Of a stretch of 29,477 nucleotides of DNA, positions 1-29,477 are shown in pieces. The stretch lies in the IMG/VR virus record IMGVR_UViG_3300025839_000040, positions 1 to 29,477 of that record. One strand, 5' to 3'. Made by a program: the position numbers and the translations under genes. The stretch's first letter is position 1. Each line of letters begins with the position of its first letter. Source of the DNA: a virus (taxonomy: Duplodnaviria; Caudoviricetes). Under the pieces are notes generated by a model. The model was not told the origin of the DNA. It did not search any database and worked only from the letters and a program-made list of their open reading frames with translations.

Positions 1-165
1 AAAGAGACTGGGCTGGAGGTCGTAGCACTGCTTCCCGAAGTCACAGGCGATGTCGAGCGCCTGCATGATGAACGGGATGAGCCCGAGGAGTGCCGCCTTG
101 ACGGTGAGTGAAGTGGCGCGTGGGTCAGCCGATGATTTGATAATGAAGTCGATGATGGTTTTCAT
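1..165 (-). CDS. Holin-like membrane protein (partial, runs off the left edge)
   Basis: Not in the ORF track. ATG at 165 reads MKTIIDFIIKSSADPRATSLTVKAALLGLIPFIMQALDIACDFGKQCYDLQPQSL and stays open to base 1. Has a hydrophobic helix and lies directly downstream of the M23 gene. Confidence 0.6.
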   Translation of the reverse strand, partial: MKTIIDFIIKSSADPRATSLTVKAALLGLIPFIMQALDIACDFGKQCYDLQPSLF

Positions 166-175
166 AATTAGTAGG

Positions 176-820
176 TTAGATGCTTCTAGTAAGGCGATTG
201 ATCGCGTCTTGCACGCGCAGCAGTTGTTGAAACCACTGGCGGTGCTGCCGCGACGCATTGCTACTGAGGTGCTGAATGACTGGGCGCGGGTCAATGCTGC
301 CCTTAAAACCGTTGTCGTAGTTTTGCACGCTCAGTCGGATGGTAGATCCTGCGTAGGTAAAGCCACCAGACTTCACGCGCTTCACCTTGCGTAGCCCAAG
401 GTGGACGTGCGTGCCAGCAAACGGGTTAGTCTTCCAGAAGCCGTTGCCAGTACTGTTTGAGACCACGAAGCCTGTATTGCCCGTGTCAGCAATGTGCTGT
501 CCAGCACTTACGACATCACCTACCTTGACGTGGTTTTGGCTGTTGTGGCCGTATACCCATTCATTGCAGAGGCCCTTGCTGTCTGGTGTCTTCGACACGA
601 TACGCACGTTCTTACCGTACCCGAGCGGATCATTTACGACTGAAACAACGTCTGCATCCTCGATAGCAAAGAGGGGCTCACCGTGGGGGCGTACCAGGTC
701 GATACCGTTGTGCCCCTTGAGGCCAAACTGGGCGTAGAGGGCTGGGTTCTTACCGAACCACTGCGTTACGTCACCGTCAGGTGCCAGCTCTAAGTTCAAG
801 AAGCGAATTGGTGCGATCAT
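176..820 (-). CDS. M23-family metallopeptidase (probable endolysin)
   Basis: HxxxD (HNGID), YGH, GNTG and HxH (HVHLG) motifs typical of Peptidase_M23; flanked by holin-like genes. Confidence 0.9.
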   Translation of the reverse strand: MIAPIRFLNLELAPDGDVTQWFGKNPALYAQFGLKGHNGIDLVRPHGEPLFAIEDADVVSVVNDPLGYGKNVRIVSKTPDSKGLCNEWVYGHNSQNHVKVGDVVSAGQHIADTGNTGFVVSNSTGNGFWKTNPFAGTHVHLGLRKVKRVKSGGFTYAGSTIRLSVQNYDNGFKGSIDPRPVIQHLSSNASRQHRQWFQQLLRVQDAINRLTRSI

Positions 821-821
821 A

Positions 822-1100
822 CTATTTTTTATCTAAAAGGTTGATAACCCTCTCATATGCTTTCACGTTGTCCTCAATGACCTTGGACGCATTGTTGAGC
901 TGTACCATCGTACTGCTATGTACCTCGCGCATGTACGCTTGGTGCTCTTGCTGTGTCTCTTGGTGCTTTTCTACTTCGGTGATGAGCAACTCGTCTTTTT
1001 TTTCCGCGCGTTCGGAGGCATCTTTGAACTGTAGGTACAGCACTAAGATCGCTGCGCCAGCGATACCAAGTTGCGGAAGTGCGGTGATGATGGCGTCCAT
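822..1100 (-). CDS. Holin-like protein (N-terminal TM helix + coiled tail, BhlA-like architecture)
   Basis: LPQLGIAGAAILVLYLQF transmembrane segment, charged C-terminal half, adjacent to the endolysin. Confidence 0.6.
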   Translation of the reverse strand: MDAIITALPQLGIAGAAILVLYLQFKDASERAEKKDELLITEVEKHQETQQEHQAYMREVHSSTMVQLNNASKVIEDNVKAYERVINLLDKK

Positions 1101-1109
1101 AATACGGTA

Positions 1110-1118
1110 ATTATATCA
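1110..1118 (-). promoter_or_regulatory. Extended -10 promoter (TGaTATAAT) ahead of the holin/lysin genes
   Basis: Minus strand reads TGATATAAT-taccgtatt-ATG; no SD sequence. Confidence 0.5.
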
Positions 1119-1121
1119 CAC

Positions 1122-1238
1122 TTAACACGGCCTATCGCACTCACCACAACGCATCCCATACCGCCCTCTACGGATGTATGTTGGTGCGCGGTGACATCTG
1201 CTACGGTAGCCGAGGTAGATGAGGAGTTTAGTAAGCAT
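1122..1238 (-). CDS. Small Cys/His Zn-ribbon protein (38 aa)
   Basis: Manual translation MLTKLLIYLGYRSRCHRAPTYIRRGRYGMRCGECDRPC; fills the gap between two co-oriented genes. Confidence 0.55.
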   Translation of the reverse strand: MLTKLLIYLGYRSRCHRAPTYIRRGRYGMRCGECDRPC

Positions 1239-1245
1239 AGTATTT

Positions 1246-1941
1246 TTACCACCACATCATCATACCACTCGGGGTAGGTGTTGGGCCTACTTCTGCTGGC
1301 TTAAAGGCAAATGCGGCACCGCCATAACCCCGACCAGAAGTACCAAAAGTGTAAGACATGGTGATGGTGCCTGTTTGTGCTGAAATTAGTCCATTTGAAT
1401 CTCCAACCCTCAACCGTCCTGATGAACCTGTCGCATTACGAAGGGAACTTCCATTGTTAGAAATACTATTCCACTCTGCATCTACGTTAGAGCCAGAAAT
1501 ATACCACCACGCATCTTCTGAGGTAGTTAATGAAATACTCATTACTTTGCCAGAGGCGATATTCCCTGCTGTATTCGAGGTAATCACAGGCGAGGTTTGA
1601 TCAACACCTGTGTATGATGCCGCCACGACCCGCCACTGCGCTACACCCGTCGTAGCAGTCACTACGACGTTATTTGAACCTGATGCGGGATTTGCTAAAT
1701 AAAAAACATGATGTCGCCAGTTGTTTGTGCCTGTATAGGCAATAATATTAACTGCTACAGCAGTCATTGAGACACCATTATATGTCGCTGTTGGGGTTGG
1801 AGTTGGTGAATTTCCATTCAAACTAACGACACTGACAACAAGAAATCTATCCGAACCAGAGCAGGAGTGAGCATGTGTTTTGCTCGTAGCTGCAACTGTA
1901 TCGCTCGTACTCATCGAAGCATTGTCAAACGCTATGGCCAT
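1246..1941 (-). CDS. Virion/tail-associated beta-rich protein
   Basis: Ser/Thr/Gly-rich beta-strand composition (MAIAFD..., ATYNGVSMT, SYTGVDQTSP); sits in the fibre gene cluster. Confidence 0.6.
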   Translation of the reverse strand: MAIAFDNASMSTSDTVAATSKTHAHSCSGSDRFLVVSVVSLNGNSPTPTPTATYNGVSMTAVAVNIIAYTGTNNWRHHVFYLANPASGSNNVVVTATTGVAQWRVVAASYTGVDQTSPVITSNTAGNIASGKVMSISLTTSEDAWWYISGSNVDAEWNSISNNGSSLRNATGSSGRLRVGDSNGLISAQTGTITMSYTFGTSGRGYGGAAFAFKPAEVGPTPTPSGMMMWW

Positions 1942-1944
1942 ATA

Positions 1945-2238
1945 CTACTTCACACTTACCGTCACCCGTGAACGGATATTATCCCGCACGGCCTCCTTTT
2001 CCGCCTCGCGGGTATCTCGTACCGCCTTTTCAATGTCGTCAGTGAGTGGCTTATGGAAGATAGTAGCAATTTGCTCTTTCATAATCCTTAGCAAAAACGC
2101 TTGCTTGTTTTCTTTGTTTGGTTCGACAATTGGATTGCCAACCTCATCTGCCCCAGTAGTCACGACTGCTCGATACTCTAGACGATCAGCGAAGTCGGAA
2201 AACTCTTGTAGGGTAGCTTCAAATACTAGTTTTGCCAT
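1945..2238 (-). CDS. Hypothetical protein (possible fibre chaperone)
   Basis: 97 aa ORF packed tightly between fibre genes. Confidence 0.6.
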   Translation of the reverse strand: MAKLVFEATLQEFSDFADRLEYRAVVTTGADEVGNPIVEPNKENKQAFLLRIMKEQIATIFHKPLTDDIEKAVRDTREAEKEAVRDNIRSRVTVSVK

Positions 2239-2239
2239 A

Positions 2240-4771
2240 TTATGCTGGGATTACTTGACTATCAACACACACGTAGGTGGTGCCGATACGCTTATAAAGT
2301 TCTAATAATGTCTCGCCTGTAGCGATGGTTCCTGCTCTTGTCTTGCCACCATCAGTTAGCCCTGACACGCGGGTGATGGTGCGTGTCCCACCCGACGCTT
2401 TAAGATTGTAGAGCACCATACAGTTATCTTTTGGTGTCCCTGATGGGAGCTGTAGCTCGGCGTTCGCGGTAAGGGCCGTGGCAACGTACTCGTTTCTGTC
2501 TGCCGTTGTCGTGGCGGTTGGGGTAGCTGACGAGGCTTCGGAAACCAAAGAGTAGGTTACTCCCTCATCTTTCCACACCTTTTCCCCTGACGCATTGGTA
2601 CCGTAAACTTTGTTGTTACCTGTGGCAGAGAGATAGACCGAGCCGTTGTTCCGATCAGTAATGGTGCTCGATACCGTTGGAGAGCCACCTGAGAGGTCAA
2701 CGCGCTCTAAGATTGTATTTGATGCCAGGGTTGCGTTAATTGTGACAGAGCTTGGTTGAAAACCGTCCACCCGAGTAAGTGAGTTTGGTAAGTTGGAAGA
2801 CCCGTTGTTGTCTACAATAAGGTTAAAGGTTTGCCCGCTTCCCTGAGCCACCGCGTATAAGTTTTCAAATGAGTTGTTGTGTGAAGTGCTATCAAGATCA
2901 ATGACTGTTCCACCAGAAAGCGGGCGACAGTAGTTTAAATCTCGGTAGGTACAATCACGCCCACGGACATGCTTAATGACGGTTTGGACATCTTCAATGT
3001 TTAAGTTTGTGAAACTATGGTGACGGGAATCCCCAAAAGAAGACGATGCGCCAACAATACTAATGCCGATAGAACTTGTCAGGGCGGTACCACCAGCAAT
3101 ATCAAGTCGTTTGACTGCGACAAGATTCATAACATTTTCCGCTGTAGTGCTCTGTACCGCTAACTGAAACCCGATTGCACTGGCGTTTGACGCGTCATTC
3201 CATAAGTTAATAAACATTCTGTCAACGGTAAGATTGCCTGGATTGAAAGCGTTTGTGTGGGCTACAAAATTACAGCCGTTCGCCACACCGTTCATTTCGA
3301 TGTTGGTAAGGCGCATACGAAACGGTGACTGCAAATCAAGTCCCCACCCAGTGTGGTCTACAAAGTTACCTTGGAGGTAAACATCGTGAATCCATGACTG
3401 CCAGTTACCGCGTTCGGTGCCTGCGGTTTGAGAAATACAGTCACCTGAACCCGCCGCCACCGCCGTAAAGTAAGCAATCTCGTATTTAGCCCGTTGCCCC
3501 GTTGCAATCACGTTGACATTTGATGCCCCGACTAGCGTAGTTGACTCACTCCCTGAACCAAGGAGAGTCATAAACGGGTTAGCGTCTGATTCCGCTACAT
3601 TCCCCAACATGTTAATTGAAGCCGCGATTGCAAAAGTTCCTGAGGAAAGAATTACCTTACCACCAGTTGCACGGATAGCATCTAAGGCTAGGTTAATTTG
3701 TACCTCATCAGCCGTTCCATCGCATACGTAGTCAGCGAGAGCTTTTTCTTTGGTGGTTGCATCATCAGCGGCGACAAAGTAATACGCGCTGGCGGGGGTG
3801 GCTCCACCAAGTGTTTCAATTTTGTCGTATAAGGCGTTCTTAGTAGGTACTTCAAGTGATCCATTCCACCCTGCTCCATATACTTCATCAGCAACAGTTA
3901 CGGCTGTGCTGACATTAACCACACCAGTTCCTTTCGGTGTGATATCTATGTCAATATTTGTGTCTGAGCCAAAAGAATATATCTTTATTCCGTCTGTTGT
4001 TGCCGCCCCGTTTACACCAAGATAATTAACAGTAGTTCCTAGGGGGGCTTGTTGGAAAGTTGCAACTACACCTCCTCCACTTTCTAATAACAATCCATCT
4101 TCGGCCCTTACTGCGTTAGTAAAAACTCTTGCAAGATATGTCCCAGCTTTCCCAATGTTTTGAGTGCCGTCTGCTACTGGGATAATATTTCCAGAGTCAT
4201 CCAACAACATCGTGGTGTTTTGAATCAACTTACCAGTTGTTCCATCAAACCGAGCAATCGCGTTATCTGTGGCACTTGCTGGGCCAACGACATACGTAGC
4301 TAGTGTTGAACTAAGTGGAATCACATATCCCGCGCCTAAACCAATCGCCAATGTTCCTGAGGTGGTGACGGGCGATCCCGTTACCGTTAATCCCGTTGGC
4401 ACAGTAAGCCCAACGGAGGTGACGGTACCTGATCCACCACCTGTAGCGGAAAGCGTTGTCCCCACTAATGAAAGACCAGAACCAACTGTAAGGGCAGAAA
4501 TGGCGGTTCCGTTACCGTACAAAATACCTGCAATAGTAGTTGTAAGGGTAAGTCGTGGTTCAACGGGATCACCGTCAGAGGTTGCAGAAAAACCATTGGC
4601 GGTAGTGACACCAATAGTCTGTACCGTACCAGACCCACTACCAGTCATACTGGTCAGGATTCTTCCAGTAGCAGGATTGATTTTACCTGGCAAGATTAAA
4701 CCAGGTGTCGTTGAACTTTCAAATCCGACTGCGGTTACGTGGTTTTCATCTCTGGGTAATATGCCTGACAT
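2240..4771 (-). CDS. Tail fibre/spike with pectin-lyase-like beta-helix (putative depolymerase)
   Basis: GSGTV(T/Q)(S/T) fibre repeats, GPASATDNAIARFDGTTGKLIQN fibre motif, ADYVCDGTADEVQINLAL...GGKVILSSGTF beta-helix entry, Asn/Gly-rich repeats. Confidence 0.8.
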   Translation of the reverse strand: MSGILPRDENHVTAVGFESSTTPGLILPGKINPATGRILTSMTGSGSGTVQTIGVTTANGFSATSDGDPVEPRLTLTTTIAGILYGNGTAISALTVGSGLSLVGTTLSATGGGSGTVTSVGLTVPTGLTVTGSPVTTSGTLAIGLGAGYVIPLSSTLATYVVGPASATDNAIARFDGTTGKLIQNTTMLLDDSGNIIPVADGTQNIGKAGTYLARVFTNAVRAEDGLLLESGGGVVATFQQAPLGTTVNYLGVNGAATTDGIKIYSFGSDTNIDIDITPKGTGVVNVSTAVTVADEVYGAGWNGSLEVPTKNALYDKIETLGGATPASAYYFVAADDATTKEKALADYVCDGTADEVQINLALDAIRATGGKVILSSGTFAIAASINMLGNVAESDANPFMTLLGSGSESTTLVGASNVNVIATGQRAKYEIAYFTAVAAGSGDCISQTAGTERGNWQSWIHDVYLQGNFVDHTGWGLDLQSPFRMRLTNIEMNGVANGCNFVAHTNAFNPGNLTVDRMFINLWNDASNASAIGFQLAVQSTTAENVMNLVAVKRLDIAGGTALTSSIGISIVGASSSFGDSRHHSFTNLNIEDVQTVIKHVRGRDCTYRDLNYCRPLSGGTVIDLDSTSHNNSFENLYAVAQGSGQTFNLIVDNNGSSNLPNSLTRVDGFQPSSVTINATLASNTILERVDLSGGSPTVSSTITDRNNGSVYLSATGNNKVYGTNASGEKVWKDEGVTYSLVSEASSATPTATTTADRNEYVATALTANAELQLPSGTPKDNCMVLYNLKASGGTRTITRVSGLTDGGKTRAGTIATGETLLELYKRIGTTYVCVDSQVIPA

Positions 4772-4773
4772 AA

Positions 4774-5037
4774 TTACGTGCCTATGAGTAATGCCCCGTC
4801 ACTAGTTGCTACAGCGGGGTAAAGTAAGCCTCCATATCCTTCAAACAAAAGTACGTTTACGTAGTTTTCGTCTTGTGGTGAAACAGGTTCCATTGTAAAA
4901 GAAATGGTCGCAGTAGCGTCTACCCGCAGATTATTTCCTTCAATTACTACTGGCACCAGGTTAGCTCCTTGAACAGTATCAGTGTTCAAGACAGCTAGTG
5001 ATTCTGGTATGAAGTTAGTATCACGGGTAGATTGCAT
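4774..5037 (-). CDS. Small structural protein with two RDxN-type modules
   Basis: RDTNFIP and QDENYVN, matching the N-termini of both neighbouring genes. Confidence 0.65.
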   Translation of the reverse strand: MQSTRDTNFIPESLAVLNTDTVQGANLVPVVIEGNNLRVDATATISFTMEPVSPQDENYVNVLLFEGYGGLLYPAVATSDGALLIGT

Positions 5038-5038
5038 A

Positions 5039-5569
5039 TCAGACAGGGGTTACATTAGCGTTCGGAGTAAGAGGAACCCAACCAGCATAAAAAGTAATTG
5101 ATCCTGTGGTTGGCGTGTTTGTGGTTGCATAACGAAATTCTATCGCGGTTGGGCCACCATTTTTTTCGATGATAATAAATGGCATAAACGAACCAGGAGT
5201 GGTGGAGGCTACGGGGTCAATCAAAGCAGTTAAACTCGCGTTGGAGGCGACTAAGGCGACAGAGGCAATACCTCTTCGGACAAGTGTTGACCCAGCCACA
5301 AAGCCTGATAAGGTTGTCCCCGCCAAGGCACTAATTGATGGCTGGGCTGACCCGTCATTTACACGCCAGGAAGCAGCGGTAACATGAGAACCAAGGGTTT
5401 CTTGTACTACTCCATATAGAGCAATAAACTGCACTGACCCCGTGACCGTAAACAACGGAACTGCCACGGTTTCATTATTAGCAGTTAATGAAATTGTTTT
5501 TTCAACCAACAGACCATTTTGCGTAATTGGTACGTGGTTTTCATCTCGTTGGAAAACACCGTTTGTCAT
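5039..5569 (-). CDS. Structural protein with N-terminal RDENHV module
   Basis: FQRDENHVPI N-terminus followed by a beta-rich body; preceded by TATAAT-8nt-ATG. Confidence 0.65.
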   Translation of the reverse strand: MTNGVFQRDENHVPITQNGLLVEKTISLTANNETVAVPLFTVTGSVQFIALYGVVQETLGSHVTAASWRVNDGSAQPSISALAGTTLSGFVAGSTLVRRGIASVALVASNASLTALIDPVASTTPGSFMPFIIIEKNGGPTAIEFRYATTNTPTTGSITFYAGWVPLTPNANVTPV

Positions 5570-5578
5570 ATAGCATAA

Positions 5579-6088
5579 TTATACCTTACGCAACCGTGCG
5601 ATGTCTTGCTGTAGCATCTCCATATCGGCGGCCAACTTTTGTTCTTGATCGCCGAGTTTTTTCTTTCGCACACCCAGGTTCTTTCGCTCTCCCTCTAAGT
5701 ACGCCCGCTCTTTTTCTAATTGATTTTTTTGAAGTATAAGAGCTTCGGTTTTTTCTTTAATGAGCAATTCTGTTTGTTTAATAACAGTGCGATTGGTTTC
5801 AACCTGATCTTTGATGTAGTCCAATAATTTATGTGAATCTGCAACAATATTTTCAGCTTCGTATACCAGAGAAGTGACAACATCGTGGTTTCGTTCCGCT
5901 TCTGCGATCACTTCCCTACTAGCGAGTAGGGTGTTCTGTACAAGCTCTATGGTTTCCTTTTCACGGAGTTGTTTATACGCCTCAGTTGAGTTTTTTATTT
6001 CATCAAACAAAGCGGTAGCCTGCGAAATTGCTATCTGTATTTCAGATAGTTCTTTAAGAGCTTTAAACTTTTCCGTGTCGAGTTCCAT
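5579..6088 (-). CDS. Coiled-coil protein
   Basis: Heptad-rich E/K/L/Q composition across 169 aa. Confidence 0.7.
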   Translation of the reverse strand: MELDTEKFKALKELSEIQIAISQATALFDEIKNSTEAYKQLREKETIELVQNTLLASREVIAEAERNHDVVTSLVYEAENIVADSHKLLDYIKDQVETNRTVIKQTELLIKEKTEALILQKNQLEKERAYLEGERKNLGVRKKKLGDQEQKLAADMEMLQQDIARLRKV

Positions 6089-6091
6089 GAT

Positions 6092-6610
6092 TTATTCAGC
6101 TTTTGGTTCTGTTAGTAACCGCTCTAGCGCAGTCTTATTCATCCGCGCATCGAACTTAATTTCGCGCTTTTGTAGCTCAGCGATTACTTGGGCTTTATCC
6201 ATGTAGCTTCCTGGTGTCGTTTCCGTTGAGGTTGTTTCGGGGAGTAATTCATTTAATTCCTCAATCTTTTGTTTGACAATTTCGGCTTCGGTCTTTGGTA
6301 GTTTCTTTTCCTCCTCGTATTCCTCTGACAAGAAAGAATCAGCCAACTTCATGCAGTTTTCTTCTGTCCACAGTGGGCGATCTGATCCCTTGCCATCCAC
6401 CTCAGACGGGCCGTACACAGGGGCTTTCTTAATGTACACCTGACGAGCCAAGTGCTTTGCGAGCAATTTAGCGGCTGGTTTTGGCATGAGCAAGGACTTT
6501 CCTGCTGGAATCATGTACGGTACCCCGTGGTACCGCGCACCCATCTCAGGAGTGAAGTCGAAGTCCGTGCAATTAGTGAGTCGAACTACTTTATGTTCAT
6601 CTGGGTTCAT
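6092..6610 (-). CDS. Phage protein with C-terminal HeH/LEM-like helical domain
   Basis: C-terminal MDKAQVIAELQKREIKFDARMNKTALERLL. ATG at 6610 preferred over TTG at 6628. Confidence 0.6.
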   Translation of the reverse strand: MNPDEHKVVRLTNCTDFDFTPEMGARYHGVPYMIPAGKSLLMPKPAAKLLAKHLARQVYIKKAPVYGPSEVDGKGSDRPLWTEENCMKLADSFLSEEYEEEKKLPKTEAEIVKQKIEELNELLPETTSTETTPGSYMDKAQVIAELQKREIKFDARMNKTALERLLTEPKAE

Positions 6611-6700
6611 AGTGAGTTTTATTACCAAGGCTTCAATCGTTCCCTGGGGAGTCTAAGTGCTCCATAAAGCCTCCCTACAAGAGAGAGACTTTAGGAATCC

Positions 6701-7399
6701 TTAGGTGATACTTACAAAGACGAGAGCACCTTGGTCAGGAGCGGCGTTTGCCACTATTGCGCGACCAAGAATCTGCGCGTCATCAAGCGTTTCACCAACG
6801 GCAAGTGGAATAACTTGTCCTGTGGTGTCATCACCCGTAGAGAAGTATTCACTTACAACCAGCGCGGCACCAGCCATTACAGTACCAACACCTCGGACGA
6901 GAACGTAGCCGTATTCTCCTGCCGCGAAAGCAACCTGAGCAATACCTGTAGCGTTCTGTAAAAGTGATGTTACCGCAGACTTTACAACCACGTTTGGTGT
7001 AGAGATAGTGATGTCACTATCCGCTACCGACAACGCCGTTGTGAGTGCGTACGCTGGGTACAACTGGAGGGTGTCAGCGGTGTTACTGTAGATTTGAGCA
7101 ACTTGCCCAACCCCAGTACCATCGTCAACTACCACCCAACCATTTGCAAACTGACCTGGTGTCCAACTTGCGCCTGACTTGGTGATGTACACGATCCGAC
7201 CCTGTGAGTCTGTTGAAGAACTCACTGTGTCAACCGCTGTAACAGCGGCAGGAACCGCTACCGAACCCTTTGCAAGACCACCAGTGGAAGCCTGAACGTA
7301 TGTCCATACTCGTCCATCAGGAGTCTCTGCTCGGGTACCAAGCGCGAGAGCTGGGTTAGCAGTCGTTTGTAATGCGTCTTGGAATGAAATGTGAATCAT
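6701..7399 (-). CDS. Capsid decoration/cement-like protein
   Basis: Directly follows the major capsid gene; LGTRAETPDGRVWTYVQA and GEYGYVLVRG patterns; small-residue rich. Confidence 0.65.
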   Translation of the reverse strand: MIHISFQDALQTTANPALALGTRAETPDGRVWTYVQASTGGLAKGSVAVPAAVTAVDTVSSSTDSQGRIVYITKSGASWTPGQFANGWVVVDDGTGVGQVAQIYSNTADTLQLYPAYALTTALSVADSDITISTPNVVVKSAVTSLLQNATGIAQVAFAAGEYGYVLVRGVGTVMAGAALVVSEYFSTGDDTTGQVIPLAVGETLDDAQILGRAIVANAAPDQGALVFVSIT

Positions 7400-7464
7400 A
7401 TAATTTTGGTTACAGCCCGTTATTGTTTTTCAAATATTGGGCAATTCGTTAGTGGTCTAACTTA

Positions 7465-8526
7465 TTAAGCGTTGAGGTTGTACATCGCACCTACCAATCG
7501 TCGTTGTTCTGCGATGTAGTTTCCTGCGTACATGACGTAGCCAACTTCTGCAAACTGATCAACTGGCATCATAAAGTCACGGAAGTAAAATCCTTTTGTT
7601 GAAGGAACACGACCTGGCACACCATTTGGTACACCATCGTTGCTCTGCTTGAAGTTAAGGGTTTCAAATCCGCGAATCTTCTTATCAATTCCTTTCCAAC
7701 CAAAATAGTTGCTGTTGAAACCGAACATTGCCCCAGCCTGGACTTGCTCATCCTTTACAACTGGTGTGCCACGGAACCAGAGACACTCAAAGCCTTGGTT
7801 TCCGTTAAGACCATTTGCACTTGCAACCATGCCGTACTCATCCATCTTTGGATAACCATTTTGGACGTATCCAGCGCGGACAGTTGGGGTGAGTAATGAT
7901 TCATACACACTCCAAAGAGCCTTCGTAGTGACGATCATATCGGGCTTGGCAGTACCAATTTCGATTGCATCGTAGAACGTCGCCATCTTTGCGAGGGTAA
8001 GTGCGCCTGCTGATTGGAGGTCATACCCAGCCCAGGTTGGGTAACTCGTTGCCGAGAGTCCACCGTAGGTTGGGAACGCACCACCGTCATCTGCTGCGTT
8101 CATCAGAGAGTCAGGCAAATTACCAGTACCAGTACCAGTAAAGAGTCCTTGTCCCATGAGGTCAATCAAACTCTGTGCTTGTGAGTCAAACTCAGTCTGC
8201 AAGAGGTCAACAATTCGTTCCTGTCCCTCGTTGAGGGCCACTTCAATACTGGACGCAACTACAGGCTTGTACACCATCTTCGGCTCAAATGACGCGGTGA
8301 CGCGTACATTCTGTCGGTTAGTGTCAAGTTGGTTTGCGATACCAGTCCATCCTCCATTTGTTGTGTCTTGGTATTTGATCGGGAACTCATACTTTGTACC
8401 AGTGCTCCAAGACTTTGCCGTTCGCAAGAGTTTCATCAAAGTTGGTGAACCCTTGGTTACTTGGTCGTATACTTTTGGAACAATAAAGGTACGGGTAGTG
8501 GTTCGTACTGCTTCATCAAACGTCAT
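7465..8526 (-). CDS. Major capsid protein (HK97 fold inferred)
   Basis: 353 aa, follows portal and scaffold; PDMIVTT and FRGTPVVKDE motifs typical of phage coat proteins. Confidence 0.85.
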   Translation of the reverse strand: MTFDEAVRTTTRTFIVPKVYDQVTKGSPTLMKLLRTAKSWSTGTKYEFPIKYQDTTNGGWTGIANQLDTNRQNVRVTASFEPKMVYKPVVASSIEVALNEGQERIVDLLQTEFDSQAQSLIDLMGQGLFTGTGTGNLPDSLMNAADDGGAFPTYGGLSATSYPTWAGYDLQSAGALTLAKMATFYDAIEIGTAKPDMIVTTKALWSVYESLLTPTVRAGYVQNGYPKMDEYGMVASANGLNGNQGFECLWFRGTPVVKDEQVQAGAMFGFNSNYFGWKGIDKKIRGFETLNFKQSNDGVPNGVPGRVPSTKGFYFRDFMMPVDQFAEVGYVMYAGNYIAEQRRLVGAMYNLNA

Positions 8527-8545
8527 AGTAATTTACTTATAGCGG

Positions 8546-9259
8546 TTAATTTGTGAGAGAAGCAAGGAAATCGCGGGCCGAACCAAACCGTTGGGAAACA
8601 TTAGGGTCTACCGCATCGCCCGTTATTGGTGTGCCTGTTGGGGGAGCAACAGGAGCTTCACCACGCCTTTGGACATTTTGGAGTACCCGTGTTTCGGTCT
8701 GGGCAATCGCATCACGCATTACTCGGTAATTGTCGTGAGCGAGTTTCAAATCACGAAATCCATACTTACTCGCGTGTTGGAATAGGGCGTTCTCGTCTAG
8801 CTTTGGATCATCTTTCTTTAGCTCGGCTAATTGTGCTTCAACTCGGCTTGTGATTTCTTCCCGTTGTTCCAATTCTGCAAGACGCGCTCGCTCTAATTCC
8901 GCAATCGCTTCCTGTTTAGCTATTTGAATCACCTCTGCGTAAGAATTTGGTACGTAGTCTGGTTGTGACCATTCTGGTACTACTTCTTCCTTTGGGGGAC
9001 GTTTTAGCTCAGCAAGCTCTTGGGATTTGCGAGTGTAATCAGGCAAAAAGTGCTCTTTCCATTCTCGCTGTAGTGTCTCTGCATCTACCTTTCGTCCATC
9101 AGGAGTTTCGTATAAAACTGGTTCAGGGGTTTCAATAGGCGCATCGTTTGGAATTGCCTCAGGACTTTCGCCTGGATCAGTTTCAGGAATTGTTCCTGGG
9201 TCTGTTGGTTCTGCGACTACAGTTGTTTCTTCTATGTCCATAAATGTTTCGACTGCCAT
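8546..9259 (-). CDS. Capsid scaffolding protein
   Basis: Acidic Pro-rich N-terminus, DYTRKSQELAE motif, helical body, position between portal and capsid. Confidence 0.8.
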   Translation of the reverse strand: MAVETFMDIEETTVVAEPTDPGTIPETDPGESPEAIPNDAPIETPEPVLYETPDGRKVDAETLQREWKEHFLPDYTRKSQELAELKRPPKEEVVPEWSQPDYVPNSYAEVIQIAKQEAIAELERARLAELEQREEITSRVEAQLAELKKDDPKLDENALFQHASKYGFRDLKLAHDNYRVMRDAIAQTETRVLQNVQRRGEAPVAPPTGTPITGDAVDPNVSQRFGSARDFLASLTN

Positions 9260-9353
9260 TTTGCAACTTATTCTTGCGAGTGATGCAAACCGCTAGGTCA
9301 TAATTATGTATAAGTGTTGGTTGTTCCCCCGTACACCAAGCAAACGGGATTGT

Positions 9354-11237
9354 CTATACTATATCAGACGGAATAGCAGGCATACTATTACCCGCCATCT
9401 TCGCTTCCTGTTGTTTCAGGGCTTCGCCTGCGATGATCTCAGGATCAAGTTGGATTCCTGCCTGGGCCGCTAATTGAATCTGCCCATCAATCGGCAAATC
9501 TTTAAATGAAATACTGCGTGATGGTGGGGTTTCCTCTTTTTGTTCTTGTGGGGCTAATTCTGCTAGTTCTTCCTCACTCATCCCCACCGCCACGGGTGGG
9601 TTCATTTTATACGCCACGGCGTTCTTGGCTTTCTGAGCAGGGTTTTGGTAGCCCGCTTCTTGAAGGTAATCAGCAGGAGACAAAAAGCCTTTTTCTGCGT
9701 CCATTTGCGCCTGCTCGTACTTGAATTGACGATCCTCAGGAAGTGTTTTTCCTTCGTTGATTCGGATTTCGGTTCCGTCTTCAAAGTCGTCTTGGGTCAG
9801 GGCGATCATTTTTACCGCCGCATCAGGCCCCATAATCTTCGCGTAGTGGGTTTCGGTGTAATTTACTTTAGCGAGTTGGTAAAACCAGTTAAACATCTCG
9901 TAAGACACATAATCTACAACCTGGACAAGCTCATTTAAGGCAAGGTAGCTTTGGTCAATCAAGGCCAAACGACCAGCTTTGGTTTCTTGCCCCTGCCGTT
10001 CACCACGGAATGACGCACTCGCAGCCATGATGTTGTCAATTTCAGACCGTGAATCAACCATATCTTCATACACGAATTGCGGTAGGGCAGTACCAAACTC
10101 ACGGCGAATCCCTGAGACGACACCCTTACCCCACACCACCGCCCGCGCTTCAAAGCGAAGTTTTTGTGCATCAGCTTTGCTCATCACACTGGAATCAACT
10201 AAAACCTGACCATTCACCAACGAAGCGTTCTCATCAATATCTTGCTTGCGTCGGTCAATTCCTTCTTGGAGCGGAATAGATTGCTCAATCATGTCAGTTT
10301 CACCCACTGGTTTTTGTTCAGAGTTAAATGCCGTAGCAAAGATGTATGGTTTTCGGGGATTATTGAAGTGGTTAAAGAAATAACTATTAAGCCCTGATTC
10401 AACCTCGTCACCTGTCGCTTCATTTAATTGGCGTTCTGGTTGTTGTTCGCGGATAGTTTTCAGTGTTTCTTTGCGATTTTCCTGCATCGCTACACCTTCT
10501 TCTAGGGTAATTTTAATACCATCCCAGTCCCAGTATGGGTTTTTCTTTTCAGATAAGAGGATGCCACCGTATATGCAATACATCATGTCACCAATCCAGG
10601 CTTCCTTGTACGTAATTGTCGGGTTTTCAATAAAAGCAACCGTTTCATCGGTGTAGCCATTTTTGTTTAAGATTTCGGTCTTTTTAACAGGGAAACGGGC
10701 ACAAATATTAGACAATGTATCTTCAATTTCTTCAATCACAAACTCACTTTCTTCTTCCTTGGTACAGTTAGGTGATACCCGTATTTTAGTGGGGTCTATT
10801 GCCCTCACATCAAAATCATTTAGAGCATTGTTCCAAAAGACTTTAAGAACAATCAGTCGGCTGAAATATAGGTTACGGAGTCCTTTACGGATTTGTTCCT
10901 TAACATTTAAGTCTTTGTATCGTTTTAGGAAGTATTGTTGTTGGAGTTCAGCAAACTCTTTGGCTTCGTCAGTATTACGGGTGGGAATGAAGTTTGCTTG
11001 TGGGGGGTTTGCTATAAGTGCGTTAATTACACTCTCGGTGTTACGGAAAATGCGGTTAGCGCGAATCTTCGGGCGACTCTTTAGGGCTACACTATCCCCG
11101 ACCCATTCGCCGTTGTTTTGGTATACCCGTTTATTACGTGCGGTGTTCTTTTTAATTTGAGCCCAAAGTGGTTCCGCACTCGTCCAGCGAGCGTTGACTA
11201 ACTTGATCTTGTCTTGTTCTGAAAGACTTTCGTACAT
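9354..11237 (-). CDS. Portal protein (P22-like)
   Basis: 627 aa immediately downstream of terL; NRIFRNTES, PLQEGIDRRKQ and helical C-terminal region. Confidence 0.85.
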   Translation of the reverse strand: MYESLSEQDKIKLVNARWTSAEPLWAQIKKNTARNKRVYQNNGEWVGDSVALKSRPKIRANRIFRNTESVINALIANPPQANFIPTRNTDEAKEFAELQQQYFLKRYKDLNVKEQIRKGLRNLYFSRLIVLKVFWNNALNDFDVRAIDPTKIRVSPNCTKEEESEFVIEEIEDTLSNICARFPVKKTEILNKNGYTDETVAFIENPTITYKEAWIGDMMYCIYGGILLSEKKNPYWDWDGIKITLEEGVAMQENRKETLKTIREQQPERQLNEATGDEVESGLNSYFFNHFNNPRKPYIFATAFNSEQKPVGETDMIEQSIPLQEGIDRRKQDIDENASLVNGQVLVDSSVMSKADAQKLRFEARAVVWGKGVVSGIRREFGTALPQFVYEDMVDSRSEIDNIMAASASFRGERQGQETKAGRLALIDQSYLALNELVQVVDYVSYEMFNWFYQLAKVNYTETHYAKIMGPDAAVKMIALTQDDFEDGTEIRINEGKTLPEDRQFKYEQAQMDAEKGFLSPADYLQEAGYQNPAQKAKNAVAYKMNPPVAVGMSEEELAELAPQEQKEETPPSRSISFKDLPIDGQIQLAAQAGIQLDPEIIAGEALKQQEAKMAGNSMPAIPSDIV

Positions 11238-11244
11238 TATGTTT

Positions 11245-11275
11245 ATTGTATCATACGGTTATCCGTTTCTGTCAA
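11245..11275 (-). promoter_or_regulatory. Promoter ahead of portal (TTGACA ... TGaTACAAT)
   Basis: Minus strand TTGACA-19nt-TACAAT with TGn extension. The ATG lies 7 nt after the -10 box, which is leaderless geometry. The spacer is longer than optimal. Confidence 0.5.
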
Positions 11276-11281
11276 TGAGAA

Positions 11282-12877
11282 TCAATCAAAGATAACAGAG
11301 AAATCTTGCACCACATTATCTCGTCCAATAAACGGACGTTCCTCTGGTTCGCCGAGTACCATCCCTGCCCCTTCGGTGGCCCGCGCAAGCTGGTAATACA
11401 ACAAAGCAAATACCCCGTGGTCGTTGCCCGTGGTGCTATCCCAGACGTATTTCTCTATTCCCCGTGCGTCAGTGTGTTTCACCCGTCTAAGGGTCAGCCA
11501 TTGGTCGATAAAGATGCGAAACTCAGCATCCGAGGGGTTAGAGAATAGTATCTTGGCCCGCAAAAGATCATCAATTAGTTGGTCAATCACACGGTTACGG
11601 TTGCTGTATACGATCTTGCCTTTGTCGTTTGGGGTGCCTGGTTCCCCTGGCTTCCCCCACCACACAATCGTTTGGGGATTAGCTTGGTTGTCTTGGAAAT
11701 AGGACATATACGCCTTTTCATAGGTATCAACAAAGTGGCGACTAGCGGTGTTGTCGGGCATCGCATCTATCACTAAAAAAGGGTTATATTGCTTCATTAA
11801 ATCGTCAAGGAACGACCAGTCAGTAAAGCGTCCAATACGGGTGACACCAAGCTCAGTACCAAGGACATAGTGCTTCATATTGCCTACGTCTACCCCGAGG
11901 TAGTAGTGCTTCCCCAGCGACAGATCGCGGGGTGTCCAGTTATCGAGGATTAGTGACCGAGTAATAGACAAGTCACCTGGATTGTATGGCTCTCCGAGGA
12001 CGAAGTTGAAAAAGTATTCCTGATCGCCTGCACTCTCCCGTATGATGTCAGTGGCCTTGATCCACGGGGCCATGAGATGGCTGGTATGGTACCCACTAAT
12101 ATCACTCTCTCGTGTAGCTTTCCAGTACCCCTTGCGCCGTTGGTCGTCTGTTAGTTGTACTTTGCACGTTTTGCACTGATAGCAGCCACGCTCTTTATCC
12201 ACACTATCAGGCCATGATAGGTACTCACTGTGGCCGTTGGTACACGTTACGTACCACTCTTTCTGGTCGCTTTTCTGCCACCACTCGTCCATTGTGTCAC
12301 GCTCGGTAGTTGGGTTAGAGAACATCCAGGTACCCTTGTATGGTGATGCCTTAATACGTGACTGATAGAACGCCATGTTTTTTTGATCCGAGCGGGATGC
12401 TTCGTCATGGATCAATAGGTCGGCGGTGGTACTGATAGCGGCGGTCTTCGATACCGTTCCTTTGACGTATAGGTTTCGACCATTGAGCTGTTTGAGGTAT
12501 ACCGAGTCGGCACTAGTATTTGGAAAGAGTTGCACGTTCTCCTTAATGATGGGATTGGTCTTGGTCTTTACAAACTCCTCAGCGTCCGAGTCACTAGGGT
12601 AGGTGAGTATGACGTTCAGTCCTCGGTGTTGTACCGCATATAGGGCTTTTATAACGAAAGTGACCGATCCACCCACCTGGGAGCATTTCTTCCAAACTAA
12701 GTTAGGGCTCCAGTCAGTAAGGATGTCCAGCAAGAAAAGACGATCCGAAAAGTCTAATATCTCACCTTTTTCGTTCTTCACCCCGTTCTTTACCGTCCAG
12801 TATAGGATCGAGTAGTGCTCGGGGTCAGCTAGTGTGTTAGACAGTTCCGAGTGCTCGTTGTTCTCGTTGTCGCTCAT
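11282..12877 (-). CDS. terL: Terminase large subunit, lambda gpA-like
   Basis: Walker A variant KKCSQVGGS, Walker B LLIHDE, SNPT motif, Zn-binding CTNGH...CKTC, nuclease LGVDVG and DH motifs. Start moved to MSDNEN (12877). Confidence 0.9.
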   Translation of the reverse strand: MSDNENNEHSELSNTLADPEHYSILYWTVKNGVKNEKGEILDFSDRLFLLDILTDWSPNLVWKKCSQVGGSVTFVIKALYAVQHRGLNVILTYPSDSDAEEFVKTKTNPIIKENVQLFPNTSADSVYLKQLNGRNLYVKGTVSKTAAISTTADLLIHDEASRSDQKNMAFYQSRIKASPYKGTWMFSNPTTERDTMDEWWQKSDQKEWYVTCTNGHSEYLSWPDSVDKERGCYQCKTCKVQLTDDQRRKGYWKATRESDISGYHTSHLMAPWIKATDIIRESAGDQEYFFNFVLGEPYNPGDLSITRSLILDNWTPRDLSLGKHYYLGVDVGNMKHYVLGTELGVTRIGRFTDWSFLDDLMKQYNPFLVIDAMPDNTASRHFVDTYEKAYMSYFQDNQANPQTIVWWGKPGEPGTPNDKGKIVYSNRNRVIDQLIDDLLRAKILFSNPSDAEFRIFIDQWLTLRRVKHTDARGIEKYVWDSTTGNDHGVFALLYYQLARATEGAGMVLGEPEERPFIGRDNVVQDFSVIFD

Positions 12878-13265
12878 ACTCTCGCCATTTGTCTGGGTAT
12901 ACATATTTGAAACGTGGATGATCTGGAGTAAGTAAGTCATCCGAGTGGCGATCACGTTCAGCTCGGACGAGGATCGAGTGGTCATAGTAGCGATCACGTA
13001 ACGTGATCTCGCGTCTTACGGTGTGGCCTTTTGAACACGTACCGAGGTAATAGGCCAGTGTCTCGTTGCCGTGTTTAGTATACAGTACCGAATAATCACG
13101 GTGACATTTATCGCACCACCCGTTGTCCCTTTTATAGTAAGGTGCTCGCTCGTTCAGTTCGACCAGTTCTCGGCGATCCTTTTCTTTTCGATCCTTGGCC
13201 CGTTCCTGGTCGAGTTCATCTTGTGTCTTTTGTACGCGCTCTTTCAAGCGTTCTAGTAGATTCAT
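12837..13265 (-). CDS. Coiled-coil + Zn-finger hypothetical protein
   Basis: CDKC...CSKGH motif; overlaps the terL start by 41 nt. Confidence 0.7.
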   Translation of the reverse strand: MNLLERLKERVQKTQDELDQERAKDRKEKDRRELVELNERAPYYKRDNGWCDKCHRDYSVLYTKHGNETLAYYLGTCSKGHTVRREITLRDRYYDHSILVRAERDRHSDDLLTPDHPRFKYVYPDKWREYERQREQRALGTV

Positions 13266-13443
13266 ATTGATACATTGAAGCCCGCGTTTTATCGCGGTAA
13301 CGGTCTTTTTAGTGCCTTTTCTGTCTCTTGCCAGTCGATTGAAAGTATCAGAGCGACTGCGGAAGTGACATAATTAGATGTAAAACGTGTTCAAAATGTA
13401 CTGTTCGAGCACTCTTATCGAGTCGGTCTAGCAGTACAAATAC

Positions 13444-13471
13444 AGTATAACACCACAGAAACTAGCGTCAA
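13444..13471 (-). promoter_or_regulatory. Sigma70-type promoter for the terL/late operon
   Basis: Minus strand TTGACG-16nt-TATACT with TGn extension. Confidence 0.6.
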
Positions 13472-13558
13472 ATAGTATGATCGAGCTAAATACGAAGCTC
13501 AAAATTGAGTTATAGGACGTTTTTTTCTTTTATGTGATAGATGTATCAGCTCGGACAA

Positions 13559-13744
13559 TTATCGAGCATCACGGTCAATTTTGAGCAAATTAGCGATAGT
13601 TTTTGACCACTCGCGCTCGTATTCTAGTTCGTTTTCATAATCTTCATACGTTCCAATAGATAAAATTTCAGTATCCCCGTCAAAATATTCTACGATCACA
13701 CGCGGATTATTCGTCTTTTTTCGGAATAACTTGTACAGATTCAT
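13559..13744 (-). CDS. Hypothetical protein (61 aa)
   Basis: ATG ORF overlapping the terS end; co-oriented. Confidence 0.5.
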   Translation of the reverse strand: MNLYKLFRKKTNNPRVIVEYFDGDTEILSIGTYEDYENELEYEREWSKTIANLLKIDRDAR

Positions 13745-14183
13745 ACCCTAACGCTTTTTTTATCTCGCTTTCAAAATTAAAAATATGATGCTCAATCTTC
13801 GCAAAAATAATCGGATTGGCGTTGTTTTCTTTCGCTATTTTGTCACTCGCATAATCGCCTGTAACCTTGAAAACAATATCAGCGGCGCGTAAACGATCAC
13901 GATCTTCTGCGTCATCATTTTCTAGTATTTTCGCCACTACTTTTTTAGCGGTATCACTTGAAAAACCAAGCTCAGCAAGGGCCAAAGTTGTGCCGACACT
14001 ATTCAACACACGCTTTGGCTGAGTTGTCAAGCCCGAGCCATAACCCGCTTTTTTTATGATATCAGCATTGTTTTTTATGTCCTTGTGCTTTCCTTGTGCA
14101 ATTTCCGCGATGATCCGAGCAGTTCTACGTTGTCGGACAGTTGGAGTTATAACGTATTTTGTTTTTGTTTGTTCTTTATCCAC
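13707..14183 (-). CDS. terS: Terminase small subunit
   Basis: HTH with KKAGY motif, DRLRAADIVFK oligomerisation helix, upstream of terL. Confidence 0.75.
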   Translation of the reverse strand: MDKEQTKTKYVITPTVRQRRTARIIAEIAQGKHKDIKNNADIIKKAGYGSGLTTQPKRVLNSVGTTLALAELGFSSDTAKKVVAKILENDDAEDRDRLRAADIVFKVTGDYASDKIAKENNANPIIFAKIEHHIFNFESEIKKALGYESVQVIPKKDE

Positions 14184-14184
14184 A
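14176..14184 (+). promoter_or_regulatory. Perfect DnaA box TTATCCACA overlapping the terS start codon
   Basis: Exact consensus 9-mer. Confidence 0.5.
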
Positions 14185-14264
14185 GTATGTAAAATTAGTC
14201 AGTTGTGTTTTTTGTTATTTTATGTATACTACTTTATGAAGTTGTTAGTTATACAAAAAATAAT

Positions 14265-14387
14265 ATGCAAAATGTTAGATCGTATATCGGCGAGCGTTTG
14301 CGCGAGGAGCGTCAAGTGAAACGTACCAGGGTCGAATCTTTTATTGGCCTTGTCATCATCTCAATTATATGGATGTTTGTCTTATAA
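14265..14387 (+). CDS. Small membrane protein
   Basis: MQNVRSY... with C-terminal hydrophobic FIGLVIISIIWMFVL; A-rich start context. Confidence 0.5.
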   Translation: MQNVRSYIGERLREERQVKRTRVESFIGLVIISIIWMFVL

Positions 14388-14398
14388 AAGAACCAGAG

Positions 14399-14566
14399 AT
14401 GGAACCGTTGCAATCTGGTACGCGCTTAATCTTCACGGATGTTTTACTACGAAGATTGACGGGTCAAGTACGATGTAAGGCCCAGGACGATATATTTTAC
14501 GTTGTCGAGTCTAACCGTGGTACACATCTGATCTCTGTCTATGATGTGGTAGCGGTCATTGGTTAA
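14399..14566 (+). CDS. Small beta-barrel (SH3-like) hypothetical protein
   Basis: MEPLQSGTRLIF...TGQVRC...FYVVES...HLIS pattern. Confidence 0.5.
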   Translation: MEPLQSGTRLIFTDVLLRRLTGQVRCKAQDDIFYVVESNRGTHLISVYDVVAVIG

Positions 14567-14665
14567 TTGTATCGAGATATATAGCGCGTGATATTTTTCG
14601 CGCGTTACTATCTCGCTAGAGATTATAGCGAGAAAAATGCAATTATACAATAACCATTCATCATT

Positions 14666-14908
14666 ATGTATGAGCCAAGTCGAGGGGAAGCGAAGCGATC
14701 AACCGTTGAAAAACTAACAGATGTCGCCCGTTCACTTTTTAGTCCACGGGTACAAACATTGATCGAAGCGGGCTTTTTGACTCGTTGCAATGAGTTCACC
14801 CCAGCTTTTGACGATGCAGTTCGTATTGCAGCGCTTGAAAAGTGGGGAGAGGAGATCGAAGCAATCGCCAAGGACCGAGTGGAAGCAGACAAGAAAGCGA
14901 GCAAGTAG
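14666..14908 (+). CDS. Hypothetical protein upstream of the Ubl operon
   Basis: 80 aa ATG ORF, co-oriented with the operon. Confidence 0.65.
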   Translation: MYEPSRGEAKRSTVEKLTDVARSLFSPRVQTLIEAGFLTRCNEFTPAFDDAVRIAALEKWGEEIEAIAKDRVEADKKASK

Positions 14909-14963
14909 GCCAGCTCGGAAGTTGTACGATCAGATGTATTTTATCACTAGCTAGTCAAAAAAT

Positions 14964-15173
14964 ATGCTTACCGTATATATTGCCCGCATGGGGCATGACG
15001 AGATCACACTGCAAGTCGAGGAGGGGACACGCGTCCGTGACGTACTTACTCGCTCGGGGATGAGTCTATCGGGAAGCGAGCAAGCGTACGTGTCGGGAGT
15101 TTCCGCAACCATGACGAGTATTGTAGAAGATGGAGACATTATTAGCATTGTAACGCCAAAGCAAGCGGGATAA
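14964..15173 (+). CDS. Ubiquitin-like (beta-grasp) protein with exposed C-terminal Gly
   Basis: MLTVYI...EITLQVEEGTRVRDVL...VEDGDIISIVTPKQAG; ThiS/MoaD/Ub-type strand pattern; operonic with E2, JAB and E1. Confidence 0.85.
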   Translation: MLTVYIARMGHDEITLQVEEGTRVRDVLTRSGMSLSGSEQAYVSGVSATMTSIVEDGDIISIVTPKQAG

Positions 15174-15181
15174 TGCCAAGC

Positions 15182-15215
15182 GCAAAAGGTCCCCGCTCGG
15201 GGGCTTTTTGCTTTT
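15182..15215 (+). terminator. Intrinsic terminator/attenuator between Ubl and E2
   Basis: GCAAAAGGTCCCC-GCTC-GGGGGCTTTTTGC followed by TTTT. Confidence 0.75.
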
Positions 15216-15246
15216 ATCAGCGACACAAAATAATCATAGAATCAAT

Positions 15247-16473
15247 ATGACAACCGTGGAAGCAGAAAAGGCCGAAGCAGTCGGGGGGGATATGAGACAA
15301 GTGTCACCGCTGGACATGATCGACGGCAAGCCCGTCCGAGTTTCGGTGGTAGGAATGGAGACTATAGACACACTATCAAAAATAGTAGACTCTAAAAAAA
15401 GAGATCATCTAGAAGCGATTAGCCGCGCGGAGAGATTTGCGGTCACTTATGACGATCGTATCAAAAACAATAGAAGTCAAATCGAGTCATTAAAAAATGA
15501 GATTAAGGAATACCAACACCGAGTTAAGGAATGTAAAGCGGAAGCGTCCAAACTGAAAAAACAAAAGATTGACACCGTGGACATGGCCCGAGTCTACGAG
15601 CGGTTACGTGGTCATAAGTTAATACAAGGGATCGTGCCAGTCACAGATAGTAGAATACGGGTATTTTTAGCGCCCGTATATACAAATGCGCAAATAGAAG
15701 ATGGTAGCAAAGCCCGCTCGCGGATGTTTGTCGCCTGTTTTTCGGTAGTGCTGGAAGCTGGAAGATTCAGCACGGGCAATACCGTTAGAATCGAAAATAT
15801 ATCGTTTCCTGGCTTGCGCCATTGGTCGGTAAATAGCGAGGGCCAACCGTGTTGGGGTGATTGGGAGGACGATATGCGGACAGCCTGGAATAGTGGAGAC
15901 TTGTACCATTTTATCACACTGATACATGCGTACTTATCGAGTAACAAGGACGAAGCCGCCTATACTCGGACGTACTCGTACCGAGCACAAAGGATTGAAA
16001 CCATAAAAGAGTTAGGAAAAGAGTTAGGAACAATTAGCAAAAGCGAACACGGAGGACGATACGCTATATATTTCGGGGGAGATGGTAACAACCGTGACCT
16101 AAACGAAAAACCAATCGCGCCGATGGTGGGGATGGTGCCGCCGTATGCTGGATCATTTGGACTACGTTTCATTGGCCCAGTTGATTGTAATACGTATTGG
16201 AATATCCCAGGGGACGAAACCAGTGACCGAGATTGGCATGTCCAAGAGTCAGCCTGTCAGCTACTAGGCGAGGAGCAGGCCGAGGAGATAAAAAATATCA
16301 TGGCCGAGTGTAGTACACAGTCAGACGACATACAGAGAGAGATAATGAGTGCGTGGTGTAAAGATAAAATGGAAGAGGTGACACCGACGGTCGAGTCATT
16401 ATTGCATTATTTAGACACCGCAAAAAGCGTACCATACGAGCTAATTGCTCGCCCGTTACGTATAAAAAAATAA
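15247..16473 (+). CDS. Coiled-coil + prokaryotic E2-like conjugating enzyme + C-terminal domain
   Basis: HWSVNSEGQPCWG resembles the E2 HPNV-x3-G-x2-C active site and is followed by two helices; operon context supports it. Start moved to MTTVE. Confidence 0.7.
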   Translation: MTTVEAEKAEAVGGDMRQVSPLDMIDGKPVRVSVVGMETIDTLSKIVDSKKRDHLEAISRAERFAVTYDDRIKNNRSQIESLKNEIKEYQHRVKECKAEASKLKKQKIDTVDMARVYERLRGHKLIQGIVPVTDSRIRVFLAPVYTNAQIEDGSKARSRMFVACFSVVLEAGRFSTGNTVRIENISFPGLRHWSVNSEGQPCWGDWEDDMRTAWNSGDLYHFITLIHAYLSSNKDEAAYTRTYSYRAQRIETIKELGKELGTISKSEHGGRYAIYFGGDGNNRDLNEKPIAPMVGMVPPYAGSFGLRFIGPVDCNTYWNIPGDETSDRDWHVQESACQLLGEEQAEEIKNIMAECSTQSDDIQREIMSAWCKDKMEEVTPTVESLLHYLDTAKSVPYELIARPLRIKK

Positions 16474-16477
16474 GTGT

Positions 16478-17326
16478 ATGAAACTTCAAATTGAAAACAA
16501 AGTATGGCAAAAAATCGCGGGATACGTAGATAATTGCCAGTATGAGATTGGAGGAATGGGAGAGATCGTTTGTAACGGTCAAGACTTTTTAGTTACAAGC
16601 GCGGAGATACTAAGACAAAAAGTCACCGCGAGTCACGTAGATATGACCGCCGAAACGATGGCACAGTTTCAAGTTGAAAAGATCAAAGCGGGGCAAAGTG
16701 TTAAAGACTACAAGTTTTGGTGGCACAGTCATGCAAAAATGGACGTATTTTTCTCGGCTACTGATACCGCTACGATAAACGCGAGTCGAGCTGAGTTCCC
16801 GTGGATGGTTTCTTTTGTTACCAACCACAAACATGAAATGACCGCCCGCCTGGACATATACCAACCAGTGCACGTTCATGTGGAATTGGAGATCGAAGTG
16901 ATCGATGACGCGGATCAGTCAATCATTGACGCATGTATTGCCGAGATTAAAGAAAAAGTCACTATGCCCGCTATATTTTCGGGAGCGGGATACGGGTACC
17001 CGTACCGCCCGAGCGGATGGGAAAGCCCATACCAGCTAGAAGATGAGGACGATACCGTGCCAACCAGGAGGACCACGCAAACAAAAAAGGACGAGAAAAA
17101 ACGCACGTCCCTTGCTAAGGAGCTAAAGAAAAAGGAAGCGTTACTCGCAAAATATGAAAGGATCGGAACAATAAAACCAAGCATCATAGACCGCCTGGAA
17201 GCGGATATCGCGTCCATTAGTTTTGAGTTAGACAAGTTTACCCCCGTGGACGATATCGAGTCAGACAAGGACGGGGATCCAACCGCACCGAGCACTGCAC
17301 CATTATACAGAGGTTTGCTCGGATAG
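16478..17326 (+). CDS. JAB/JAMM (MPN+) metalloprotease
   Basis: Catalytic Glu (YEIGG) and exact HxH-x7-S-x2-D (HSHAKMDVFFSATD); long charged C-terminal tail. Confidence 0.92.
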   Translation: MKLQIENKVWQKIAGYVDNCQYEIGGMGEIVCNGQDFLVTSAEILRQKVTASHVDMTAETMAQFQVEKIKAGQSVKDYKFWWHSHAKMDVFFSATDTATINASRAEFPWMVSFVTNHKHEMTARLDIYQPVHVHVELEIEVIDDADQSIIDACIAEIKEKVTMPAIFSGAGYGYPYRPSGWESPYQLEDEDDTVPTRRTTQTKKDEKKRTSLAKELKKKEALLAKYERIGTIKPSIIDRLEADIASISFELDKFTPVDDIESDKDGDPTAPSTAPLYRGLLG

Positions 17327-17327
17327 T

Positions 17328-17972
17328 ATGGCAAAAAAGAAAATACACTACGACCGCCAATTAAGTATATACAACCCCGAGAACCATACAGGCGTATGTA
17401 TAGCGGTTATTGGACTCGGGAATATAGGGAGCAACGCGGTATTGCAGTTGACACGGTTAGGGGTGAGTAAGTTTGTGCTATACGACCATGACACAGTAGA
17501 AGCGCACAACCTATCAAGCCAGCACTTTGACTTACGCCACATTGGAAAGTTGAAAGTGGACGCGATCAGCGAGCAGATGCGGGCCCTAAATCGAGATATT
17601 GAGATCACCGCCAACCCCACAGAGTACCAAGGGGAGCACGTACAAGCGAACATACTGCTATCATGTGTTGATAGCCTGGACGCTAGGCGCGCGATCCTCG
17701 CGGGTATGGTAGCAAATAAGTATGACCCATTTGTGATTGATGGACGCGCGGGAGGTGGTCAGATCGAGGTATATAGCCAAAAAGCGAGCGAGTGGGGTAA
17801 AACGATCCCCGCCGAGGGAGACACTGACCCATGCGGAGCACGTTTCATCTGCTACGCAAGCGCGATCATTGGGGCATTTATGACCAACCAGGCGAAGCGT
17901 CATATCCTCGGACAACCAGTCAAGCCCGCCGTACTCTTTCATTGTGACACATACCAGCTATTGACCCCGTAG
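17328..17972 (+). CDS. ThiF/MoeB/E1-like activating enzyme
   Basis: YDRQ, GLGNIG nucleotide-binding loop, DHDTVEAHNLSSQ, GKLKV, CVDSLDAR, IDGR; candidate catalytic Cys in DPCGA. Confidence 0.92.
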   Translation: MAKKKIHYDRQLSIYNPENHTGVCIAVIGLGNIGSNAVLQLTRLGVSKFVLYDHDTVEAHNLSSQHFDLRHIGKLKVDAISEQMRALNRDIEITANPTEYQGEHVQANILLSCVDSLDARRAILAGMVANKYDPFVIDGRAGGGQIEVYSQKASEWGKTIPAEGDTDPCGARFICYASAIIGAFMTNQAKRHILGQPVKPAVLFHCDTYQLLTP

Positions 17973-17981
17973 TATCCCGTC

Positions 17982-18005
17982 AGAGTGGCCCGCTCGGGCC
18001 ATTCT
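17982..18005 (+). repeat. Hairpin after E1 with the same CCC-GCTC-GGG core as the post-Ubl hairpin
   Basis: AGAGTGGCCC-GCTC-GGGCCATTCT; no U-tract. Confidence 0.7.
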
Positions 18006-18075
18006 ATACGGTATAGTACCGCATGATCCTTGAAAATTGCATATATATACCATTATCAGTGTCTTAAACGATCCT

Positions 18076-18291
18076 ATGAAATTATACGGGAGGACCAGGA
18101 CGGAGCGAGCAGAAAAGGGCCAAGGGGGGAATAGTTACATTGAGACAATACACACGGTAGAACACGACGATAAGACCCGCGAGGACGTTGCGACGACCAC
18201 TATCGAGCGCGTCCAAGACGAGTATGTGATACGTCATATACCAGTCAGATCAGATTCTATCGTGACCCGCATCCCTATACGTAAAACATAG
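18076..18291 (+). CDS. Hypothetical phage protein
   Basis: MKLYGRTRTERAEKGQGGN...; ATG start preferred over the upstream TTG. Confidence 0.6.
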   Translation: MKLYGRTRTERAEKGQGGNSYIETIHTVEHDDKTREDVATTTIERVQDEYVIRHIPVRSDSIVTRIPIRKT

Positions 18292-18296
18292 ATAGT

Positions 18297-18419
18297 ATGA
18301 GGGAGTGTCTATGCACCGCCGTAGCATACTTTCCCCTATGCCCGCGACACGGTAAAAACCGCAAAAAGCGACAAACACAAAAAACCAAAGCCCGCCAGGG
18401 CGAAACGGTAAAAAGTTAG
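18297..18419 (+). CDS. Small basic protein with CxC...CxxH motif (40 aa)
   Basis: Manual translation MRECLCTAVAYFPLCPRHGKNRKKRQTQKTKARQGETVKS; ends right at the terminator. Confidence 0.45.
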   Translation: MRECLCTAVAYFPLCPRHGKNRKKRQTQKTKARQGETVKS

Positions 18420-18421
18420 AA

Positions 18422-18462
18422 AAGCAAAAAGCCAGTACGATATACGTAGTGGCTTTTTGCTT
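18422..18462. terminator. Bidirectional intrinsic terminator
   Basis: AAGCAAAAAGCCA-G-TACG-ATATA-CGTA-G-TGGCTTTTTGCTT between convergent units. Confidence 0.85.
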
Positions 18463-18481
18463 GCTCGCTTTTAGGCCGTAA

Positions 18482-18769
18482 CTAGTCGAGGAGGGTACGA
18501 AGCTGGCCTACTACTACGTTAGATTGGATCATGGAAGCATCTACCGCCTTTCGGAGCATATCGCGCTCGCCTGGGGTGATGTCTACCGTGCCGCCCGCGT
18601 AACATTTTTGAGCGAGGTGGAAGACCGCAATCCTTTCGATCCCCTTTTCTACTTTCATAGTGTCGAGGATGGCCGCGAGTACCTTGCCAGTGGTTAGTTT
18701 CACGTTGTTCTCGGTTAGCTGGACACCGTCCAAGGTGGTCACGGGTAGATCGAGATTGATAGTTGACAT
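18482..18769 (-). CDS. Hypothetical phage protein (95 aa)
   Basis: ATG ORF with AT-rich upstream region, ending at the bidirectional terminator. Confidence 0.7.
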   Translation of the reverse strand: MSTINLDLPVTTLDGVQLTENNVKLTTGKVLAAILDTMKVEKGIERIAVFHLAQKCYAGGTVDITPGERDMLRKAVDASMIQSNVVVGQLRTLLD

Positions 18770-18864
18770 ATATAGATATTATCTTATAACGTGGGGGAAA
18801 GGGTCGAAATTCACAGCGAAGACGGGGCGACCACTTTTTTAATTAAAATTCTGGACATTTATTT

Positions 18865-19107
18865 TTAGGGCATTTTTTTTAAGATTCCCATAAGGTAGGC
18901 GTACGTGGTGATCCCGCGACCCTGCGCTATCTTATGGGCTTCCCTTATTTTATACTCGGTCATATTTTTTATAAAGGGTAATCGCCACACCACTTTTCCG
19001 TAGATGGGTTCCAGTTCAGCACAGAGTTCTTGAAATTCGTGGGTGTGTTTTGATTGTGGTTTACTGGGTAATGAAGGCAAGAGGTCACTGATTGATTTCA
19101 TACCCAT
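18865..19107 (-). CDS. Small DnaD/replisome-organiser C-terminal-like protein
   Basis: KIREAHKIAQGRGITTYAYLMGILKK resembles the DnaD-domain YxxxIL helix. The start may be 19101. Confidence 0.5.
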   Translation of the reverse strand: MGMKSISDLLPSLPSKPQSKHTHEFQELCAELEPIYGKVVWRLPFIKNMTEYKIREAHKIAQGRGITTYAYLMGILKKMP

Positions 19108-19774
19108 TTATTTTATCACCTAGAGTGACGGGTGAAATGGGTAGGGTGTGGATTACTCACGGGCTGGTGGGGAAGGTGGTCTTACGACATCTCAGGTTTT
19201 ACCCTAATTCAATCCCCCAACAACCAACGAGTACTGTGTGATGTGCTTTGTGCGGCCCAGTGGGTTTTCATATCCCCCGACACTTTTGACGTATTACTGT
19301 GCATACACCGAGAACGCACACAACACACCACTGTTTTGATGATTGGCTTGCGTCTTTATGAGATATTTCGGACTCATGCCCGATAAGCTTTCCTGTAATG
19401 TATACGTTACAGGCCTCCATCTCATAAAGATTCTAACCAACCATCATTTCTTTTACTAGAATACACGTTTTGGTGGGTTTTTCAATTTATTTTTCCACAG
19501 CTCCACTTTTACCTCGTATGTATGCGGGAGTCAGTAGATGGGCCTTGATTGTGTAGTAATGTAGCTCCCTTTAACTCCACAGCTAAGGTTGATAGCTACG
19601 AGCCTATGCTCCGATACTGAACAGATGGCAGGGACAGAGTGGACAACTGTTTTTCCCTGCTTTCGCATCAATACCTGAATAAAGGCTTAATTGATTTATT
19701 GGACAATGTTTTACATCGAGTGGCCCAATCAGATGTTCTTACTAATCCAGTTGTACACTGGCAGTTGCAGGGGT
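19101..19774. ncRNA. Candidate structured RNA / origin region
   Basis: No credible ORF. Many complementary segments, e.g. 19101-19109/19135-19143, 19353-19364/19419-19430 (perfect 12 bp), 19392-19413 near-palindrome, GCAGGGA 19628-19634 with TCCCTGC 19654-19660. Confidence 0.45.
19750..19774 (+). repeat. Left arm of 25-bp inverted repeat flanking the RNase H gene
   Basis: GTTGTACACTGGCAGTTGCAGGGGT; its reverse complement matches 20218-20242 at 22/25. Confidence 0.85.
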
Positions 19775-19777
19775 TTT

Positions 19778-20209
19778 TTAATTAACTGACGGGACCTTGA
19801 TTTTTTCCGTAGAATAAATCCGAGTCAACTCATCAGCTTTGCTATTAAGGTATCGAGGTATCAATTTACCACGTATATCAGAAAATTCTGACACTAATTG
19901 TTTTGCGTACTTTGCGTATGGTACGTATGCTCCGTTTTTTATTCGCCAGTGCCGAAACATTTGACTAATAACCAACTTACTATCACCCATAACTTGAATT
20001 GATTGTTGGTGTTTATTGTTTTCTTTTAACCACAATAATCCCATAATCAATCCGCCGTACTCTGCCACATTGTTTGAAGTATTCGTTTCATCCATTGTGC
20101 CGTACATGCTATAGGTGGTTTTACCATCTTCTTCAATGTGGAAGCCGAACGTGGCGATTCCACCTGGGTTTTTAGGCCCGCATCCACCATCAAAATACAT
20201 TTGAATCAT
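19778..20209 (-). CDS. rnhA: Ribonuclease HI
   Basis: FDGG..NPG, NNVAEY, GDSKLV, PRxxNxxAD: full D-E-D-D set. Start at MIQMYFDG. Confidence 0.92.
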   Translation of the reverse strand: MIQMYFDGGCGPKNPGGIATFGFHIEEDGKTTYSMYGTMDETNTSNNVAEYGGLIMGLLWLKENNKHQQSIQVMGDSKLVISQMFRHWRIKNGAYVPYAKYAKQLVSEFSDIRGKLIPRYLNSKADELTRIYSTEKIKVPSVN

Positions 20210-20217
20210 TGTTGTGC

Positions 20218-20242
20218 ACCCCTGCAACTGTCAATGAACAAC
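20218..20242 (-). repeat. Right arm of 25-bp inverted repeat flanking the RNase H gene
   Basis: ACCCCTGCAACTGTCAATGAACAAC; on the minus strand it contains the SD-like AGGGGT 8 nt before the rnhA ATG. Confidence 0.85.
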
Positions 20243-20270
20243 ACAAAAACCCCGCAATTAAGCGAGGTTT
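20243..20270 (-). terminator. Terminator/attenuator in the leader upstream of rnhA
   Basis: Minus strand AAACCTCGC-TTAATT-GCGGGGTTT-TTGT. Confidence 0.6.
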
Positions 20271-20524
20271 AAGTGATGCCGTACTGAGTGTACGAGAGAA
20301 GCAACGAAAATCGCGGTTTCTTTCCTACATACAGGACTTATCATTTTGTAATAAGTTGTCTAGTTGTACGGCTGGGGAAAACTCATTCCCTCACCGCGCC
20401 ACGTATGCTACCATTTATAGACCAGAAACGGCGGCGTGTCCACCCGTACTGAACGGCAATTTCCGAACCTTGCTAGTCACAAGTGCCAGCGGAATGAGAA
20501 GCTCTGAAACGCCAATCTAGGCTT

Positions 20525-20896
20525 ATAAAACAACTCTTTTTTGCTTTCATCCTACTGTTGTCAGTACCATATATCACCCACGCTAACTACGACCCACACA
20601 ACTGTTACTCATGGGCTAAGTACCGTGTACCTACCATTGACCCAATGTGGTACATGATGCAAAACGCAAAAATGGTTATCCCCAACAAGGGAGACTTAGC
20701 CATGTTTTATTACGAAAAGTCTGGTTTACCCCACGTTGCCGTAGTTGAGTACGTTTTCCACAACGGCGGGGTTTTGATAAGTGAAGCGAACATGTATCAT
20801 CTATATGAGGATGGAGTGGGAACCCGTTACATCCCCCCACAGTATCACCACTTAGTCGGTTTTTATGAGCCACGGCAAACACATCAAGCCCAATAG
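20525..20896 (+). CDS. Secreted CHAP-family peptidoglycan hydrolase
   Basis: NCYSW (catalytic Cys), PNKGD, PHVAVVE (His), ISEAN. The in-frame signal peptide IKQLFFAFILLLSVPYITHA begins at ATA 20525, upstream of the tracked TTG at 20558. Confidence 0.8.
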   Translation: MKQLFFAFILLLSVPYITHANYDPHNCYSWAKYRVPTIDPMWYMMQNAKMVIPNKGDLAMFYYEKSGLPHVAVVEYVFHNGGVLISEANMYHLYEDGVGTRYIPPQYHHLVGFYEPRQTHQAQ

Positions 20897-21281
20897 TCTT
20901 TATTTAAAAGAATTGATTTCGTTACGCGAGCAGGGGTATTCATGGTCAGCCATCGCTCGCTACTTTAAAAAAGATCACACCACAATCTTATACCACTGGC
21001 AAAAATGGGTAGGGAAACCAAGCCAAACAAATAAAAAGCTAAAACACATGGAAATATGCACTAAGCCAGTAGTCAAACCAAGCTGGGATGGAAACCGCCA
21101 CATTTGTTGTGGTTCTTTTTTACCCAAGAAACACTTTACAGGGTGTGAAAATGTAGCTGGAACGTGGGAAAATAAGGATAATTTCTGGGATTTACCAACC
21201 GCACCGAAGCATAAATACGACCAGCGGTTCGATGAAAAGAAAAATCTCGGTAAAAGTTATCAACAGTATAGACTAAAATAG
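20865..21281 (+). CDS. HTH protein resembling DnaA domain IV
   Basis: GYSWSAIARYFKKDHTTILYH versus the DnaA signature S-x2-IG-x2-F-xRDHTTVxH. Confidence 0.65.
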   Translation: MSHGKHIKPNSLYLKELISLREQGYSWSAIARYFKKDHTTILYHWQKWVGKPSQTNKKLKHMEICTKPVVKPSWDGNRHICCGSFLPKKHFTGCENVAGTWENKDNFWDLPTAPKHKYDQRFDEKKNLGKSYQQYRLK

Positions 21282-21284
21282 TGA

Positions 21285-21312
21285 TTGATTTTTTATATAA
21301 AATGTGTATACT
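21285..21312 (+). promoter_or_regulatory. Sigma70-type promoter
   Basis: TTGATT-16nt-TATACT upstream of the ParB-like gene. Confidence 0.55.
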
Positions 21313-21355
21313 AAAAATGTGACGTAATTAAACATGCGATCACTCTTAAAATAAT

Positions 21356-22255
21356 ATGCACACTAAATTAAGCCAAATTGTTTACTTACCAATAGATAAA
21401 ATTATCCGCGACGAAAATCAACCACGACAATACTTTGACCCAATTAAACTTGGTCGGTTGTCTGATTCGATTAAGAAAATGGGTATTAAAGAACCCCTTA
21501 CCGTTGAAGCGTTGCCAAATGGTACATACATGATTGTTGACGGTGAGCGACGCTGGCGATCTGCCCACGCGCTTGGTCTTAAAGAAGTACCAGCGATTGT
21601 TGAGCACTCATTATCTGTACCAGACCGTATTGTAGAGCAATTCCACCTCCAAGAAATGCGTGAAGGCTGGCAACCAGACGAAAAAGCGATGGCAATTAAA
21701 GGATTAAGTGAGTTACTTGATATTACCTACGCCGAAGCCGCTAAGATGGTTGGAATTGCCCCCCGCCTCGCTGATGGGTACCACTCCCTCACAATGTTAA
21801 TGAACCGTGAAGTATTTATCTCACACAAACTTCCGATTGAAAGAGCAACCAACATTATTAGTGTTCTCCGTACCGCTAAGTTCCAGGCCCAACATCAGCT
21901 CGGTACAGAAATCTCAGACGATACACTCCGAGCACTTGAAGACACCTTGATGCAAAAACTTGTTTCAGGTGAAATGAAAACCGCAGGAGATATTCGCACT
22001 CTCCGTGACAGTATTATTAAAGATGTTAAAAATGTTGAGAAGTTTATTAAAGGCAAAACCGCTAACCAACTATTTATCGCTTCTGACGCTGGTGGGGTAC
22101 GGTCATACCGACTTTTGAAGTCAAGTATGAACAATATACAAACACACCTTAATAACGTAATTGCTTCCAAAGACGCAAGGATTCTCCTGGCCGAAGATCG
22201 TGTTTTGATCTCACGGATCAAAAACAACATTAAAAAACTAGAATCACTTATATAG
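21356..22255 (+). CDS. ParB/Spo0J-family protein
   Basis: NQPRQYFD, LSDSIKKMGIKEPL, IVDGERRWRSA (CTPase box II), followed by an HTH. Confidence 0.9.
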   Translation: MHTKLSQIVYLPIDKIIRDENQPRQYFDPIKLGRLSDSIKKMGIKEPLTVEALPNGTYMIVDGERRWRSAHALGLKEVPAIVEHSLSVPDRIVEQFHLQEMREGWQPDEKAMAIKGLSELLDITYAEAAKMVGIAPRLADGYHSLTMLMNREVFISHKLPIERATNIISVLRTAKFQAQHQLGTEISDDTLRALEDTLMQKLVSGEMKTAGDIRTLRDSIIKDVKNVEKFIKGKTANQLFIASDAGGVRSYRLLKSSMNNIQTHLNNVIASKDARILLAEDRVLISRIKNNIKKLESLI

Positions 22256-22257
22256 CT

Positions 22258-22440
22258 ATGGCACGGATTATTGATGTGGGGTTAATTGCGACAATTATTA
22301 TTATTGCTTTTCCGCTTGAAACGTGGCGATTTGTCACTCTCTGTGTCTTGACTTTCGCGCTCTATGGGTTTGTCCTCTGGGATGCCTACGTAGACGGGTA
22401 CATGGATGCTGAGGAAAAACACCGAACCCGTATTTGGTAG
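22258..22440 (+). CDS. Small two-TM membrane protein
   Basis: Two hydrophobic segments; tight operon spacing. Confidence 0.6.
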   Translation: MARIIDVGLIATIIIIAFPLETWRFVTLCVLTFALYGFVLWDAYVDGYMDAEEKHRTRIW

Positions 22441-22441
22441 T

Positions 22442-22690
22442 ATGGCAGACAAGATACAACAGGCGGTAAATAAAACCATCCAGTACATACGAGAAAACTC
22501 GTATAAGGAAGGAGTTGAAGTGACAGGATGCTACATGGTTCCGCCTCACATCCTTGTTAAAGCTCGCTACGCATACTTACCGTCTTATGGAAAAAAAGTA
22601 GAGGTGGCCCCTGGTATTTTCCAAAGCGAGGAAGATTACCTCGCTAATATGGAATACGATGCCGAAAAAGACAACCAATTATCAGCTTAA
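22442..22690 (+). CDS. Hypothetical protein
   Basis: MADKIQQ... start 1 nt after the preceding stop. Confidence 0.6.
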   Translation: MADKIQQAVNKTIQYIRENSYKEGVEVTGCYMVPPHILVKARYAYLPSYGKKVEVAPGIFQSEEDYLANMEYDAEKDNQLSA

Positions 22691-22700
22691 CCTCATTGAT

Positions 22701-22823
22701 ATGAGCATGATGTACTGCCATAAACATGACCGACACTTTGATTCAGATGAATATACCGAGTGTCCCGAGTGTGCGTCTGAAAGTGAGGAAGATGTAAATG
22801 AAGAAATCTATGGAGATAACTAA
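22701..22823 (+). CDS. Small acidic Zn-finger protein (40 aa)
   Basis: Manual translation MSMMYCHKHDRHFDSDEYTECPECASESEEDVNEEIYGDN: CxxH...CxxC. Confidence 0.6.
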   Translation: MSMMYCHKHDRHFDSDEYTECPECASESEEDVNEEIYGDN

Positions 22824-23289
22824 CATTACCGCGTCATACAGCCGAAAGCTCAACCACTCCATCTACGGCGGTGGTCAATACGAAAGCTCTGACCACTTTT
22901 GTAGTTTGTCGGCGGATGTAGAAATTGGAGAAGATGTGCTCGCCGCCCAAAAAGAACTAGCATCACTCTGCAAAACGCTCATCGAAAAAGATATTGAATC
23001 AGAGATTGTGTCGTTTGCTGGGGGTGTGCCACCTGATGATTTTTACGAGTACCTCCGTAATCTCGTTGCCCGCCGTCCCATAGACGCGGAAACGTATGAG
23101 CGGTGCAGTACCCGTCAAAAAATGATTCTGCAAGCCGCCAAACGCGGGATTCAAATGCGGGATCGTGATGTTAAGAAAGAAGTGGTGGCGGAATCCCCAG
23201 TACCAACAGCGGTTGCCCCAACAGAACCAACTGATACAATAAAAGTTACTAAAAAGCGCACTAAAAAAACATCACATGAAAGTAAATAA
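22810..23289 (+). CDS. Hypothetical phage protein
   Basis: MEITNITASYSRKLN...QYES motif; lies upstream of the SSB-like gene. Confidence 0.7.
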   Translation: MEITNITASYSRKLNHSIYGGGQYESSDHFCSLSADVEIGEDVLAAQKELASLCKTLIEKDIESEIVSFAGGVPPDDFYEYLRNLVARRPIDAETYERCSTRQKMILQAAKRGIQMRDRDVKKEVVAESPVPTAVAPTEPTDTIKVTKKRTKKTSHESK

Positions 23290-23743
23290 AACCTCAGGAT
23301 CAACAGGAGTATGGTTGAAGAAAGATGAAATCCGAAGTGGAGACAAACTTAAAATCGTATCCGAAGCCAGTCTCGTTGAAGGCCAAAATGGAGTTCAGCT
23401 TGTGGCAAAAGTAAGACAGCGCGGATCAAATGATGCGTTCAACACCGCCATTAACAACACCTCAAAAAACGCTCTCATTGATAAATATGGTGACGACACC
23501 GCCGATTGGGTAGACAAGGTTGTGACCGCTATCACCGAGAAGGCCCTAATCGCAGGGAAGCGTTCCATTATTCTGTACCTCGTCCCAGAAGGCTACGAGT
23601 TAAAGGAAACTGAGGACGGATTCATGGCAATCTTACCTGCCGACATTCAAACAGCACCAGTAAAGAAAACAACCGAACCAACTCTCGCAGGCGAAGATGA
23701 CCGAGATATACCTGAAATTACTAAGGCAGACATTCCGTTTTAG
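23276..23743 (+). CDS. Single-stranded DNA-binding-like protein
   Basis: OB-fold-like body, GDDTADWVDK motif, acidic tail ending DIPF. Confidence 0.7.
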   Translation: MKVNKTSGSTGVWLKKDEIRSGDKLKIVSEASLVEGQNGVQLVAKVRQRGSNDAFNTAINNTSKNALIDKYGDDTADWVDKVVTAITEKALIAGKRSIILYLVPEGYELKETEDGFMAILPADIQTAPVKKTTEPTLAGEDDRDIPEITKADIPF

Positions 23744-23746
23744 TCA

Positions 23747-24211
23747 ATGAAACGTACACCCTTACAACGAAAGACCCAACTTAAACCCAAGACTGGATTT
23801 CGACGTAAAGGAATTGTAAAGAAGAAACCAAAGAAACGTAGCAAGCTACCATCAGCCAGTACCGTACAGAAACGCTGTGATAAGTTGTTGACCCCGATTA
23901 TTAAGGCCATGCACCCCTACTGTGAACTCACGGGTGCGCCGACTGAGGTAGCCCATCACTTCGTCAAGAAAAGTAAATCAAACGCGCTACGGTACTACAT
24001 CCCAAACCTCATTCCACTTACCCACGCCGCTCACCAAGCTCTCCACAACAATGAAAGCTATTACAGTGGACTCTTGATCCAGCGTAGGGGACTGGCCTGG
24101 TTTGAAGACATCGAACGTGAAAAAAGACGACCAATGAAATGTGATGTGCACTATTACTTAGCAGAGGAACAGCGGTTAAGAAACCTATTACATGGACTAC
24201 AATCTAGCTAA
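23747..24211 (+). CDS. NinG/Rap-like (HNH-type) nuclease
   Basis: MKRTPLQRKT basic N-terminus; CELTG...AHHF...LRYYIPNLIPL...H. Confidence 0.7.
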   Translation: MKRTPLQRKTQLKPKTGFRRKGIVKKKPKKRSKLPSASTVQKRCDKLLTPIIKAMHPYCELTGAPTEVAHHFVKKSKSNALRYYIPNLIPLTHAAHQALHNNESYYSGLLIQRRGLAWFEDIEREKRRPMKCDVHYYLAEEQRLRNLLHGLQSS

Positions 24212-24506
24212 AAAGTTAAAAGAGGCAGGGTTTGAAGTAAGAGAAAAATTCAGTTACCACAAAAATCCAACCAACCCGTATGAAGAACAGGGTTACTTTT
24301 TACCATCATTGTCAGAGCTTATAAAGGCGTGTAATCCAAAAGTGTACGATGACTTTGGTTTACGAATTGGTTACACAGAAAATTGGGAAGCATGGGCAAC
24401 GTATCATGGTGAAACAATACCAGAAGTAGACTTAAACGTAAGTGGTAATACACCCGAAGAAGCCGTCGCTACATTGTGGTTAGCATTAAACAAACATGAC
24501 AACTGA
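24192..24506 (+). CDS. Phage hypothetical protein
   Basis: LAKKLKEAGF...PSLSELI...TPEEAVATLWL pattern common in phage early regions. Confidence 0.7.
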   Translation: MDYNLAKKLKEAGFEVREKFSYHKNPTNPYEEQGYFLPSLSELIKACNPKVYDDFGLRIGYTENWEAWATYHGETIPEVDLNVSGNTPEEAVATLWLALNKHDN

Positions 24507-24981
24507 TGAACACAAAAAACTGCAAGCCATCGTTAATGAACCCGCGTACCTAATCAAAGGACTCCTCCGTGAGTTTGTTGAGACATGTGAGGTGGTTTCA
24601 CCAACCAAAGTAACAAAAGAAACCCGTACCGAACAACAAAATAAAGCTCTCCATAAATGGTTTGAGCAAGTAGCAGAAACCTGTCGTGATGCAGGAGTTG
24701 ATGCAAAAGTAATTATGAAGTCCACCATCAGTGTCCAGGTCAACGCGGACTTCATTAAATCACTGTGGCGGGTAATGCAGGAAGCCCTGTATAACACTAC
24801 CAGCACCACAAAACTCACCAAGGATCAGCAGATAGACACGATTGTAGACCACTTTGTTCGTTTCTTTGGAGAAAAACACAACATCGTCTTACCGCCATTC
24901 CCAAGTCGTGAACCAGAAATGAGCTACCTCCCAAATACCAAGATACCTTATCCAAATGATTATAAAAAACCAACTATATGA
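24496..24981 (+). CDS. NinB/YbcN-like protein
   Basis: RTEQQNKALHKW and TSTTKLT motifs. Confidence 0.65.
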   Translation: MTTDEHKKLQAIVNEPAYLIKGLLREFVETCEVVSPTKVTKETRTEQQNKALHKWFEQVAETCRDAGVDAKVIMKSTISVQVNADFIKSLWRVMQEALYNTTSTTKLTKDQQIDTIVDHFVRFFGEKHNIVLPPFPSREPEMSYLPNTKIPYPNDYKKPTI

Positions 24982-25217
24982 TTAGAGCTACAGGAACCAA
25001 AATGATTACTGTCGAACAATGGGTAGAGATTGTAAGTAAATACAAAGCAGGCGTTGATGTTAATGATATTGCAGACCATTACCCTGGCCTTCGTCCCACG
25101 TATATCTACATGTTTATTACCAATCTACGCAAAAAAGGGATTGAAATTAACCGTCCAAGGAAACAGCGTGTCTTCGTGAATAAATTAGACGAAGTAGCCA
25201 AGATGCTTAAACGATAA
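24978..25217 (+). CDS. Small HTH protein
   Basis: GVDVNDIADHY...NLRKKGI pattern. Confidence 0.6.
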   Translation: MIRATGTKMITVEQWVEIVSKYKAGVDVNDIADHYPGLRPTYIYMFITNLRKKGIEINRPRKQRVFVNKLDEVAKMLKR

Positions 25218-25227
25218 CATCCATTAT

Positions 25228-25569
25228 ATGAATCCAGTATACGCAGGCGTATCATTCACCCTTATTGCGATTGGTATTTATACCGTCTACCAATCAGCGG
25301 TGGTGATCCCCAGAGAAGAAATCACAGCCAAAGAAGAACAACTTAAAGCCGAGCAACAAGAAGCAACCTTAAAAGAGGAGCGCAGGCAAGCGCGTTACGG
25401 AGAATGTCTGTCATCCGCTTGGCGACAATACTCATCAGCCTGGGATAGCCAGTGTGAACTCGCAGGAGAGGAAGCTGACTGTACCCTACCAAAGTACCGA
25501 TACGAGCCTGTGGAAGCGGATTACGTGCGTGAAAAAGAAATGTGTTTGGCTGTTTTAAAAGCTGGGTAA
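25228..25569 (+). CDS. Membrane-anchored Cys-containing protein
   Basis: N-terminal TM, coiled region, four Cys. Confidence 0.65.
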   Translation: MNPVYAGVSFTLIAIGIYTVYQSAVVIPREEITAKEEQLKAEQQEATLKEERRQARYGECLSSAWRQYSSAWDSQCELAGEEADCTLPKYRYEPVEADYVREKEMCLAVLKAG

Positions 25570-25581
25570 GAGTAAATAACC

Positions 25582-25923
25582 ATGAACAAAACACACACGG
25601 ATATAGATGCAATCCTTTCTGAGTTTGATGAAATGCCATTTGGCGTAACACTCCCATTCAACCAAGACATGATGTGGGGTGAGAAAGTTGGGTTTGAAGC
25701 AGACGGTAGGGAGGAACTGAAAGCGTGGCTCCGCACTACCCTAAAGTCCCAAGCCGACCAGTATGAAAAGGAAAAAGAAGAAATGTACGCACAACTAGAC
25801 ATTGTACACACCAGTACAATGCAGGAGATGGTGAGAGAAATCATAGACGGCGTTCACTCTCCGATTTACAAAACGAGAGTGAAGATAATCGCCAAAAAGT
25901 ACGGTGTAGATTTAACAGAGTAA
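25582..25923 (+). CDS. Hypothetical protein
   Basis: 113 aa ATG ORF within the operon. Confidence 0.65.
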   Translation: MNKTHTDIDAILSEFDEMPFGVTLPFNQDMMWGEKVGFEADGREELKAWLRTTLKSQADQYEKEKEEMYAQLDIVHTSTMQEMVREIIDGVHSPIYKTRVKIIAKKYGVDLTE

Positions 25924-25935
25924 TAAATAAGTAAT

Positions 25936-26028
25936 ATGAAAAGAGACTTATACGAAAAACTAACCGTCTTTTTAATGGGGATAGCTATTGGAGCGGCCAT
26001 CATCTCTTTCTTTTATTTAGTAATTTAA
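25936..26028 (+). CDS. Small TM peptide (30 aa)
   Basis: MKRDLYEKLTVFLMGIAIGAAIISFFYLVI. Confidence 0.45.
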   Translation: MKRDLYEKLTVFLMGIAIGAAIISFFYLVI

Positions 26029-26047
26029 CATGTAAAAAACACCTTAG

Positions 26048-26164
26048 TATGACCCCACTACAAAAGGTAAGATGGCGAAGCAGTTAGGGAGAAACTTTAT
26101 TGGTATAGAAATAGACAAAGATTATTACGAGATAGCTAAGAAAAGAGTGGAGGTTACAAAATAA
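26048..26164 (+). pseudogene. C-terminal relic of an N4/N6 DNA methyltransferase
   Basis: YDPTTKGKMAKQLGRNFIGIEIDKDYYEIAKKRV matches the beta-class MTase tail; the FxGxG motif and everything upstream are missing. Confidence 0.8.
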
Positions 26165-26166
26165 TT

Positions 26167-26676
26167 ATGAACTATTGGTTAATCTCAGACACCCACTTCG
26201 GTCATACTAATCTTGACAAGTGGGGGCAACGTAGCGGTAATTGGCAAGAACAGCTATGGGCTGGGATAGCCAGCATACCTGACGGCGACACACTCATTCA
26301 CCTGGGCGACATCTGCATGGGTGATGATGAGGATGTACATGTAAAACTAGACTCAGTTACGTCACACCTAAAGAGCCGTGTACTCGTGCGCGGAAATCAC
26401 GACAAAAAGTCCTTTACTTGGTACAACAAGTACTGGGACTTTGTGTGTGACGGGCTAGACCTGGTGTACATGGGCAGGTATCTTCACCTCACTCACCGAC
26501 CAGCGCAACCGTGCGGTAACAGCACATGGAATATCCATGGCCACACACACGGCAAGATTCACCACAGCGAGGAGTACGTTAGTTGGTATTCTAAAGACTA
26601 CCATATCGACATTTCCCCCGAGCTGGTTGGTTTCAAGCCGTTGCGGTTGGATTTACTCTTAAAAAACTACAATTAA
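26167..26676 (+). CDS. Calcineurin-like metallophosphoesterase
   Basis: SDTHFGH, HLGD, GNHD, THRP, HGHTH motifs. Confidence 0.92.
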   Translation: MNYWLISDTHFGHTNLDKWGQRSGNWQEQLWAGIASIPDGDTLIHLGDICMGDDEDVHVKLDSVTSHLKSRVLVRGNHDKKSFTWYNKYWDFVCDGLDLVYMGRYLHLTHRPAQPCGNSTWNIHGHTHGKIHHSEEYVSWYSKDYHIDISPELVGFKPLRLDLLLKNYN

Positions 26677-26677
26677 C

Positions 26678-26800
26678 ATGCTAACTACTACCGTCACCGT
26701 AATAATCGTGTGTACAATAAACAATTTTATCCAGTCCAACTGTGTACCACCTGAGATGTGGCAGATGCCAGTAGATATATGTATTGTTGAAGGTGTATAA
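26678..26800 (+). CDS. Small hypothetical peptide (40 aa)
   Basis: ATG 1 nt after the preceding stop; MLTTTVTVIIVC... Confidence 0.35.
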   Translation: MLTTTVTVIIVCTINNFIQSNCVPPEMWQMPVDICIVEGV

Positions 26801-26825
26801 TTAGCAGTAGCTCTTTGACAAGGAG
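26796..26825 (+). promoter_or_regulatory. -10 box, boxA-like antitermination site and SD
   Basis: TATAAT (26796), GCTCTTTGACAA (26810-26821), AGGAG (26821-26825). Confidence 0.65.
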
Positions 26826-26831
26826 AATGTC

Positions 26832-27140
26832 GTGGCTAAAAAAGCCCCGCGTGAAATGGAGCGTCACCATCGCCTCCCCCGTTCCCGTGGTGGCACCAAC
26901 CACGACAGGAACATTTCAATAGTGGAGCGTGAACTACACCGCGCTTGGCACCGACTAGTTGGCAACATGACCGCCGACGAAGTAGCAGCGATGCTGACCG
27001 ACACCTGGATTGACCCCGACTACTACTTGGTCGCGGTCCCGCGTAAAAAGAATATGAAGAAGCGTCGTCGCAAACGTCGCTACTGCACAGACTGTCAGGC
27101 CGAAGTAATCAAAAACATCGAACAAACGAGGAAGCCATGA
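26832..27140 (+). CDS. HNH-like small protein
   Basis: HHRLPRSRGG..N...H...H motif; strong SD. Confidence 0.75.
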   Translation: MAKKAPREMERHHRLPRSRGGTNHDRNISIVERELHRAWHRLVGNMTADEVAAMLTDTWIDPDYYLVAVPRKKNMKKRRRKRRYCTDCQAEVIKNIEQTRKP

Positions 27141-27289
27141 CCCAGCTACCACTTGACCTAACTCCAACCGAAAACGAGAACACCCTCTCGCTGATTCGTA
27201 AGATGGAGGGGGTACGTGACTGACTATCGCCAAGTCTGGTGCCATAGGTGCCAGTGTGTTGTATCAACCTATATGAAGGAACTCTGCGG

Positions 27290-27436
27290 ATGTACGTCTG
27301 TGAGCACTGTGGAAAACCACACCCACAGCACTTCGTCGTCAAGCACTACGGCAGATGCTCCGAGCAGTTGCCGTTCTGCAACAAGGACTGCGAAATCGCC
27401 TACTACCTCAACCAACTGAAAAAGGAGATGCGCTGA
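27290..27436 (+). CDS. Small treble-clef Zn-finger protein
   Basis: MYVCEHCGK...FCNKDC; AAGGA SD upstream; its stop overlaps the next start. Confidence 0.6.
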   Translation: MYVCEHCGKPHPQHFVVKHYGRCSEQLPFCNKDCEIAYYLNQLKKEMR

Positions 27437-27726
27437 TGTACTTCTATGTCGTGATGCTGGCCATCTGGCTCGGCATGGCTTCTCTGCCAGTGAAGGCACA
27501 GGAGCCGCCCGCCCTTCCTTCCGATTCCGTACCTGTTCAGGCAGGTCGGTGCATCGACAAGGTGAGCAAAAAATATGGTGACTGCACCTTCTTCATCTCG
27601 CCCAGCTCGGGGCTGTGGACTGTCTTCGCTCAGAACGGCGTGGTGCAGGAGATTCGCAACACCGCGGCTCCTGGGCAGACCTACCGTGTGATGTACCGCC
27701 GTCAAGGCTTCGGTGCTTCACTCTGA
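27436..27726 (+). CDS. Secreted hypothetical protein
   Basis: AAGGAG SD, signal peptide MYFYVVMLAIWLGMASLPVKA. Confidence 0.7.
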   Translation: MYFYVVMLAIWLGMASLPVKAQEPPALPSDSVPVQAGRCIDKVSKKYGDCTFFISPSSGLWTVFAQNGVVQEIRNTAAPGQTYRVMYRRQGFGASL

Positions 27727-27732
27727 CCAATG

Positions 27733-27763
27733 ACCGCTTCCCTCTCGGGGGAGGCGGTTTCTT
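27733..27763 (+). terminator. Intrinsic terminator closing the moron
   Basis: ACCGCTTCCC...GGGAGGCGGT followed by TTCTT. Confidence 0.8.
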
Positions 27764-27770
27764 ATCCACA
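27762..27770 (+). promoter_or_regulatory. Perfect DnaA box TTATCCACA
   Basis: Exact consensus in intergenic DNA. Confidence 0.55.
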
Positions 27771-27840
27771 GTTTTATGTTAGAATAACCGCGTTATGTAA
27801 CTACCCCAAGCAACATCTAAGGCACTTGTGGTAGTTTGCT

Positions 27841-28068
27841 ATGGTCTATGAAAAGGCTAAAGTTCACTATAATAAATATTACCCACGCAAAGACAGGCGG
27901 GTAGATTTACTTGGTATGAGGTATAAAATGTACTTTCATTACACTAACAACCGTTTACTGAAATACTACCGTCGCCACGCTAATCGGAAATTAAGACGAC
28001 ACCAAGGCGATGTAGGAGATCATGGCTGGTACAAACGCTTCGAGGAGGTTTGGTATAATGTGTACTGA
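27841..28068 (+). CDS. Basic hypothetical protein
   Basis: 75 aa, R/K/Y-rich. Confidence 0.6.
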   Translation: MVYEKAKVHYNKYYPRKDRRVDLLGMRYKMYFHYTNNRLLKYYRRHANRKLRRHQGDVGDHGWYKRFEEVWYNVY

Positions 28069-28086
28069 CCAACTTAATACAAATGT

Positions 28087-28236
28087 ATGCAGTACCAAGT
28101 CACCACCCCTGACGGCGTAGTTGTAGATAAAATATTAGAAGTGGACGACCAAGAATGGATTGAACACCTGAAAGAAAAGGGTTTTCAGCTCCAAGAGATA
28201 CACACTACCAACGTCTGTATCGCGTGCGAAGGATAA
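28087..28236 (+). CDS. Small protein ending in CIACEG (49 aa)
   Basis: Manual translation MQYQVTTPDGVVVDKILEVDDQEWIEHLKEKGFQLQEIHTTNVCIACEG; stop abuts a terminator. Confidence 0.65.
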   Translation: MQYQVTTPDGVVVDKILEVDDQEWIEHLKEKGFQLQEIHTTNVCIACEG

Positions 28237-28237
28237 C

Positions 28238-28264
28238 AAAAATCCCCCCAGAGAGGGGGTTTTT
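28238..28264. terminator. Bidirectional terminator between convergent units
   Basis: AAAAATCCCCC-CAGAGA-GGGGGTTTTT. Confidence 0.8.
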
Positions 28265-28335
28265 GTGTGTGTGGCTCCACTCACGGCGACGACTAGAAAA
28301 TATGCAATAAAAACTAGCGTCGTTCCTATTATATC

Positions 28336-28488
28336 CTACTTCTTTTTAAAGAAAAAGCTGTTGACATCTCGGCGATTGAGCTGGTTATACACCATTACTA
28401 AGAAAGATATAGTGGTAGTAACCGAGCTAATAAAGTTAATTAAGTCTGATTCTACAATCGTTACTCCAAAGTAACTGAGAGCCAGGCC
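28336..28488 (-). pseudogene. 3' fragment of a holin-like gene
   Basis: GLALSYFGVTIVESDLINFISSVTTTISFLVMVYNQLNRRDVNSFFFKKK with no ATG start; hydrophobic with a basic tail. Confidence 0.55.
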
Positions 28489-28579
28489 AGCGTTCGCGGT
28501 GCCAGTTGTCTACGTCTTTTACCGTATGGTCTTTACGCGATAGTGCGTGGTGGGTGATGACGACAGTAGGTTTATTCAT
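28436..28579 (-). pseudogene. 5' fragment of an Amidase_2-type endolysin
   Basis: MNKPTVVITHHALSRKDHTVKDVDNWHRERWPG, then similarity is lost and a stop follows at codon 48; ATGA-coupled to the upstream gene. Confidence 0.7.
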
Positions 28580-29211
28580 GATGTACAAATTATATTACCA
28601 ACAATAGAATACTCTGATGCTAAATAGCAATCCAGGTATAGGTATCCGTTCAAGTATCCTCTGTTATCGTTTTGTCCTTCTTTCCCAAACGTGGGGTAAG
28701 CGAGACTTGGTATTGTTAATTCCGCGACTATTGTTTTTGAGTCTGATTGTGAACGAACTAAGTGTCCATCATGCACCCTAACCCCAGTTAGTCCAAGGAT
28801 GTTAGCACTCGTACAACATTGGGTAACATTAAAGTACGGCCCAGGAATTACTGTTTCGACATCATCTGGTTGGAGATAAAAAGATTTACCCAGAAACGCT
28901 GTGCCAATATTAAGAATCCTGTTTCCTCCATCACCATTTGTGGTTACACCATAAAAGTATACGTGGGTAGGAGCAGATGGTAATTTAATTTTATACCTTC
29001 TACCGCTAGTAGCAAAAGTCATTGAACCACTTGCGCCGTAACCTGGTTCAATATCAACTTGGTTTATCCGTGGCGAGTCTTTCCCATTGTGGGTATGCTT
29101 TGGAATCTCAAACGAAGAAAACTCTAGCTCCTTAGACCGCTTATCAAATACCTCGTTGGCGATATCGAGCATCTCTTTACGTAATCGTGCTTGTGTGTCG
29201 TTATTGTTCAT
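28576..29211 (-). CDS. Virion/tail protein
   Basis: IPKHTHNGKDSPRI motif followed by a beta-rich body; at the end of a minus-strand unit. Confidence 0.6.
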   Translation of the reverse strand: MNNNDTQARLRKEMLDIANEVFDKRSKELEFSSFEIPKHTHNGKDSPRINQVDIEPGYGASGSMTFATSGRRYKIKLPSAPTHVYFYGVTTNGDGGNRILNIGTAFLGKSFYLQPDDVETVIPGPYFNVTQCCTSANILGLTGVRVHDGHLVRSQSDSKTIVAELTIPSLAYPTFGKEGQNDNRGYLNGYLYLDCYLASEYSIVGNIICTS

Positions 29212-29476
29212 AACTTCTAAAGGTGTTTAAGTAATCAAAGTTTTCTGGTGCTGCCATGTATCGTTTCTTTTGTTCTTCCATTATCTCACGACGGCGCGGT
29301 TTGTCAGCCTGATTACCAAGCGCACCCCACCCACGGTGCCACGTAATCGCAGCTTCCTCAGGCGTAAGTTGATAGTTTTCAACCATATCAAGGTACTGTT
29401 TCATGAACTCCTCTTGGGCTTGGGGGTTTTTGATGTACTCCTCGGGGGTATATCGCTTATCGAGCCACGGTTCTGA
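29201..29476 (-). CDS. C-terminus of a lysozyme/transglycosylase-like virion protein (partial)
   Basis: Frame is open to the window edge: SEPWLDKRYTPEEYIKNPQAQEEFMKQY...EEAAITWHRG resembles the end of a lysozyme-like fold. Confidence 0.5.
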   Translation of the reverse strand, partial: SEPWLDKRYTPEEYIKNPQAQEEFMKQYLDMVENYQLTPEEAAITWHRGWGALGNQADKPRRREIMEEQKKRYMAAPENFDYLNTFRSYEQ

Positions 29477-29477
29477 C

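What the first reader, a model, noticed from the sequence alone, without database searches (positions are those of the whole stretch)
19750..20242. RNase HI gene bracketed exactly by 25-bp inverted repeats
Seen: 19750-19774 and 20218-20242 are reverse complements at 22/25 positions. One arm lies 3 nt past the stop and the other 8 nt before the ATG, and the latter contains the gene's SD-like AGGGGT. No transposase or recombinase is in the window. Inference: the ORF is a passenger looped out of a stem in a larger structured RNA, like an intron-loop ORF. Alternatives are that the pairing shuts off translation once the gene is transcribed, or that this is an invertible/exchangeable cassette.
Basis: partly seen in the sequence, partly recalled or inferred. 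Interest (0 to 1): 0.75.

Follow-up and report, generated by a model that had tools for sequence, protein, structure and literature searches.

The report
RNA stem clamps phage RNase gene
A phage gene for an RNA-cutting enzyme sits between two complementary 25-base arms that likely pair in the RNA and close the gene into a loop; the same short arm core flanks an unrelated gene in another phage, so the arms likely form a reusable gene clamp, probably cut by a double-strand RNase.

Summary
The repeat is real: 22/25, beyond 30 of 30 shuffles, and the strongest gene-bracketing helix among 325 phage ORFs. It encloses an archaeal-type RNase HI gene with all four active-site acids. It is one unit in a ~1.3-kb row of predicted stem-closed modules. 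Two neighbouring RNA modules recur in other uncultured phages with paired changes. A related phage has three more ORF-bracketing stems and one ORF-less stem. Best reading: an RNA clamp that makes the gene a stem-closed, swappable module, likely cut by host RNase III, working like rRNA processing stems or intervening sequences. Not supported: the SD claim (4 of 39 other genes have one), shut-off of translation (pairing is predicted to free the AUG), inversion and an intron. There are no RNA data, and DNA of the closest RNase H relatives could not be fetched. This scan already noted gene-bracketing stems on other phage DNA. New here are the cargo, a nuclease type reported to cut dsRNA, and the mixed RNA/ORF array. 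The window lacks 37 nt that other assemblies carry.

The parts
20218..20242 (-). 5' arm of the clamp helix; inner 9 nt are the core shared with G012; also holds a perfect -35-like hexamer at 20234-20229
19778..20209 (-). RNase HI gene, 143 aa, archaeal (Sulfolobus-like) type, four active-site acids present; loop GC 0.386 against 0.457 for the window
19750..19774 (-). 3' arm of the clamp helix
20337..20362 (-). promoter-like site (-35 and extended -10, 9/12) complete in the full allele L012:3811-3838; its -10 is cut by the 37-nt gap of the window
20276..20337 (-). 3' half of module 1, a predicted 90-nt three-way-junction RNA; its 5' arm is the 37 nt missing from the window
20247..20270 (-). intrinsic-terminator-like hairpin whose U-tract runs into the 5' arm
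19601..19687 (-). module 0: predicted long irregular hairpin, 30 pairs
19458..19485 (-). weak promoter-like site (9/12) just before module A
   Evidence: chance level is 7.7 such sites in the 3.5 kb scanned
19337..19446 (-). module A: 26-pair basal helix, three-way cap
19238..19331 (-). module B: 22-pair basal helix, three-way cap; homolog in L115/L117 with a four-way cap
19154..19233 (-). module C: 18-pair basal helix, three-way cap; homolog in L116 with a four-way cap
19213..19251 (-). most conserved block (end of B, linker, start of C), shared with L115/L117, L116 and a further contig in runs X1, X3, X19
19101..19143 (-). predicted hairpin that covers the start codon of the 80-aa gene
18865..19107 (-). 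80-aa gene after the array; weak fold likeness to the DnaD/DnaB_2 domain (lead only)

Best explanation
The two 25-base arms flank the RNase HI gene and likely pair in the transcript, closing the gene into a 443-base loop as one unit in a row of predicted stem-closed modules; a double-strand RNase (most likely host RNase III) would cut the stem and release the gene as its own end-paired message. Shown: the repeat, its exact bracketing, the intact enzyme gene, homologous neighbouring modules with paired changes, and the same 9-bp core around an unrelated ORF in another phage. Predicted: the helix itself, and that it displaces a local hairpin that hides the AUG, so only fully transcribed copies are open for translation. 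Inferred by analogy only: read-through of the upstream terminator, cleavage by RNase III, protection of the released ends by the GC-rich inner core, and exchange of cargo between phages by ordinary recombination.
For: Beyond chance; top of 325 ORF flank pairs, z -6.1 within its genome. Helix probability 0.99 for the inner 12 bp once both arms are present. Five other modules of 80-110 nt around it have 17-30-pair basal helices, above the 11-bp minimum for E. coli RNase III (PMC1540722). Modules B and C recur in IMG/VR records: B has 1 both-sided change in 12 positions, C has 3 both-sided and 2 one-sided changes in 18, with different caps. G012 (L122:5697-6077) has the identical 9-bp inner helix around an unrelated 126-aa ORF; chance about 2e-6 to 8e-6 over 325 ORFs, and its outer helix pairs at 11 of 14 positions in register with different sequence (permutation p 0.012). 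G005 has three ORF-bracketing stems and one ORF-less stem in a row. L115 and L117 are identical over about 630 columns of their array but differ in one ~130-nt cap. Precedent: an ORF-bearing 23S intervening sequence with a 28-bp terminal stem is cut mid-stem by RNase III (PMC4990558).
Against: No RNA run holds the stretch, so neither transcription nor cutting is shown (one search gives no evidence either way). A terminator-like hairpin lies directly before the 5' arm, and the arm holds a perfect -35 hexamer (10/12 site) in which 2 of the 3 arm mismatches fall; a transcript from there would lack the 5' arm. G.U against A.C mismatches in 12 helices is 11:5, p 0.1, so RNA-level pairing on the sense strand is not proven by strand bias. 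The G012 case is a single independent example, found after ranking, with no similarity beyond the 9-10-nt core. None of 78 distant RNase HI loci (up to about 50% identity) has such arms, and DNA of the 13 close homologs (52-71%) was not available. The E. coli box determinants match at best 4 of 6. Other intergenic gaps of the window also fold well (z down to -5.9). A weak promoter-like site before module A suggests that modules A-C may be a separate transcript. The host and its RNase III were not identified.
Confidence: 0.58

Rival explanations
1. Uncut translational switch or stabiliser: the arms pair only to expose the start codon after the whole gene is made, or to shield the ends, with no nuclease cut. 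This is the opposite sign to the first reader's shut-off idea.
For: AUG unpaired 0.01-0.09 in the nascent RNA against 0.71 with the helix; weaker same trend in G012 (0.37 to 0.62).
Against: No such switch in two G005 brackets (0.28 to 0.27, 0.78 to 0.82); non-coding modules and an ORF-less module have like stems, which a translation switch does not explain.
Confidence: 0.15
2. The phage's own RNase HI cuts the stems, including the one around its own gene, giving feedback control and maturing the small RNA modules.
For: Nearest solved relative is Sulfolobus tokodaii RNase HI, reported to cleave dsRNA with Asp125 needed (review PMC9719913); the matching D126 is invariant in 14 of 14 close homologs. 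RNase III controls itself by cutting its own mRNA (PMC3867540).
Against: Arrays with shared modules in G010, G011, G012 have no RNase H match (0 of 3, all fragments), nor has G005, so the stems do not need this enzyme. D126 is a general active-site residue. The review calls the Sulfolobus case the only one reported.
Confidence: 0.1
3. DNA-level element: two inverted copies of a promoter/operator motif, or ends of an invertible or mobile cassette.
For: Perfect -35 hexamer in the 5' arm; a box-like 8-mer occurs 4 times in 1.5 kb of the full allele against 8 times in the other 28 kb; loop GC is lower than the genome.
Against: No joints in contigs of 8 runs (contigs drop rare variants); no integrase or resolvase; no target-site duplication; outer arms in G012 differ in sequence but stay paired, which a protein-binding DNA site would not require.
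Confidence: 0.09
4. The ORF is an insertion in a loop of one large ornate RNA or intron that folds and acts as a unit.
For: About 1.3 kb of mostly structured sequence; peripheral caps vary while stems are kept.
Against: No Rfam match; modules fold in series with no common closing helix; a terminator-like and a promoter-like site interrupt the row; other phages share only some modules, followed by different ones; no split gene flanks the region.
Confidence: 0.05
5. RNA-primed replication origin: the structured RNA forms an R-loop that RNase HI trims to a primer, as recalled for ColE1; the arms are incidental.
For: The array lies before a gene with weak DnaD-like fold; in G012 the clamped ORF lies before replication genes O and DnaB; I saw no initiator family among the window ORFs scanned.
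Against: Homologous modules lie elsewhere in other phages (before terminase in G011, after a NinG-like gene in G012); does not explain the bracket.
Confidence: 0.03

Closest known systems
ORF-containing intervening sequences (IVS) of bacterial 23S rRNA, excised by RNase III (PMC4990558, passages read)
   Same: An ORF of about 430-440 nt in the loop of a 25-28-bp imperfect terminal stem inside a longer structured transcript; lower GC than the genome.
   Different: Here the host transcript is a phage array, not rRNA; the cargo is an intact enzyme; cutting is not shown.
Leader-trailer processing stems of 16S and 23S pre-rRNA (own knowledge; RNase III processing of rRNA precursors noted in PMC3867540)
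   Same: Long-range helix that brackets a unit within a polycistronic RNA, several in a row.
   Different: Cargo is a protein gene or a small multi-way-junction RNA; units are mosaic between phages.
Phage T7 early-region RNase III signals (five sites in a ~7000-nt precursor, PMC3867540)
   Same: Phage polycistronic RNA with serial double-stranded processing signals.
   Different: T7 signals are local hairpins between genes (recalled); here the helix encloses the gene.
Sulfolobus tokodaii RNase HI (PDB 2ehg, 3aly; dsRNA cleavage per PMC9719913)
   Same: Same RNase HI subtype, N-terminal motif and four acidic residues.
   Different: Phage-borne, in a distinct clade of 14 proteins (52-71% identity); dsRNA activity untested.
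Gene-bracketing stems noted earlier in this scan (e1-6111902, e1-6100174, e1-6083415, e1-9927058, e1-9726604, e1-5925055)
   Same: Same layout on other phage DNA; unchecked AI notes, not independent support.
   Different: Here one ORF module sits among non-coding modules, in an SD-poor phage, and the cargo is a nuclease.

Membership tests
Type 1 RNase H (archaeal/Sulfolobus-like RNase HI) | Profile match and four acidic active-site residues | tested here: met
   NF041175 E 1.4e-34 (119 bits, under the 140 cut-off), PF13456 over cut-off; D7, E50, D76, D126
Type 1 RNase H (archaeal/Sulfolobus-like RNase HI) | Cleaves RNA of RNA/DNA hybrids; dsRNA cleavage in the Sulfolobus enzyme | not testable with these tools
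   needs an assay
rRNA intervening sequence (IVS) | Terminal inverted repeats forming a long stem around an ORF | tested here: met
rRNA intervening sequence (IVS) | Inserted in a 16S or 23S rRNA helix | tested here: not met
   no rRNA or other Rfam match in the flanks
RNase III processing stem | Helix of at least 11 bp, best about 22 bp | tested here: met
   23 pairs in 25 positions; length rule from PMC1540722
RNase III processing stem | Distal and proximal box determinants of E. coli RNase III | tested here: inconclusive
   best 4 of 6 for this stem and for G012; no null computed; host enzyme may differ
RNase III processing stem | Staggered cuts in the stem in vivo or in vitro | not testable with these tools
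   no RNA run listed
Group I or group II intron with loop ORF | Catalytic core matching Rfam models, and a host gene split into exons | tested here: not met
   (no match even at E 5-10); no split ORF on the sense strand
GOLLD/ROOL/OLE-type large ornate RNA | Match to the Rfam model | tested here: not met
Insertion sequence or invertible segment | Recombinase or transposase, target-site duplication, two orientations | tested here: not met
   cargo is an RNase HI, not a DDE transposase by profile
Retron or UG27-type RT with ncRNA array | Reverse transcriptase gene at the locus | tested here: not met
   PF00078 in 0 of 5 records incl. G000 and G001, which together cover about the whole phage
TIGR-Tas stem-loop array | Nop-domain protein and repeated box C/D units | tested here: inconclusive
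   PF01798 in 0 of 3 records, but that model may miss Tas proteins; modules here are not repeats of one unit

The most novel reading that the evidence does not exclude
A phage of ultra-small bacteria carries a mosaic operon of stem-closed RNA modules, and one module encodes its own processing enzyme: an RNase HI that cuts double-stranded RNA, matures the small RNAs and cuts the clamp around its own gene. This would be the first in vivo role for dsRNA cleavage by an RNase H and a self-limiting nuclease cassette that can be swapped for other genes within the same clamp.
Probability: 0.12. Interest if true: 0.82.

Novelty: new variant of a known kind. Interest (0 to 1): 0.5.

Why it matters
It shows, in one locus, that phages can treat a protein gene and a small structured RNA as the same kind of unit: cargo in the loop of a processing-type stem. 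A short clamp core reused around unrelated genes offers a simple route for gene exchange and for per-gene control of message ends in phages that hardly use Shine-Dalgarno signals. The neighbouring modules B and C are a small RNA family absent from Rfam 15. The locus also gives a direct substrate-enzyme pair to test whether Sulfolobus-type RNase HI cuts dsRNA for a purpose.

Tried and rejected
No RNA holder listed among 24 runs; no evidence on expression. Rfam: nothing near a gathering score; no tRNA or tmRNA. BLAST of the region against INPHARED phages and PLSDB plasmids: short chance hits only. Single-protein scans of IMG/VR with RNase H and the 80-aa protein found nothing; GTDB scans with the 80-aa alignment and with a flank motif of the unknown contig found nothing. 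RNase H alignment scans gave 91 loci; 81 were given to the arm test, 79 scored, and 0 of 78 non-self loci exceeded 15 of 20 pairs. Three homologs of the 80-aa gene have neither RNase H nor the array upstream. G001 lacks the region only because the contig breaks there, so it is no empty allele. A 20-letter arm-gap-arm pattern gave 3 of 3 hits inside coding DNA; an empty-hairpin pattern gave 0 of 113 loci; the core with a 380-410 gap gave 0 of 5 records. Two of 5 hits of the 16-mer scan were chance hits in genes. A two-sequence covariance model found no further family member in 342 kb. Strand bias of wobble pairs not significant. Folding of the ORF itself against synonymous shuffles is z -3.1, second of 26 genes, so suggestive only. 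The idea that the 39-nt match in runs X1/X3/X19 is a CRISPR spacer was dropped because its two flanks are not the same repeat; its nature is open.

Full report
Observation. The arms at 19750-19774 and 20218-20242 pair at 22 of 25 positions, 443 nt apart, 3 nt after the stop and 8 nt before the ATG of a minus-strand 143-aa ORF. Thirty of 30 dinucleotide shuffles of the window reached at most 20 of 25 within 600 nt. It is the best long-range helix on either strand and the best of 325 ORF flank pairs from the window, the missing part of its genome and eight other phage records. The arms are identical in a second assembly, L012.

The gene. It is an RNase HI of the archaeal type: best NCBIfam model NF041175 (under its cut-off), best solved relatives Sulfolobus RNase HI, all four acidic residues present. 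Thirteen proteins at 52-71% identity form a close group; their DNA could not be fetched. A review (PMC9719913, passages) reports that the Sulfolobus enzyme cleaves dsRNA in vitro and needs Asp125, which aligns with D126 here; the primary paper was not held. The phage has head, tail, lysis and ubiquitin-like genes. G001 supplies the ~9.4 kb missing from the window. No reverse transcriptase, integrase, resolvase or Nop domain was found. Only 4 of 39 other genes listed have an SD-like motif, so the purine run in the arm is unlikely to be an SD. About half of Parcubacteria lack the anti-SD motif (PMC9297842, passages); a CPR host is my inference, not a result.

The window is a short allele. L012 and all 7 runs that cover position 20337 carry 37 more bases there (one only as a loose end). 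Several of these runs may be the source of this DNA. The extra bases complete a promoter-like site and the 5' arm of a 90-nt module. No run lists a joint, so contigs show neither inversion nor an empty site; contigs drop rare variants.

Surroundings. In the full allele the sense strand reads: promoter-like site, module 1 (z -6.9 with the terminator), terminator-like hairpin, clamp with RNase H, module 0, a weak promoter-like site, modules A, B, C, a leader hairpin and an 80-aa gene. Each module is closed by an irregular helix of 17-30 pairs; four have three-way caps. Rfam has no match. Control: other intergenic gaps of the window also reach z -3 to -5.9, so folding energy alone is not special.

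Homologs of the neighbours. A 16-mer scan of IMG/VR, prompted by a 36/39 match in another contig, gave 5 hits; 3 are true homologs in non-coding DNA (L115 and L117, nearly identical, and L116) and 2 are chance. L117 carries its own 740-nt row of stem-closed modules (z -7.2) and shares the stem of B; L116 shares the stem of C. By hand pairing, B has 9 identical pairs, 1 both-sided change and 2 unpaired positions of 12; C has 11 identical, 3 both-sided, 2 one-sided and 2 broken of 18; the caps differ. L115 and L117 differ almost only in one ~130-nt cap, which looks like cargo exchange. These three records are fragments without RNase H.

The clamp with other cargo. In G012, the record of L117, an unrelated 126-aa ORF (L122:5697-6077) is flanked by the same 9-bp core on both sides, 17 nt before the ATG and 9 nt after the stop. 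Chance over 325 ORFs is 2e-6 to 8e-6; the outer helix pairs at 11 of 14 positions in the same register, with 7 both-sided differences from the window (permutation p 0.012). Limits: one independent case (G010 is a cut copy of it), noticed after ranking, no similarity beyond the core, so the outer arms may not be homologous. In G005, which shares terminase and capsid with the window phage, three consecutive stems bracket one, one and two ORFs and a fourth has no ORF. Six of the eight other records show no bracket beyond z -3.0, and 0 of 78 distant RNase HI loci have arms.

How it likely works. Folding predicts the inner 12 bp at probability 0.99 once both arms exist. Before that, a local hairpin hides the AUG (unpaired 0.01-0.09); afterwards it is open (0.71). 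So pairing would switch translation on, not off; G012 shows a weaker trend and two G005 brackets none. The helix length suits RNase III (11 bp minimum, about 22 bp for full contact; PMC1540722, abstract and passages), though E. coli box determinants match only 4 of 6. The closest worked-out case is an ORF-bearing 23S intervening sequence cut in the middle of a 28-bp stem (PMC4990558, passages); T7 early RNA has five RNase III signals and RNase III cuts its own mRNA (PMC3867540, passages). I commit to: RNA clamp, cut by host RNase III in the variable outer half, leaving the GC-rich core to hold the ends (0.58). Cutting, read-through and end protection are inferred.

Against. No RNA data. The terminator-like hairpin just upstream and a 10/12 promoter-like site whose -35 lies in the 5' arm, holding 2 of the 3 arm mismatches, allow a transcript without the 5' arm. 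Wobble bias is 11:5, p 0.1. Modules A-C may be a separate transcript.

Known or new. It works like rRNA processing stems and intervening sequences but is not a member of either. My seven relevant paper searches (listings, plus passages of 10.64898/2026.09.22.753630, PMC10690425 and PMC12045711) showed no phage RNase H gene in such a stem; PMC1950709 (passages) added nothing and PMC12286853 was seen as a listing only. The supplements of PMC10690425 (about 10,000 viral RNA candidates) were not examined and may hold modules B or C. This scan noted gene-bracketing stems before on other phage DNA; the first of those notes led me to the bracket scan and the RNase III reading. Verdict: real; new variant of a known kind; interest 0.5. 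The bold reading, a self-processing dsRNA-cutting RNase H, has probability about 0.12.

Noticed in passing
window 20337: The window lacks 37 nt present in L012 and in all 7 runs that cover the site; the gap removes the -10 of a promoter-like site and one arm of module 1. Likely an assembly slip or a rare allele.
   Followed up: yes
window 19154-19331; L117:1414-1501; L116:18-125: Modules B and C: a small structured-RNA family absent from Rfam 15, with conserved stems and variable multi-way caps; the 35-39 nt across the B-C junction are the most conserved part.
   Followed up: partly
runs X1, X3, X19, contig matching window 19213-19251: Another element holds the B-C junction block at 36/39 with unrelated flanks; in two runs the contig ends 27-37 nt later, as at a repeat. 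Identity unknown.
   Followed up: partly
L117:1815-2054 and L115: A 240-nt module with a perfect 12-bp base and tRNA-like arms by eye; its inner ~130 nt differ sharply between two otherwise identical phages.
   Followed up: no
L108:1282-2990 (G005): Four consecutive stem-closed modules in an early operon, three with ORFs and one without; each has a short purine-rich motif just inside the 5' arm.
   Followed up: partly
L107:14336-16053 (G004): Major capsid gene split after about codon 22 by ~650 nt that carry a 149-aa ORF; looks like an intron with an endonuclease gene, but Rfam gave no match at gathering score.
   Followed up: no
window 14964-17972: Operon of a 69-aa protein, a 421-aa coiled-coil protein, a JAB-domain and a ThiF/E1 gene: likely a phage-borne ubiquitin-like conjugation system.
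   Followed up: no
window 17975-18480: Another well-folding gap region (z -5.9) with a bidirectional terminator-like hairpin at 18422-18462.
   Followed up: no
L122:6314-6387 (G012): Stem-closed non-coding module directly before the replication gene O, downstream of the clamped ORF.
   Followed up: no
window 26167-26676: Metallophosphoesterase gene folds better than synonymous shuffles (z -3.8, lowest of 26 genes).
   Followed up: no
L109:12419-13480 (G005): Capsid gene flanks pair at z -3.9 in the bracket scan; not examined.
   Followed up: no
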